64,000 nucleotides of DNA from an uncultured Gemmatimonadaceae bacterium (GTDB taxonomy: Bacteria; Gemmatimonadota; Gemmatimonadetes; Gemmatimonadales; Gemmatimonadaceae), in the NCBI GenBank assembly GCA_963761305.1, contig CAVXGK010000002.1, positions 3,040,001-3,104,000 on the forward strand. Reading direction: 5' to 3'. The notes under the pieces are model-generated. The model was not told where the DNA came from, ran no database searches, and worked only from the letters and a program-made list of their open reading frames with translations. The translations under genes were made by a program, and so were the position numbers. How positions within the stretch are numbered: the first letter of the stretch is position 1; every line of letters begins with the position of its first letter. Shown here in pieces: positions 1 through 64,000 of this stretch.

Positions 1-443
1 GCATCGCCGAGATGATCGACCGCTACGGAGTCGACGCGTACTTCCTCGACATCGCCGGCGGGCACGTCAACAGCACGAACGGCGACATGCACGAGGGTAC
101 AAAGCGACTCGTGACGAATCTCCGCACGCGATTCCCGCACGTGCTCTGCGTGGGCGAGATGCCCTACGACGCGCTGCACGGCTTCATCCCGATGTATCAC
201 GCCGGCGGCGGGCCGCGCTGGCAGAGGTACAGCAAGTTCTTCCAACACTTGAGCAGCCCGGCGCCGGGTCGCGGCTCGAGCGGCGTGCACGAGTCGGGCT
301 TCGGGCGATTCAACAACGAGACGCTGTCGCTCTCGCCGAACGCGATTCCGACTCTGCAGATCGTCGATGACACGTTCGCGAAACACCGCGACGTGATGGC
401 GGCGATCATTCAAAAAGCGAAAGAGCGCTCGGGCATCGCGTGA
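1..443 (+). CDS. C-terminal part of a putative glycoside-hydrolase-like (TIM-barrel) protein, truncated at window start
   Basis: Frame open from the window edge; 'YGVDAYFLDIAG' and 'LCVGE' resemble beta-strand/acid motifs of GH TIM barrels; stop overlaps araD start (GTGA). Confidence 0.5.
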   Translation, partial: IAEMIDRYGVDAYFLDIAGGHVNSTNGDMHEGTKRLVTNLRTRFPHVLCVGEMPYDALHGFIPMYHAGGGPRWQRYSKFFQHLSSPAPGRGSSGVHESGFGRFNNETLSLSPNAIPTLQIVDDTFAKHRDVMAAIIQKAKERSGIA

Positions 444-1159
444 GACCGGACACCAGCGAGTTCAGCGTGCTGCGCACGACCGCGTGTCGAGCGAACGTCG
501 AGTTGGCGCGACGCGGGCTGGCGCGGTTCACGTTCGGCAATGCCAGCGCGGTCGATCGCGAGCTCGGTGTGGTGGCGATCAAGCCGAGCGGCGTGCCGTA
601 CGACGATCTCGCACCCGAGTCGATGGTCGTCGTCGAGCTCGGAGGTAAGGTCGTCGGCGGCGACCTGCGGCCATCATCCGATTTGGCGACGCACCTCGAG
701 CTGTATCGCGCGTTCGGATCGATCGGCGGCGTCGTGCACACGCATTCTCACTATGCGACGGTGTGGGCGCAGGCGCAGCGCGAGATTCCGTGCCTCGGCA
801 CCACGCACGCCGACTATTTTCACGGCCCGGTGCCGGTGACGACGCACCTCGACAGCCTCGAGATCACGGAGGATTACGAGGCGAACACTGGGCGAGCGAT
901 CGTGCGGCGCTTCGAGCACGACGCGCTGGACCCGCTACGCGTGCCGGCGTGTCTCGTCGCGGGGCACGCGAGCTTCTGCTGGGGAGCGTCGGTGGCGCGA
1001 GCGGTGGAGGTCGCGAGCTTGCTGGAAGACGTCGCTCGCATGGCGTACGACACGATCACCCTGAACGCCGCGGCGGATCCGATTCCTGTTCCGTTGCTCG
1101 ACAAGCACTTCTTGCGCAAGCACGGACCCGACGCGTACTACGGCCAGAGAGACCGCTGA
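440..1159 (+). CDS. araD: L-ribulose-5-phosphate 4-epimerase (class II aldolase family)
   Basis: Motifs FTFGNAS, AIKPSGV, RPSSDLATH, HTHSHYAT, GTTHADYF and C-terminal 'LLDKHFLRKHGPDAYYGQ' typical of AraD. Confidence 0.93.
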   Translation: MRPDTSEFSVLRTTACRANVELARRGLARFTFGNASAVDRELGVVAIKPSGVPYDDLAPESMVVVELGGKVVGGDLRPSSDLATHLELYRAFGSIGGVVHTHSHYATVWAQAQREIPCLGTTHADYFHGPVPVTTHLDSLEITEDYEANTGRAIVRRFEHDALDPLRVPACLVAGHASFCWGASVARAVEVASLLEDVARMAYDTITLNAAADPIPVPLLDKHFLRKHGPDAYYGQRDR

Positions 1160-1209
1160 CAGCTGTCAGGTCGGAGTTGGGAGAGCGTCGAGCGAAGAGT
1201 GTTTGCCGC

Positions 1210-3471
1210 TCAGAGCGCGACGTCGAGGGCACGACCGCTGAAGTCGATCGTCTTCACGATCGAAGAGCCGACAACTCTCACATTCACGCGGCGCGGATTC
1301 GGCGAGCGCATCCTGAAGCCGGGCGCGAGGCGGAGCGCGAGTCGTCTCGGTGCGTCGTGCCAACTCATGATCACGCGCATCGCGTCGCCGCGGCGGTAGT
1401 CGAACGAGTTGCCGTCGTCCTCGTACCACGTGGACTCGCCGTCAGCGCCGGGGTAAACGACCAGTGTCGTCGGTTCGGCGACCGGTTCGTCGGTGTACTG
1501 CCGGACAGGATCCATCGGGATCACCGATCCCGCACGCACGTAGAGCGGCAGCGTAGCCAAACCCACCGCGCGCTCGATCTCCGCGCCTCCCTCGACCGGC
1601 TCTTCTTTCCAGAAGTCGAACCACTTGCCCCGCGGTAGATAGACGCGGCGGCTCGTCGCGCCTTTCTCCACGACCGGTGCGACGAGGATGTCCCGGCCCC
1701 AGAGATATTCGTCGCCGCGGGCGACGGCCGACGCGTCATCCGCGTGATGCAACCAGAGCGCGCGCATGATCGGCATGCCCGTGTCGTGCGTCTCACGAAC
1801 AGCGGTGTACAGGTACGGCATCAGCCGATAGCGGAGCTCGAGGTATTGACGACAGATCGGCTCGACCTGCGTGTTGTGCAGCTCGGCTGGATCGGCCTTG
1901 AAGTTCTGCGTCTCTGGAGGACCACCGTCACCGCCGTCCCATCCCCATGGGAGATGCAGATGCCAGTTGCGGCCGTGCGAGCGAAACACGGGACAGAACG
2001 CCGCGAACTGGAACCAGCGTACGTACAGCTCTCCGGTGTACTCCGCGGTTGGAATGAACCCGCCGATGTCGGTGCCCCAATACGGAAGTCCCGTGAGACC
2101 CGTATTGATCGCGACGGGCACGTGCGTCTTGAGTGTCTCCCAGCGCGACTGCACGTCGCCCGACCAGATCAATCCGCCGAAGCGCTGCACGCCGGCCGAC
2201 GCGTTGCGATGGAGCGCGAACGGTCGCTGATTCGGGTGAAAGAGCTGCGTGCCTTCCCAGTACATGCGATGTCGATTCAGCTCCGACGGACCGTCGAAGC
2301 CATCGCCTTGATCCGGCCACCAGCCGTCGACGCCGTCGTCCATCACGGATTTGTGAAACGGCCAGTAGCACGACGCCTGGCGATCCGGCGGCCACTTGTT
2401 GTCCGCCGTTCGGCCACTCGGCAGCGGCGGCGCGGTGCACACATCCGCGACCGTTCCCGTGAGAAGCTTGCCCTCGATGACGACGTGCACGATCACCTTG
2501 AAGTGTTCGTCGTGCAATGCGGCAAGCTGCTTGCGCGGTTCCGGAAAGTTGACCGGGTGCCACGTGAATTCGCCGTTCCGCGTGTTCCAGCCCGACGGCG
2601 CGAACTCGGTGCCGAGGTAGATGAGCGCGTCGCACGGCAGCTTCTTCTCGCGCATCGTGCGCGCGATGCCGGCGATCTGCTCCGGTCCTTCGAGCGTGCG
2701 ATGCGATTGCTGATAGCCGAACGCCCAGCGCGGGGGCATCTCGGGCAATCCCGTGATGCGCGCGTATTCGCGCATGATCACCGCGGGATCCTTCGACGCG
2801 ACGACAAAGATGTCGAGCGGCAGCGACGCATCCTTCGGCGTGAACCTGCCGGAGGGTCCCGAGAAATCGAACTCGCCTGTCGGCTGGTGGATGAACATCG
2901 CCCACCCATCCGTGCCGACGAGCCATTGAATCGGCGCGCGCGTGCCGTGCGTCGACAGTCGGTAGCCGCCTTGGCCGATGATCATCCGATCGGTCGAGCC
3001 CTTGCGATCGAACTGCGGCCCGCCCTCGCCGAGTCCGAGCAATGGACCGTCGCCGAGGAGAAACGACATGCCGGGCGACGTCGCGTCGAGCACGAGTCGC
3101 TGCGCCAGTGCGCCGGCGCGCGTTTCGACGGTGAGGGTCGGTGGCGCGTCGCTGAACTTGATCGTGAGATCGCCGGCGCGAACACGGGTGAGTGCTGCCA
3201 AATCTCGCGCCCGTGTGAGCGGCTTGCCGAGTTTTTCCGCGAGGAGCTCACCGGTGAACGGCACAGGATCGGCGACGCCGTTTCGCAGCGGTTGAATGGT
3301 GATGCGCGCCGTCGATGCACTCAACGAGGCCACCGCGATCTCGACCGGCTGCCCCGCGACGACGATTTCCTTCGCGCTACCGCGAATGAAGGTGGGGCGG
3401 CCGAGGGCGAGCACGGCGCCGGCCGAGCCGAGTTGCTTCAGGGCATCACGACGCGAGACGTTGTCGCTCAT
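1210..3471 (-). CDS. Glycoside hydrolase family 31 (alpha-glucosidase/alpha-xylosidase-like), Tat-exported
   Basis: SRRDALK twin-arginine signal; GWWPDQGD nucleophile region, WSGDV, WGTDIGGF, ELYVRWFQF, RYRLMPYLY, C-terminal YEDDG. Confidence 0.9.
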   Translation of the reverse strand: MSDNVSRRDALKQLGSAGAVLALGRPTFIRGSAKEIVVAGQPVEIAVASLSASTARITIQPLRNGVADPVPFTGELLAEKLGKPLTRARDLAALTRVRAGDLTIKFSDAPPTLTVETRAGALAQRLVLDATSPGMSFLLGDGPLLGLGEGGPQFDRKGSTDRMIIGQGGYRLSTHGTRAPIQWLVGTDGWAMFIHQPTGEFDFSGPSGRFTPKDASLPLDIFVVASKDPAVIMREYARITGLPEMPPRWAFGYQQSHRTLEGPEQIAGIARTMREKKLPCDALIYLGTEFAPSGWNTRNGEFTWHPVNFPEPRKQLAALHDEHFKVIVHVVIEGKLLTGTVADVCTAPPLPSGRTADNKWPPDRQASCYWPFHKSVMDDGVDGWWPDQGDGFDGPSELNRHRMYWEGTQLFHPNQRPFALHRNASAGVQRFGGLIWSGDVQSRWETLKTHVPVAINTGLTGLPYWGTDIGGFIPTAEYTGELYVRWFQFAAFCPVFRSHGRNWHLHLPWGWDGGDGGPPETQNFKADPAELHNTQVEPICRQYLELRYRLMPYLYTAVRETHDTGMPIMRALWLHHADDASAVARGDEYLWGRDILVAPVVEKGATSRRVYLPRGKWFDFWKEEPVEGGAEIERAVGLATLPLYVRAGSVIPMDPVRQYTDEPVAEPTTLVVYPGADGESTWYEDDGNSFDYRRGDAMRVIMSWHDAPRRLALRLAPGFRMRSPNPRRVNVRVVGSSIVKTIDFSGRALDVAL

Positions 3472-3504
3472 GTCATAGCGGCGGCCACTATGGACGGTTA
3501 CTAA

Positions 3505-3614
3505 AACTCAACACAGATGCCGCAGATTCGAACGACAATGCCGCAGATGACCAACGAGTTATTGTTGTTCATCTCCGGCATCTCTTTTCCAATCTGCGGC
3601 ATCTGCGTTCAATT
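3505..3614. repeat. Nested-palindrome intergenic repeat element (CGCAGAT-based), copy 1
   Basis: Outer arms aactcaacacagatgccgcagatt (3505-3528) / aatctgcggcatctgcgttcaatt (3591-3614); inner arms atgccgcagatgaccaac / gttgttcatctccggcat; related copy at 28668-28772. Confidence 0.8.
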
Positions 3615-3637
3615 TTCTCTCCCGAAAACGAAGCCCA

Positions 3638-4495
3638 TCAGCCAAACGTGAGCCGGCGCAGGTACTCACAGTTGACACGCGCGCTCGCCATCTCATCGGT
3701 CGGACTCTCCTGCTCCACATAGCACGGCTTGTGCGCGAGATCCGGAATCACGGCCAGGAATCGCGCGAAGTCGAACGTGCCGGTGCCCATCTCCGTGTCG
3801 CGCGAACCGTCGGCGACGACGTCCTTGAGATGGAAGCTCCAGTATCGGTCACGGTGAGCCGCCAGATATCGCATCGGATCGCCGTGCCCCATGAGCATGT
3901 TGCCGACGTCGAGTTGGAGACGCACCGCGGCGGGGTCGAGCCGCGCGACAAACTCGTCGTACGGCACGGCGCCGTCGATCGGCGTCATGTGATCGGGCTC
4001 GTTGTGGAACGCGAGCCAGATTCCCGCGCGACGCGCCGCGGCGCCCGCGGTGTTGAATCGATCCGCCCACTGCCGCCACGCGTCGAGCGAATGCTGTGTT
4101 TCGTCGGGCAGGCTCGGCACGATCAAGTACTGGTGCCCGAGCAGGTGCGCCTTCTCGAGGCTCTTGTCCCAGTCGCGGAGCATCGTCTCCGGCGCCATGT
4201 GCGCCGACGGAGCGGCGAGGCCCTCGTGGTCGAGCGTGGCGCGCACCTGCTGCGGCGTTCGACCAAAATTGTCGAACGACCACAAGAGCTCGACGTCGCG
4301 ATATCCGATCGCGCGCACCGCAGCGAGCGTCCGTTCGGGATCCGCGCGCATCGCCTTGCGCACGGCATAGAGCTCCAACCCGATGCGATCGAGTCTGGCA
4401 ACCTCGTTGAGCCGCGAGGCGCCCGCGCGAAACGGCGCGACGATGCCACCTGCTACGGCCGCGCCCATCGCCTGAACGAACGTCCGTCGTTTCAT
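3638..4495 (-). CDS. Sugar phosphate isomerase/epimerase family (xylose-isomerase-like TIM barrel), Tat-exported
   Basis: KRRTFV Tat motif; IGLELYAVR, FHNE, LQLDVGN, HLKD, YVEQE metal-ligand pattern. Confidence 0.85.
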   Translation of the reverse strand: MKRRTFVQAMGAAVAGGIVAPFRAGASRLNEVARLDRIGLELYAVRKAMRADPERTLAAVRAIGYRDVELLWSFDNFGRTPQQVRATLDHEGLAAPSAHMAPETMLRDWDKSLEKAHLLGHQYLIVPSLPDETQHSLDAWRQWADRFNTAGAAARRAGIWLAFHNEPDHMTPIDGAVPYDEFVARLDPAAVRLQLDVGNMLMGHGDPMRYLAAHRDRYWSFHLKDVVADGSRDTEMGTGTFDFARFLAVIPDLAHKPCYVEQESPTDEMASARVNCEYLRRLTFG

Positions 4496-4565
4496 GCGAC
4501 AACACTACCCGCTCTCACCCGGCTTGGCCATATTCGGCGCGCTCCGCTGCCCCGGGTTCCCACAC

Positions 4566-5345
4566 ATGACCGCTTTGGACCGCTCGCCAACAGAAGTGCA
4601 CGATTTCGCCGGCCGTGTCGCCATCGTGACCGGAGCGTCGCGCGGTCTCGGACGGGCGGCTGTCGCTCGGCTGCGAGAGCGTGGCGCCAGCGTGGCGGTC
4701 AACGTACGCGATCGCGCGCGCGCCGAGTCGGTGATCGCGTCGCTCGGCGGTGGCGAGCACCTGTTGGCGGTCCCCGGTGACATCTCGGCCGAGGGTGTCC
4801 CGGAAGAGATCGTACAGCAAACGATGACGCACTTCGGCCGCGTCGACGTACTGGTCAACAACGCGGCTCACGCTCGGTCGACGCGCTTTCCGGATCTCTC
4901 CGCCGCCGAGTGGCGCGAGGCCGTCGAGGTGAACCTGACGATTCCGTTTTTGTTCATTCAGGCCGTGCTGCCCGCGATGAAGGCGCAACACTACGGCCGC
5001 GTCGTCAATATCTCATCGACGGCCGGACGAACCGTGAGCACGCTCGGCGGGGCGCACTACACCGCGTCGAAGGCCGGGTTGCTCGGGCTGACGCGCGCGG
5101 CGGCAAAGGAGCTCGGACAGTTCGGCATCACGGTCAACGCGATCTGCCCGGGCCTCATCGACACGGAGCTCACGCGCGAGACGGCGAACAACGATCTGCT
5201 GGAGCGACTTGCCGCGGGGTTTCCGGTTCCGCGACTCGGCACGGCGCGCGAAGTGGCGGACCTCATTTGCTTCATCGCTTCGGAAGAGGCGGGCTACATG
5301 ACCGGCACGTCGCTCGACATCTCGGGCGGCGACCTGATGATGTAA
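4566..5345 (+). CDS. Short-chain dehydrogenase/reductase (FabG-like)
   Basis: TGASRGLG, LVNNAA, YTASK catalytic motif, VNAICPG. Start chosen at ATG 4566. Confidence 0.9.
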   Translation: MTALDRSPTEVHDFAGRVAIVTGASRGLGRAAVARLRERGASVAVNVRDRARAESVIASLGGGEHLLAVPGDISAEGVPEEIVQQTMTHFGRVDVLVNNAAHARSTRFPDLSAAEWREAVEVNLTIPFLFIQAVLPAMKAQHYGRVVNISSTAGRTVSTLGGAHYTASKAGLLGLTRAAAKELGQFGITVNAICPGLIDTELTRETANNDLLERLAAGFPVPRLGTAREVADLICFIASEEAGYMTGTSLDISGGDLMM

Positions 5346-5366
5346 AGCCATCTACACACGGCCGAC

Positions 5367-6626
5367 ATGAAAGAAGGCACGCAAATCGTCGTCGCGCTCG
5401 GCGCGGCGGTCGTCATTGGTGCGGCAATCGCCGCGTCGGGAAACGGCACGGCGCTCAACGCCGCCGACGCCGTGGCGCCGCTCGGCACGCTGTGGGTGAA
5501 CGCGATTCGGATGACGGTGATTCCGCTCATCGTCTCTCTGCTCATCACTGGCGTTTCGTCCACCGCCGACGTCGCGTCGATCGGGCGGCTGGGCGGGCGC
5601 ACGCTGTTGATCTTCGCATTGTTGTTGGCCGGCGTGGCCGCGGTCGTCGTGCCGCTCGCGCCGAGTCTCTTCGCGCTGCTTCCGTTCCCGTCGAACGTCG
5701 GCGGGCATCCGCCGCTGCCCGCGGGCGCGGCCGAGGCGGCGAGTCAACTCACCGGCGCGCAGGGTCAGACATTTGGCCGGTGGCTCACGTCGCTCATTCC
5801 GTCGAATCCGATCGCGGCCGCGGCAAGCGGCGACATGGTGGCGCTCATCGTGTTCTCGATTCTGCTCGCGCTGGCGATCGTGCGGATTCCCGCGGCGACG
5901 CGTGAGCCGCTCACGGCTTTCTTCAGATCGCTCTGCGCGGCGATGCTCGTGCTGGTGCGCTGGGTGATCGCGTTCGCGCCCGTTGGCGTCTTCGCGCTCG
6001 TGCTGCCGCTCGTCGCGCACCTCGGCGCCGGCGTGGCGGGCGCGATCGGGTTGTACATCGCGGCTAACTGCGTGGCGTGCATCGCAGTGACGTTGCTGCT
6101 CTATCCCGTCGCGGCGATCGTCGGCCGCGTTCCGATTCGACAATTCGCGCGCGCGATCTTTCCGTCTCAGCTGATAGCGTTCGGCTCGAGCTCGTCGATC
6201 GCGACGTTGCCGGCGATGGTCGAGAGCGCGGAAGAAGGCTTAGGGATATCGAACCGCGTCGCCGGATTCTCGCTGCCGCTCGCGGTGTCGGTGTTCAAGA
6301 TCGCCGCGCCGGCGTCGTGGACGGTTGGCGCGCTTTTCATCGGATGGTTCTATGGCATCCCGCTGCACGCGCAGCAACTGGCGACGGTGGCGTTCGCCGC
6401 GGTGTTCCTCGCCTTCGCGGCGCCGGGCATTCCTCGCGGCGCGTTTCTCATGCTGGCGCCTCTCTTCTTGGCGATCGGCTTGCCGGTCGAGGGCATCGGC
6501 ATTCTCATCGCGGTGGATGCGATTCCCGACACGTTCGCCACGGTCCTCAACGTCACCGGCGATCTGGTGGCGACGACACTCGCGAATCGCTTCAGTCCAC
6601 CGGTAGAAGCGGCGTCGCAGCGCTAG
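5367..6626 (+). CDS. Dicarboxylate/amino acid:cation symporter (DAACS)
   Basis: Many TM segments; LIPSNP, FGSSSSIATLP, APGIPRG, LNVTGD motifs. Confidence 0.9.
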   Translation: MKEGTQIVVALGAAVVIGAAIAASGNGTALNAADAVAPLGTLWVNAIRMTVIPLIVSLLITGVSSTADVASIGRLGGRTLLIFALLLAGVAAVVVPLAPSLFALLPFPSNVGGHPPLPAGAAEAASQLTGAQGQTFGRWLTSLIPSNPIAAAASGDMVALIVFSILLALAIVRIPAATREPLTAFFRSLCAAMLVLVRWVIAFAPVGVFALVLPLVAHLGAGVAGAIGLYIAANCVACIAVTLLLYPVAAIVGRVPIRQFARAIFPSQLIAFGSSSSIATLPAMVESAEEGLGISNRVAGFSLPLAVSVFKIAAPASWTVGALFIGWFYGIPLHAQQLATVAFAAVFLAFAAPGIPRGAFLMLAPLFLAIGLPVEGIGILIAVDAIPDTFATVLNVTGDLVATTLANRFSPPVEAASQR

Positions 6627-7639
6627 CGCGCTGTCGAGTCCAGCGCGAGCAGACCGCGCAGCACAGACTGCGGGGCGAGAAACGCGGAGCCGTGGCGAAT
6701 GCCGCGCGGCGTCTTGAGCGAGTCGCGGAACTGCTCCCAATGCTCGAAGTCGTGCGAGCGCACCGCGCCGTAGTGACCGCGCGTGTACTCGTCGTAGTAG
6801 ACATACCACCAGTCGCCCGAGTGCATCACCGACGGACCTTCCGTGTCCTGGTCGGTGATCGCGGGCGATGCCGGTCCGTACGGCCCGGTCGCGTGCTTGC
6901 TCGACGCGATGCGGATGTAGCGGTGCAGCGGATAGAACGTCTCGTCCTTCATGACGAGGTAGTACGTGTCGCCGCGTTTGGCGATCGTGCCGTCGATGGC
7001 GCAGAAGCCGCCGTCGTAAAGCAGTTTGGCGGGCGAGTACGTCTTGAAGTCCTTCGTCGTCGTGAAGTAGAGGCGATGGTCCGCTCGGCCGCGCGACGTC
7101 TTCTGCGCGATCGAGTCCGTGGTCGGGAAACGCCCCGGGATCGACGACGCCCACACGATCACGAACTGTTTCGTCGCGTCGTCGTAGAAGAGATCCGGCG
7201 CCCACGTGTTCAGCGCATCGGGCTCATGCTCCATCACCGGCACGCGCGTCTGTTCCGACCAGTGGATCAGGTCGGGCGAGTGTGCGACGCCGATCGCGTG
7301 ATCGGTCCAGGCGACGGTCCACACGAGGTGGAACATGCCGTCCGGCCCGCGCAGAATGCTCGGATCACGCATCAGCGCGGCGGTCGTGTTCCACTCCTGC
7401 CAGCCGCGGCCAGCGCCGGTGATCGCCGGCGTGATGACCGCCTTGCCGCCGTTGAGTGGAAGCCACGTCACGCCGTCGCGGCTGTACGCGAGATGCACGC
7501 CGTCTTCACCGTTGCGCGTGAAGTACGAGAACAGAAACGCGCTCTGCTCCGGCGCGGGCCCCGGCGGGTGCGATGGGTGTCCGCACGCGACGAGCGCGAT
7601 CGTCGCGAGCGAGCGCCACGAGCCGAGCCGAGCTTTCAT
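6623..7639 (-). CDS. Glycoside hydrolase family 43-like five-bladed propeller, predicted lipoprotein
   Basis: ATG 7639 gives MKARLGSWRSLATIALVAC (lipobox-like); MRDPSI, WAPD, AIDGT, TEGP and RHGS motifs. The upstream part of the 605-aa ORF call is read-through in another gene's frame. Confidence 0.85.
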   Translation of the reverse strand: MKARLGSWRSLATIALVACGHPSHPPGPAPEQSAFLFSYFTRNGEDGVHLAYSRDGVTWLPLNGGKAVITPAITGAGRGWQEWNTTAALMRDPSILRGPDGMFHLVWTVAWTDHAIGVAHSPDLIHWSEQTRVPVMEHEPDALNTWAPDLFYDDATKQFVIVWASSIPGRFPTTDSIAQKTSRGRADHRLYFTTTKDFKTYSPAKLLYDGGFCAIDGTIAKRGDTYYLVMKDETFYPLHRYIRIASSKHATGPYGPASPAITDQDTEGPSVMHSGDWWYVYYDEYTRGHYGAVRSHDFEHWEQFRDSLKTPRGIRHGSAFLAPQSVLRGLLALDSTAR

Positions 7640-7641
7640 GT

Positions 7642-8976
7642 CTACGATTTCTTCTTCATCAAGAGCGTGAGCGGCGTGGTCGCCGTCGGCCCGATGTCCA
7701 CCGGGATGTCCAGCTCTTCGTAGCCTTGCTTCGTGATGTGCAGTAGAGAGCCGCCCTCGGGAAGGAAGACGAGACTCACCGTGCCCGTCGCCGTGGTGCT
7801 GACGTACGTTCCCGTCTTGGCGTCGGCGACTCGCGCGCTGTCGACCGGCTCGCCGGTGTCCTGGTCGTAAATCCCGAGGAGACGGTAACGATACGAGGGA
7901 AGCGCCGCCGCCGAGTCGTGGCCGACGGCAACCGAGTCGTGGAACGCGACGGTCGAGTCGTGACGCGGCGAGGCGTCGATGGCGACGGGCGTCGTCGTCT
8001 GAACGCCGGAAAGCGTCGCGCGAATCCCCGGCACTCCGTCGGAAGGCGATCGCACGTACGACGTTTGCCCCGGCTCGTAGACGACGCCCTCCTTGAGCAC
8101 GATGAAGAGCGCGTTGTTGCTCCCGACCTTGCCGACCGAGTTGTCCCAATCGTCGAGATACTTGATCTGCTCGATATGCTCGGGCCGAATCTCGCAGAGC
8201 ACCTGTAGCGTCCCCGCCGACAATCCCGACAGTGCGCCGCGATGTCCCGCCTGGCATGCCGGGTCGGTCGTGATGGTGAGGATGCGCCGTCCGTTCACCC
8301 ACGCGCTGGTTCGCGAGAACGCGGACGGCGCGCCGGACGATCGCGTGGTGCGCGGACAGCCGCCCGCGTTCGTGTTGGAGATCGGGCAGGCGCGGGCCGC
8401 GGTGCGCACGCTCGCCGGGACGCCGCCCCATGGATTGCAAATTCGGCCGCAGACCATGTCCGGCTTGAGCTTTCTCAGAATGTCCGACGCGTCGATCAGC
8501 TCGTCCGCGTGTTTGGCGATCTCGTCGGCATCGATGAAGTAGCTCTTGCGCTTGAGATCTTCCTGCGCGGTCACCGTCACCGGCGCGAGCGATTGGGTCG
8601 TGCGATGCATGACGACGTCGAATGACAGGCGCCCCGACTTGCCGCGAAAGAACTGGTCGGAACGGTTGTAGCCGATCTTGCGCACGACCAGCTGATAGTC
8701 TCCTTGCGGCTGCTCCACCGTCAGCGAGACGTGGCCGCTCGGATCGGTGGTGCCGCTCGCTTTCGACTCACTCAGGCCGACGAGAACCGCCGCCTCCGCG
8801 CCGTCGACGGCGATCCCCGCGCTGTCGATGACCCGCACGCTCACGACCAGCGGCGGAATCGTGGGTGTTGCCGTCGCCTGTGCGGCGCCGCTCACCGACG
8901 TCAGGCTCGTGGCGACCGCCGCGGCCAGCGTCAACGCGGAAAGGGTCCGGCAATTTCTCGCTGCCCGAACCGACAT
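7642..8976 (-). CDS. Secreted protein with carboxypeptidase-regulatory-like domains flanking a TonB-plug-like, Cys-rich core
   Basis: Signal peptide; 'VRVIDSAG...GTTDPSG...YQLVVRKIGY' and 'IYDQDTGEPV...HITKQGY' domains; central 'FIDADEI...EIRPEHIEQIKYL...ALFIVLK'. Confidence 0.65.
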   Translation of the reverse strand: MSVRAARNCRTLSALTLAAAVATSLTSVSGAAQATATPTIPPLVVSVRVIDSAGIAVDGAEAAVLVGLSESKASGTTDPSGHVSLTVEQPQGDYQLVVRKIGYNRSDQFFRGKSGRLSFDVVMHRTTQSLAPVTVTAQEDLKRKSYFIDADEIAKHADELIDASDILRKLKPDMVCGRICNPWGGVPASVRTAARACPISNTNAGGCPRTTRSSGAPSAFSRTSAWVNGRRILTITTDPACQAGHRGALSGLSAGTLQVLCEIRPEHIEQIKYLDDWDNSVGKVGSNNALFIVLKEGVVYEPGQTSYVRSPSDGVPGIRATLSGVQTTTPVAIDASPRHDSTVAFHDSVAVGHDSAAALPSYRYRLLGIYDQDTGEPVDSARVADAKTGTYVSTTATGTVSLVFLPEGGSLLHITKQGYEELDIPVDIGPTATTPLTLLMKKKS

Positions 8977-8984
8977 ACGCAACC

Positions 8985-10562
8985 TCACATCCGTGACTCG
9001 GCGGCAATACGCCGAAGCTCGGGAAGGATCCTGCCGATCTGCGTCGCCCCGGCGTCGGGGTTCCCGAATCCAAAATAGAGGTTCTTGTACATCGGGTACA
9101 GACGGTCGTATACCGAACGTTGGATCGAATCCGGCTCGATCGTGCGGAACGACGGGCAGAGCGCGCGCTGCGCGTCCTCGATCGTCGCGAACGTGCCCGC
9201 GGCGAGGAAGGCGAAGATCGCCGAGCCGAGTCCCGTGATCGGCCGCTCCGGCACGAGCACCGGCACGCCGAACACGTTCGCGTACACCCGATTGAGCACT
9301 TCGTTCTTCTGGGGAATGCCGCCGGCGTTGATCACCCGACGGATCGGCACGCCGTGCTCGGCCATTCGGTCGAATACGACACGCGTATGAAGCGCCGTGC
9401 CCTCGATCGCCGCGAACAGATCGTCGCGCGCGTCGTGGTTCAGGTTCCAGCCCAGCGTGACCCCGCCGAGGTTGGGGTTGACCAGCACGGTGCGATCGCC
9501 GTTGTCCCAGGTCAGCCGCAGCAATCCGGTTTGGCCGGCGCGATATTCGTCGAGACCATTGGAGAGCACGCGTACGCTCGTGCCGGCCCGGCGTGCGATC
9601 GCCTCGAAGATGTCGCCGACGGCGGACAGGCCTGCCTCGACACCCACATAATCCGGATGTACCGAACCAGGGACGACGCCGCACACGCCTGGCACGCAGT
9701 CAGCCTGTTTCGCGATCGCAATGATGCACGTGCTGGTGCCCACGACGTTGACGACGTCGCCTTCCTGAATTCCCGCGCCGACGGCGTCCCAGTGCGCGTC
9801 GAACGCGCCGACAGGAATCGGAATCCCGGCTTGAAGCCCAAGTCGCGCGGCCCACTCACCGCTCAATTGGCCGGCGACGTGGTTCGACGTACGATAGCGT
9901 CCGTCGAGCTTCGCTCGCACGCCGGCGAAGAGCGGATCGACCGACGCGAGAAAGCTCTCCGACGGTAGTCCGCCGTGCGCGGCGCTCCACAGCCACTTGT
10001 GTCCCATCGCGCACACGGAGCGCGGAACGTTCTCGACGTTGGTCTCACCGGAGAGCACCGCCGCGACCATGTCGCAGTGCTCGAGCGCCGACGCGAACCG
10101 CGCGCGCTTGTCGGGGTTGTGGCGCAGCCAGTGCAGCAGCTTGGCGAATCCCCACTCCGACGAGTACACACCGCCGCACATCTCGATCGCGGGCAACTGC
10201 TCGCGGCTCGCGACCTCGGTGATGAGCGCCGCTTCGCCCTTCGCGCGATGGTCGGCCCACAGATAGTAGTCGTCGAGCGGCATGAGGCGTTCGTCCACCG
10301 GCACGACGGTCGAGCCCGTGGTGTCGAGCGCGATCGCTTCGACGTGCTTGCCGTCGACCTTCGCGTCGGCGAGCGCCTGCTGAGTCGCCGACGCGAGCGC
10401 CTCCATGTGCGACGCGTGCGACTGCGTCGCGAAGTCCGGGTCGCGCCGATCGCGATTCACCGGATACTCGGCGGTGCCTGCGCCGATCGGCCCGCGTTCG
10501 CTGTCGACGATCGCGACGCGCACGCTCTGCGTGCCGAAGTCTACTCCCGCGACGACCGCCAC
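8985..10562 (-). CDS. araB: Ribulokinase (FGGY carbohydrate kinase)
   Basis: GVDFGTQSVR, WADHRA, GGVYSSEW, CAMGHK, GAFDAH, WDNGDR, GGIPQKN; GTG start at 10562. Confidence 0.85.
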   Translation of the reverse strand: MAVVAGVDFGTQSVRVAIVDSERGPIGAGTAEYPVNRDRRDPDFATQSHASHMEALASATQQALADAKVDGKHVEAIALDTTGSTVVPVDERLMPLDDYYLWADHRAKGEAALITEVASREQLPAIEMCGGVYSSEWGFAKLLHWLRHNPDKRARFASALEHCDMVAAVLSGETNVENVPRSVCAMGHKWLWSAAHGGLPSESFLASVDPLFAGVRAKLDGRYRTSNHVAGQLSGEWAARLGLQAGIPIPVGAFDAHWDAVGAGIQEGDVVNVVGTSTCIIAIAKQADCVPGVCGVVPGSVHPDYVGVEAGLSAVGDIFEAIARRAGTSVRVLSNGLDEYRAGQTGLLRLTWDNGDRTVLVNPNLGGVTLGWNLNHDARDDLFAAIEGTALHTRVVFDRMAEHGVPIRRVINAGGIPQKNEVLNRVYANVFGVPVLVPERPITGLGSAIFAFLAAGTFATIEDAQRALCPSFRTIEPDSIQRSVYDRLYPMYKNLYFGFGNPDAGATQIGRILPELRRIAAESRM

Positions 10563-10575
10563 GTGGATCTCGCTC

Positions 10576-12075
10576 TCAGGCGTGCCGCAGCACGTCCCAG
10601 CCCAGATACCGCGTCGTCGCTTCGTGAACGGCGTCGGCGACGGTCGCCATCGTCGCGGCGACGTGGTGCTCGAAGCCGTTCGTGCAGATGAAACGCAACA
10701 GCTCCTGCAACCGTGGAATTTCGGCGACGCCGGCGCCACCGAACGTCGTCAGCGGATCGTCGGTGAAGCGGCCTTCGCCGACGTAGCCGCGAATTTTCCC
10801 GGTGCGGTCGTCGGTCGAGAAGCGCGCGAACGACATCTGGCTCGATCGCACCTTGCCGACGACGGTGCCGTACGTGTTGTCGCGACCGACGGTGCCGGCG
10901 ATGATCGCCTGGTAGTCCATCTTCACGTCTTCGAAGAACGACTTGGGCAGATTGCTGCAGTGGAAGCACACCGCCTTGTCGGGGTCCTCGCCGTAGTTGT
11001 TGTTCCAGTCGAGCAGCGCGCTCGGCGTCTGCGACGCGAGCGTGAGCGCGTACATGCTGATCGTGCCGCACACGTCCACCTCGCACGCGCTCGGCATGTT
11101 CACGTCGCTCATCATGCTCATGATCGTGCACGGCACGACGCCGAAGAATTCCTCGAGCGACGTCCAGCACTGCACCGCGCTCACGTTGACGTCCGTCTCG
11201 CGCATCCAGCGGTCGATGACGAGACCGAGCTTGGCCATCTTCACCAGCGCGTCGCCCGGGATGCCGTCGGTGGCGACGTACTCCTGCATCTCGCCGAGTT
11301 TGTAGAGGACGTCCGCGTCGTCGTTCGCCAAGCGGTTCACCCGGCCGAGTACTTCGGAGAGATCGATGGGCTCGACGGCGATGCCGGAGGCCTCGAGGAT
11401 CTTTTCGCTGTAGCGAACCGTCTTGAACGCCGCCGGCCGCGCGCCGATGGCGCCGATGCGCGCCGTCTTGAGACCGCGCGCCACGCGACACGTCGCCACG
11501 AATCGCCGGAGGTCGGCGCGGAAGCTGGCGGACTCGGGGCGCTGGGTGTGCAGCGACGTCAGAGTATATGGTATGCCGTACTGCGTCAAAACGTTACAGA
11601 CCGACATTTTCCCGCAGAATGCGTCGCGCCGGAAGTCGATTCCCATTTTCGCCGGATCGTCGGCGGCGGCGTGAATGAGAACCGGCACGTTCAGACCGGA
11701 GAGTCGAAGCGTCTCGGCGATGGCGCGTTCGTCGCCGAAGTTCGGGAGCGTGACGACGACGCCGGCGATCTCGTCCGCGTGCTTTCGGAAGAGCGCCGCG
11801 CAGGCCTTGGATTCGTCGCGGCTCTCTACTGCGCCGTGGACGGAATCGTCGAGCTCCAGGGCGATGGCGTCGATGCCTTCCTCGGCGAAGGCGCGCAGCA
11901 TCTCGTCGCGGCCCGTACGAGCCAGGTGTCCGGGGAAAAAGCCCCGGTTGCCGACGAGCAGGGCGAGCGTGACGCGTTCGACGGGGGGCCGCCGTTCGGC
12001 GCGCCGTTCGGCCTGGACCACGTGCTTCGCGGTGAGCTTTCCGCCAGCGTTGGATTCGAGTTGATGAATGCGCAT
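10576..12075 (-). CDS. L-fucose/L-arabinose isomerase family protein
   Basis: VGNRGFFP, LPNFGDE, RRDAFCGK, QCW, SACEVD, FHCSN, GFEHH motifs; true start may be GTG 12021. Confidence 0.8.
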   Translation of the reverse strand: MRIHQLESNAGGKLTAKHVVQAERRAERRPPVERVTLALLVGNRGFFPGHLARTGRDEMLRAFAEEGIDAIALELDDSVHGAVESRDESKACAALFRKHADEIAGVVVTLPNFGDERAIAETLRLSGLNVPVLIHAAADDPAKMGIDFRRDAFCGKMSVCNVLTQYGIPYTLTSLHTQRPESASFRADLRRFVATCRVARGLKTARIGAIGARPAAFKTVRYSEKILEASGIAVEPIDLSEVLGRVNRLANDDADVLYKLGEMQEYVATDGIPGDALVKMAKLGLVIDRWMRETDVNVSAVQCWTSLEEFFGVVPCTIMSMMSDVNMPSACEVDVCGTISMYALTLASQTPSALLDWNNNYGEDPDKAVCFHCSNLPKSFFEDVKMDYQAIIAGTVGRDNTYGTVVGKVRSSQMSFARFSTDDRTGKIRGYVGEGRFTDDPLTTFGGAGVAEIPRLQELLRFICTNGFEHHVAATMATVADAVHEATTRYLGWDVLRHA

Positions 12076-12212
12076 GGGACGGTTTTCAAGAGAGCGGGTA
12101 AGTCGTTAGAGCATATCGGGCGTACAGGGTCGCCGGAAGACCGTCGCGTTGACACCTCGGTGCGCCGAAGGCATTGTTCGCGCGCCGACCTGACCCTCAC
12201 CGAGAGAACTGA

Positions 12213-13268
12213 ATGAACCGCCCGCGTTTTCGTCCCGAAATTGGCGTTCTGGTGCTGGCCACGCTGCTCGCCTCCTGCAGCGAGACGAAGACCGACAAGT
12301 CGAGCGCATCGCCGCAAGCTGGGGGGGGCGCGTCGGCCGCGGGCGGCGGCAAGACGTTCACCATCGCCATGATCGCCAAGAGCTCGACCAACCCGGTGTT
12401 TCTATCGGGACGCCAGGGCGCCGAGGCTGCTGCTGCCGAGCTGACGAAGGCGAACGGGGTGAACGTGAAGATCGACTGGCTCACCCCGCCCGACGAGGAC
12501 CCCACGCTCCAGGCGCAGCGCATCGGCGAGGCGGTGAACGCCGGCGCGAACGCGATTCTTCTCTCGGCGAGCGACGCCGGAAAGCTCGTCGGTGCGGTAG
12601 ACGAAGCCGTCGCGCGCGGCGTGCCGGTGATGACGTTCGACAGCGACGTCGCCGGCTCCAAGCGCTTTTCGTTCTACGGTGGGGACGACGCGTTGATGGG
12701 CACGCAGGTGATGCAGGAGCTGGCGAAGCAGATGGGCGACAAAGGCAAGATCGCGATTCTCGCCGGCAACCAGAACGCGCCCAATCTCCAGAAGCGCGTC
12801 GAGGGGGTGAAGACGGAAGCGGCGAAGCATCCCGGCATCACGATCCTCAACACGTTCTACCACGCCGAGACGCCGCAGGACGCCGCCGCTGAGGTGACGC
12901 GCGCCCAGAACGCATATCCCGACATTCAGGGCTGGGCGATGATCGGCGGCTGGGCACTCTTCACGCCGGCGCTCCTCACTGACCTCGATCCAAAGAAGGT
13001 GAAGATCGTGTCCGTCGACGCGCTGCCGGTGGAGTTGCCGTACGTGGACAAGGGACTCGCGCCCGTGCTGTTCGCGCAGCCGACGTACCTCTGGGGCTAC
13101 GTCTCGGTGAAGACGATCTTCGACCACGTGTATCTGCACAAGGATGTGCCGGCGCACGTGCAGATGGATCTCGTGCGCGTGTCGAAGGAGAACCTCGGGC
13201 AGTGGGCGCGTCAGTTGAAGGACTGGGGATTCAGCGACGTAGATCCGAAGTTCCTGTCGATGAAATAG
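12213..13268 (+). CDS. Sugar ABC-type substrate-binding lipoprotein (RbsB-like, Peripla_BP)
   Basis: Lipobox LLASC; IAMIAKSSTNPVF, PVMTFDSD, ILAGNQNAPNLQKR, VSVDAL. Confidence 0.88.
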   Translation: MNRPRFRPEIGVLVLATLLASCSETKTDKSSASPQAGGGASAAGGGKTFTIAMIAKSSTNPVFLSGRQGAEAAAAELTKANGVNVKIDWLTPPDEDPTLQAQRIGEAVNAGANAILLSASDAGKLVGAVDEAVARGVPVMTFDSDVAGSKRFSFYGGDDALMGTQVMQELAKQMGDKGKIAILAGNQNAPNLQKRVEGVKTEAAKHPGITILNTFYHAETPQDAAAEVTRAQNAYPDIQGWAMIGGWALFTPALLTDLDPKKVKIVSVDALPVELPYVDKGLAPVLFAQPTYLWGYVSVKTIFDHVYLHKDVPAHVQMDLVRVSKENLGQWARQLKDWGFSDVDPKFLSMK

Positions 13269-13306
13269 GCCCTGACGACGGGAATTTTATCCGACACTGT
13301 AACAAT

Positions 13307-13330
13307 CTTCGAGAATCGTTGTTTTCGAAG
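13307..13330. terminator. Possible hairpin downstream of the sugar-binding protein gene
   Basis: cttcgagaa...ttttcgaag imperfect inverted repeat in an AT-rich stretch about 40 bp after the stop. Confidence 0.3.
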
Positions 13331-13574
13331 TAGCAAATCGCGATCGGCTCCCACTTATATAGTAGGGGGGTCGTCATCCAAATTTTGGTCTGGATCGGCG
13401 ACGCCACGCGGGAGTGAACCGGAACTGGCACAAGAGTGCTCCGGATCACCGAACGAGAGCCCGTGTCCGCTCGACGCCTGCCGGGATTAACAACTCGACC
13501 CGACGGCGTCAGACGCACTACCCCCAAATCGCTGATCGAAAGAGCCGGGAGACTTTTCGTCGGCGCCGGGCGAT

Positions 13575-13891
13575 CAGTCTCGATCGACGAACGACCAGTC
13601 TCGATCGACGAACAACGAGTACGCGACAGCAAATCGAGTGTGTGCGATCTCGGACTCGTGAAGCGTGACGATCGGATGCCGATGCAATGTATCCAATTGA
13701 TCATTCTGGAAAACCGACCGGCGGTGCGCGATCGCCGGTTCGCGTTGCGCGACGGAGAGAACGCGGTAGTCGAGCGCCGGGCGGAGAAATCGAAGCTGGC
13801 GAACGACGAATCGTCGTCGCCGGCTGTCGATGCGCGATGTCCGGCTCGCCATGCACGATGTCCGACCGGCCATGTGCGATCGCCGATCGAC
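13575..13891. repeat. Degenerate 21-bp tandem repeat array
   Basis: Near-identical 21-mers at 13575/13596; TRYGCGA-like cores at 13620, 13641, 13662, 13725, 13746, 13767 and (one-base shift) 13831, 13852, 13873; three similar units at 13829-13891. Confidence 0.7.
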
Positions 13892-14002
13892 GACGCGGAG
13901 CGTGAAGACGCGGATACCGGACTTTGGGGACATGAAACCGAACATCCGACGAAGGATGTCGGCTGACATAGACGATCGCCGCCGCGGAGCGATCGCGCAG
14001 TA

Positions 14003-14036
14003 CCCGGCGCGCACTCGGTGCGCCGGGAATCTTTTT
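14003..14036 (+). promoter_or_regulatory. GC hairpin plus T-tract immediately upstream of the RBS of the 14048 gene (terminator/attenuator-like)
   Basis: cccggcgcgcac-tcg-gtgcgccggg followed by aatcttttt, then aaggag and ATG 14048. Confidence 0.45.
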
Positions 14037-14047
14037 CAAGGAGTCAT

Positions 14048-14830
14048 ATGGAAAACAGGCAAGGCGACGTACTCGAATCAATTCGAGCAGTACAGAACTT
14101 CCTCGACGCGCACGCCGATCGACTCGGGGACGTGAACAAGACGGGCGTGCGACAGCAGCTCGATGAGGTGGTAACGCAGCTCACGGGACACGTCACGTCT
14201 CAGAACGACCACTCGCTGGCCGCACTGGGTGCGACGCGGAAGCAACGTGCGCTGCGGCGCATCCTGGTCAACGAGCACATGCGACCCATCGCGCGCATCG
14301 CGAGCGCGGATCTGCCACCCACGCCCGAGGTGCAGCCACTTACGATGCCGGCGGGACGGCCGACGGTCGCTGTTCTGATTGGCGCGGCACGGGGTATGGC
14401 CGCGGCGGCGGGACGGTTTGCCACGGTCTTCACCGGCGCGGGTTTGCCGGCGGACTTCGTGGCGCAACTCACCACGGCTACGGACGCGCTCGAGGCGGCA
14501 CGCGACCAGCAGACCTTGACGCGATCATCTCGTGCCGGGTCGACGGACGTTCTGGCCGGAACCCTGCAGCGAGGCCGCCGAATCATCCGCGTTCTGGACT
14601 CGCTGGTGGCGAACGCGCTCAAGGATGACCCCGAGTTGTTGACGGCGTGGAAATCCGCGAAGCGAATTCGGCACATCGGGCGACCCGCGGGGATCGCCGG
14701 AGTGACGTTGCCGGCGACGCCACGGACGACGGCTCCGACGACCACTCCGCCGAAGGCCCAGACCGCCCCGACGGCACTGGCGGCGCCGACCGGTCCGGCT
14801 GTCAGTCGTGAGGCGCCGGTTGTAGCGTAG
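14048..14830 (+). CDS. Hypothetical all-helical protein with Pro/Thr/Ala-rich C-terminal tail
   Basis: Strong RBS aaggag before ATG 14048; 260 aa, amphipathic helices, 'LPADFVAQL', 'DDPELLTAWKSAKRI', low-complexity tail; no recognisable catalytic motif. Confidence 0.75.
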   Translation: MENRQGDVLESIRAVQNFLDAHADRLGDVNKTGVRQQLDEVVTQLTGHVTSQNDHSLAALGATRKQRALRRILVNEHMRPIARIASADLPPTPEVQPLTMPAGRPTVAVLIGAARGMAAAAGRFATVFTGAGLPADFVAQLTTATDALEAARDQQTLTRSSRAGSTDVLAGTLQRGRRIIRVLDSLVANALKDDPELLTAWKSAKRIRHIGRPAGIAGVTLPATPRTTAPTTTPPKAQTAPTALAAPTGPAVSREAPVVA

Positions 14831-14840
14831 TCAACCGATT

Positions 14841-14877
14841 GAACGGTCGAGTCAGTCCGCGGCTGGCTCGACCCTTC
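14841..14877. terminator. Stem-loop between convergent genes (likely bidirectional terminator)
   Basis: gaacggtcgagtcag / ctggctcgacccttc inverted repeat between stops at 14830 and 14887. Confidence 0.6.
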
Positions 14878-14886
14878 GCCGCCGAC

Positions 14887-16068
14887 CTAGTGTCGCACGA
14901 TGTACATCGCGATCGAATGCGGTGCGAGCGAGGCCCCGACTTCCCCGTCGGTCGTGCGCTCCGTATGCGCCCACAGATCGCGCGCGACATGTCGTCCGCC
15001 CGACAGGCCGATCTCCCTCATCGTCGCGGAAATCGTCGCCGGCGCATCACCACGATTCAACAACGCGACGGCCCGGTCGCCATTCGACATCGGCTTGATC
15101 CACACCTGCGTCACGCTGTCGCCCGTGAGCTTGTAGCCCTGCGACCCGCCCCAATCCTGATCGACGGCGATGACCTCGGGATTCGTGAGGATCGCGCGCG
15201 TCGAGTCGTTCATCGACCGAAGATCGTTCCCGGCGATGAGCGGCGCGTTGAGCAGCGCCCACAGACTGAAGTGCGCGATGTACTCGGTGTTCGTCATCTT
15301 GCCGTTGCCGACCTCGAGCATGTCTGGATCGTTCCACGCGTTCGGCCCGGAGCGCTTCTCGAGCCCGATCTGTTTGTCGAGGATCGAGAGCATCGACTTC
15401 CACGAGTCGCGGATGTCGCCGGTCGTGCGCCACAGTTGGCCGCCCACGAAGCGTCCCCACTCCCACGGCTTGTTTTCACCCCACTCGCAAATGCTGAACA
15501 CGATCGGCCGGCCCGTCGCGGCGAGCGCGTCCCCCATCGCCTGGTAGCGCTCGATGGCCGGGCGCAGTTGGTTGTTGCAGTTGTCGTATTTGAGATAGTC
15601 GATGCCCCACGCGGCGAACGTCGTCGCGTCGGCCACCTCGTGGTCGATACTCGCCGGTCGCTTTTGGCATGTCATAGTCCCGGCCGACGAGTAGATGCCG
15701 ATCTTGAGGCCCTTGGAGTGGACGTAGTCGGCCAACCACTTCATTCCGTGCGGAAACCGCGTCGAATCGGTCGTCAGGTTGCCCTGCGCATCTCGCGCCG
15801 ACGCTTCCCAACAGTCGTCGATGTTGACGTACTTGTAGCCGGCGTCGCGCATGCCCGACGACACCATCGCGTCGGCTGTCTCGCGAATGAGATTCTCGTC
15901 GATGTGGCAACCGAACTTGTTCCAACTGTTCCAGCCCATCGGCGGCGTCGGGGCGAGCCCCGAACGCGCGGGGCGCGCGGCGGTGGTCGCGGTCGATGCA
16001 GCGCCATGGCGTGCCACCGCCGTCGCCAATACCGTGAGAAAGAGCCCCCAGCCCCACGTCGCTCGCAT
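14887..16068 (-). CDS. Alpha-galactosidase-type glycoside hydrolase family 27, secreted
   Basis: [51 protein letters not shown]; signal peptide from ATG 16068. Confidence 0.93.
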
Positions 16069-16230
16069 GCCCGTTCCTCGTTCGATGACGTTCCGCGTCC
16101 CGCCACCCGCCGGTGAAACTAACGTGTGGCCGTCGACGACCGAGGCGGAAGGGGCGGCTGCCAGCGCAACTGGCGAAGTCGCGCTGCGCGACGGAAGTTC
16201 TAGGCCGTGTACTTCCCGACGGAGATTGGC

Positions 16231-18711
16231 ATGCGCACGACCATCGCCCGCCTTTGCACAGCCGCGATCCCGGTGCTGCTCGCAACCGAGACGCTCCACG
16301 CTCAGGGCACGGCCGCCGACTACGCCCGCGCCGACCAACTCAACGCGCGCTACGAGGGACTTGCCGTCAACATCCCCGATCGCCCGACGTGGATCGGTCG
16401 CACGTCGCGGCTCTGGTATCGTCGCACGGTAAAGGGCGGCGGCTTCGAGTTCATGGTCGTCGACGTCGCGACGAAAACCAAGAATCCCGCCTTCGACCAC
16501 GCCAAGCTCGCCGAGGCGATCATACGAGCGGGACTCACCGAGACGCCGTCGCTCGGCCGCGGCGGCACCAGTGCGCCGGCCATGACACGCGTGTCGGCGA
16601 CGAATCTGCCGTTCGCCGACTTCACGTTCGCCGACGACGAGCACGCGATCGACTTCGTGGCCACGGGTTACAACTGGAAGTGCACTCTCACCGACTACAC
16701 GTGCCAGCGCGTTGGACCGGTGGGCGTCGGCGGCCGCGGTGGCCGCGGCGGCCGGGGAGCGGGCCCGATTGCCGACGACGAGCAGAGCGACATGGTGCCG
16801 TTCGAGGGACCGTGGGACGACATCGAAGCGCTCGGCGACGAGGTAATCGCCCAGCGTCTCGCGCAGCAGCAAGGGCCGCCGCGTCCGCCCGCCGACAGCG
16901 CCGTGCGCCGCTCGCCCGACGGCCAGCACGAGGCGTTCATCGAGAACTTCAATGTCTACGTGCGTGCGGCTGGCGCACGTACCGGCGCCGCGCTCACGTA
17001 CGATGGCTCGGAAGGCGGCGCGTACACATTGCAATCGCTGCAGTGGTCGCCCAACTCGGCAAAGATCGCCGTGTATCGCGTGACGCCGGGCTATCGCCGA
17101 CTTGTGCGTTACGTCGAGTCGTCGCCGACCGATCAGTTGCAGCCGAAATACATGGAACGCGTCTACGCGAAGCCCGGCGACGTGCTCGACGAACGCGATC
17201 CGGTGCTGATCGACGTGGCGGCGAAACACGCAGTGCACGTCGACCCCGCGCTTTTCCCGAATCCGTACCAACTCCAGCAGCTCACGTGGCGCAAGGACAG
17301 CCGCGCGTTCACGTTCGAGTACAACGCGCGCGGCCATCAGGTCTATCGCGTCGTCGAGGTGGACGCGAACACGGGTGCCGCGCATTCAGCCGTTTCCGAG
17401 GAGTCGAAGGCGTTCGTCGATTACCGCCGGGCGACAGACGGGATCAGCGATTCCGGCCGAGAGTTCCGTTACGATGTCGGCGACGGCAAAGAGATGGTCT
17501 GGATGTCGGAGCGCGACGGCTGGAGTCATCTCTATCTGATCGACGGCGCGACCGGGCGTGTCGAAATCCAGATCACCAAGGGCAGTTGGGCCGTGCACAA
17601 CGTGCAGCGCGTCGACGAGGCGAAGCGGCAGATCTGGTTCACCGCGAACGGCATGGACCCGAAGGAAGACCCGTACTTCCTGCACTACTACCGAATCAAC
17701 TTCGACGGCACCGGCCTCACGCCGATGACGCCCGAGAATGGCATGCACACGATCTCGTGGTCGGGCGATAGCACGTATTACGCGGATGTCTGGTCGCGAG
17801 TCGACGCCGCGCCGACGCTCGACATCCACAGCGCGTCCGACGATCACGTCGCGATGGACGTCGACGATGGCGACATCACGGCGCTCTCCGCCGCAGGATG
17901 GAAGGCCCCCGAAGTCTTCGTCGCCAAGGCGCGCGACGGCGTCACCGACATCTGGGGCGTGATCTTCAAGCCGACGAACTTCGATCCGAAGAAGAAGTAT
18001 CCGGTGATCGAGAACATCTATGCCGGCCCGCAGGGCTCGTTCGTGCCGAAGACGTTTGGCATCACGAACGACATGCGCACGCTCGCCGAGTTCGGGTTCA
18101 TCGTCGTGCAGATGGACGGCATGGGGACGGCGAATCGTTCGAAGGCCTTCCACGACGTCGCGTGGCAGAATCTCGGCGACGCCGGATTCCCCGATCGCAT
18201 CCTCTGGCACAAGGCGGTGGCGGCGAAGTATCCGTGGTACGACATCACGCGCGTCGGCATCTACGGCACGTCGGCCGGCGGGCAGAACTCGCTCGGCGGA
18301 ATGCTGTTTCATCCGGAGTTCTACAAGGCGGCGGTGTCGGCGGCGGGCTGCCACGACAATCGCATGGACAAGATCTGGTGGAACGAGCAGTGGATGGGCT
18401 GGCCGCTCGGGCCGCAATACGGGGCATCGTCGAACGTGGACAACGCGCCCAAGCTGCAAGGCGACTTGATGCTCATCGTCGGTGAGCTCGACACGAACGT
18501 CGATCCGTCGTCGACGCTGCAGGTCGTCAACGCGCTGATCAAGGCCAACAAGACGTTCGATCTGCTCGTCATTCCGGGCGCCGATCACACGAACGGCGGC
18601 CCGTACGGTATTCGCAAGCGCAACGACTTCTTCGTCCATCACCTGCTCGGCGTCGAACCGCCGCAGCGGAACGCGTTGCAGGCGCTGCAGGCCGGACGCG
18701 CGAGTCAGTAA
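16231..18711 (+). CDS. Dipeptidyl-peptidase IV-like serine peptidase (S9), secreted
   Basis: RBS ggag; signal peptide; DPP IV N-terminal propeller ([10 protein letters not shown]), IYAGP, GTSAGG nucleophile, DTNV, GADH. Confidence 0.9.
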
Positions 18712-18731
18712 CCCTCTACGATTCCAGGTCT

Positions 18732-19979
18732 ATGATGAACAGACGGTCTTTCGTTTCGCGTTCGGCGACGACACTTGGCGCGATCGCGGCGGCGCGCACC
18801 GGCCGCTTCGACCTCCCGTCGCTCGCGGGCATCGCGCTGCAGGCAAAGCCGGCGCCCATCAGCGACGATGAGCGACGCGCGCGCATCGAGAAGGCGCGTC
18901 GCTTGATGGCGGAGAACGGCATCGACGCGATGTTCCTCGAGGGCGGGTCGAGCATGGTGTATTTCACCGGCGTGCACTGGGGGAACAGCGAGCGCACGTT
19001 CGGCGTCGTGATTCCGGCCAAGGGCGAGCTCGCGTGGGTGACGCCTGCGTTCGAGGAGGAGCGCGCCCGCGAGCTGATCAAGTTCTCGACCGACGTCCGC
19101 ACCTGGCAGGAAGACGAGAGTCCGTTCCAGGTGATCGCCGGCATTCTCAAGGACCGCGGCGTGACGAATGGGAAGGTCGGCATGGAGGAGCGCGTGCGCT
19201 TTTTCATCGCCGACGGCGTGCGTCAGCGCTTGTCCAGCGCGCAATACGTGACCGCCACGCCGGTGACGGCCGGCTGCCGCATGATCAAGTCGCCAGCCGA
19301 GATCGCGCTCATGCAGCACGCCAACGACATCACGCTCCAGGCGATCGGCGCGACGTTGAAGGCGCTCAAGCCTGGAATGACGCAGCACGACGTGGCGGCG
19401 AACGTCGCGTCGGTCACGCAGCGGCTCGGCGGCAACAGCGACGGCGCGCTCGTGATCTTCGGCAAGTACACGGCGTTCCCGCACGGCAGCATCCAACCGC
19501 AGACGTTGCGCGAGGGCGACGTCGTGCTCGTGGACGCCGGATGCACGGTGGACGGCTACACGTCGGACATCACGCGCACGACGGTGTTCGGCAAGGCGAC
19601 GCAGCGGCAGCGCGACGTGTGGGAGATCGAGAAGCGCGCCCAGAACGAGGCGTTCAAGGCGGCGCAAGTCGGCGCGCCGTGCGAGTCAGTCGACGCGGCC
19701 GCGCGAAAGGTGATTGCCGATGCCGGATTTGGTCCGGGGTACAAGGTGCCCGGCCTGCCGCATCGCACCGGGCACGGCATCGGCCTCGACGGGCACGAGT
19801 GGACGAACTTCGTGAAGGGGAACACCACGAAGATTCAACCCGGCATGTGCTTCAGCGACGAGCCGACGATCGCGATCTATGGCGAATTCGGCATTCGGCT
19901 CGAAGACTGCCTGCACATCACCGACAGCGGTCCGCAGATGTTCACGCCGCGGAGCCCGTCGATCGAACGGCCCGTCTAG
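18732..19979 (+). CDS. Xaa-Pro peptidase (M24 family), Tat-exported
   Basis: NRRSFV Tat motif; FPHG, DAGC, YTSDITRT, HRTGHGIGLDGHE, SDEP, GIRLED. Confidence 0.9.
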   Translation: MMNRRSFVSRSATTLGAIAAARTGRFDLPSLAGIALQAKPAPISDDERRARIEKARRLMAENGIDAMFLEGGSSMVYFTGVHWGNSERTFGVVIPAKGELAWVTPAFEEERARELIKFSTDVRTWQEDESPFQVIAGILKDRGVTNGKVGMEERVRFFIADGVRQRLSSAQYVTATPVTAGCRMIKSPAEIALMQHANDITLQAIGATLKALKPGMTQHDVAANVASVTQRLGGNSDGALVIFGKYTAFPHGSIQPQTLREGDVVLVDAGCTVDGYTSDITRTTVFGKATQRQRDVWEIEKRAQNEAFKAAQVGAPCESVDAAARKVIADAGFGPGYKVPGLPHRTGHGIGLDGHEWTNFVKGNTTKIQPGMCFSDEPTIAIYGEFGIRLEDCLHITDSGPQMFTPRSPSIERPV

Positions 19980-20693
19980 ACGCCACGAATCGCTGGACGA
20001 CGTTTGGACGGATGACTGGGGCGGCGTCAGCCCACCCGAAAACGGATGCGTCAGCCAGAAGTACGTCGTGTCGATGTGTCGCACGTACGCCAGCGTTTCG
20101 GTGTACTTCCAACTGTGAATGGTTGGAGCAACGCGCTCGATGCTCGCCCATGACGAGTCGCCGTACTTCGCGCTGGCCGCGGTGAACGCCTTGTAGATGT
20201 TTCCGGCACCGGCGTTGTAGCTGCCGAACATGAAGTGGTATCGGTTCGAATCCGGCACGAAGTGCCACCAGCTCCACAGCTTGCTGTTGTAGAAGATGCC
20301 ACCGGCGATGTTCCACTCGGGCTGATCGATCGGGCCGATTTCCGGGTGTTCCGAGTGGATTTCGCGGTAGGTCGTCGGCATCAGCTGCATCAGTCCGCGC
20401 GCGCCGACCCAGCTCACCGAGTTGGGATTGAGCGCGCTTTCTGCGTACGCCTGTGCCTTGAACCAGCGCCAGTCGAACGCCGGGCCAAAAAAACGTTTGG
20501 TGTATTTCTGGAAGCTGTCGTCGTAGCGGCTGGTCAGGCGCCCGTACTCTCGCGCCGCCGCCACCTCGGCGAACGTGGGGACGCGGCGCGCCGGCTGCGC
20601 CGGCGTAGCGACCGGCGCCACTTTGACCTGCGTGCCGCAAGTCGTCGTTGTCACGACGAGGGCCGCGATGGCTAACGCACGGCCCGTTCGCAT
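19686..20693 (-). CDS. Lytic transglycosylase (SLT domain, MltF-C-like), probable lipoprotein; 3' end uncertain
   Basis: DWRWFKAQAYAES (catalytic Glu), GARGLMQLMP, SYNAG, ETLAYV; SLT domain ends near 20060. As sequenced the ORF runs 294 bp into the convergent M24 gene; the true end is probably near 19976. Confidence 0.8.
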   Translation of the reverse strand: MRTGRALAIAALVVTTTTCGTQVKVAPVATPAQPARRVPTFAEVAAAREYGRLTSRYDDSFQKYTKRFFGPAFDWRWFKAQAYAESALNPNSVSWVGARGLMQLMPTTYREIHSEHPEIGPIDQPEWNIAGGIFYNSKLWSWWHFVPDSNRYHFMFGSYNAGAGNIYKAFTAASAKYGDSSWASIERVAPTIHSWKYTETLAYVRHIDTTYFWLTHPFSGGLTPPQSSVQTSSSDSWRLDGPFDRRAPRREHLRTAVGDVQAVFEPNAEFAIDRDRRLVAEAHAGLNLRGVPLHEVRPLVPVEADAVPGAMRQAGHLVPRTKSGIGNHLSRGRVD

Positions 20694-20711
20694 CGCCGTA
20701 GGGAGCGTCGA

Positions 20712-20915
20712 CTACCCGATCGCGTGACCGACGATCATCGCGATGGAGAGCCATAGCCCGGCGATGAAGATCGCCGCCGCGACGTTTCCTTTCTTCAGCT
20801 CCGTCGGGAGATCGACTTCGTGCAAGAGCTTGTCGATGATGCGAAAGCTCACATACATCAGCACCACGCCGCATACGGCGTAGAGCAGGTTCAGCGCAAA
20901 GATCCAGCCCTGCAC
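20712..20915 (-). CDS. DUF350-family small membrane protein
   Basis: 67 aa, two TM helices, 'IDKLLHEVDLPTELKKGNVAAAI' matches the DUF350 pattern. Confidence 0.75.
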   Translation of the reverse strand: MQGWIFALNLLYAVCGVVLMYVSFRIIDKLLHEVDLPTELKKGNVAAAIFIAGLWLSIAMIVGHAIG

Positions 20916-20966
20916 GGATCGCCTCGTCGAGTGTCGTTGTGCCCGTTCGGCGCCACACTCAGACGA

Positions 20967-21006
20967 GGGGCTGCCCAGAGCGATGTCATTCGCTTGGGCA
21001 AGCCCC
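20967..21006. terminator. Stem-loop downstream of the tricorn gene
   Basis: ggggctgcccagagcga / tcgcttgggcaagcccc near-perfect inverted repeat. Confidence 0.45.
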
Positions 21007-21061
21007 GGGCCGCATCAGGAGCGCGTCGTCGAGGCGACGCTCATCGGACCCGCCGCCGGCC

Positions 21062-24000
21062 TCAGGCCGGCGGCTTCACGCGCGCGCCCCACGTCGGCGG
21101 CGGCGGTTCCTTCGTGGCGCGTTGCACCGGATGATCCTTGAGCTGCTGCAGCGCGACGGCGACCGCCCGCTCGAGCTGCGGATCGTGTCCGGCGATCACT
21201 TCCTTGGGCGTGTTCTCGATCGGCGATGTCGGGCGGCGTCCCTTCGTTCTCGACCGCCCACTTCTCGTCGCGGGCGAAGAAGCCGCCGCGCGGCGCGATC
21301 GCCGAACCGCCGTCGATGAACGGCGGCGTGTCGGCCGTGTGGACGAGACCGCCCCACGTCCGTTCACCGACCAGCGTGCCAATCTTGCGATAGTGGAACA
21401 TGTACGGCATCAGGTCGCCGCCCGAGCCGGCCATTTCGTTGATCACCATCACCTTCGGTCCCCAGATCCCGGCCGCGGGACTCGTGAACGGCATGCGGTC
21501 GCCGGCGACGTTGTTGAAGTAGCCGTCGAAGTCGCGCTGGAGCACGTCGATGATGTAGTCCGCCGCCTGGCCGCCGCTGTTGTACCGCTCGTCGATGATC
21601 GCGCCCTTGCGATCCTGTTGCGAGAAGTAGTAGCGGTTGAAGTACTGATAGCCCGGCCCGCGCGGTGCTCGGCAGATACACGTACGCCAACTGGCCGTGC
21701 GACAGCGAGTCGACGAGACGACGGCTGTCTTCGACCCACGCGCGTGAGCGCAGCGTCTGCTCGTTGGCGATCGGCACGACCGTCACGTGCCGCGCGCCGT
21801 CGACCGTCGGCGTGGCGTTGACGACGAGCGCCGTCTGTCGATTCGCCGTACCGTCGAGCAGCCGGTAGATGTTGTCGGGCGCCTTCAGATCCTGCCCGTT
21901 GATCGACAGGACGTAGTCGCCGACGCGCACGTCGACGCCCGGCGCGGCGAGCGGCGCCCGCAGATCCGGATTCCACTCCTCGTCGTCGTAGATGCGCGTG
22001 ATCTTGTAGCGGCCGTTCTCAATCGCGAAGTCCGCGCCGAGCAGTCCGGCCGGCGCGCCGTTCTGCACCTCCGGCATGTCGCCGCCGCGCACGAACGAGT
22101 GGCCGATCGCGATCTCGGCGCCCATCTGGTCGATCAGATAATTCAAATCGGCGCGGTGGTTCACGTACGGCAGGAGCGCGCCGTACATCTCTTTCATCTT
22201 CGGCCAGTCGGCGCCGTGCTCGTTGGTGACGTAGAGGTAGTCGCGCTGGTTTCGCCACGCCTCGTCGAAGATCTGTTTGAACTCGAGCTTGGGATCGATG
22301 TAGGCGCGCAAATCGTCGGTCACGCGACCCTGCCCGGCCTGCGGCGGCGCACGATCCGCGTCGACGACGAAGATCTGTGGGCCGTTGCCTCCTGCCGCTC
22401 CGCCACGTCCACCGCGACCGCCCCCGCCGCCGCCCGCGCGATACACGAGCTTGTGGCCGTCGAGGCTCACGTCATAGCCCGCGACGCCGGTCGCGAATGG
22501 GACGTCGCGCCGGTCGCGCAGTGTGTAGCGATGAAGCGTCGCGCCGCCGCCCGCGCCCGCCGCACCGCGACCACCACCGCCGCCGGCTTCGACGTAGAAC
22601 ACGGTGCCCGCCGCGCCCGCGTGCAGGTTGCTGTACTGCCGCTCCGGAATTCCCGGGACGGCGAGGATACGATGCGAGAGCCCGTCGAAATCGATCGTCA
22701 CGGTCGGCATCGCGGCACGCGGCGCGCGTGGCGCCGCCTGCTCGCCACCTGCGGCGCTGTCGGCACCGGCCGCGCCTCCACCGCCACCCCGACCACCGCG
22801 GCCGCCGCCGCCACCACCAAAGGCCGGCGCGGCGGGCGTTCCATTCTCCTCATCGCTTTCCGGGAGGAACGGCGACGGATCGCTCTTGCGCAGAATCGCG
22901 GCGTAGAGACCGAACGTTTCCGTGTGGTCGGCGTTCGACATGTCGAGCCACTGCGAGCGCAGACCGAAATCGGTCGACGCGATGAACCAGAGATACTTGC
23001 CGCTCGCGTCCCACGCCGGCGACTCCACGTCGGCGAGTCCATCGGTTACCTGCTTCGACGCGCCCGTCTCGACGTTCACCACTTCGATCGCCTTGTACAG
23101 AGTATTCAGATGCTTGGCATAGGCGATCCACTTTCCGTCCGGCGACCACACCGGATCCATCGTGCGCGTCGGCACCATCCACGGATCGTTGCCGACGATC
23201 TTCGCCGTGCCCGCCGCCACGTCCACCACCCACAGATGCAGGTTCGTGTCGTGGAACAGGATATGTTTTCCGTCGGGCGACCACGACGCGGTATAGAAGT
23301 GGCCCGTCGTGGGAATCTTGATCTCGCGCGGCGTCGTCAGGCCGTCCTGGTCGACGATGTACAGCTCGTACTCGCCCGACTTGTCGCTGAAGTAGGAGAG
23401 CTGCTTGCCGTCCGGCGACCAGGCCGGCTCACGCTCGGCCGAGCCGCTCGAGTTCGTGATGTCGCGAACGTCGCCCTTCTCGGCGGGAATGGTGAAGATC
23501 TCGCCGCGCGCTTCGACGGCGATCCGCTTGCCCGTCGGCGAGAGCGCCATGTTCGTCATGTTGGCGGTGACGTCCTTCCACTGCGCCATCATCCACGGAA
23601 AGTCACCCGTCGCTGTGATGTTGACGACGTGCTCCTGGCCGCTCTTCGGGTCGAGCAGGTGAATGTTGCCTGCCTGCTCGAAGACGACGGCGCTGCCGTC
23701 GCTGGCCGCATCGAGCGTCTTCACGTCGTAGTCCGTGAAGTGCGTCACCTGCGTGAGCTTCTTCGAGGCGCGATCGAAGCTCCATACGTTGGAGACGCCG
23801 TCACGATCGGAGGCGAAGTCCACCACGCTGTTGTTGACCCACACCGGATCCATGTTCTTCGACTCCGGAACCGATGGCGCCGAGAAGTGCGCCGATCCAC
23901 GAGGCGATCCCGCCTGGGCGACGACGAGATCGGTCGTCACGTTCGGTGTCGAATCGAGATCGAACGTCTTGAGGTCGACGATCCAGATCGGGCGATTCTG

Positions 24001-24570
24001 ACCGCCGCGGTAGTTGCGGCGCTCTTCGTCCCACGAGTTGTTCATGCGGTAAGCGAGAAACCTTCCGTCGGGCGAGATCTTCCCCTGATACGCGCGCGGA
24101 AGCGGCATCGGGGTTTCGACTCCGCCTTCGACCGGAATCGTCCAGAATCGCGGCACCGCGCTGGGCGCTTGGCTCGCGCGCGACGACGCGAAGACGATCG
24201 ACTTGCCGTCGGGCGTCCAACCCTGCACTTCGTCGGCGCCGGGATGCCAGGTGAGTCGCTTCGGCTCACCGCCTTCGGCGGCCACGACGTAGACGTCGAC
24301 GTTGCCACCGTATTGGGCGCTGAAGGCAATCAACTTGCCGTCGGGCGAGAACTTCGGGTTCTCGGTCGTGCCTTGGAAGCTCGTGATGCGGCGAGCCATG
24401 CCGCCGCTCTTGTCGACTACCCAGATGTTGTTCGCGTAGGCGAACGCGATCTGAGTCTTGCTCACGGTCGGCGTGCGGAGCATGCGCGTCTGCGCGTGGG
24501 CGATGTCGGCCGAGGCGAAGACGGCAGATGCCGCCAGCGAGGCCACAAAAACCGGGGAGTTGCGACGCAT
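21062..24570 (-). CDS. Tricorn protease homologue (S41; propellers + PDZ + catalytic domain), secreted; two apparent +1 frameshifts near 21660 and 21222
   Basis: Signal peptide; repeated WSPDG propeller blades; GLLGADF/PDZ; after the first shift 'GYQYFNRYYF..IIDERYNSGG..INEMAGSGGD..GERTWGG..ENEGTPPD'; after the second 'IENTPKEVIAGHDPQLERAV' to TGA 21062. Confidence 0.88.
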
Positions 24571-24707
24571 AGGTCTGGGGAAAGGGACACGTAAGCATCG
24601 CCTGCGTACCTCGGCGCGTCCAGAGTAAGAAAGCCAACGGGTGGAACGCATTTGCGCCCCACCCGGTGACCCCCGTCCCTCTGGCAACGAATCAGGCTGC
24701 GGCCGGC

Positions 24708-25667
24708 TTAGTTCGCGGCCGAAACGTCGAACGAAATCACATTAAGGGTGCCGAGCGTCTGTTTGAGGTTCGTCACCCGCAGTTTCCAGGTTCCGTTCGC
24801 GTTGATCTGGTAGCTGACGCCGCAGATGAACGGCTGGGTGACGTTGCTGAACGACTTGGATGCGACGACCGCGCCCGACGGATTGATGAGCTCGACCTTG
24901 AATTGCGGCGGATTCGTCGCCCCGCCACCGAGCAGATCTGTTACCGGGGACACGCCGACGAGAACCGGGAACGTGCTGGCTTGAAAGTTCGAAATGATGA
25001 ATGAAATCGTCTTGTCGGATTTGACCGGAATCACGAGCGGCGCCGACGACGACGGCTTCGAACTGGCGGTGTTCTCGGCCTGAGTTGGAACCGACAGCGC
25101 CGCGAGCGTGCCGAAGCTCCGGCAGAATCCCTTCAGGCTGTCGATGGCGTCGCCGAGCTTGGCCTCCACTTTGTAGAGCGCCTGGGCGTCTGGACACTGG
25201 AGGAATTGGCGCGATCCACCGTCGCCTCCCGCGTTGATGTTCACCCAGCTTTCGGCTTGCGTCGCGTCGAGGCAGTCGCCGGTGTTCAGCCGGTCGATGA
25301 ACGTCCCCGCGTACAGTTCCACGCTCGTCACGACCCGCGAGCTCGGGCAGTTCTCGGAGCCATTGCTGACGTTGACCTGTGCCGCCTGTCCGGCGACCGC
25401 CTCGGCCGTCTGGAAGGTTGAGTTTCCCGGTGTCGTGCCGTTGAAGGTGCGGCACGTGAACTTCACGCGGCGCAGGAGGTTGAACCCGAACGGGTTGTCC
25501 CGCCCTCCGGTCGCTGTGATCCCGACGATGTAGGCGTTGGATCCGCAGTCCATCTCCACGGTGCGGTTCCCTCCTGAGCCGCCGACTCGCGCGGTCTCGC
25601 TCATCGTCGCGGTGACGGCGCCGAACAGGACGGCGCCGGCTGCGATGATTCTGGTAGCGGTTTCCAT
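24708..25667 (-). CDS. Secreted hypothetical protein with threefold Cys-paired beta-prism (jacalin/VMO-I-like) repeat and C-terminal beta-sandwich
   Basis: Hydrophobic N-terminus; GGSGG and GGDGG motifs; three C-x(23-30)-C repeats; C-terminal 'LINPSG...NGTWKLRVTN' resembles PPC-type domains. Confidence 0.55.
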   Translation of the reverse strand: METATRIIAAGAVLFGAVTATMSETARVGGSGGNRTVEMDCGSNAYIVGITATGGRDNPFGFNLLRRVKFTCRTFNGTTPGNSTFQTAEAVAGQAAQVNVSNGSENCPSSRVVTSVELYAGTFIDRLNTGDCLDATQAESWVNINAGGDGGSRQFLQCPDAQALYKVEAKLGDAIDSLKGFCRSFGTLAALSVPTQAENTASSKPSSSAPLVIPVKSDKTISFIISNFQASTFPVLVGVSPVTDLLGGGATNPPQFKVELINPSGAVVASKSFSNVTQPFICGVSYQINANGTWKLRVTNLKQTLGTLNVISFDVSAAN

Positions 25668-25763
25668 GGTGATCTCGCGTTGAGGAGTGTTTCCGCGAGT
25701 AGGAACGCGGCCAGCGAGGCGGGATTCTCACGCGAGCCCGTCCTTTTCAGTACTTTTGGCACC

Positions 25764-26615
25764 ATGGCGCACATCGAGAACGTCTCCGACACCGCCCGCT
25801 GGGTGGCGGTCTACCGCGCCATGGAAACGGCTCGGCCGGACGCGATCTTTCGGGATCCGTACGCGGGGCGCCTGGCCGGCGAGAAGGGCGAGGCGATCGT
25901 CGACGCGATGAAGCGCGGCCGGCAGATGGCGTGGGCGATGATCGTCCGTACGGCCGTGTTCGACGAGATCATCCAAGCCCAGATCCGCGCCGGCGTCGAT
26001 CAGGTCGTGAATCTGGCCGCGGGACTCGACGCGCGGCCATGGCGGATGAAGCTCCCAGCCGACCTTCGCTGGACCGACGTCGACCTACCGGGAATTCTCG
26101 ACTACAAGCTCGAGACGATGCGCGGCGAGACACCGGTCTGCCACTACGACGCCGTGCGCGCGGACCTGCGCGAACCGGCGGTTCGCGCCGAATTGTTCAG
26201 CAGGCTCGGCGGGCAGTCGCGGCGCACGCTGGTCGTGACGGAAGGTCTGCTCATCTATCTCACCTCCGAGCAGGTCGGCGCGCTCGCCGCCGATCTGCAC
26301 CGCCCGGCAAGCTTTCACTCGTGGCTGATCGACCTCGCGCGCCCGGAGCTGCTCGCCATGATGCAGCGGTTCTGGGGCAAGTCGATGGGCAACGTGAACG
26401 CGCCGTTCCAATTCGCCCCGCCGGAGAACACGAAGTTCTTCGAGCCGTTCGGCTGGCGCGAAGTCGAATTCCGGTCGTCGATGGACGAAGCGCAGCGGCT
26501 TCACCGCGAGATGTCCATGATGTGGCTGTGGCGGCTGCTCGGCCGGCTTCGCTCGGCCAAGGTTCGTGAGAACTTCAAGCGGTTTTCTGGAATCGTGTTG
26601 TTCGATCGGAGCTAG
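25764..26615 (+). CDS. SAM-dependent methyltransferase (leucine carboxyl methyltransferase-like family)
   Basis: VSDTARWVAVYRA, FRDPYA, NLAAGLDARPWR, DVDLP, TEGLLIYL. Confidence 0.88.
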   Translation: MAHIENVSDTARWVAVYRAMETARPDAIFRDPYAGRLAGEKGEAIVDAMKRGRQMAWAMIVRTAVFDEIIQAQIRAGVDQVVNLAAGLDARPWRMKLPADLRWTDVDLPGILDYKLETMRGETPVCHYDAVRADLREPAVRAELFSRLGGQSRRTLVVTEGLLIYLTSEQVGALAADLHRPASFHSWLIDLARPELLAMMQRFWGKSMGNVNAPFQFAPPENTKFFEPFGWREVEFRSSMDEAQRLHREMSMMWLWRLLGRLRSAKVRENFKRFSGIVLFDRS

Positions 26616-26646
26616 ACTCTCTCACATTCTGCCAGGAGGCAGGCGC

Positions 26647-27163
26647 ATGCAGCCGACGATGATTGTGTTGCGTCTTTTTCATATTTTTTCGGGGGTGCTC
26701 TGGGTCGGGCGGCGTCGCGATGACGACGTGGTTCGTCGTTCCGTCGGTACAGGGCGCCGGGCCCGCCGGCGGCGGCGTCATGAAGTTCCTGCTCGTGAAC
26801 ACGAAGTTCGGCCCGTATTTCCCGTCGCTCGCCGGACTCACCATGCTTTCGGGAATCCTCATGTATTGGCGAGACGCGGCCGGCTCGAACGGCGCCTTCT
26901 ACTCCTCGCACATGGGCATCACGCTTGGCATCGGTGGGCTCGCCGGCCTGGTCGGCATGATCTACGGCGGTGCGGTGGTCGGCCGCGCCGCCTCGGGCAT
27001 GGCGACGCTGATGCGCGCGATGGACGCGCAAGGCGCTCCGCCTTCGCCGGACCAGATGGCCAAGCTCATGGCCTTGCGCGAGAAGGTGACCTCGGGCGCG
27101 AGAGTCGTGCTGCCGGTGCTCCTCATCGCCGTCGTTGCGATGTCCGTCGCGCGCTACGTCTGA
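26647..27163 (+). CDS. Four-TM membrane protein of unknown function; apparent +1 frameshift at about 26707-26709
   Basis: RBS aggagg + ATG 26647 gives MQPTMIVLRLFHIFSGVLWVG, which continues as GVAMTTWFVVP...AMSVARYV only if one G of GGG at 26707-26709 is removed. Confidence 0.7.
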
Positions 27164-27192
27164 TCCGCATCCCTCCACCCGAGGATACCCGA

Positions 27193-28626
27193 ATGATTCG
27201 ATGGCGATGGTGCGCCGCGCTCCTGCTGGCCGGCGCAGGGTCGGTTGCCGTCGCGCAAGAGACGCCGACGGAACGTGATGCCGCGCGCGACGTCGTCCAC
27301 AAGCTCGATTCGCTCGAGAAGGCGCTCAACCTCCCGGCGCTCGTCGCCAAACTCACCGGGCCGAACGCGGCCCGCGACCAGGTCGCCGCGCGCGCCAAGG
27401 AGCTGATGGACACCGAGCTGCTCGCGATGGGCGACGACATCACGCGGCATCCTGAGATCGGATTCGAGGAGAAACGGTCGGTCCAGATCCTGACCGACTA
27501 TCTCAAGAAACACGACTTCACGGTACAGATGGGAACGCCCGGTCTCCCGACCGCGTTCATCGCCCGCTACACGAAATCGACCGGCTCACCGAACCTCGGC
27601 GTCATCCTCGAGTACGACGCGCTGCGCGGTACGAAGGGCGCGTTCCACGGCGATCAACACAGCACCCAAGGGCCGATCGGCATCGCGGCCGCCGTGGCGA
27701 TTGCCGAGTATCTCTCGAAGACGAAGACGCCGGGAACGGTGACCGTGTTCGGCACGCCCGGCGAAGAGATGATGCCGCCGAACGCGAAGACGGTGATGTT
27801 CACCTCGCACGTTTTCGACGGCGTGGACATTCTCGTCCGCAGTCATTCGACGATGGTCACGAGCCGGCCGGCGGCGGGCTTCGGGACGTGCTGCATGAAC
27901 ATCGACGGCGTGAAGTACACGTTCAGCGGCGCGCCTGCGCACCAACTCACGGCGTGGAACGGCCGCAACGCGCTCACGGCGGTCATCCACCTGTTCGACA
28001 ACATCGACGGGCTGCGGAGCAACATGCGGCCCGAGGCGCGCATCCAAGGCGTGATCACCGAAGGCGGCGCGGCGCCGAATGTCGTGCCCGACAAGACGGC
28101 CGCGGATTTCTACGTCCGCTATCCCGACGAGGTGTACCTCGCGCAAGAGCTGCAGCTGGTGGATGACGCGGCGCGCGCCGCGGCGTTGGCGACCGGCACC
28201 AAGGTCAAGATCGACCATTACGGCGAGAGTCGCGACGGCGTGAGCATCGGCTCCATCAACGAAGTCGCGTTCGGGTATCTCAAGAAATACGGCGGCCAGA
28301 ACGTGCAGCCAGAACCGGGCAAGCCGCAGGGCTACGAGGAGACCGGCAGCGTGTCGAGCGCGGTCCCGGGCGGCGAATTCAGCGCCATGACTTCCACCGC
28401 GCCGAATCACACCTACGAGATGTTGGCCGACGCGACGTCACCGGTTGGACATCGCGGCTTCGTCACCGACGCGCAGGCGATGGCCGCGCTGCTGTATGAT
28501 TTCGCGACGCGATCCGATTATCGCGCGATGGTCAAGCGCGAGTTCGACACCATCCACGCGCTCCACGCCGAGTACCTCGAGGACCTCAAGAAAGTGTACG
28601 TGGTTCCGAAGGTGCCGGAGCCGTAG
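27193..28626 (+). CDS. M20-family amidohydrolase/peptidase with dimerisation domain, secreted
   Basis: RBS gagg; signal peptide; HPEIGFEE, EYDAL, GTPGEE, GRNAL, GGAAPNVVPD, PNHT. Confidence 0.85.
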   Translation: MIRWRWCAALLLAGAGSVAVAQETPTERDAARDVVHKLDSLEKALNLPALVAKLTGPNAARDQVAARAKELMDTELLAMGDDITRHPEIGFEEKRSVQILTDYLKKHDFTVQMGTPGLPTAFIARYTKSTGSPNLGVILEYDALRGTKGAFHGDQHSTQGPIGIAAAVAIAEYLSKTKTPGTVTVFGTPGEEMMPPNAKTVMFTSHVFDGVDILVRSHSTMVTSRPAAGFGTCCMNIDGVKYTFSGAPAHQLTAWNGRNALTAVIHLFDNIDGLRSNMRPEARIQGVITEGGAAPNVVPDKTAADFYVRYPDEVYLAQELQLVDDAARAAALATGTKVKIDHYGESRDGVSIGSINEVAFGYLKKYGGQNVQPEPGKPQGYEETGSVSSAVPGGEFSAMTSTAPNHTYEMLADATSPVGHRGFVTDAQAMAALLYDFATRSDYRAMVKREFDTIHALHAEYLEDLKKVYVVPKVPEP

Positions 28627-28667
28627 GGTCAGCTCATTCGCGCGCGAGTCTCGAGGGCGGTCAGCAA

Positions 28668-28772
28668 GACTCAACGCAGATGCCGCAGACTGAAAAACAA
28701 TTGCCGCAGATGGACCGGGAGTTGTCCATCTGCGGCAATTGCAGTTCCGATCGGCGGCATCTGCGTTGAATT
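28668..28772. repeat. Nested-palindrome intergenic repeat element (CGCAGAT-based), copy 2
   Basis: Outer arms tcaacgcagatgccgc / gcggcatctgcgttga; perfect inner hairpin aattgccgcagatggac-N8-gtccatctgcggcaatt (28699-28740); lies between convergent genes. Confidence 0.85.
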
Positions 28773-28825
28773 CGCTTGCCCCGGTCAGTAGCCCGACTGG
28801 CGAGTCAGCCCAGCAGAACTGTCGT

Positions 28826-30196
28826 TCACCTCTTGATTCCCGGCCCCGGAAGTGCTCCGCTGCCTGGCAGGTTCGCAGCGGTCGGCGGCGGACCAACCGG
28901 CCTCGGAGGAGGCGCAGGCTCCTGGCTGTCGAGCATGCCGCGCGACACCAGCTGCGCGGCGAGGACGGTCTGAATCACGCTCGTGATGTTGTTCGTCGTA
29001 GCGTTGGGGGCACCGCCGTTTTCGCCCCCGGAGATCGTGATCAGCTTCGCGTCCGACAGCGCACCGGCGATGACAGGCGCGATCTGCGGCAGCATTTCGA
29101 TCTGGCGATAGCGGAAGTACGACTCGCCGCCCACGGCGATCGCCTGATTCACCTTTTGGATCGCCTCTGCCTGCGCCTCGGCGATCTTGCGAATGCGGAT
29201 CGCTTCGGCGTCGGCGCCGGCCTCGGCTTCGAGTCGCACGCGCGCGGCATCGGCCTTTGCTTGCGCGATCTGCGTCGCGTCGAGCTCGGCCGTGCGCTGC
29301 AGACCGGCGGCTTCCTGTCGCTTGGCTTCGGCCTGCGCGACCAGCGCCGCGTTACTGGCTTTCGTCTGCTCGAGCTCACGAGTCTTGTCGGAGATGGCGC
29401 GCTCGGCCTCGAGCTGCGCTTCCTTGGCGCGCCGGGTCTGGGTCGCCGCGACGATGTCCGCGTTTGCCTGTGCCACCGCCGCGGATTGCCGGCGTCGCGA
29501 CTCGGCGACTTCGGACTGCACGACCTTGATGTTCAACGAATTGAAGATGAGCCCAAGGTCGGTCAGTTCGCGCGAACACGCTTTCCGGATGATCACGGCG
29601 AGCGGATCGTCCTCGTCCTCGATCGCGGAGCCTTCGCTGGGGACGAGCGCCGTCGGCACGGCGCGGACCGGGACGAGCGCGGCCGCTTCCCCCGGGGGCA
29701 ACGCGTGCACGGGCGCCGCCTTGGCCGAGAATAGCTGGTCGTGCGTGAGCAGGTTCATCGCGCGCCGGCCCGAGCTCGAGAGCAGGTCGGTGAGCGTACT
29801 GAGTTGGTCGGCGTCGCTCTTCGAGAAAAAGCGGTTCGCCGCGGTCCTGATCAACGCGTCGGTGTCGCCAACCGAGACGATGGCGCTCGCCAGCACGCGC
29901 ACCTTGATCGGCGCCGGCGTGCCGGTCGCGTCGATGTCGGCCGTCTGGTCCGTGATGTCCAGATCGATGTTGATGACCTTGCTCGAGATCGTCGTGCCCG
30001 TGGTGAGCAGCGGGATTTCCTTGGACTTGCCCGGTCCGCGATAGATGACCGTGCCGCCCGTCAGCCAGCTGACGAGGCGAATGGTGCCTGCTTCGACGTT
30101 GCGAAGAATGCTGGAGACGATGGCCGGGATGACGATGAGCACGAACCCGACGACGACCGCCCCGATGATGACAGGAGTTGTGATGAGCGATTGCAT
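28826..30196 (-). CDS. Flotillin/SPFH-domain protein
   Basis: N-terminal TM, SPFH-like domain, Ala/Glu-rich coiled coil (AEAxAxAEAIR), 'MLPQIAPVIAGALSDAKLITISG'. Confidence 0.85.
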   Translation of the reverse strand: MQSLITTPVIIGAVVVGFVLIVIPAIVSSILRNVEAGTIRLVSWLTGGTVIYRGPGKSKEIPLLTTGTTISSKVINIDLDITDQTADIDATGTPAPIKVRVLASAIVSVGDTDALIRTAANRFFSKSDADQLSTLTDLLSSSGRRAMNLLTHDQLFSAKAAPVHALPPGEAAALVPVRAVPTALVPSEGSAIEDEDDPLAVIIRKACSRELTDLGLIFNSLNIKVVQSEVAESRRRQSAAVAQANADIVAATQTRRAKEAQLEAERAISDKTRELEQTKASNAALVAQAEAKRQEAAGLQRTAELDATQIAQAKADAARVRLEAEAGADAEAIRIRKIAEAQAEAIQKVNQAIAVGGESYFRYRQIEMLPQIAPVIAGALSDAKLITISGGENGGAPNATTNNITSVIQTVLAAQLVSRGMLDSQEPAPPPRPVGPPPTAANLPGSGALPGPGIKR

Positions 30197-30227
30197 GAGC
30201 GACTCCGCGAAGGAGACGAGAGGGTGT

Positions 30228-30878
30228 TTAGAGGACTGATACCGTGCAGGTCTGGCGTTCCGCGTTCACGTCGTCGATGCGAAGCCGCTGGCCGGCGCGA
30301 ACGCGCGCGCCGAGCAATCGGTCCTGCGGTTGCAGCGTAGCGAGGATCTGCAGCACCTGTCCGTCCACTTCCAATGACACGATGCCCTGCCCGTTGGCGT
30401 CGAACGAGCTGACGGCGACGGCTTCGTCGGCGACAGCGCTCTCGAGCGTTTGCGCCGGCCGCGACGCGAACCGCATCGCGAAGTTCCAGATCGGCGACAC
30501 GAGGAAACGCTCGAACGCCACCGCGCCGACGATCGCCACTCCCGGCAGAATCACGCCGGGAAGCAGGGAGTGCAGCATCGTACCGGTCGCGCCGAAGCCC
30601 AACATGAGGCTGAACAAGAATCGCGGCGACGTGACGAGCCAGAACGCGCGGCCGGTGACGCGGCCACCGAGCGTGTGCGAGGCGCGGGCGGCCATTCCCG
30701 CGTGCGAGTGCGTGTGAACGAGGCCGTGAACGTGGCCACCCCCGGCCGCGCCGCCGTGTGCGTGTCCGCCGCCACGCGCGACCGCGCCCTGGTGTCCGCC
30801 TCGACTCCCGAGGCCACCAAGCGCCATGGCCGTGAAGCCGATCGCGCCCAGCACCATGCTCGAGATGTAGAGGTCCAT
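30228..30878 (-). CDS. NfeD-like (YuaF/YqiJ-type) membrane protein with His/Gly-rich loop and C-terminal OB-fold
   Basis: Three TM segments, 'LLGFG'-like segment, C-terminal 'GQGIVSLEVDGQ...GQRLRIDDV'; immediately upstream of flotillin. Confidence 0.75.
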   Translation of the reverse strand: MDLYISSMVLGAIGFTAMALGGLGSRGGHQGAVARGGGHAHGGAAGGGHVHGLVHTHSHAGMAARASHTLGGRVTGRAFWLVTSPRFLFSLMLGFGATGTMLHSLLPGVILPGVAIVGAVAFERFLVSPIWNFAMRFASRPAQTLESAVADEAVAVSSFDANGQGIVSLEVDGQVLQILATLQPQDRLLGARVRAGQRLRIDDVNAERQTCTVSVL

Positions 30879-31105
30879 CGTTCGGGAGATTGGGTTTCGT
30901 GCGACGTCAAACACAACGAGACACTGGCTCGCGAAGTTGCAGCGCTCGCGATGTGGCCGTGGTCTCGTGAGTTATGCTACCGCTTCGGCGGCGGTTCGGT
31001 AACCGGTGTCTCGACGGTCGTGCGCGGAAACCGCTATTTGGGCACTTGCGCTTTCAGAAACTCTAGTCGGCGATCAGGGGTCGCACGCGACGTTGTCCAT
31101 CGACC

Positions 31106-32392
31106 CTACGCCATCGCGCTCGCCGGTTCGACGACCTCCGGACTCTCGGGCTGCCTCGCGGGCTTGAACAACAGACCGAACAGGAGGAACACCGCGAACG
31201 CACCGACGGCCGGCACCATCCAGATCGCGTGCCAGTCGTGAACGACCTGCGTGCACGCCGCCGCGCCGTTGCACGACGGACTCGGGGTCGCGTACCTCGC
31301 GACGACTCGTCCCGACACCGACGCGCCGACGAAGTAGCCGACGCCGTTGGTGACGAAGTTGATGAAGCCCTGCGCCGCGGCGCGAACCTTCTCGCCGGCG
31401 CGCTGGTCGGTGTAGATCTGGCCGCTCACGAAAAAGAAGTCGTAGCACACCCCATGGAGCAGGATGCCGGCGTAGAGCAGCCACATCCCGCCGCCGATGT
31501 TGCCGTTGGCGAAGGAGAAGTAGCGCAGCCCCCAGGCCAGCATGCCGACGAGCATGATCGCCTTGATCCCGAAGCGGCGCAGCGCGAACGGGAGCATCAA
31601 CATGAAGAAGATCTCGGACATCTGGCCGAACGTCTGGATGAACGCCGGCTCCGGTGCCTTGATCTCGTTCAGGAAGAGATTGGTGAACGTGTAGTAGAAC
31701 TGGAGCGGAATGCAGAGCAGGAACGATCCCAACGCGAACATGAAGAAGTCGCGGCTGCGCAGGAGGCTCAGCGCGTCGAGTCCGAGCGCGTCGCGCACGC
31801 TGAACGGCGCCCCCGTCGCCTTGGGCGGCGTGTGCGGCAGCACCAGCGAGTAGAGCCCCAGCACGACCGACGCGCCGGCCGCGATTTGCATCGGGAGCGC
31901 CAGCGCGTCGGCGCGCAGGACCTTACCGACGAGAATCCCGGCGACGATCCACCCGATCGTGCCCAGCACGCGAATGATCGGGAAGTCGCGCGCCGGATCG
32001 TTCACGTTGTGGAACGAGATCGAGTTCGTGAGCGACAGCGTCGGCATGAAGCAGAGCGCGTAGAGCAGCAGCAGCGGGTAGAACGTCGTCCACGACGTCT
32101 GTTGCGACACGAACCACATCAACACGCCGCCGCCGATATGCAGAAACGCGAGCAGCTTCTCGCTCGAGAAGAACCGGTCGGCGACGATGCCCATGAAGAA
32201 TGGCGACACGATCGCCGCGATCGCCATCGCGCCGTACGCCGCGCCGATCTGCGGATCGGTGAAGTGGCGCGTCTGGCCGAGATACGTGCCCATCGTCACG
32301 AACCAGACGCCCCACACGAAGTACTGCAGGAACATCATGAGGGCGAGCTTCGTGCGCGCGCCGCCCGCCGCGACGCCGGCCTGCGCTGTCAT
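31106..32392 (-). CDS. MFS permease, nucleoside:H+ symporter (NupG-like) family
   Basis: [53 protein letters not shown]. Confidence 0.9.
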
Positions 32393-33096
32393 GGCAGTTC
32401 CCGAATGCGAACGTTGCGGATGGAGAGCGTGCCGTTGTGGTCGCCCTGAATGCCGATGTAGCCGCGCTTCGCCATCCCGTAGTTCGGATAGACGTGGAAC
32501 TTGCTCTTCGCGACCTTCGCGGTCCAATCAGGACTCCACAGCTCGTACTCGACAACCTTTTGTCCGTTGAGCCAGTGCTCGACGTGCGCGCCGTTCACGA
32601 CGATCCGCGTCGTGTTCCATTCGTCGGCCGGCTTCACCACGCCGCGCGGCGGCGCGTACAGACCGTACGCCGACGCCGCCGACGTGAGCGGATTCTTGCC
32701 GTCATCCGCGTTCGCGTCGTCGAGCAACTGATACTCGGGACCACTCCAGTAGATGTGGTCGTACTCCTTCGTCGCGCGGTAGAAAATGCCGCTGTTCCCC
32801 GCTTTCCCGATCTTCCACTCCAGCTCCAGCTCGAAGTTCGCGTACTGATCCTTCGTCATGATGTCGCCGGTGCCGTGCGACTTCGTGATCTCGTTGCCGA
32901 CCACGGTCCAGCCGGCCGGCACCGCGTCGCTCTCGTACCCGCGGAACGACGGCAACTCGAGCAGCCGCCAGCCGCCGGCGGCCGCCCGTCCGGCCATCTC
33001 GACGTGTTGCTGCGTGGACATCGCGCGGTGCACGCACGCCGACGCGAGCACCACCGACAGCACGCCAACGCTCCGCAGAATCGGTTTCGTTCGCAT
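32389..33096 (-). CDS. DUF1080 protein (3-keto-glycoside hydrolase/hydratase family), lipoprotein
   Basis: Lipobox [57 protein letters not shown]. Confidence 0.9.
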
Positions 33097-33098
33097 CG

Positions 33099-34694
33099 TC
33101 AAATCGCCCACCCCGCGCGATAGTCGCGCGTGAGATATTGGTTTGCGTCAGGCGCGTTCGTGAACTCCGCCTTGTCCGCGTCATAGAGGACCTTCTTGCC
33201 TTGTCCCGCATGCAGCGCGGCGACGCCGAGTAGCATCGTCTCCGTCAACTGCGCGGCGTACTCGATCGGTGAGCTCGATTTGCACTCGCCGCGAATGGCC
33301 TTCGCCCAATTCAGCTCGTGGCTCCACGTGATGCGCGGCATCGTCTTCGGAACCTTCGCCGCCGCTTCCATCAATCCGGCCGGATAGCAGCGCGGATTCG
33401 ATCCGTACGTGTCGTTGATCAAAATGCCTTTTTCGCCGATGAAGATCACCCCGCCTTCCGAGATGAGCGTCACGTCATCGGGCAGCACGTCGGGACGCGG
33501 CGGATAGAGGCCGCCGTCCGACCAGAACAACTTCACCGGCGGCATCGACCCGCGCGCCGCGAATTGATAGTGCACGTTCGTCGCGGCCGGATACGACACC
33601 GGTCGCTGTCGGACACGCGACGCCGGCGATCCCGGCGGCGCGGTCGGATCGGGGGGAATCGGCATCGTTGCCCACGGCGTCGACGTCGCTTCGATGCTCG
33701 TCGGATATGTCAGCCCGAGCGCCCAGAACGGATGGTCGATGAGATGCGCGCCCATGTCGCCGAGCGCACCCATGCCGAAATCCGTCCACCCTCTCCAGTT
33801 GAACGGATGGTAGATCGGGTGATACGGAATGTCCTCGGCGACCGGTCCGAGGTAAATGTCCCAGTGCAGCCCTTCGGGAATCGGATACGAGCCCGAGCCC
33901 ATTCCTTCGGCGAGCGTGCGATTCACTCGCCCCTGGCTCCACGACGTGCCGAACGACGTCGAACCTGCCTGCATGATCTGACTCGGCGCCAGCGGCCGCG
34001 GAACAGGCTGCGGCCAGTAGCCCAGCGGGCGGTTCGTCCAGACGTGAACCTCGTGCACCGGACCAATGACGCCGGCTTGAATCCACTCGTTGATCAGCCG
34101 CGCGCCTTCGCTCGAATGTCCCTGATTACCCATCTGCGTGACGAGCTTGGGATTGGCGAGCGCCGTCTGGCGAAGCACGCGCGCCTCGTGCACCGACCAC
34201 GTCAGCGGCTTCTGCACATAGACATGCTTGCCGAGGTCCATCGCCGCTTTGGCGACGACGGCGTGGTTGTGGTCGGGTGTCGCGACGATGATGCCGTCGA
34301 TGCCCTTTTCTTTCTCCAGCATCTGGCGGAAGTCGTAGTACTTCGCCGCCTTGTCGAACTGCTCCTGGAGCTTGATCGCCCCCGGGTTGACGACTCCGTC
34401 GCGATTCTGACGCAGTTTGCTCGTGACGTTCGACGTCGAGAAGTTCATGTCGACGTCGCACACGGCGCAGAGATTCTCGGTCTTCGCGAGCTCCTGCGCG
34501 TTGCCGGAACCCATGCCGCCGAATCCCACCACGGCGAAGTTCACGGTGTCGCTCGGCGCGCGATATCCGACGCCTCCGAGCACGTGCCGCGGCACGATCA
34601 TCGGTGCTTTGGCGGTGATGGCGGCGCCAATAACGGCCTTGCCGGCGTCGGCGACGAAGTCTCGGCGGCTGATCGAGTTGTCGGAATTCGACAT
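33099..34694 (-). CDS. Gfo/Idh/MocA-family oxidoreductase, Tat-exported
   Basis: SRRDFV Tat motif; [47 protein letters not shown]. Confidence 0.92.
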
Positions 34695-34804
34695 TCGTAG
34701 TCCTGCGTTCGGGTTGCCCGCGCGCGGCTCGGTACCGCGCAGCCATTCATTATTGCATCGCGACACGCCCGTTCGTAAGAACCGGGCGCCGTTTCACACA
34801 CGCA

Positions 34805-36070
34805 TCAGGGCCGCCAGATTCCCTGCGCGACCGCCGGCATGAACGAGTCCAGCCCGAGCGGCGGGAACGCCAGCGTTCTGCGTTCCTCTGCGCTCTGGTA
34901 CGCCGCCATCAGGATCTTCACGACCTCAAGCCCGTCGTCGAAGGTCAGCTTCGGCTTTTCCTTGCCGAGGAAGACTCGCACGAAGTGGCGATCCTCGGCT
35001 TCGTAGCCGTACGCGGCGGCCTCGTTGGCGACGACGGGCATCTGCCCGATCTCGGCGTTCTGCTTCTCGACGAGATCCTCACCCTCTTTGCCCTGCACGG
35101 CGCGTGAGAAGAAGAGCTTGAGCCCGCTATCGAGCGTGTTCCACGCCATCGAGTACTCGGGGCCGAGCAGCTCCGCGGACAGCCGAAGTCCGGCGCCCAC
35201 AAAACTCCACGACGTCGAGGCTTCGCCGATCACCGTGTAGCCGTCGTCGGTTTCGAACTCGATCGTCGTGCTCGCGAAGTCCTCGGCGGGCGCCGACGTG
35301 TAGTTCACGTCGCGACCGAACGTCTTCGAGAGCTGTTTGATGTAGGCGGGCCGCGTCCATTTGAGACTCGCAATGTGCGCGGTCACTCGAATGGGTTTGA
35401 CCGACGACAGCGGCGCGCCAGGCTCGGTGAGCAGGTGTCGCACGACGAGCGCCGAGTGGCACATCATGTCGTTCAACACGCCGCCGCCTTGCAGCTCGCC
35501 GCGCCAGAACCAGGGCATGTGCGGACCGCTGTGCTCTTCCGCGGCCCGCGCGAGATACGGACGACCGGTCGTCGCCGCGCCGCGCGCCCAGAGCAGGGCG
35601 CGCCCGGCCTCGACCTGCGGCGCGAACACTTGATTCTCGAGATAGCCGTGCTGAATGCGCGCGCGTTTGACGAGATCGCGAACCGCGATCGCCTCGGCGA
35701 CGTTTCGCGCGAGCGGCTTCTCGCACGCGATGCCTGTCAGGGCACCGCGGCCGCGTTCCACCGCGTCGACGATCTCTTCGACGTTCTCGACGCGCGCGTG
35801 GTTCGGTCCCGTGAGCCAGATCGCGTCGATCGCCGGATCGGCGACCATGTCGGCGATCGACGCATACGGCTTCGCATGGCCGACGTCGAGCTCGCGCGCG
35901 AGCTGCGCGGCCGACGCGGCGTTCTTCTTGTTGGGGCTCCAGACACCGAGCACGTCCGCATCGCGCACGGCGCGAAACGCCTGCATGTGAAATCGCGCGT
36001 TGAATCCACTGCCGATGAATGCGACGCCGAGGCGCTTGCCGGGCTTGGGATCGGTTTTCTTCGGACTCAT
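34805..36070 (-). CDS. Gfo/Idh/MocA-family oxidoreductase (cytoplasmic)
   Basis: IGSGFNARFH, ACEKPLA, EEHSGPH, GGGVLNDMMCH. Confidence 0.88.
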   Translation of the reverse strand: MSPKKTDPKPGKRLGVAFIGSGFNARFHMQAFRAVRDADVLGVWSPNKKNAASAAQLARELDVGHAKPYASIADMVADPAIDAIWLTGPNHARVENVEEIVDAVERGRGALTGIACEKPLARNVAEAIAVRDLVKRARIQHGYLENQVFAPQVEAGRALLWARGAATTGRPYLARAAEEHSGPHMPWFWRGELQGGGVLNDMMCHSALVVRHLLTEPGAPLSSVKPIRVTAHIASLKWTRPAYIKQLSKTFGRDVNYTSAPAEDFASTTIEFETDDGYTVIGEASTSWSFVGAGLRLSAELLGPEYSMAWNTLDSGLKLFFSRAVQGKEGEDLVEKQNAEIGQMPVVANEAAAYGYEAEDRHFVRVFLGKEKPKLTFDDGLEVVKILMAAYQSAEERRTLAFPPLGLDSFMPAVAQGIWRP

Positions 36071-36750
36071 TTCTCTTGCGGACTCACACGGGTGGTCATG
36101 ACGTCATAGCTCACGCCGAGCTTCTCGAGCGCGGCTGGCGGACAGCCGTCGTAGTTGGGGTTGAACACGTTGCCGATGTATTGGACGTCTTTCCAACCCA
36201 TGGCGCTCGAGTAGAACCCGGAGGCCGTCATGTCGCGGAGGCGGTTGAAGAACGAGACGCCGTACGACATGCCGGGCGGCGCTTTCTGCGGATACGCGAT
36301 GTCGTCGAGAATCTGACGGCGCTGCGGGTCGCTCGCGTCGACGAAGTACTTGTCGAACCGCCGAAGCGATTCCGTGTCGAGCCACGCCAGACCGCCGCGC
36401 ATCGCGACCTGCGTCGCAGGATTGGCGTCCTTCTCGGCCAGCAGATAGTCCATGTACTCGGGGACTTTCGCATCGGTCGCGCTGCCGGAGATTTCGTCGC
36501 GCGGAATTATATAGTCCACGAGCACGTGGACGGTCTTCCACTCGTGCGCCGTGAAGAAGCGCGGTCCCGCTTGCGCGACCGGCGCAACGGCCTGCGACGT
36601 CGCCACCTGTTCGAGCGCGGTGGCGGGACTGAGGGCCGCGGCCACCGGCACGGCGCCGAGGACCTGCAGCATTCGGCGGCGGGAAATCGCCGCGTCGGCT
36701 GACGTCGCGCCGGCGCCTTTCGGCTCGCGATCGTCATTCATGGTACTCAT
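36067..36750 (-). CDS. Gluconate 2-dehydrogenase subunit 3-family protein (Tat partner of GMC flavoprotein)
   Basis: SRRRML Tat motif; FFTAHEW, IIPRD, SATDAKV, GFYSSAMG, YIGN; overlaps the GMC stop. Confidence 0.88.
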   Translation of the reverse strand: MSTMNDDREPKGAGATSADAAISRRRMLQVLGAVPVAAALSPATALEQVATSQAVAPVAQAGPRFFTAHEWKTVHVLVDYIIPRDEISGSATDAKVPEYMDYLLAEKDANPATQVAMRGGLAWLDTESLRRFDKYFVDASDPQRRQILDDIAYPQKAPPGMSYGVSFFNRLRDMTASGFYSSAMGWKDVQYIGNVFNPNYDGCPPAALEKLGVSYDVMTTRVSPQEK

Positions 36751-38429
36751 AGCGCCCCCGCCGTTCGCTGCTGCGCGATGTAGTCGCTGGTCCGCCAGGA
36801 CAGCGCGAGAATCGTCCACGTCGGATTCTTGTCCGCTTGCGACACGAACGGACTGCCGTCGGCGACGAAGAGGTTTTTCACGTCGTGCGCCTGGCAGTTC
36901 GCGTTCACGACGGACCGCGTCGGATCCGCGCCCATTCGCACGCCGCCCAGTTCGTGGATGATCGTTCCGCCGGCGGCGAGGCCGTAGTTCTGCTCGCGCG
37001 TCGGCATCGGCGACGACGGCGTGCCGCCCATCGCGACGATGAGCGCGCGAAACGTCTCCTGCATGTGCTTCGCCTGGTTGTACTCGTAGTCGGTGAACTT
37101 CCAGTGGAAGCGAAGGACGGGAATTCCGAAGCGATCGACGGTCGTCGGATCGAGCTCGCAATACGAACCCTCGTTCGGGATCATCTCACCGCGTCCGTCG
37201 AATCCGATCGACGCGCCGTAGTACTTGCGATAGTCGGCCTTGAGTTGCGTGCCGTAGCCGCCGCCGTTTTGCCGCTGAATGCCGCCGCCGAATCCCGACG
37301 ACGGCTGCCCGGCTCCGCCGTACACTTCTATATGGTAGCCGCGCGGGAAATCGAGCTTCGCGTTGTCGAGCCACCACGGCATGTAGACGTGCATGCCGCC
37401 GACACCGTCGTGGTTGTGCGGCACGTGATCTTCGAGCGCCGGGATATGGCCCGACACGCCGGCGCCGGTCGTGTCCGTGAGATACTTGCCGACGATGCCG
37501 CTCGTGTTGGCTAATCCGTTCGGAAACTTCGTCGACCTGGAATTGAGCAGCAGTCGCGCGCTCTCCATCGCGCTCGCCGCCAGCACGACGATCTTCGCCC
37601 GCACGTGCTCGTCGGTATTCGTGTTCTTGTCGATGTACGACACGCCGTTCGCGAGGCCGTCCTGGCCGACCGTCACCTCGCGCGCCATCGCGTTCGTGAT
37701 GAGCGTGAGCTTCCCCGTCGCCAGTGCCGGCGCGATCAGCACGTCGCCGCTCGAGAAGTTGGCCTTCACCTGACAGCCGCGGTTGCACTGTCCGCAGTAG
37801 TGGCAGGCCATGCGTCCGTTGATCGGCTTCGTGATCACCGAGAGGCGGGCCGGAATGCAGGTGATGTTCAGCTTGTCGGACGCCTTCTTCACCAGCAGCT
37901 CGTGGCAGCGCGGCTTCGGCGGCGGTTGAAAAATTCCGTCCGGCGCGTTGCGGAGTCCTTCGTTCGATCCGTAGAGACCGATGAACTGGTCGACGTTGTC
38001 GTAGTACGGCTTCACGTCGTCGTAGCTGATCGGCCAGTCGTCGCCGAGTCCGTCGAGCGATTTGCGGCGAAAGTCGTCGGGGCCAAAGCGCAGGGAAATC
38101 CGCCCCCAATGATTCGTACGGCCGCCGAGCATCCGAGCACGCCACCAGCTGAACTGCGTGCCCGGCGCGCGCGTGTACGGTTCGCCGTCGATCTCCCACC
38201 CGCCGTCGCAGGCGTCGAACTCGCCGAACGGCCGTCCGTGAATCGACGCGCCGCGGTGCGGCGTCGCGTAACTCGGAACCATCATCTTCGAATCTTTCGA
38301 CGCGAACCATCGCGGTCCCGCCTCGAGCAGCACGACGCGCGCGCCGGCCTTTGTCAGCACGTACGCGGCCATGCCGCCGCCGGCGCCCGAGCCGATGATC
38401 GCGACGTCGTAGATGGGTCGTTGTGGCAT
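36747..38429 (-). CDS. GMC-family FAD oxidoreductase (glucoside 3-dehydrogenase-like)
   Basis: GSGAGGG FAD motif, LGGRTNHW, Cys cluster CHYCGQCNRGC, IHELGGVRMG, NPTWTILAL. Confidence 0.92.
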   Translation of the reverse strand: MPQRPIYDVAIIGSGAGGGMAAYVLTKAGARVVLLEAGPRWFASKDSKMMVPSYATPHRGASIHGRPFGEFDACDGGWEIDGEPYTRAPGTQFSWWRARMLGGRTNHWGRISLRFGPDDFRRKSLDGLGDDWPISYDDVKPYYDNVDQFIGLYGSNEGLRNAPDGIFQPPPKPRCHELLVKKASDKLNITCIPARLSVITKPINGRMACHYCGQCNRGCQVKANFSSGDVLIAPALATGKLTLITNAMAREVTVGQDGLANGVSYIDKNTNTDEHVRAKIVVLAASAMESARLLLNSRSTKFPNGLANTSGIVGKYLTDTTGAGVSGHIPALEDHVPHNHDGVGGMHVYMPWWLDNAKLDFPRGYHIEVYGGAGQPSSGFGGGIQRQNGGGYGTQLKADYRKYYGASIGFDGRGEMIPNEGSYCELDPTTVDRFGIPVLRFHWKFTDYEYNQAKHMQETFRALIVAMGGTPSSPMPTREQNYGLAAGGTIIHELGGVRMGADPTRSVVNANCQAHDVKNLFVADGSPFVSQADKNPTWTILALSWRTSDYIAQQRTAGAL

Positions 38430-38430
38430 A

Positions 38431-40218
38431 CTATGGAGTGTCCTGTCTCGTCGCCTGTTTGACGGCTGTTGGATCATTGAACATCAGCCACTCGATGACC
38501 GACTGCGGCAGGCTCCCGTAGCTGATCACCTGGTCGTGGAACGCGCCGAGCCGGAAGTCGTTGGGGTGCGCGTCGCGATAGCGCCCAAGCAGCCGCATGA
38601 AGCCCAGCTTCCCGACGATGTACGTCATCTTCTGCGTCGGCTGCGACGCGGCGCCGGCCGCCTCGCCTTCGGCCGCTTCGCGATCGAGACCGCCTTCGTT
38701 CATGAAATACTGAACGGCCTGATCGAACGTCCACTTTCCTGTGTGCAGGTTCGCGTCGACGCCGACGCGCGCGGCGCGATAGCGCGACAGCCGCAGCACC
38801 TGTCCGTGGCCACCCGAGTTCTGCGCGATCAACCCTTCGTGGAGCACCACTTCTTCGAGATACAGCGCCCAGCCTTCCGTGAAGACGCCGTCTCCCTGCT
38901 GTCGGCGGATCTCATCCGGCAGGTGATTCGCGATGCTGAGCTGCACGAAGTGTCCAGGAAATCCTTCGTGTACAATGAGCGGCCGCGGGTCTTCGATTCC
39001 GGCTCTGATGTAGAAGTTGTTGCTCTTCGGATTGTACGTCGGGATGAAGTAGAAGCCGGACGGATCCTTGTCGTAGAGGCCGGGCGGATTCATGAAGCCG
39101 CCGGGACTCGTCGGCTTGAACGCCTCCGGCAGTTGTCGGATGTAGAACGGCCCGAGGTACGGCGGCAGTGTGACGAGCCGCTTGGCCTTGATGAAGTCGA
39201 TGACTTCCTTCTCGCGTGCTTGATACGTCTTGAGAAAATCCGCCTGATCCGTAGGGATGCGCGGCGCTCGCGCCGGATCCGGATTGGCGAGCCGCGGGTC
39301 GGGCAGCATCGCCTCCAGCGCTCGATATCGCGCCAACTCCGTCTGGCCGATCGTGTTGAGCTGGTCGGCGCTCATCGGCAGCAGATAGATGTGGTGCAGC
39401 ATGTACTCGTAGTTCGACGTGCCCATCGCCCGCCACGGCGGCATCGACTTCTCCCGCGCGGCCAGCCAGTCGGCGTACGAGTGAAGCGCTGCCACCGCCG
39501 AGTCGCGAGCCGCCACCAGCGCCCCACGCTCGGCCGGCGAGAGATCCTTGGCGAGCGTCATCAAGCTCGCGGTGTAGAGGTCGTCGCCGCCGCGCGCCGC
39601 GTCGATCGCGAGCGTCGCATAGAGTGACACCGGCTTCGTGAGATTCGCTTCGCCCTGGCGCAGCATCGCCGGCGTCGCGCGCAGACGCGCCGTCGCCGCC
39701 AGCGCGCGTTGACGCGTCGGCGCGTATTCCTTGGTCAGCAGCGAAAAGATGCCGTTCGTGATCTCGTTGACGTAGGTCTGCGGGTCGACGTGCTCGGCGT
39801 CCTGCACCCGGCTGAAGAACTCCGCCGATTCGAGCTGCGACCGGAACAGCACCCAATCCACCTGATCGTCTCGGCTCCACTTCGTTGTATCGATCGCGCG
39901 CACCTGCGCGAGCAGCCGTCGCACGTAGGCGCGGCGCGCCTCGATCCCCGCCGGGCGGTAGTCGGTGAGCCGGTCGTCCCACGTGTGCAGTCCCTGGCCG
40001 CTCGACGCGACCGGATAGCTCACCTTGACCGAGTCATAGTAGGCGGCGGCGATTCGTTTGAGGTCGGCCGGCGCGGTCGAGGCATGGCGAGCCCGCATCG
40101 AACCTCGCGCCGCGACAAGCGGCGGCACGCCGAGCGGCGCTACGAGTAACACCGCCAGCTCCGAGGCGACCAGCGCGCGCGCGACCGGCCCGATACGGGG
40201 TATGCGACGATCGAACAC
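38431..40218 (-). CDS. DUF885-family protein (zincin-like), exported
   Basis: HEGFPGH, FTEGWALY, FHDQVISYGSLP signatures; GTG start overlaps upstream TAG. Confidence 0.88.
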   Translation of the reverse strand: MFDRRIPRIGPVARALVASELAVLLVAPLGVPPLVAARGSMRARHASTAPADLKRIAAAYYDSVKVSYPVASSGQGLHTWDDRLTDYRPAGIEARRAYVRRLLAQVRAIDTTKWSRDDQVDWVLFRSQLESAEFFSRVQDAEHVDPQTYVNEITNGIFSLLTKEYAPTRQRALAATARLRATPAMLRQGEANLTKPVSLYATLAIDAARGGDDLYTASLMTLAKDLSPAERGALVAARDSAVAALHSYADWLAAREKSMPPWRAMGTSNYEYMLHHIYLLPMSADQLNTIGQTELARYRALEAMLPDPRLANPDPARAPRIPTDQADFLKTYQAREKEVIDFIKAKRLVTLPPYLGPFYIRQLPEAFKPTSPGGFMNPPGLYDKDPSGFYFIPTYNPKSNNFYIRAGIEDPRPLIVHEGFPGHFVQLSIANHLPDEIRRQQGDGVFTEGWALYLEEVVLHEGLIAQNSGGHGQVLRLSRYRAARVGVDANLHTGKWTFDQAVQYFMNEGGLDREAAEGEAAGAASQPTQKMTYIVGKLGFMRLLGRYRDAHPNDFRLGAFHDQVISYGSLPQSVIEWLMFNDPTAVKQATRQDTP

Positions 40219-41072
40219 TAGAATTCCAGCGTTGAGAGATACTTATAGCTCGCCGCCGCGCTCGCCATCGGGTCGGGCGGGTTGTCGTACTCGACGAACG
40301 TGTGCTCGACGCCTTTGCCGTGCGCCAAGATCGTCTTGAAGTCGATCACCCCAGCGCCGACGTCGGCCATCTTCTGATCCGGCGGCCCCATCGAGTCCTT
40401 GGCGTGGAACATCGAGAAACGGCCCGGATACGCGGCGAGCAGTTGCAGCGGATCGGCGCCGCCGTTCACCGCCCAGTAAATGTCCATCTCGTACGACACG
40501 AGCGAGGGATCCGTCTCCTTCATCAGGATGTCGATCGGCAATACGTCGCCCGTCTTGCGGACGATATCGTTGTGGTTGTGGAACGCGAATCGGAACCCGG
40601 CTCGCTTGCACGTGGCGCCCGCCGTGTTGAACCGCGCCGCCATCTGTTTCCAGTCGTCGGCCGTGGCCTTCGGGCCGCGCGGCAACGACGCCACCGTCAC
40701 GAACTCGTGGCCGATCGTCTTCGCGTCGCCGAATGTCTGCGCGCCGTTCGTTTCGATCGCCTCGATGGCCACGTGCACCGAAGGCGCGGTCAGGCCGTTC
40801 GCCTTGAGCATGTCGCGAATCTCGGCCGCCGGATGGTTGAAGTAGCCTGCGAATTCAACCTCCTTGTAGCCGATCTTCGCGATCGCCTCGAGCGTGCCGG
40901 CCGTGTCGGTGGCCATCTTGCTTCGAACCGTGTACAGCTCCATGCCGACGCGGGCGAGCTTGCTCGGCGTTTCGCCAACCAGGGGGACGGTCAGCTGACC
41001 GAGCGCCCGCCGCGCCCATGCTCCCAGCGCCGCGACGCCGAGCATCGCGAGAAAACTTCGTCGATTCTCCAT
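40218..41072 (-). CDS. Sugar phosphate isomerase/epimerase family (TIM barrel), Tat-exported
   Basis: NRRSFL Tat motif; GMELYTVR, EVEFAGY, FHNHN, EMDIYW, HAKD, FVEYD. Confidence 0.88.
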   Translation of the reverse strand: MENRRSFLAMLGVAALGAWARRALGQLTVPLVGETPSKLARVGMELYTVRSKMATDTAGTLEAIAKIGYKEVEFAGYFNHPAAEIRDMLKANGLTAPSVHVAIEAIETNGAQTFGDAKTIGHEFVTVASLPRGPKATADDWKQMAARFNTAGATCKRAGFRFAFHNHNDIVRKTGDVLPIDILMKETDPSLVSYEMDIYWAVNGGADPLQLLAAYPGRFSMFHAKDSMGPPDQKMADVGAGVIDFKTILAHGKGVEHTFVEYDNPPDPMASAAASYKYLSTLEF

Positions 41073-41200
41073 GTCCGGATTGGCGACAGAGGTTGAGACA
41101 TCGGCAAACATGGCCGGGCGCATCGAGGGCGGCAATGGCGGCCGTGCCGCGGTCCGCGCGGCCCGTTCGCGTGGCGTCTGGCGGAGCTATCTTGACGCGC

Positions 41201-42862
41201 ATGAGACGCGCCCTCGCCCCACTCCCGCTGCTTTTGATGCTCGCCGGCGCGGCGTCACTCCCCGCGCAGTCGGCCGATCACGTGGACATCATTCCGCGTC
41301 CCGAGTCGGTCGTCACCGGAAACGGGACGTTCCTCTTGACCGCACGAACCATGCTGTGGGCGGATCGCGCCGACAGCGCCGTCGCCCGGCGATTCGCGCG
41401 GGACGTCGCCCCCGCGACGGGGTTCGACCTCGCGGTTCGCGTCGGCGACGCGACGCGCGGCAGCCGAATCGTCTTTCGTCGCGCCGCCGCGAACGACACG
41501 TCGCTTGGACCCGAAGGTTATCGCCTCGTCGTGACGCCCGCGGCGATCACCGTCACGTCGTCCGCGCCCGCCGGCGCGTTCTACGCGAAGCAGACGCTGC
41601 GCCAGCTCCTCCCCGCCGAGGTCTTCCGCGCCGCGCCGATCGACGGAGTGAAGTGGACGATTCCCGCCGTCACGATCGTCGACCGTCCCCGGTTCTCGTG
41701 GCGCGGCATGCACCTCGACGTCTCGCGCCATTTCATGCCCAAGGAGTTCGTGAAGAAGTACATCGACCTCCTGGCGCTCCACAAAATGAATTCCTTCCAC
41801 TGGCATCTCACCGATGACCAGGGCTGGCGTATCGAGATCAAGAAATATCCCCGGCTCACGTCGGTCGGTGCGTGGCGTTCGCAGACGCTCGTCGGCAAGG
41901 CGCAGCGCGATTCCACGCTCGACGTCTACGACCACAAGCCGCACGGCGGCTTCTACACCCATGACGACGTTCGAGAGATCGTCGAATACGCGCGCGAGCG
42001 CTTCGTGCGCATCGTGCCCGAGATCGAGATGCCCGGCCACTCGCAGGCCGCCATCGCCGCGTATCCGAGCCTCGGCAATTTCGGCGACACCGTGCCGGTG
42101 TGGACGAAGTGGGGCGTCACGCCGCACATCCTGAATCCGTCGGATACGACGATCGCGTTCATGCAGGACGTGCTCACCGAAGTGATGGGACTCTTCCCCG
42201 GCGAGTTCATTCACATAGGCGGCGACGAAGCGATCAAACCGGAATGGAAGGCGAGCCCTCGCACGCAAGCCAGGATCAAAGAGCTCGGCATCGCGCCGGA
42301 CGACTCGAGCAAGCCGCGCGACTTCCACGCCGAGGACGCGCTGCAAAGCTGGTTCACGACGCAGATGGACCACTTCCTCACCACCCACGGACGACGACTC
42401 GTCGGCTGGGATGAGATCCTCGAGGGCGGCCTCGCCCCCAACGCGGTCGTCATGTCGTGGCGTGGCACGGCCGGCGGTCTCGCCGCGGCGCGCGCCGGTC
42501 ACGACGTGATCATGACGCCGGGCGACTACACCTACTTCGATCACTATCAGTCGCGAAACACGGCGGCCGAACCGCTGGCGATCGGCGGATTTCTCCCGCT
42601 CGATTCGGTCTACGCCTACGAACCCGTACCCGCGGAGCTCGAGCCGCAGTTCGTCTCGCACATTCTCGGCGCGCAGGGGCAGGTCTGGACCGAGTACATC
42701 GAAGGACCCAAGAACGTCGAGTACATGGCATTCCCGCGCGAAGCCGCACTTGCGGAAGTCCTCTGGACGCCGAAGTCGCGCCGCGATTTCGCCGACTTCT
42801 CAGCGCGACTCCCCGCTGAATCGCGCCGGCTCGACGCGCTCGACGTGAACTATCGCCGCTGA
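41201..42862 (+). CDS. Beta-N-acetylhexosaminidase (GH20), secreted
   Basis: DRPRFSWRGMHLDVSRHF, HWHLTDDQGWR, PEIEMPGH, HIGGDE, WTEYI. Confidence 0.95.
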   Translation: MRRALAPLPLLLMLAGAASLPAQSADHVDIIPRPESVVTGNGTFLLTARTMLWADRADSAVARRFARDVAPATGFDLAVRVGDATRGSRIVFRRAAANDTSLGPEGYRLVVTPAAITVTSSAPAGAFYAKQTLRQLLPAEVFRAAPIDGVKWTIPAVTIVDRPRFSWRGMHLDVSRHFMPKEFVKKYIDLLALHKMNSFHWHLTDDQGWRIEIKKYPRLTSVGAWRSQTLVGKAQRDSTLDVYDHKPHGGFYTHDDVREIVEYARERFVRIVPEIEMPGHSQAAIAAYPSLGNFGDTVPVWTKWGVTPHILNPSDTTIAFMQDVLTEVMGLFPGEFIHIGGDEAIKPEWKASPRTQARIKELGIAPDDSSKPRDFHAEDALQSWFTTQMDHFLTTHGRRLVGWDEILEGGLAPNAVVMSWRGTAGGLAAARAGHDVIMTPGDYTYFDHYQSRNTAAEPLAIGGFLPLDSVYAYEPVPAELEPQFVSHILGAQGQVWTEYIEGPKNVEYMAFPREAALAEVLWTPKSRRDFADFSARLPAESRRLDALDVNYRR

Positions 42863-42869
42863 CGGTGCC

Positions 42870-43379
42870 TCATCGGCACTTGGCGATCTTGCGCAGATGG
42901 TTCGGGTGCAGCGCCCACTCGAGCGTGCCGCTGCACTTTTTCGGCGCGCCCTTGAAGGACAGAAAGCACGCGCCTCCCTTCTTCAGCTCCAGATGCGACT
43001 CATCGATGCCGCTGATCAGCCACGTGACGAGCGCGCTCAACTGTGGCTCGTGGCCGACCACAGCCACGACCGGATGATCGTGCTCGGCGACCCATCCCAC
43101 GAAATCCTCGAACGGCGCCTTGGGTCGGAGCGCGTCGGTCGTCGAATGGATGTCAAGCCCATACTCTTCCGCGACGATTTCCGCCGTCTCGCGGGCCCGC
43201 GTCAGGGGACTGGTGGCGATCAGCGAGATCTTCGGTGCGATCGTGCGCAGACCTTCGGCGCACTGCACCATCTTGTACCGCCCTTCGGGGGTGAGCGGCC
43301 GGAGATCGTCTTCCTGGCCGGTCTTCGAGAATGAGTCACGGTCTTCCGCGATCGCGTGACGAATGACGAGCAAGTGCAT
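42870..43379 (-). CDS. sixA: Phosphohistidine phosphatase SixA
   Basis: RHAIA, RPLTPEG, SPLTRARETA, VVGHEPQL, LKKGG. Confidence 0.85.
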   Translation of the reverse strand: MHLLVIRHAIAEDRDSFSKTGQEDDLRPLTPEGRYKMVQCAEGLRTIAPKISLIATSPLTRARETAEIVAEEYGLDIHSTTDALRPKAPFEDFVGWVAEHDHPVVAVVGHEPQLSALVTWLISGIDESHLELKKGGACFLSFKGAPKKCSGTLEWALHPNHLRKIAKCR

Positions 43380-43409
43380 AGGCGGCGGCATCCCTCCAGT
43401 GGAGATCAG

Positions 43410-44192
43410 ATGAGCACGATTCGACGAGTCACCCTGATGCTGGCAAGTCTCGCGCTACCGCTTCGCCTCGCCGCGCAAAAGCCCGAGCCCGCTAAGTCCG
43501 ACCAACCGTGGCCGACGGGCACCTTCTCCATTCTCGCCTACGACCCGGCGACCGGCGAGCTCGGGGGTGCGGTTCAGTCGCGCGTGTTCTCGGTAGGCAA
43601 CGGCGTTTTGTCCGCCGAAGCGAACGTCGGCGTCGTGGCGACACAGGCGATCGTGGACGTCGGCTACGGTCCGCAGGCGCTCGCGCTGCTCCGACAAGGC
43701 ATGGACGCCGAGCAGGTCGTGAAGACGGTGTGGGGCCAGGACCCGGATCCGCGTCCCACCGACTGGTCGAAGGAAGGAAGACAGTTCGCTGTCGTGGACG
43801 CGAAGGGCAACGTCTTCGCCTACACCGGACCCAAGGCGACCCCGTGGGCCGGCAACAAGGCGTGCACGGCGCCGAATACGCATTGTACCGCGCAGGGAAA
43901 CATCCTCGCCGGTTCGGCGGTGGTCGACAGCATGGTGGCCCTCTTCGAGCGCACGCCCGGCCATCTCGCGTACCGGCTCCTGGCGGCGCTCGAGGGCGGA
44001 CAGCTCGCCGGCGGCGACAAGCGCGGGCAGGAGTCGGCGGCGATGGTCATCGTGAAGAAGAACGGCGGCGTCTGGCTGCACAACGACACCGTGCTGCGGC
44101 TCCAGGTCGACGACAATCCGGAACCGATCAAGGAACTTCGCCGGCTCGTCGAGAAGGCCGCGGCCCAACACCAGATTCCGGCCGCGCCGTAG
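43410..44192 (+). CDS. DUF1028 protein (Ntn-hydrolase-like), secreted
   Basis: Signal peptide then TFSILAYD (N-terminal nucleophile Thr), QGNILAG, GGDKRG, LQVDDNPEPIKEL. Confidence 0.88.
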   Translation: MSTIRRVTLMLASLALPLRLAAQKPEPAKSDQPWPTGTFSILAYDPATGELGGAVQSRVFSVGNGVLSAEANVGVVATQAIVDVGYGPQALALLRQGMDAEQVVKTVWGQDPDPRPTDWSKEGRQFAVVDAKGNVFAYTGPKATPWAGNKACTAPNTHCTAQGNILAGSAVVDSMVALFERTPGHLAYRLLAALEGGQLAGGDKRGQESAAMVIVKKNGGVWLHNDTVLRLQVDDNPEPIKELRRLVEKAAAQHQIPAAP

Positions 44193-44198
44193 CTACGA

Positions 44199-45689
44199 CT
44201 ACGGCACCGTCCGCGCGCGCTTCTTCATCAGCGCCTCGATCTCGGCGATCTCGCGCGGTGCGGTGCTCAGTCGCTCGAGACCGGTGTCCGTGATCAGGTA
44301 GTCGTCTTCGATCCGGACGCCGGTACCTTCGTAGCGCGCGACCACCGGCTTCACCTTCGCGATGAACGCGCGGTTCTTCGGCGTATCGGGAAGCGCGTCA
44401 AGCATGCGCGCGCTCACGTAGATCCCCGGCTCGATGGTGAACACATCACCGGGCCGATAAACCCGATCGCCGTACGAGAACTGCGCGGGGTCGTGAACGG
44501 CGAGACCGAGGCCGTGGCTGATGCCATGGATCATCCACAGCATTCCCTGCCTGCACATCGCCGGCGTACGCTCGCAGTTGGCTTGCCACGGCGGATCGAA
44601 CGTCGCGTCCTCGCTCTCGATCAAGCCGAGCTTCGCGAGCCCGCGCGAGCGAACGGCGACGGACGAGTCCTGCGCCACTGCGGCCGATTTGCCGGGAACC
44701 GCGTTCCGTTCCGCCGCCGCCTGCGCGTCGCGCACGAGTTGGTACATCGCGCGCTGGTCCGCCGTGTACGTGCCGCTCACCGGAATCGTCCGCGTGATGT
44801 CGGCGGCGTAGCCTTCGTATTCCGTCGCCGCGTCGATGACGACCACGTCGCCCGGTTTCGTTTCGCCGCGGTCTTTCATGTAATGCAACTGCGTTCCGTT
44901 GAGCCCCGACCCGACGATCGATCCGTACGCCGGCCGCGCTCCCCCGAGGCGCATGAACGTGTACTCGAGCGCGGCTTGAAGCTCGTACTCGTGCGCCGGC
45001 ATCGGCGCGGTCATGGCCGCGCGATGGCCTTCCGAGCTGATCTCCGCCGCCTTTCTCAGCAGCGCGATCTCCGCCGCGCTCTTCTTGGCGCGCAGCTGAT
45101 CCACGAGCGGCGACGCATCCTTCGCGACGAGTCCGGGATGTCGCGACACGAGTCCGCGCACGAACGACCGCCCTCGCGTGAGCGAGTCGGCGCGCGAGAA
45201 GTCGGCGTCCTCGAAATCATCCAGCGTGAAGAGCGGCAGGCCGCTGGCCGCCAACGAGTCGGTCACCGCGCCGACCGCCGAGAATGAGCGGGCGCGAACC
45301 TGCTGCGTGCGGACGACGGCGGCCGAATCGGGCCGCCATCCATAGTAGAACGCCGAGCGCGGATCGGCCGGCGTGAGAAACAGCGTCGTCGTTCCGACGC
45401 CGTGGCGCACGACCATCACCATCGCCGCGTCGGCTTCGTCGAAATTGGTGAGGTAGTGAAACGCCGGCAGTTGATGGAACGGCCCGAAGTCGTTGATCGG
45501 CGTCCGTTCCCCGAACGCGACCACGAAGCCGCTGTCGATCTTCTTCGCCAACGCCTCCCGCCGCGCCGCGAACTCACGCTCGGTGATCTGCGCCCGCGCC
45601 ACCGGCGCCGCGCCGAGCACGAGCAACGAGAGCAACGAGAGCAACGAGAGCAACGAGAACATCGCCAACGAATGCGTTCGGAACGTCAT
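44199..45689 (-). CDS. Xaa-Pro aminopeptidase (M24B), secreted
   Basis: FHYLTN, LHY, YAADITRT, HGISHGLGLAVHD, TIEPGIY, GVRIEDD; RBS gagaggga before ATG 45689. Confidence 0.9.
   Translation of the reverse strand: MTFRTHSLAMFSLLSLLSLLSLLVLGAAPVARAQITEREFAARREALAKKIDSGFVVAFGERTPINDFGPFHQLPAFHYLTNFDEADAAMVMVVRHGVGTTTLFLTPADPRSAFYYGWRPDSAAVVRTQQVRARSFSAVGAVTDSLAASGLPLFTLDDFEDADFSRADSLTRGRSFVRGLVSRHPGLVAKDASPLVDQLRAKKSAAEIALLRKAAEISSEGHRAAMTAPMPAHEYELQAALEYTFMRLGGARPAYGSIVGSGLNGTQLHYMKDRGETKPGDVVVIDAATEYEGYAADITRTIPVSGTYTADQRAMYQLVRDAQAAAERNAVPGKSAAVAQDSSVAVRSRGLAKLGLIESEDATFDPPWQANCERTPAMCRQGMLWMIHGISHGLGLAVHDPAQFSYGDRVYRPGDVFTIEPGIYVSARMLDALPDTPKNRAFIAKVKPVVARYEGTGVRIEDDYLITDTGLERLSTAPREIAEIEALMKKRARTVP
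45621..45656. repeat. Perfect 9-bp tandem repeat (gagcaacga)x4 in a signal-peptide coding region
   Basis: Four exact copies; on the minus strand they encode SLL-SLL-SLL-SLL. Confidence 0.9.
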
Positions 45690-45743
45690 CGTCCCTCTCA
45701 TCACAGGTTGTTGGCCGTCACGCCGTCCACCGGTCCACCCGCG

Positions 45744-48593
45744 CTACGGATTCGCCTTCCCATTCTCCGGCAGCAACACGAATCGCGCGTAGTTCTTCGT
45801 GTCGAAATACTTCCGAGCCGCGTCCTGAATCTGCGCCGCGGTGAGCCCGGCCAACATCTGATCGTACGGCTTGAGCAGGCCCGTGAGATCCTCGCCGGCC
45901 TGATGGCGCGCCATGATGTTCCCCAGCCAGTAGCCGTTCTGTTTGATCTCGACTTCGCGCGCCCGCGTGAGCTGCTCCTTCACCTTGCCGACGTCCGCCG
46001 CAGACGGCACGGTCGCCTTGAGCGAGTCGATCATCGCGAACACGGTCTTCGACAACATCTCGACGTTTTCCGGCGACGAGTTGAACTGAACGGTGATGTC
46101 GTACTCCGGACGCGGAATGCGACCGCAGCCGCCGCCGACGCTCGGGCTGTAGGTCCCGCCGAGCTTCTCGCGCAACTCTTCGTCGAGCTTGATCTGGAAA
46201 TACTCCATCAGCGCACGGAACGCAAAACGCGTTTCGGGCGAGTACGTGCACGCGCCCGTGAACTCGATGCGTGTGTCGGCCTTCGGCTCGACACCCTTGC
46301 GGACCACCTTCTCCACCACGCCCTTCGGCGGCTCCACACCGACGTCGCGGAACGTCTCTCCCTTGTGCGTCGACGGTAGCGATGCCAGGTACTCCTCCAC
46401 GAGCGGCTTGAGCGTCACGGTGTCGACGTTGCCAACGAACAGGAAGGTGAAGTTGCTCGCGTCGGCGAAGCGATCCCTGTAGAACGCCAACGCCTTCTGG
46501 GGATTCAGTTCGCCGAACACCGCGGCGGTGAGTGGACGCGCACGGAAGTGGTGCTGCGCCATCGTCCACGTCACCGTGTCGATGAACACCTGGTCGGGAT
46601 CGTTCCCCTTGTCGGCGAAGTACGCCGCCGCCTGATTCTTCCACGCGCCGAATGCCACCGAGTCGAACCGCGGCGCCGTGAAGTCGAGATACGCAAGTTG
46701 GAAAAGCGTCTCGATATCCTTTGGCGACGCGTGTCCGCTGAGCCCTTCGCTCGTTTCGCCGATCGTCGGAGCCGCCGCGGCGGCCTTGCCGGCCAGCTTC
46801 TTTCCGAGATCGATCGCGTTGAACGCGCCGATGCCGCTCACGTTGATGACTTCCGAGGCGAATCCCGCCGAGATGTAGTTGGAGTCCGGCGCGAGCGACG
46901 ACCCGCCCATCGCCGACGCGCTGAACAACACTTCGTCGTCCTTGAAGTCGGTCGGCTTCACCATCACGTGCGCGCCGTTCGACAACGTCCAGTCGGTCAC
47001 GCCTACCGCTGGAATCGTCTTCGACGCGACGATCTTGCCGGCCGCCGGTGCATTCGGCACCAGCTCGGCGCCCGACAACGTCTCGGTGTAGGCCACCACC
47101 GGCGTCTTCGCCGTTCGGTCGAACACCGCCTTGAGCTCGGCCGGTGTCGGCACCTTCACGCTGTCCTTCTGCGGCGATTCGGCGATGATCACGCGGTTCT
47201 CGTCCGTGATCCACGCGCTCGCCATCTTGTTCACTTCCGCCAGCGTGATCGTCGGCACGAGCTGCTGCACGATCCTGTACTCGTACTCGATGCCCGGGAA
47301 CGGCTCGCCGTTCAGATAGTTGTCCACGTATTCCTGCACGTACGACGCCGATTGCGTCTTGTCACGCTCGGCGTACGCGCGCTCATACCCGCGCAGCATG
47401 TTCTGCTTCGCGCGATCCAACTCGCTCTGCAGGAATCCGAACTGGTCTACGCGCTTCGCCTCGAGCAGAATCGCCTGGAGACCCGCGTCGATCGTGCCGT
47501 TCTTCACGCTGGCGGCGAGCGTGAACGCGTCGCTCTCCCGTCCGATGAACGACCCCTTCGACGCGTCGGCGCCGAGGAACGGCGCGTCCGGCTTCTGCGC
47601 GATCTCTTCGAGGCGTGCGTTCAGCATCGTGAGATACAGCCGCTCCATCAAGTCGCGCCGGTAGTCGCCGACCGTCTTGGTCTTCTCGATCGGCAGCTTG
47701 AAGAGCAAGCTCACGTCCGAACCCTGCGCTTCCTTGTCCGACGCGACGGCGATGAGCGGCTCCTTGTTCGGCGGCACGGTGATCGTCGGCCGTTTCGTGG
47801 GATTCACCGCCTTCGGAATTCCCCCGAAGTGCTTCTTGATTTGCGCCTCGATCACCGCCGGATCGAAGTCGCCGACGGCGATCACCGCCTGGAGGTCCGG
47901 CCGATACCACGTCTTATAGAAGGACCGCACGCGCGCCGGCGTCGCGGTCATGATGCTCTGCTCGTTGCCGATCGGCAGCCGCTCGGCATAGAGCGATCCG
48001 CGAAGCGCGATCGGCAGCCACTGATGCAGCATGCGATCGCCCGCGCCTTTCCCGAGCCGCCATTCTTCGCGCACGACGCCACGCTCGTTCGCGACTTCGG
48101 CGGAATCGAGCGTCTCGCCGTGCGCCCAATCCGCGAGGATCGTGAACGCCTGATCGACGATCCGCGCCGTGTCGGTTGGGATCGGGAGGATGTAGATGGT
48201 CTCGTCGAAATCCGTGGAGGCGTTGAGGTCCGCGCCGAATCGTACGCCTATGGACTGCAAGTACTTGACGAGATCGTTGTGATTGAAATGCGTCGTGCCG
48301 TTGAACGCCATGTGCTCGACGAAGTGCGCTAGTCCGAGCTGGTTCTCGTTCTCGAGCACCGAGCCCGCGTTTTCGACCAGCCGCAACTCGGCGCGCTTCT
48401 CCGGCTTGTGATTGACGCGGATGTAGTAGCGAAGCCCGTTCGGCAGCGTCCCGACGCGCACTTTCGGGTCGTTCGGCAACGGGGACGAGGCCGACGGCGC
48501 GGCGCTGGGCGGCGCTTTCTGCGCCGCGACCGGTGTGAGAGCCGCGAGGCAGAGAAGCGCGGCTCTCACATATCGAGTCAGAGAATTGGACAT
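45744..48593 (-). CDS. M16 zinc protease (PqqL/pitrilysin-like), secreted
   Basis: Inverted zinc motif HFVEH, LPNGLRYYI, ERGVVREE, RLPIG, second half LSNGAHV. Confidence 0.92.
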   Translation of the reverse strand: MSNSLTRYVRAALLCLAALTPVAAQKAPPSAAPSASSPLPNDPKVRVGTLPNGLRYYIRVNHKPEKRAELRLVENAGSVLENENQLGLAHFVEHMAFNGTTHFNHNDLVKYLQSIGVRFGADLNASTDFDETIYILPIPTDTARIVDQAFTILADWAHGETLDSAEVANERGVVREEWRLGKGAGDRMLHQWLPIALRGSLYAERLPIGNEQSIMTATPARVRSFYKTWYRPDLQAVIAVGDFDPAVIEAQIKKHFGGIPKAVNPTKRPTITVPPNKEPLIAVASDKEAQGSDVSLLFKLPIEKTKTVGDYRRDLMERLYLTMLNARLEEIAQKPDAPFLGADASKGSFIGRESDAFTLAASVKNGTIDAGLQAILLEAKRVDQFGFLQSELDRAKQNMLRGYERAYAERDKTQSASYVQEYVDNYLNGEPFPGIEYEYRIVQQLVPTITLAEVNKMASAWITDENRVIIAESPQKDSVKVPTPAELKAVFDRTAKTPVVAYTETLSGAELVPNAPAAGKIVASKTIPAVGVTDWTLSNGAHVMVKPTDFKDDEVLFSASAMGGSSLAPDSNYISAGFASEVINVSGIGAFNAIDLGKKLAGKAAAAAPTIGETSEGLSGHASPKDIETLFQLAYLDFTAPRFDSVAFGAWKNQAAAYFADKGNDPDQVFIDTVTWTMAQHHFRARPLTAAVFGELNPQKALAFYRDRFADASNFTFLFVGNVDTVTLKPLVEEYLASLPSTHKGETFRDVGVEPPKGVVEKVVRKGVEPKADTRIEFTGACTYSPETRFAFRALMEYFQIKLDEELREKLGGTYSPSVGGGCGRIPRPEYDITVQFNSSPENVEMLSKTVFAMIDSLKATVPSAADVGKVKEQLTRAREVEIKQNGYWLGNIMARHQAGEDLTGLLKPYDQMLAGLTAAQIQDAARKYFDTKNYARFVLLPENGKANP

Positions 48594-48744
48594 GGTCGAA
48601 TGTTACCCGGTCGAGGCGTTCTCGTTGCCGTCCGCGGTGTGTCGGACTCGGCTTTCAGTATAGGTTGACCGCCACTGGCCACGCCGAGTCGACGACGACT
48701 CGCGGCCGCGAACTCCCCGAATTCATATGAGGGTGGACGCCAAG

Positions 48745-51700
48745 ATGCGACGCCGATTCCCACGTCGTACAAGCGCTTTACTGTTTGCCATCACCGTTCT
48801 TTCATGCGTCGGCACCACGAGCCCGGATGCTCCGGCCAAGAAGGTCGGGCCGGCGGGGCTGGACATAACGTCGACGCGTCCGCCCGTCGTCATCAGCCAG
48901 GTTTACGGAGGCGGCGGCAACTCCGGCGCGCCGGTCTCGAACGACTTCATCGAGCTGTTCAACCCCGGCATCGCGGCGGTGTCGCTCGCTGGGTGGAGCG
49001 TTCAGTACGGGTCCACGACGAGTACCGCCGCGTGGCAGGTGACCGCACTGACGGGCTCGATTCCGCCGGGCGGCTACTACTTGGTGGAAGAAGCGATCGG
49101 CGCGAACAGCCCACCCGTGGCCTCGCTGCCCACCGCTGACGCAACCGGTGCGATCGCGATGGCCGCGGGGGCGGCGCGTGTTGCGCTCGTGAACACGACG
49201 ACCGCGATCGTCACGAATCCCGCCTCGTGCCCCACCGGCGTCGCCTCGGTGGTCGACCTCGTGTCGTACGGCTCGACATCGTGCGCGGGAACGTTGACCA
49301 CGGCGGCGCTGACCAACACCACGTCGGCTTCGCGCAACGACAGCGGATGCGCCTGGACGGGGGCCTCGCAGACCGACTTCACGATCGGGGCGCCCGCGCC
49401 GCGCAACAGCACGACGCCGAGCCACGCGTGCGGCAGCGGCACCACGGGCCCGCTCGATCACATCAAGCTCGGCGGACCGACGTCCGTCGTCCTCGGCTCG
49501 AGCATCCAGCTCACCGCCACGGGCTTCGACGCGTCGAACAATCAGCTCAACCCGCAGCCGACGATCACCTGGTCGTCTGACACGCCCACCAACGTCGACA
49601 TAAATCCGACGACGGGCAACGCGTCGGGCGTCGCCATCGGCACGGCCAACGTCACGGCGACGTCGGGCAGCGTGAGCGCGACCGTGCAGATCACCGTCAT
49701 CACACCGACGAACGGCGTGGTCATCAGCCAGGTCTACGGCGGCGGCGGCAATTCGGGCGCGACGTTCAAGAACGACTTCATCGAATTGTTCAATCGCGGC
49801 GGCGCGGCCGTCTCGGTCGACGGCTGGAGCGTGCAGTACATGTCGGCGAACGCGACCGGCACGTGGCAGGTGACGGCGCTCAGCGGTTCGATCCCGCCGA
49901 ACAGCTACTATCTCGTGCAGGAGGCGGCCGGCGCCGCAGGCACGACGAATTTGCCGACGCCGCAGACGATCGGCACGATCGCGATGTCGCAGAGCGACGC
50001 CCGCGTCGCCCTCGTGAACACCACGACGGCCCTCACCACGTCCGGCCAGGGCGCCTGCCCGACGGCGGCCGCCAGCGTCGTCGATCTCGTCGCGTACGGC
50101 ACCACGCAGTGTCCCGCGACCTTCGACGCGCCGACGCTCAGCGCCACGACCGCCGACCTCCGCATCAACGGCGGATGCGAGTATTCAGCAAATCCTAATG
50201 CCGATTTCGTGGTCGGCTCGCCGAATCCGCGCACCGCGGCCACGCCGGCGCGCTCGTGCACCCTCGGTCCGATCGACCACATCACCGTGACCGGCGCGGC
50301 CGCGGTCGGCGTCGGCGGTGTGACGACCCTCAAGGCGACGGCGTTCGACAATACGGCGAACAACAACATTCTCACCCACACCACGTTCACCTGGTCGTCC
50401 GACAGCCCGAACGCCACGGTCGACCAAACAGGGCGTGTGACGGGCGTGACGATCGGCCCGGCGAACGTCAGCGCCGCGAGCAACGGGAAGACGGGCACCC
50501 TCGCGATGAGCGTCGTCGACCCGAACGCGCCGGCGACGATCACCCTCACGTCCAAGTCGGCCATCCCGTATCCCGCCGGCTACGTCGACGTACTGCTCTC
50601 CGCCGTCACCAACGGCCTCGGCTCGACGGTCACGCCGACGCTCACGTGGACGACGAGCGACCCCAACGTCGCGACGGTCGACCAGCAGGGCAGCGTCCTC
50701 GGTGTGGGCGCGGGTCCGGTGACGATCACCGCGACGGCACCGAACAACGTGTCGGGCACCGAGCACCTCACGATCGAGCCGCACACCGCCGCGACGACGG
50801 CGATCTACCGCGATCACCTTGCGTTCGGCGCGCCCGTCGGCGCCGATCCGAGCGACATCGTGTTGAGCAAGACGCAGTACGTCGTGTCGTACAACCCCAA
50901 CCGCCTCGGCACGGACTGGGTGTCGTGGAATCTCAACGGATCGCAGTTCGGTCCGGCGCCTCGCTGCAACTGCTTCAGCCCCGATCCGGATCTCCCGGCG
51001 AACGTCTATCACGTCACCGACTTCGACTACACCGGCAGCGGCTACGACCGCGGCCACATGACGACGTCCGAGGAGCGCACGACGACCGATCAGGAAAACG
51101 CGACGACCTACATCCTCACCAACGTGCTCCCGCAGCTCGACGCGAACAACGCCGGGCCGTGGGAAGGGTTTGAGAATTTTCTAAATGCGCAGGCCCAGTC
51201 GGGGAAAGAGATCTACACCGTAGCCGGCCCGCAGTGGGGCCCGACCGTGCACACCCTGCACGGCAGCGGTGCGTCCCCGAACAAGGTGCAGATTCCCGAT
51301 TTCACGTGGAAAGTCGCCGTCATCCTGAACGGCGGTCAGGGCCTCGCCGACGTGCACTCGTCGCACGACCTGCAGGTGCTCGCCGTGAAGATGCCGAACC
51401 TGAGCGCCGCGGACGCGGCGACCGGTCTGCCCGGCTCGTCGGCCGCGAATCTCTCGGGCCTCGACTATACGCCGTTCCTCACCAGCGCGCGCGCGATCGA
51501 ACAGGCGACCGGCTTGAGCCTGCTCACGGCGCTGCCGGACAGCATTCGCAACATCGTCGAGACGATGGACCATCCGCCGACCGTCTCGTTCACCGGCACC
51601 GCGGCGCTGAACGAAGGGGGCACGGCGAGCTTTGACGCGAGCGCGTCGACCGATGCGGACGCCGGCGACGCCGTGGTCAAGTATGTGTGGAACTTCGGCG

Positions 51701-53022
51701 ACGGCACGCCGGCGGTGAGCGGCACGACGCCCACCGTCACGCACGTCTTCGCGGACAACGGCAACTTCACCGTCACGCTCGCGGCGTACGACCTCCAGGG
51801 CGCGAGCGGCGTGGCGACGAAAGTGGTCGCGGTCGCCAACGTTGCTCCGACCGCCACGTTCACGGCGCCAACCACCGGCGTCGAAGGCTCGCCGTTCGCG
51901 CTCAAGTTCACCGGCGGCACGGATGTGTCGTCGGTCGATGCCGCGACGCTCACCTATGCGTTCGATTGCGGCACCGGCACCTACGGCACCGCGTCGCCGG
52001 CGGCGACCGCGACGTGCACGCCGCCCGACAACGGTACCTTCACCGTTCGCGGCAAGGTGCTCGACAAGGACGGCGGCTCGACCGAATACACCGCGTCCGT
52101 CGTCGTCGCCAACGCGGCGCCCACCGCCGTGCTCAACGCGCCTGCGACCGCGACGCAGGGCACGCCGTTCACGCTGTCGCTCTCCAACGTCGTCGACCCG
52201 TCGTCCGCCGACGTCGCGGCAGGACTTCAGGTGCGGTTCAACTGCGGCACCGGCTTCGGCGCCGCGTCCACCGCGACCAGCGTGAGCTGTCCCGCGAACA
52301 CCAACACCACGCTCACCGTCGGCGCGACGATCACCGACAAGGACGGCGGCACGAGCAGCTACACGGGCGCCGTCGTCGTGCAGCAGGTGCTCGCCGGCAA
52401 CACGAACAGCTGCTCCGGCAATTGCGTCATCCCGTCCGGCGCGACGCTCGGCACGGACCTCACGATCAACGCCGGTGGCGTCGTCGTCGCGCAGGGCACG
52501 TTGAACGGCAACGTCACCATCGGCGCGGGCGGAAAGCTCCAGCTCGCCGGCGGCTCGGCGTCGAAGAATCTCGACCTGCGGTCGGGTGCCACGCTCGTCG
52601 CGCAGGGTGGTACCATCGGCGGCAACGTGCAGGGCGCCGGCGCAGTGAGTCTCGACGCCGGCACCAGCGTCGTCGGCAATCTCCAATTGGTCGGCGCGAC
52701 GAGCATCTCCGTCGCCGCGACGGTCAAGGGCGGCTTTCAGATCACCAACCTGACGGGCGCCGGCGCGATCTGCGGCGCGCGAATCCAGGGCGATCTCCAG
52801 CTCGTGGGCGGCGGCGCCCAGAGCGCGTTGACACTCGGCGACGGATCCGAGTGCGGCGGCAACACTGTCGGCGGGAACATGATGGTCACCGCGAACCGCG
52901 GCACCGTGTCGGTCGTCGGCAACGTCATCACCGGCAACCTGCAGTGCCAGTCCAACACGACAATCACGTCGAGCGGCAACACGACGATCAACGGCAAGAA
53001 GCAAGGCCAGTGCACGCAGTGA
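48745..53022 (+). CDS. Large surface (lipo)protein: two lamin-tail domains, Ig-like repeats, DNA/RNA non-specific endonuclease, PKD-like repeats and C-terminal beta-helix
   Basis: Lipobox-like VLSC; two 'VVISQVYGGGGNSGA...NDFIELFN' domains; Ig-like 'TWSSD/TWTTSDP' repeats; endonuclease 'YDRGHM...TNVLPQ...NAGPW'; PKD 'WNFGDG'; Gly/Asn/Val-rich tail. Alternative start 48727. Confidence 0.88.
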   Translation: MRRRFPRRTSALLFAITVLSCVGTTSPDAPAKKVGPAGLDITSTRPPVVISQVYGGGGNSGAPVSNDFIELFNPGIAAVSLAGWSVQYGSTTSTAAWQVTALTGSIPPGGYYLVEEAIGANSPPVASLPTADATGAIAMAAGAARVALVNTTTAIVTNPASCPTGVASVVDLVSYGSTSCAGTLTTAALTNTTSASRNDSGCAWTGASQTDFTIGAPAPRNSTTPSHACGSGTTGPLDHIKLGGPTSVVLGSSIQLTATGFDASNNQLNPQPTITWSSDTPTNVDINPTTGNASGVAIGTANVTATSGSVSATVQITVITPTNGVVISQVYGGGGNSGATFKNDFIELFNRGGAAVSVDGWSVQYMSANATGTWQVTALSGSIPPNSYYLVQEAAGAAGTTNLPTPQTIGTIAMSQSDARVALVNTTTALTTSGQGACPTAAASVVDLVAYGTTQCPATFDAPTLSATTADLRINGGCEYSANPNADFVVGSPNPRTAATPARSCTLGPIDHITVTGAAAVGVGGVTTLKATAFDNTANNNILTHTTFTWSSDSPNATVDQTGRVTGVTIGPANVSAASNGKTGTLAMSVVDPNAPATITLTSKSAIPYPAGYVDVLLSAVTNGLGSTVTPTLTWTTSDPNVATVDQQGSVLGVGAGPVTITATAPNNVSGTEHLTIEPHTAATTAIYRDHLAFGAPVGADPSDIVLSKTQYVVSYNPNRLGTDWVSWNLNGSQFGPAPRCNCFSPDPDLPANVYHVTDFDYTGSGYDRGHMTTSEERTTTDQENATTYILTNVLPQLDANNAGPWEGFENFLNAQAQSGKEIYTVAGPQWGPTVHTLHGSGASPNKVQIPDFTWKVAVILNGGQGLADVHSSHDLQVLAVKMPNLSAADAATGLPGSSAANLSGLDYTPFLTSARAIEQATGLSLLTALPDSIRNIVETMDHPPTVSFTGTAALNEGGTASFDASASTDADAGDAVVKYVWNFGDGTPAVSGTTPTVTHVFADNGNFTVTLAAYDLQGASGVATKVVAVANVAPTATFTAPTTGVEGSPFALKFTGGTDVSSVDAATLTYAFDCGTGTYGTASPAATATCTPPDNGTFTVRGKVLDKDGGSTEYTASVVVANAAPTAVLNAPATATQGTPFTLSLSNVVDPSSADVAAGLQVRFNCGTGFGAASTATSVSCPANTNTTLTVGATITDKDGGTSSYTGAVVVQQVLAGNTNSCSGNCVIPSGATLGTDLTINAGGVVVAQGTLNGNVTIGAGGKLQLAGGSASKNLDLRSGATLVAQGGTIGGNVQGAGAVSLDAGTSVVGNLQLVGATSISVAATVKGGFQITNLTGAGAICGARIQGDLQLVGGGAQSALTLGDGSECGGNTVGGNMMVTANRGTVSVVGNVITGNLQCQSNTTITSSGNTTINGKKQGQCTQ

Positions 53023-53052
53023 TCGCGCGGCCAGCGCGATGAACGGCCCCCC

Positions 53053-53088
53053 CCGCGGCGGAGCTCGAGCTCCGTCGCGGTTTTGTTT
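53053..53088 (+). terminator. Rho-independent terminator
   Basis: ccgcggcggagct-cg-agctccgtcgcgg followed by ttttgttt, 30 bp after the nuclease stop. Confidence 0.8.
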
Positions 53089-53237
53089 GTTCGGGTTCTC
53101 TCGCTCCCCCTCCCCGGAGACAACTCCACATGCGCTCGTAGCCAACAGCGCGCGCGGCGCGCAGATTACCGCCCGAGTCCCGGTGCCGCCCATGATGAGG
53201 CACGGACGCGAAATGGCCGTAATCCGAGAGGAACTGC

Positions 53238-55493
53238 ATGCGACTTCGTTCTCGATTCGCCGCGTCCGCGGCGTTGCTGTTGTGCGCGACCGCTGGTGCC
53301 GCGACGCTCACCGCGCAAGCCTCGTCGAAGATCGGCGCCGCCGACTACGCGCGAGCGGAACGGGCCATGAGCTACAACGTGACGCCGCTCGTCTTCGGAA
53401 CCTCGGTCCGTCCGACCTGGCTCCCGGACGAGCGGTTCTGGTTTCGCGACCTGACTCCGACGGGAAGCGAGACGATTCTCGTCGACCCCGCCAAGGGCAC
53501 GCGCACGCGTTGCGACAACGAGCCCAACCACTGCGGCATCGACTTTCCGCCGGACAGTGGCGCCGGCCGCGGAGGACGCGGCGGCGGTGGCGGGCGAGGA
53601 GGGCGCGGCGGCGGACGCGCGCCGGAGACGATGTCGCCCGACGGAACCAAGGGCGCCTTCATCCGCGATTGGAACCTCTGGGTTCGCGACGTCGCTACCG
53701 GGCGCGAAACGCAGCTCACCACCGACGGCGTGAAAGACTTCGGCTACGCGACCGACAACGCCGGCTGGCAGAACAGCGAACGCGCGATTCTCCTCTGGTC
53801 GCCCGACTCCAAGAAGATCGCCACGTTCCAGCAGGATCAGCGCAACGTCGGCGAGCTGTACCTGGTCAGCACCAAAGTCGGTCATCCCGAGCTGCACACC
53901 TACAAGTATCCGCTGCCCGGCGACAGCGTCGTCACGATGATCCACCGCGTGATCATCGACCTGAGTGGCGCGACGCCGCGCATGATCCGCCTCCAGATGC
54001 CCGCCGACCAGCACCGCTCCACGCTGTGCGACGACATCGCCTGCCGCGGCTCGTGGTCCGACGTCGAGTGGTACCCGGACGGCGCACACGTCGCGTTCGT
54101 CTCGACGTCGCGCGACCACAAGCACGAGGTCCTGCGCGTCGCCGACGCCATTACCGGCGCGATTCGCGACGTGCTCGAGGAGACGTCGAAGACGCAATTC
54201 GAATCCGGCAACGGCCGCGTGAACTGGCACGTGCTCCCGGCGTCGAACGAAGTGATCTGGTTCTCCGAGCGCGACGACTGGGGCCAGCTCTATCTGTACG
54301 ATCTCACGACGGGCAAGCTCGTTCGCCAGATCACGAGCGGCGTCGGCAACGTGACGCAGCTCGTCCACATCGATCAACCGAAGCGCGAACTCTATTTCAT
54401 CGGCGTCGGCAAGGAGGCGGGGCGCGATCCGTACTTCCGCCACTTCTATAAGATCGGAATGGACGGCAAGGGGCTCACGCTCCTCACGCCCGAGAACGCC
54501 GACCACGACGCATCGCTCTCGCCGAACAACAAATACCTGTTCGACACGCACTCCACACCAACGACGCCGCAGACGACCGTGGTGCGCGATCTCGACGGCA
54601 AGCTGCTCGTCACCGTCGAGAAAGCCGACATCTCGCGCCTGGTCGCCACGGGATGGAAGCCGCCCACGCCGATCACCGTCAAAGCGCGCGACGGCAAGAC
54701 GGACCTCTACGGTCTCATGTTCGTCCCGACGCCGCTCGACTCGAGCAAGAAGTACCCGATCATCAACCACATCTATCCGGGGCCGCAGACGGGCTCCGTC
54801 GGCGGCAGGACCTTCAATCCCGCGCGCGGCGACGCGCAAGGACTCGCCGACCTCGGGTTTGTCGTCGTCGAGATCGATGGCATGGGGACGCCGTGGCGGT
54901 CCAAGGCCTTTCACGACGCGTACTACGCCAACATGGGCGACAACACGCTCCCCGATCAGGTGGCCGCGATGCGCGAGCTCGCCCAGCGCTACCGATGGAT
55001 CGACATCGACAAAGCCGGCATCTACGGCCACTCGGGCGGCGGCTTCGCCACTGCCGACGCGATGTTCCGCTATCCCGACTTTTTCAAAGTTGGTATCTCG
55101 GAATCAGGAAACCACGACAACCGCGTGTACGAGGACGACTGGGGCGAGCGGTACGAGGGACTCGACGACGGCCACAACTACGACGCCGCGGCGAATCAGA
55201 CCGTCGCCAAGAATCTCAAAGGGAAGCTGCTCCTCGCGCACGGCACGCTTGACAACAACGTCCCGCCGAACAACACGCTGCTCGTCGTCGACGCGCTCAT
55301 CAAAGCGAACAAGGATTTCGATCTGCTCATGCTCCCCAACCAGCCGCACGGGTACGGCGCCGAATCCAACTATATGACGCGCCGCCGTTGGGACTACTTC
55401 GTCAAGAACCTCCTCGGCGCGGAACCCCCGAAGGAGTACGAGCTGGGACCGAAACAGGCCGGAAGCCCGCGCGTGACACCCGAGGCCCCGTAG
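53238..55493 (+). CDS. Dipeptidyl-peptidase IV-like serine peptidase (S9), secreted; paralogue of 16231..18711
   Basis: RBS gagg; SERDDWGQLY, IYPGP, GHSGGG nucleophile, DNNV, QPH. Confidence 0.9.
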   Translation: MRLRSRFAASAALLLCATAGAATLTAQASSKIGAADYARAERAMSYNVTPLVFGTSVRPTWLPDERFWFRDLTPTGSETILVDPAKGTRTRCDNEPNHCGIDFPPDSGAGRGGRGGGGGRGGRGGGRAPETMSPDGTKGAFIRDWNLWVRDVATGRETQLTTDGVKDFGYATDNAGWQNSERAILLWSPDSKKIATFQQDQRNVGELYLVSTKVGHPELHTYKYPLPGDSVVTMIHRVIIDLSGATPRMIRLQMPADQHRSTLCDDIACRGSWSDVEWYPDGAHVAFVSTSRDHKHEVLRVADAITGAIRDVLEETSKTQFESGNGRVNWHVLPASNEVIWFSERDDWGQLYLYDLTTGKLVRQITSGVGNVTQLVHIDQPKRELYFIGVGKEAGRDPYFRHFYKIGMDGKGLTLLTPENADHDASLSPNNKYLFDTHSTPTTPQTTVVRDLDGKLLVTVEKADISRLVATGWKPPTPITVKARDGKTDLYGLMFVPTPLDSSKKYPIINHIYPGPQTGSVGGRTFNPARGDAQGLADLGFVVVEIDGMGTPWRSKAFHDAYYANMGDNTLPDQVAAMRELAQRYRWIDIDKAGIYGHSGGGFATADAMFRYPDFFKVGISESGNHDNRVYEDDWGERYEGLDDGHNYDAAANQTVAKNLKGKLLLAHGTLDNNVPPNNTLLVVDALIKANKDFDLLMLPNQPHGYGAESNYMTRRRWDYFVKNLLGAEPPKEYELGPKQAGSPRVTPEAP

Positions 55494-55535
55494 GCGCGGA
55501 CCTGCCGCGCGATTTCGCCCTGAACAAGAGCCTCG

Positions 55536-57599
55536 ATGATTCCCCGCGCGTTCGCCGCCTTCGCGGCGCTGGCCGTCTGTAGCCCCACACTCTCGCTCCG
55601 CGCGCAGAGCACGCCGCGCGCGCCCGAGCGCGCGATCCGTCGCGACATCCCGCTCACCAACATGATTCGCCACGCCTTCGCCGAAGGCACGCGCGATTCG
55701 ACCGGCCGGCCTGGGCGCAACTATTGGCAGACGTGGATGGACTACACCATCACGGCACGCCTCGACCCGGCGACGTCGACGCTCTCCGGCCGCGAGACGA
55801 TCAAGCTGCACAACGCGAGCGACTCCTCGCTCTCGTCGATCCAGATGCGTCTCGACCAGAACATCTTCCGCGGCGACGTCCCACGCGGCGCGTCCGTGCC
55901 CGCCGAGAACACCGAGGGATTTGTCATCACGAAACTGGCGGTGAACGGCCAGTCCGTCGACCTCAACGCGCCCGCCTTCGGCCGGGGAGGACGCGGCGGT
56001 CGCGGTGGCGGGCCGGCGCCCGCCGAGCCGGTTGCCATCGGCATTCATACGACGTCGGCGCGCATCGTCCTTCCCTCGCCGATCGCGCCCAAGTCCGATG
56101 CGACGCTCGACGTCGAGTGGCATTACAAGCTCGCCGGCGGTCCCGGCCAGGGGCACCGCATGACGTTTCGCTGGGACGACACGCTCTACCAGGTCGCGCA
56201 GTGGTATCCGCGCGTCGCCGTCTACGACGACTTGCGCGGCTGGGACACCGACCCTTATCTGGGTCCGTCAGAATTTTATAACAATTTCGGCCGCTTCGAC
56301 GTGACCGTCGACGTGCCGGCGGGCTGGATCGTCGGCGCTACAGGCGTGCTGAAGAATCCCGACCAGGTGCTCACCCCGGCGGCGCGCGAGCGGCTGTCGC
56401 ACGTGCTCGAGTCCGATTCCACACGGACCATCGTCGGGCCGACCGAGATCGGACCGGGTCAGGCGACTGCCGCCGGCGACCGGCTCACCTGGCACTTCGT
56501 CGCCGACACGGTGAACGATTTCGCCTGGGCCACCGCCAAGCAGTTCGTCTGGCAGGCGACGCGCGCCACGATCCCCGGGCGCGACGCGATTCCCGTCAAC
56601 TTCTACTACCTTCCCGGCCACGCCGCCTCGTACGCCGACGCCGGGGCGATCCTGCGCCATGCGCTGGAGTTTTATTCGAAGTTGTGGATGCCGGATCCCT
56701 TCCCGCAGCACACAATGGTCGATGGCCCCGACAACGGCATGGAGTACCCCATGCTCGTCATGTCGAACGACGGCCCCGCCGACCACGAGACCGGCCACCA
56801 ATGGTGGCCGATGACCGTGAGCAGCAACGAAACGTGGTACGGCTGGATGGACGAGGGATTCAATCAGTACATGAACGTGCTCTCGGCCGCCGACAACCAG
56901 CATCGTCCGCCTGATCTCGACGGGTACGGGCAATCGTACGGCCGCACGAGCGGCGACGAGCACGAGGCGCCGCTGATGTGGGACGCCAACTACGGCGGTC
57001 CGATGTACTCCTTCCAGGCGTACAGCAAAACGCCGCTCATGCTCTCCATGCTCGGCGGGATCGTCGGCGACAGCGCCGTCTGGCGCGCGCACAGCGAATA
57101 CGCGAAAACATGGCGCTTCAAGCATCCGTCGCCATGGGACTACGCGTTCTTCATGAGCAACGCGCTGCGCCGGGACCTCGGCTGGTTCTGGTACTACTGG
57201 CTCTTCACCACCGAGTCGGTCGACGAATCGATTCAGCGCGTGACGACGAATGGTTCGCGCACCGCGGTGACCGTTCGACAAGACGGGCAGATGCCCGCCC
57301 CGGTGATTCTCAGAGTCGAGTTCGCGCCCGGCGCCGGCGCGATTCACAAGATGAGCAACGCCGTCGTGACCGGCGATACGGCCGTCGTGACCTATCCGGT
57401 CGACGTGTGGTTCAACGGCAGCAAAACGTTCAACGCCGAGCTCGACCTCGGCCCTCGCAAGATCACCAAGATCGTGCTCGATCCCCACTGTCGCTTCCCC
57501 GACCGCGATCCGAGCGACAACGTCTGGCCGCGCGGCGCCCCGCCCTCGCAGCCCACGACCGGCGGCCGCGGCGGTCGGGGCCCCGTGTGTTCGAATTAG
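55536..57599 (+). CDS. M1-family zinc aminopeptidase, secreted
   Basis: Signal peptide; GMEYP, HETGH-x18-E (WMDEG), YSKT, WRFKHPSPWD. Confidence 0.9.
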   Translation: MIPRAFAAFAALAVCSPTLSLRAQSTPRAPERAIRRDIPLTNMIRHAFAEGTRDSTGRPGRNYWQTWMDYTITARLDPATSTLSGRETIKLHNASDSSLSSIQMRLDQNIFRGDVPRGASVPAENTEGFVITKLAVNGQSVDLNAPAFGRGGRGGRGGGPAPAEPVAIGIHTTSARIVLPSPIAPKSDATLDVEWHYKLAGGPGQGHRMTFRWDDTLYQVAQWYPRVAVYDDLRGWDTDPYLGPSEFYNNFGRFDVTVDVPAGWIVGATGVLKNPDQVLTPAARERLSHVLESDSTRTIVGPTEIGPGQATAAGDRLTWHFVADTVNDFAWATAKQFVWQATRATIPGRDAIPVNFYYLPGHAASYADAGAILRHALEFYSKLWMPDPFPQHTMVDGPDNGMEYPMLVMSNDGPADHETGHQWWPMTVSSNETWYGWMDEGFNQYMNVLSAADNQHRPPDLDGYGQSYGRTSGDEHEAPLMWDANYGGPMYSFQAYSKTPLMLSMLGGIVGDSAVWRAHSEYAKTWRFKHPSPWDYAFFMSNALRRDLGWFWYYWLFTTESVDESIQRVTTNGSRTAVTVRQDGQMPAPVILRVEFAPGAGAIHKMSNAVVTGDTAVVTYPVDVWFNGSKTFNAELDLGPRKITKIVLDPHCRFPDRDPSDNVWPRGAPPSQPTTGGRGGRGPVCSN

Positions 57600-57699
57600 C
57601 GAGCGTCGGCGACCAGTGCTCGGCTCGTTTTGAAGAACGCGGCGCGCCTGGCACGAATTGATCTACAGTCTCGACGTTACGCAACGACAGAATCCGTGA

Positions 57700-59529
57700 A
57701 TGTCCGCTCGAATTGAGGATTACGCGCTCATCGGCGATTGTGAGACCGCCGCGCTCGTCGCGCGCGACGGCTCCATAGATTGGCTGTGCTGGCCGCGCTT
57801 CGATTCGCACGCGTGCTTCGCGGCGCTCCTCGGAGGTCCCGAACAGGGACGCTGGCTTCTCGCTCCCGCTGACGACAAGGCGAAGGTCAGTCGCCAATAC
57901 CGCGACTCGACGATGATTCTCGAGACGACGTTCGAGACCGCGGAGGGCGCGGTGACGGTGATCGACTTCATGCCGCCGCGCGACGGCGAGTCGAACGTCG
58001 TGCGCACCGTGGTTGGACTCCGCGGCTCGGTGGCGATGAAGACCCAGATCATCCTCCGGTTCGGCTACGGATCCATCGTGCCGTGGGTGAGTCGTCTTGC
58101 CGATGACGCGCTTCGAGCCATCGCCGGCCCCGACATGATCGTGATCAAGGCTGACGTTCCCGTGCGAGGCGAGGGTCTCACCACCGTCGCGGACTTCACC
58201 GTCTCGGAGGGCGACCGCGTTTCGTTCGTCATGACGTGGGGCCCGTCGCATCTCGCGCCGCCCAAGCCGATCGATGCGAACCACGCGCTCGAATTCACCG
58301 ACCGGTTTTGGAGAGCGTGGGCCAGTCAGTGCCAGTACACCGGCGAGTGGCGCGACGCGGTGATACGCTCCGTCCTCACGCTGAAGGCGCTCACGTATCG
58401 TCCAACGGGCGGAATCGTCGCCGCGCCGACGACGTCGTTGCCCGAGCAGATCGGCGGCGTGCGCAACTGGGACTACCGTTTCTGCTGGCTGCGCGACGCG
58501 ACGCTCACGCTGCTCGCGTTGATGGACGCCGGCTACTTCCGCGAGGCCGCCGCCTGGCGGGACTGGCTGCTGCGCGCGGCGGCGGGCAGTCCCGACCGCG
58601 TGCAGATCATGTACGGGCTCGGCGGCGAGCGGATGCTGCACGAGTGGGAAGTCCCGTGGCTGCCCGGATATGAGAATTCGAAACCGGTCCGCGTCGGGAA
58701 CGCCGCGCATCTGCAGCTCCAGCTCGACGTGTACGGCGAGGTGATGGACGCGCTCCACCAGGCTCGCCGCGGCGGCTTGCCCGAGATCCCCGAAGCATGG
58801 GCCTTCGAGAAGGCGCTGCTCGGCCAGCTCGAGACGATCTGGGAGAAGCCGGACCAGGGCATCTGGGAAGTGCGCGGCGCGCCGCAGGATTTCACCCACT
58901 CGAAGGTCATGGCGTGGGTCGCCTTCGATCGCGCGATCAAGAGCGCCGAGCAGTTCAACCTCGACGGGCCGCTCGACCGATGGCGTTCGTTGCGCGACGG
59001 CATCCACGAGGAAGTCTGTCGTCGCGGCTACGACGAGTCCGTCGGCGCATTCGTCCAGTCGTATCAATCCCGATTGGCCGACGCGGCCACGCTGCTCATT
59101 CCACTCGTCGGGTTCCTGCCCGCGGACGATCCGCGCGTGGTCGGGACCGTCGCGTACGTCGAGAAGCACCTGCTCGTCGACGGGCTCGTGCTGCGCTACA
59201 ACAGCGAGCACACCGACGATGGGCTCCCCGCCGGCGAAGGCGCGTTCCTCGCCTGCAGCTTCTGGCTCGCCGACACCTACGTGGTGCTCGGCCGTCGCGA
59301 CGACGCGACCCGGCTCTTCGAGCGGTTGCTCGCGCTCCGCAACGACCTCGGTCTGCTCTCCGAAGAATACGACCCGCGGCTCGGGCGACAGGTGAGCAAC
59401 TTCCCGCAAGCGTTCTCACACATCGCGCTGCTCAGCACCGCGTTCAACCTTGGCCACGCCGAGCATCAGCACGCGCCGCGGCCGGCCGAGCAGCGGCCGA
59501 ACCACGCGACCCATCCCACGCCGGCCTGA
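57700..59529 (+). CDS. Glycoside hydrolase family 15 (trehalase/glucoamylase-like)
   Basis: IEDYALIGDC, TTSLPE, RNWDYRFCWLRD, QLDVYGE, GIWEVRG, GLLSEEYD, NFPQAFSH. Confidence 0.93.
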   Translation: MSARIEDYALIGDCETAALVARDGSIDWLCWPRFDSHACFAALLGGPEQGRWLLAPADDKAKVSRQYRDSTMILETTFETAEGAVTVIDFMPPRDGESNVVRTVVGLRGSVAMKTQIILRFGYGSIVPWVSRLADDALRAIAGPDMIVIKADVPVRGEGLTTVADFTVSEGDRVSFVMTWGPSHLAPPKPIDANHALEFTDRFWRAWASQCQYTGEWRDAVIRSVLTLKALTYRPTGGIVAAPTTSLPEQIGGVRNWDYRFCWLRDATLTLLALMDAGYFREAAAWRDWLLRAAAGSPDRVQIMYGLGGERMLHEWEVPWLPGYENSKPVRVGNAAHLQLQLDVYGEVMDALHQARRGGLPEIPEAWAFEKALLGQLETIWEKPDQGIWEVRGAPQDFTHSKVMAWVAFDRAIKSAEQFNLDGPLDRWRSLRDGIHEEVCRRGYDESVGAFVQSYQSRLADAATLLIPLVGFLPADDPRVVGTVAYVEKHLLVDGLVLRYNSEHTDDGLPAGEGAFLACSFWLADTYVVLGRRDDATRLFERLLALRNDLGLLSEEYDPRLGRQVSNFPQAFSHIALLSTAFNLGHAEHQHAPRPAEQRPNHATHPTPA

Positions 59530-59538
59530 AATCCGGCG

Positions 59539-60381
59539 TCAGTGAATGAACGCGACGCCGTTGCCCGGCGTCGGAAACCGCACGAACACTTCCGGGTCGT
59601 GACCCGGCACGATGAGCCGCGGATTCGACGCGAGGCTCAGCATGCGCGCTTGCGCGCGTAGGTTGGAGGCCGAGTCGAGCGTCTGGGCGATCGGGATGTG
59701 CTTCTCGAGATTCTCGTAGAGGTAGGCGTTGTCCGACGCGAGGACGACGGTTCCGGCGGCCGTCGTCACGGTCGCGAACTCCGAAGCGAACGTGTGTTTG
59801 CCGCCCGTGTACACCGTGATGCCGGGCATGATTTCCTTCGCGTCGCCGTCCACGAGCATCACGCGCCCTTCGCGCGCGATGCCGGCCAGCAGCTTCGCGT
59901 CGCCGGCGTCGATCGCGCGATCGCGCACGGCACCGGTGGAGTCGAGGTGGTGGTCGAACTCCTCGCGCTGCATCCAGACGCGCGCGCGCGGGAAGAGGTC
60001 GATGCCGTCGAGGTGATCCCAGTGCACGTGACTGATGATCACGTCCGTCACGTCCTCGGGCTTGATCCCGAGGCGACCGATCGCTTCGCTCGGCGGAACG
60101 AATCCCGTCGGGTGCCATCGCTTGACGAAATCGTCGCGATGAAAGCCGGCGTCCACGAGAATCGTGCGACCGCCGCCCTTGATCACCCACACCATCATCG
60201 CGAGGTCCATCCGTCGGCTCGTGTCCGCGCCGGCGAGCAACCCCGAGACTCGAAACCCCGGCACCGTCGCGTAGCGAACCGCGTACACCTCGTACATCGG
60301 CGGAGCGTGATCGACGTTCCCCAACCCGCCGACCGCGGCCAGCGCGGCGACGAACGAAATGCGAGAGATCGCGCTGATCAC
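59539..60381 (-). CDS. Metallo-beta-lactamase-fold hydrolase, N-acyl-homoserine lactonase-like family
   Basis: LVDAG, SHVHWDH (HxHxDH), GKHT, LASD, VPGHDP; signal-like N-terminus. Confidence 0.8.
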   Translation of the reverse strand: MISAISRISFVAALAAVGGLGNVDHAPPMYEVYAVRYATVPGFRVSGLLAGADTSRRMDLAMMVWVIKGGGRTILVDAGFHRDDFVKRWHPTGFVPPSEAIGRLGIKPEDVTDVIISHVHWDHLDGIDLFPRARVWMQREEFDHHLDSTGAVRDRAIDAGDAKLLAGIAREGRVMLVDGDAKEIMPGITVYTGGKHTFASEFATVTTAAGTVVLASDNAYLYENLEKHIPIAQTLDSASNLRAQARMLSLASNPRLIVPGHDPEVFVRFPTPGNGVAFIH

Positions 60382-60399
60382 GAGTACCTCCCCCTCCGC

Positions 60400-60867
60400 C
60401 TACTCGAAGTCTTTGCCGTAGCGACGCCCCGTGTGATGATAGCCGATTCGCTCGTAGAACGCGTGCGCCGCGACTCGGTGCAGCGCCGTCGTCACGACGA
60501 TGCGCTGGGAGCCCTGCGCGCGCGACCAGCGCTCCGCCTCGGCGACGAGCGCGCGCCCGATGCCGCGCGACCGCTGCGCCTCGTCGACGACGAGCAGCGT
60601 GAGCTGCGCGATCGGCGCTTCGTGATTCATCGTGTGTCGGAGATGGACCGTGGCCAAGCCGATCGGTCCACTCTCCGATTCGGCGATCAGCACGCGCGCG
60701 TTCGGGTCCCGCTGCACGCGCGCCAGCCGCGGCGCCATCGCCGTCGCCCCCGCCGGCGGGTAGCCGAGTTGGGCGCACAATCGCGACATCGCCTCGGCGT
60801 CGTCGGGCCGGGCGTCGCGCACAGGCGTTTCTACTTTTCCCGCCCCGACAGCATCAGTCTTCCGCAT
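60400..60867 (-). CDS. GNAT-family N-acetyltransferase
   Basis: LVVDEAQRSRGIGRAL acetyl-CoA motif, AHAFYERIGY. Confidence 0.85.
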   Translation of the reverse strand: MRKTDAVGAGKVETPVRDARPDDAEAMSRLCAQLGYPPAGATAMAPRLARVQRDPNARVLIAESESGPIGLATVHLRHTMNHEAPIAQLTLLVVDEAQRSRGIGRALVAEAERWSRAQGSQRIVVTTALHRVAAHAFYERIGYHHTGRRYGKDFE

Positions 60868-60903
60868 TCGCCTGAGTTGAATTGCACGCCGCCGCCACCC
60901 GGC

Positions 60904-62268
60904 TCAATACTTCGCCAAATAGCTCTCCAGTTCCCACGCGCTCACCTGGGTGATGTACTCGCGCCACTCCTGCCGCTTCGCTGCCACGAAGTGCGAGGCA
61001 ATGTGCTTGCCCAGCGCTTCCGTGATCACGTCGTCCTTCTCCAGCTCGTCGAGCGCCTCGTTGAGATCGTGCGGCAGATCGTCGATGCGCAGCCGGCGCT
61101 TCTCTCGAAAGCTCATCTCCCAGATGTTTTCGTTCACCGGCTCGCGATGGTCGGCTTGCGTCTCGATCCCATCGAGCCCTGCCGCCAACATCACGGCGAG
61201 CGCCAGATATGGATTGGCGGATGGATCCGGCATCCGCAGCTCGACCCGCGTGCCCGACTCGCGGCGCTCCGGCACGCGAATCAACGGGGATCGGTTGCGC
61301 ATCGACCACGCCACGTTCACCGGCGCTTCGTAACCCGGTACGAGCCGCTTGTACGAATTCACCAGGGGATTCGTGATCGCGCACATGCCCCGCGCGTGTC
61401 GCAGCAGTCCGCCGATGTACTGGAGCGCCGTGCTCGAGAGCTCCCATTCCGCGTCCTCGTCCCAGAACGCGTTGACGTTTCCGCGGAACAGCGACTGGTG
61501 CGTGTGCATGCCGCTGCCGTTCTGTCCGAAGATCGGCTTCGGCATGAATGACGCGAGCAGTCCGAATTGCGTCGCCACGTGCTTCACCACGAAACGGAAC
61601 GTCGCGATGCTGTCGGCCGTCTTGAGCGCGTCGGCGTAGCGGAAGTCGATTTCGTGCTGCCCATGCGCCACCTCGTGGTGCGCCGCTTCGACCTCGAATC
61701 CCATCTGCTCGAGCGTGTCCACCATCGCCCGCCGCGCGTCCTCGCCGAGGTCGGTCGGCGCGAGGTCGAAGTAGCCGCCCACGTCGTGCGTCGCCGTCGT
61801 TGCGCCTCCGGACGCGTCCGGCCGGAAGAGAAAAAATTCGGCCTCCATCCCCGCGTTCATCGTGAATCCCATCGCCTGTGCCTTGCGAAGCACGGCCTTG
61901 AGACGCCCGCGGGGATCGCCGGCGAACGGCGCGCCGCTCGGGCTGTGGATGTCGCAGATCAACCGGCAGATCCGCTTGTCCTTTTCGCCCCACGGGTACA
62001 CGAGGAACGTGTCGAGGTCCGGCGCGAGGAGCATGTCCGACTCCTCGATCCGCACGAACCCTTCGATCGACGACCCGTCGAACATGATGTCGCCCGCCAG
62101 CGCCTTCTCGAACTGCGACGACGGAATCTCGACGTTCTTGTTGATGCCGAGGATGTCCGTGAACTGGAGGCGCATGAAGCGCACGCCCAGCTTTTCCGTC
62201 AGCTCCAGAATGTCGTTGATCGACGCGCCGGCGGTGTCCGGAGTGAGGGAACGGGAGTGCGGCGGCAG
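60904..62268 (-). CDS. glnA: Glutamine synthetase type I (GSI-alpha-like); start uncertain
   Basis: LQFTDILG, FDGSSIEG, EAEFF, HHEVAHGQHE, FMPKP, GSGMH, NSYKRLVPGYEAP, NRSPLIR, ELRMPDPSANPY. The frame extends upstream of GTG 62184 to a CTG at 62268 preceded by GAGG. Confidence 0.92.
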   Translation of the reverse strand: MPPHSRSLTPDTAGASINDILELTEKLGVRFMRLQFTDILGINKNVEIPSSQFEKALAGDIMFDGSSIEGFVRIEESDMLLAPDLDTFLVYPWGEKDKRICRLICDIHSPSGAPFAGDPRGRLKAVLRKAQAMGFTMNAGMEAEFFLFRPDASGGATTATHDVGGYFDLAPTDLGEDARRAMVDTLEQMGFEVEAAHHEVAHGQHEIDFRYADALKTADSIATFRFVVKHVATQFGLLASFMPKPIFGQNGSGMHTHQSLFRGNVNAFWDEDAEWELSSTALQYIGGLLRHARGMCAITNPLVNSYKRLVPGYEAPVNVAWSMRNRSPLIRVPERRESGTRVELRMPDPSANPYLALAVMLAAGLDGIETQADHREPVNENIWEMSFREKRRLRIDDLPHDLNEALDELEKDDVITEALGKHIASHFVAAKRQEWREYITQVSAWELESYLAKY

Positions 62269-62396
62269 ATCGTCCTCGCGACGACGGCAGTGGGAAAGGC
62301 TGGCGGACCGCGGGTGTGCTCAACGCTAAGCCAACTCGGGCGCGATTATAAGCCGGAATCGCGAGCGAGGCGAACAGTCGTGTAGCTTTACCCGCT

Positions 62397-63194
62397 ATGG
62401 ATCAACCCTCCCCGTCCGCCTCAGCCCCGCAGACGTGCCCCGCCTGCGGGGCAGCGGCGAACGGCCGGTTTTGTTCGACCTGCGGCGCGGCACTTGTCGG
62501 CGTCACGTGCGCCGCATGCGGCGCGGACCTGAGCGCCGGCGCCAAGTTCTGTCATCGCTGCGGAACGCCGGCGGGGCAGTCGGCCGTCCCCGGAGACGCG
62601 CGAAGCTTTTCCAGTGCGTTGCCTTGGAGTGTCGCCGCCATCGCGCTGGTCGCGCTCGTTGCACTCGTCGCCGGCCAGCGCTTCGGCAAATCTTCGAGCG
62701 ACGCGACGGCGCCCCCGCCAAGCGGCGCGGTGGCTGACGACCGGCCGGGTCAACCGCCGGACCTCTCTACGATGACCCCGGCCGACGCGGCGGCTCGTCT
62801 CTACGATCGCCTGATGAGTCTGCACGAACGCGGCGTCACCGACAGCGTTCGCCTCTTCGCTCCGATGGCCATCCAGGCCTACGAGATGCTCGGCACTCTC
62901 AATCTCGACCAGCGTTACGACGTGGGTCGCATCGCGGCGGTCGCCGGCGATCAAGCGACCGCGCGGGCCCAGGCAGACACGATTCTCGCGCAGCATCCGA
63001 ATCACCTGCTGGGTCTCATCCTCGCCGGCAACGCCGCCCGCATGAGACAGGACACGGCCGCCGAGCGCGGTTACCACGAGAAGCTGGTCGCCGCTGCGCC
63101 CGCCGAACGCGCAAAACAGCTCGCCGAGTACACCGAGCACGAGAACGACATCGCCATCGCGCTCGACGCCAAACGCCCCCCGACCCCGCAATGA
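62397..63194 (+). CDS. Double zinc-ribbon membrane protein with helical C-terminal domain
   Basis: Four CxxC pairs (CPAC, CSTC, CAAC, CHRC), one TM helix, TPR-like helical C-terminus. Confidence 0.75.
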   Translation: MDQPSPSASAPQTCPACGAAANGRFCSTCGAALVGVTCAACGADLSAGAKFCHRCGTPAGQSAVPGDARSFSSALPWSVAAIALVALVALVAGQRFGKSSSDATAPPPSGAVADDRPGQPPDLSTMTPADAAARLYDRLMSLHERGVTDSVRLFAPMAIQAYEMLGTLNLDQRYDVGRIAAVAGDQATARAQADTILAQHPNHLLGLILAGNAARMRQDTAAERGYHEKLVAAAPAERAKQLAEYTEHENDIAIALDAKRPPTPQ

Positions 63195-64000
63195 CGACCA
63201 CCATCCACGTCGCCCACAGTCCGGATTCCGACGACGCGTTCATGTTCTACGCCCTCGCGTCGGGGAAGATCGACACCGAAGGCCTCACGTACGTGCACCA
63301 ACTCCAGGACATCGAGACGCTCAACCAGCGCGCCCTACGTCGCGAGCTCGAGGTGACCGCCGTTTCGATTCACGCGTACGCGTATCTCGCCGATTCGTAC
63401 GCGCTGTTGCCGCACGGCGCCTCGATGGGCGACCGCTACGGACCGCGTCTCGTCGCTCGCACGCCGGTGACCAAGGCCGATGTCCGCGGCAAACGCGTGG
63501 CCGTGCCGGGACTCATGACCAGCGCCTACCTCGCGCTCCGCCTGTTCGAGCCGGTGTTCGAGCCCGTCGTCACACCCTTCGACCAGATCGAGGACGCGGT
63601 GGTGAACGGCGACGTGGACCTTGGCCTGTTGATTCATGAAGGGCAGCTCACCTTCGCCGACCGGGGGCTTCACCTCATCCAGGACTTGGGTGAGTGGTGG
63701 TTTGGCGAGACCGGCCTGCCTCTTCCACTCGGCGGGAACGTCATCAGAAAGGACCTTGGACCGGACCTTACGCGGAAGATTTCACGGCATCTTCGCGACA
63801 GCATCGCGTATGGACTGAAGCATCGAGCGGCGGCGCTAGACCACTCGATGCAGTACGCTCGCGGCCTCGAGCGCTCCAAGGCCGACACCTTCGTGGGGAT
63901 GTACGTGAACGACTGGACGCTGGACTACGGCGACGCCGGCCGGCTGGCCGTCCGCCAGTTTCTCGCCCGCGGGGTCGACGCGGGGATCATCGAGAAGCCG
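63191..64000 (+). CDS. mqnD: MqnA/MqnD-family menaquinone biosynthesis protein (1,4-dihydroxy-6-naphthoate synthase-like), truncated at window end
   Basis: Read directly (absent from the ORF track because it has no stop in the window): MTTTIHVAHSPDSDDAFMFYAL...DIETLNQRA...GASMG..YGP...LIHEGQLT...PLPLGGN. Confidence 0.85.
   Translation, partial: MTTTIHVAHSPDSDDAFMFYALASGKIDTEGLTYVHQLQDIETLNQRALRRELEVTAVSIHAYAYLADSYALLPHGASMGDRYGPRLVARTPVTKADVRGKRVAVPGLMTSAYLALRLFEPVFEPVVTPFDQIEDAVVNGDVDLGLLIHEGQLTFADRGLHLIQDLGEWWFGETGLPLPLGGNVIRKDLGPDLTRKISRHLRDSIAYGLKHRAAALDHSMQYARGLERSKADTFVGMYVNDWTLDYGDAGRLAVRQFLARGVDAGIIEKP

Follow-up and report, generated by a model that had tools for sequence, protein, structure and literature searches.

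What are the repeats that fill a long gap in this stretch of an uncultured Gemmatimonadaceae genome, and what have they to do with the helical protein encoded directly behind them? The window, by which we mean the whole stretch of 64,000 nucleotides that was analysed, carries a cluster of sugar genes. The gap lies within this cluster, between the gene of a periplasmic sugar-binding protein and the gene of the helical protein, followed by a convergent alpha-galactosidase gene.

An inserted module between two sugar genes

Between the end of the binding-protein gene at 13268 and the next convincing start, the ATG at 14048, there are 779 nt, in agreement with the gap of ~780 bp that a sequence-only reading had described. 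A crude ORF caller gave no larger true gap: the sole larger one, 6627-8092, is occupied by a minus-strand gene. Two further gaps measure ~670 nt (20694-21363 and 36071-36746), so that the rank of this gap as by far the longest is provisional. The beginning of the gap is AT-rich, as had been stated (13269-13372, 48% G+C vs 66% in the genome). The features of the locus are as follows.

13270..14843, + strand: whole inserted module, ~1.57 kb, ends approximate; no counterpart at this site in seven related genomes
13322..13372, + strand: promoter-like motif, consensus TGGTAnCAAAnCGC..N..TAAGTAGGGGGG, in the AT-rich stretch (nhmmer, 33.2 bits)
13373..13563, + strand: first part of the leader, non-repetitive; no repeat family found there
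13564..13680, + strand: array 1, built of unit CGACCAGTCTCGATCGACGAA and increasingly degenerate towards 13680 (TRF; families D2, D5 and D6 spaced by 21 nt)
13681..13713, + strand: AT-rich spacer between the arrays, 33% G+C
13714..13900, + strand: arrays 2 and 3 with TGCGCGA-like cores (family D1); one-base register slip between 13714 and 13799
13938-13962, 13971-13996 and 14003-14027, + strand: three hairpins (fold z -2.56; terminator-like call)
14030..14043, + strand: T-run for which weak pairing with the ribosome-binding site (AAGGAG, 14038-14043) is predicted (MFE structure)
14048..14830, + strand: gene encoding 260 aa, a basic and elongated helical bundle that ends in a disordered Pro/Thr/Ala tail, stop codon 14828-14830 (codon signature, homologues, AlphaFold2)
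14845..14873, no strand: hairpin shared with the convergent alpha-galactosidase gene, probably ancestral; aligns with the empty-site spacer

In seven related genomes, the binding-protein and alpha-galactosidase genes stand tail to tail, 33-63 nt apart, without the module. Because both sugar genes adjoin each other there, we conclude that the ~1.57 kb are an insertion; the search for empty sites in relatives thus upheld the earlier proposal that a self-contained unit has been inserted into a sugar cluster. A soil-metagenome contig of ~93% identity has the module at this site too; it differs by indels of 1-2 nt between 13364 and 13520 and by two more at 13272 and 13309, with zero indels across 13521-14001. 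When metagenomes were scanned for close relatives including their flanks, two loci only were obtained, one of them with just 20 nt upstream.

The module resembles non-autonomous mobile elements of the MITE-like or passenger-carrying kind in that it is a discrete block of 1.6-1.9 kb which occurs at new sites and in a 97% identical duplicate. Unlike such elements, it has no transposase, the helical protein being the sole ORF with a coding signature, and the inverted-repeat list contained no terminal inverted repeats for it. Comparison of the junctions with the empty sites by eye gave at most ACGG(G) on both sides, a doubtful duplication of 4-5 nt. The array units follow each other head to tail without spacers, and no Cas families (Pfam) were detected among the called ORFs near 11 scanned paralogue loci. 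The view that the unit is neither CRISPR-like nor an insertion sequence was thus borne out, spacers, transposase and terminal repeats all being looked for and not found. The hairpin at 14845-14873, by contrast, had been taken for the gene's own terminator, a claim we could not sustain: it lacks a T-run, and the terminator scan did not report it. Since it aligns with a hairpin in the ancestral intergenic spacer of the relatives, it is probably an ancestral intergenic hairpin that predates the insertion.

The probable repeat leader and the helical protein

The 50-base promoter-like motif has 36 copies in the genome (nhmmer), arranged as 14 divergent pairs and 8 singles, and the AGTAG and G-run columns of its alignment (A4) are invariant. 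At other copies, a gene starts 10-132 nt 3' of the motif, and for this reason transcription is expected to begin at the 3' end of the motif, which would give an untranslated 5' leader of ~680-700 nt at this locus. Among the public sequencing runs, no RNA run was listed that contains the stretch. The motif lies 467-799 nt upstream of 8 of the 12 paralogues in this genome; in five sister genomes it precedes family genes by 575-890 nt. At 5 of the 12 paralogue loci there is a divergent gene with a sigma-70 region 4 (ECF-type), with the same motif before both genes; the sigma gene is absent at the other seven, this window among them. Other paralogues have PadR, DUF305/DUF4142, CopD and efflux genes as neighbours. 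Because the motif heads divergent ECF-type sigma genes in one subfamily, it may be driven by an ECF-type sigma factor.

Autocorrelation of 13400-14000 gave a lag-21 identity of 0.422 vs 0.267 in 500 dinucleotide shuffles (z 8.3), whereas the highest z in any of these shuffles over lags 1-70 was 4.31. The expected peak at 21 was thus present and above shuffled controls; the z values were -1.2 at lag 20, -0.8 at lag 22, 4.3 at lag 42 and 3.9 at lag 7. TRF likewise reported period 21 at 13571-13620 (2.4 copies, 89%) and at 13830-13880 (2.4 copies, 80%). The slip of one base within the array, already noticed in the sequence-only reading, is visible in the spacings of the degenerate 39-nt family D1, which are 84, 85, 21, 21 and 21. 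Several array units contain palindromes (TCGATCGA, GTCCGGAC). A 7-base sub-period had also been suggested; it holds in this window but not generally, as lag 7 ranks first in just 7 of the 24 family arrays. In plasmid pSM19035, the omega repressor, a ribbon-helix-helix protein, binds contiguous 7-bp repeats cooperatively. The arrays are like the omega operators in their contiguous short repeats, their weak 7-base sub-period and the in-register binding predicted here, and unlike them in the rarity of 7 as top lag and in having a long helical bundle as the module protein.

The three hairpins that had been described 3' of the array were recovered: the region has an MFE of -50.7 vs -41.15±3.73 in shuffles (z -2.56), and 2 of 200 shuffles folded equally well. 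The terminator scan alone was not above chance (1 call vs 1.4 expected). The last hairpin (14003-14027) consists of 10 pairs and is followed by AATCTTTTTC with a T-run at 14030-14036. The terminal hairpins are terminator-like in this window, and the T-run is predicted to pair with the ribosome-binding site, 14030-14034 being paired with 14038-14042 in the MFE structure; a comparable UCUCC/GGAGA pairing can be read by eye in the alignment of other copies. The ribosome-binding site, AAGGAG followed by the ATG at 14048, is as strong as had been stated. Among 39 homologue loci, an RBS-like site lies just 5' of the start in 33, and a terminator-like hairpin with a T-rich tail in only 9. Across eight copies of the leader 3' end, the hairpins comprise 21 pairs, of which one is changed on both sides and several are kept via G-U.

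The gene itself has a G+C content of 0.71/0.56/0.76 by codon position. Its 260-aa product had been called all-helical with a P/T/A tail, and the AlphaFold2 model (mean pLDDT 86.1) agrees with this: residues 2-205 are all helical and residues 211-260 form a low-confidence tail. The core is basic, with a pI of 10.6 (family median 10.4; above 9 in 33 of 35 members). The long helices of the model measure 54-56 residues or ~80 Å, which would roughly match the length of 21 bp or of a stretched 21 nt. No match to a protein family was obtained at the thresholds used in Pfam, NCBIfam and PADLOC; PHROG gave only weak rows (E 0.012 to 0.18), and the best PDB sequence profile reached only E 0.045. Foldseek against PDB and viral models gave no match at E≤0.001, and the best Z of a wide structural search, 9.8, is a value that shape alone can give to long helical bundles. 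The ESM Atlas returned unnamed clusters only, plus a weak DUF6261 lead at 0.85. Structural searches found no recognisable nucleic-acid-binding fold, winged-helix or other, in the model. Longer forms of the protein have no added domain, and a further search aimed at longer forms detected none. We conclude that no known family fits the module protein.

A multi-copy gene family with linked arrays

The protein is not the orphan it had been taken for but a member of a very large family without a name. This genome holds 12 paralogues by tblastn (15 HMM matches), and we collected 52 homologues, all unnamed. The family has up to 13 matches per genome and comprises 4,944 clusters at 50% identity, none of them named. 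The stretches upstream of all 12 paralogues are 600-900 nt long and contain arrays whose unit sequences differ. A lag-21 identity of at least 0.5 within 1 kb upstream was found for 8 of the 12 paralogues (which are not independent of each other) vs 41 of 3,554 called genes. Upstream of 39 homologues, period 21 accounted for 38 of 66 TRF arrays and periods 21, 42 or 63 together for 48; 23 of the 39 loci have such an array and 16 do not. The check proposed in the sequence-only reading, whether the flanks of homologues also show 7/21-bp arrays, thus gave a positive answer. The link between array and gene extends across the Gemmatimonadaceae and to one Eisenbacteria record.

Leader and gene have been duplicated as one block, with 97.4% identity over 1,942 nt. 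At the same time, proteins that are 86% identical stand behind arrays of different sequence, which have only short cores such as GATTCAC in common. Genome-wide, period 21 is the commonest tandem-repeat period, with 166 arrays vs 14-28 for each of the periods 19, 20, 22 and 23; a second abundant satellite has period 8 (157 arrays). At least 41 lag-21 regions lie on two megabase contigs, and 21 of the 41 adjoin neither the motif nor a family gene. Copies of the leader without the gene also exist.

The family arrays are asymmetric between strands. The sense-strand GC skew is negative in 11 of the 12 paralogue leaders (-0.07 to -0.32; background sd 0.06), and the sense array units contain C 0.38, G 0.28, A 0.20 and T 0.14. 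In 30 of 34 arrays, better folding is predicted for the antisense strand, while folding of the sense strand equals that of shuffles (mean z -0.05). The leader in this window has G 0.32 and C 0.29 with a skew of +0.04, i.e. it is not C-rich, and the fold of the whole leader has no strand preference (z about -2.2 sense vs -2.4 antisense). The sequence-only reading had proposed that the protein may bind or polymerise on the array. The core that is basic throughout the family, the joint duplication of array and gene and a period that persists while unit sequences change would indirectly agree with this. Because the family arrays are strand-biased and unstructured, we favour an RNA version of the idea over the version on double-stranded DNA, in which 21 bp stand for two helical turns.

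Explanations of the arrays and their meaning

Our tentative explanation is that 13270-14843 holds one inserted copy of a multi-copy, lineage-specific module of soil Gemmatimonadaceae. Its repeat leader of ~680-700 nt is likely transcribed, and the repeat units are predicted to offer a single-stranded platform of regular period to a protein, most probably the basic helical one encoded behind them. The arrays would stay open as RNA and be bound in a 21-nt register, and their occupancy may act back, at the terminal hairpins, on read-through or translation; leader-only copies would be decoys or decayed modules. Several observations count against this explanation: the leader of this window, which is not C-rich and folds equally on both strands, a period of exactly 21 that phasing on double-stranded DNA would predict as well, palindromic units, dissimilar arrays behind nearly identical proteins, arrays lacking both motif and family gene, leader-only copies, the small share of loci with a terminator-like hairpin and a protein in which no nucleic-acid-binding fold was recognised. 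CsrB and RsmZ are protein-sponge RNAs of short repeats, and Csr/Rsm units show GGA in hairpin loops. The module would be like these RNAs in that a predicted transcript of many short units would bind one protein per unit, with the leader-only copies as possible decoys. It is unlike Csr/Rsm in that its units are G-poor (28% G) and fold no better than shuffles, and in that it has no Rfam match at gathering score: the best match in Rfam 15 (P17) reached 24 bits vs a gathering score of 45, and Rfam found tRNAs only over 16 other leader loci.

Two alternatives concern proteins. The arrays could be translated as heptad repeats, which would either extend the N terminus of the helical protein or form a repeat protein of their own, given that the period is a multiple of three, that no stop interrupts a 176-aa frame (13436-13966) running through the arrays and that the frame from array to gene is open in 11 of 23 loci; gene callers have read two arrays through as 7-aa repeat extensions (P0045 and P0057). 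This explanation is largely refuted and has hardly any probability left. An in-frame stop lies 84 nt 5' of the ATG at this locus, and stops occur between array and start in 12 of the 23 loci. Besides the one-base slip and the strong ribosome-binding site directly 5' of a conserved start in most homologue loci, the GC3 of the frame through the arrays is 0.63 (0.52-0.71 for all ORFs of the gap) vs 0.76-0.87 in genes. There is no codon-phase signal: the codon-phase GC spread of the arrays is 0.277 vs 0.379 in genes and 0.235 in shuffles, and the substitution pattern by codon phase had no consistent bias in 28 arrays. The sequence-only reading, which had argued from the slip against a maintained heptad-repeat protein, was right in this respect. 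The helical protein might also be an anti-sigma-like partner of the divergent ECF-type sigma factors, which at five loci have the same motif as the family gene; with seven loci lacking a sigma gene, this window included, and no match of the protein to an anti-sigma domain family, we consider this partnership very unlikely.

The other alternatives concern the arrays as nucleic acid. As double-stranded DNA, they would provide phased sites to which the helical protein or some other factor binds, like iterons, centromere repeats or operator arrays, and would form a roadblock or silencer that separates the promoter from the gene. We regard this as unlikely. It would account for a period of exactly 21 in spite of differing unit sequences, with lags 20 and 22 not enriched, and it is consistent with the palindromic unit cores, the basic protein and the related strain without indels across 13521-14001. 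However, the strand asymmetry of leaders and arrays has no reason on duplex DNA, the one-base slip breaks strict helical phasing, and the model contains no DNA-binding fold. Plasmid iterons, which are bound by a Rep initiator, are direct repeats of 17-22 bp about two helical turns apart (R6K, pPS10, RK2). The arrays are like them in their head-to-tail repeats of ~21 bp, an AT-rich neighbour and the adjoining gene of a possible, predicted binder. Iteron origins are one or a few per replicon, whereas the arrays number at least 41 on two large contigs and are therefore not a replicon origin. The all-helical module protein has no Rep or winged-helix match (Pfam, NCBIfam, PHROG, AlphaFold2 model), and the arrays, of strand-biased composition, sit between the promoter-like motif and the ribosome-binding site. 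Alternatively, the leader could be a Rho-type attenuator, a long untranslated C-rich open RNA that loads the termination factor, the repeats being incidental and the protein having an unrelated, stress-related job. Rho loads on C-rich unstructured RNA, and the Rho-sensitive, rut-rich 5' leaders of enterobacterial genes are long, untranslated, C-rich and weakly structured. The untranslated leaders of 600-900 nt, their excess of C over G in 11 of 12 paralogues, the low structure of the sense strand in most copies and the neighbouring ECF-type sigma, PadR, DUF305/DUF4142, CopD and efflux genes all fit such an attenuator. It leaves unexplained the tandem arrays of fixed 21-nt period and the joint travel of leader and gene, and the leader in this window is not C-rich; we hold attenuation by Rho to be quite improbable. 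Lastly, the arrays may have no function and be a slippage-prone satellite that expands in long leaders or spacers and is carried along with gene duplication. Fast turnover of units even between the 86%-identical paralogues, the 21 of 41 arrays with neither partner gene nor motif, the abundance of the period-8 satellite and the 16 of 39 homologue loci without a TRF array of period 21, 42 or 63 would be expected of a satellite. The dominance of one period, the link to one gene family across the Gemmatimonadaceae and in one Eisenbacteria record and the orientation-specific composition, which points to selection, would not, and we think a satellite origin is not likely.

Beyond the periodic RNA platform proposed for this locus, the family could represent a self-duplicating nucleoprotein module with thousands of members in the Gemmatimonadota and no described counterpart. 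In it, a basic helical bundle would assemble in a fixed 21-nucleotide register on repeat RNA (or DNA) that immediately precedes its own gene, with an evolving 'track' peculiar to each paralogue and gene-less tracks acting as decoys; we hold this broader view to be doubtful. The available portions of the literature on intergenic tandem repeats of Gemmatimonadetes, on 21-bp or 21-nt repeats and on Gemmatimonas promoter motifs or start sites yielded no description of the module.

The Gemmatimonadota abound in soil, and very little experimental genetics exists for them. Should the arrays be a binding track that keeps its register, they would represent a new principle of cis-linked recognition between protein and nucleic acid and may supply programmable repeat-binding parts. 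Even if they serve only as attenuator or satellite, the finding accounts for a large share both of the long intergenic gaps in these genomes and of the false heptad-repeat extensions produced by gene callers, and it provides a defined regulon for transcript mapping.

Layout and period of the window copy

The module comprises a promoter-like motif, a leader of ~700 nt with 21-base repeats and a gene for a helical protein. In the window, 779 nt separate the end of the sugar-binding gene from the ATG at 14048, and this gap falls into five parts.

Features of the window copy
ends 13268: sugar-binding protein gene (Peripla_BP_4, E 2.5e-45)
13269-13372: AT-rich start (48% G+C vs 66% in the genome)
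between AT-rich start and array 1: non-repetitive stretch
13564-13680: array 1, 21-base repeats
between arrays 1 and 2: short AT-rich spacer
13714-13900: arrays 2 and 3
ATG 14048, AAGGAG at 14038-14043: helical-protein gene, the first with a coding signature past 13268

The 21-base periodicity proposed by the sequence-only reading is real: TRF called period 21 twice in the gap, and lag-21 identity across 13400-14000 reached 0.422 (z 8.3), where 500 dinucleotide shuffles gave 0.267 and a largest z at any lag of 4.31; lags 20 and 22 were flat. A degenerate repeat family in the gap has spacings of 84, 85, 21, 21 and 21; the 85 bears out the one-base slip noted within the array. The three hairpins described after the arrays are also present (fold z -2.56). 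The last of them resembles a terminator: its 10 pairs precede a T-run that, in the predicted MFE structure, pairs with the ribosome-binding site.

The Rfam family P17, a Pseudomonas sRNA, matched 13548-13825 (+) at full length but weakly (24 bits vs a gathering score of 45, E 0.001-0.002), with large deletions in the alignment, and was taken as chance on G+C-rich repeats. Elsewhere in the window, 45621-45658 is a perfect 9-nt tandem repeat, GAGCAACGA, of 4.2 copies.

The helical protein and its insertion site

For the 260-aa product, Pfam, NCBIfam and PADLOC gave no match, and the PHROG rows were all weak. An AlphaFold2 model from a 37-row alignment (pLDDT 86.1) predicts a bundle of elongated shape (helices 2-29, 33-88, 107-130, 137-190, 195-205) followed by a disordered Pro/Thr/Ala tail; fold searches with it gave no score beyond what long helices attain by shape. 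The protein had been called an orphan, which 52 unnamed homologues in a clustered collection refute. In addition, 4,944 clusters at 50% identity matched at E <= 0.001, 916 of them at <= 1e-30. Fifteen of 17 titled homologue loci are named Gemmatimonadaceae, Gemmatimonadales or Gemmatimonadetes; the others are one 'bacterium' and one Candidatus Eisenbacteria. Family matches occurred in 16/41 related genomes, including 12/24 other genomes of the genus, 3/8 of one sister family and 0/8 of the other. The basic character of the first 210 residues is constant across the family (median pI 10.4, above 9 in 33/35 members, median net charge +10), compared with a median pI of 7.9 and 36% above 9 among 400 proteins sampled from the source genome.

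That the unit is inserted in a sugar cluster was borne out by seven relatives, where 33-63 nt separate the binding-protein gene from a convergent alpha-galactosidase gene and no helical gene intervenes; in five of these seven the binding proteins are 90-91% identical. Six further loci were uninformative on insertion, the second gene lying beyond the 1.5-kb flank. Relative to the empty sites, the extra DNA runs from ~13270 to ~14843. No terminal repeats were seen, at most ACGG(G) at both sides, and the hairpin 3' of the helical gene aligns with the ancestral spacer. A 1,805-nt contig from a soil metagenome (~93% identical) spans the binding-protein junction and the leader into the helical gene; it carries eight small indels, at 13272-13520 and 14002, and none between 13521 and 14001.

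Paralogues, arrays and the promoter-like motif

The source genome holds 12 paralogues by tblastn (15 HMM hits), and all 12 have an upstream stretch of 600-900 nt with tandem arrays of period 21, the unit sequences differing. In a test of 210-nt stretches within 1 kb upstream, lag-21 identity >= 0.5 was reached by 8/12 paralogues vs 41/3,554 called genes (binomial 1.5e-13, which overstates independence because the paralogues share ancestry). The arrays also recur in the flanks of homologues: across 39 loci (12 source genome, 10 genus, 17 other assemblies), TRF called 66 arrays, of which 38 have period 21, nine period 42 and one period 63. At least one such array is present at 23 loci and none at 16.

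Genome-wide, 21 is the commonest tandem period (166/1,044 arrays, 13.3 kb), and 41 regions pass the lag-21 threshold, vs 0-3 at lags 19, 20, 22 and 23.

Lag-21 regions in the source genome
9/41: directly before a family gene
4/41: before a family remnant
5/41: behind the motif without the gene ('leader-only')
2/41: inside called ORFs
21/41: unclassified, one overlapping a motif copy at its end

Leader-only copies at L023, L024, L031 and L046 (C1:192xxx, C1:494xxx, C2:148xxx, C2:2024xxx) keep the motif, arrays and 3' hairpins, with unrelated genes where the helical gene would be; a bidirectional terminator hairpin closes one of them. What the four frameshifted remnants retain is limited to roughly the first 100 residues. 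Over the N-terminal 58, identity to the A-type paralogue is 42-48%, the match goes on in other frames, and a strong 21-nt array begins ~380 nt upstream of each.

Family remnants (113-aa-type ORFs)
C2:2348214-2348552
C2:1501086-1501394
C2:2818587-2818924
C1:852613-852945

Another module type has been duplicated as a block (97.4% identity, 1,942 nt) that starts just upstream of its motif pair and ends at the terminator hairpin of the gene.

Very long 21-nt arrays without motif or family gene lie at C2:3200036-3200516 (~23 copies, between two convergent genes, starting 17 nt past a stop codon) and C1:1390252-1390666 (~20 copies). In another abundant satellite the tandem arrays have period 8 (157 arrays) or 16 (89 arrays) (units GGACCGGT, GGACGGGT, GGTGGACA; median 4.9 copies); an example lies at L059 ~3080-3150, immediately 3' of module copy B1. 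TRF rows for the window include none of period 8 or 16.

The stretch 13322-13372 matches a ~50-nt motif with 36 genome copies (14 divergent pairs, 8 singles), found 467-799 nt upstream of 8/12 paralogues. We read it as a probable promoter, with its start site at the G-rich 3' end, because on the opposite side of motif pairs gene starts follow it at 10-132 nt: three sigma-like genes (+12, +53, +63), one gene of the PrpD family (+64) and one PadR gene (+132). A sequence-only motif model gave 38 hits in the source genome and 3-28 in each of the five closest relatives, all with family genes, often 575-890 nt downstream. It gave none in 35 other genomes (0/25 family-negative, 0/10 other family-positive); in the latter 10 the motif may have diverged.

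Neighbours of several paralogues (L041, L057, L058, L059, L056) encode CopD, DUF305/DUF4142, an outer-membrane efflux protein and MacB/FtsX permeases; these envelope- or metal-related genes hint at a stress regulon. PadR regulators adjoin B-type copies. In one case a module copy lies directly beside a tRNA gene (L056:3109-3181, ~820 nt upstream of paralogue C1:277630).

Possible roles of the arrays

The arrays lie between the presumed transcription start and the ribosome-binding site. GC skew is negative on the sense strand in 11/12 leaders, and sense units are C-rich (C 0.38, G 0.28, A 0.20, T 0.14), the window leader being the exception to C-richness. Folding of the sense units does not exceed that of shuffles (mean z -0.05; 2/34 at <= 0.05), and the antisense is predicted to be more stable in 30/34. 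Eight copies of one leader type retain two hairpins at their 3' end, where one pair differs on both sides and several persist through G-U replacement. A Rho-type attenuator in such a leader seems distinctly unlikely to us. Array position, skew, unstructured C-rich units and kept hairpins count for RNA. Duplex-DNA sites are a somewhat unlikely reading, which has in its favour a period of exactly two helical turns, palindromic cores in the units, an array zone free of indels in the related strain and no strand preference in whole-leader folding.

Given the recurrence before family genes, a functionless satellite is doubtful. Translation of the arrays also appears unlikely, and translated heptads are scarcely credible: ORFs within the gap lack a coding look (GC3 0.52-0.71 vs 0.76-0.87 in the three flanking genes). 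N-terminal 7-aa repeat extensions in two database proteins are such arrays read through by a gene caller. Among the 12 paralogue loci, five include a divergently oriented gene that carries sigma-70 region 4; that the helical protein is a sigma partner is nonetheless very unlikely. Two of the divergent sigma-like genes, L027:2912-3445(-) and L041:2939-3499(-), match region 4 only; region 2 is seemingly absent as called, through late start-codon calls or truncation. These readings and the one below are not mutually exclusive.

Tentatively, we prefer a transcribed leader that would give its own protein a periodic platform, a model that explains more of the observations than any other reading considered. 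The leader would be transcribed and deliberately unstructured, its 21-nt units bound in register by a protein, for which the basic helical protein encoded behind it is the candidate; its long helices, ~80 A, would be about as long as one unit. At the terminal hairpins, occupancy would exert feedback.

The module lacks the defining feature sets of iterons with Rep, CRISPR, insertion sequences and Csr-type sponges, and shows those of no Rfam family. The portions consulted of the literature on Gemmatimonadetes tandem repeats, 21-bp repeats and Gemmatimonas promoter motifs hold no account of it. As a conserved, duplicating pairing, the link between 21-nt repeat leaders and a very large family of unnamed proteins is well supported, and it sits in a poorly studied phylum.
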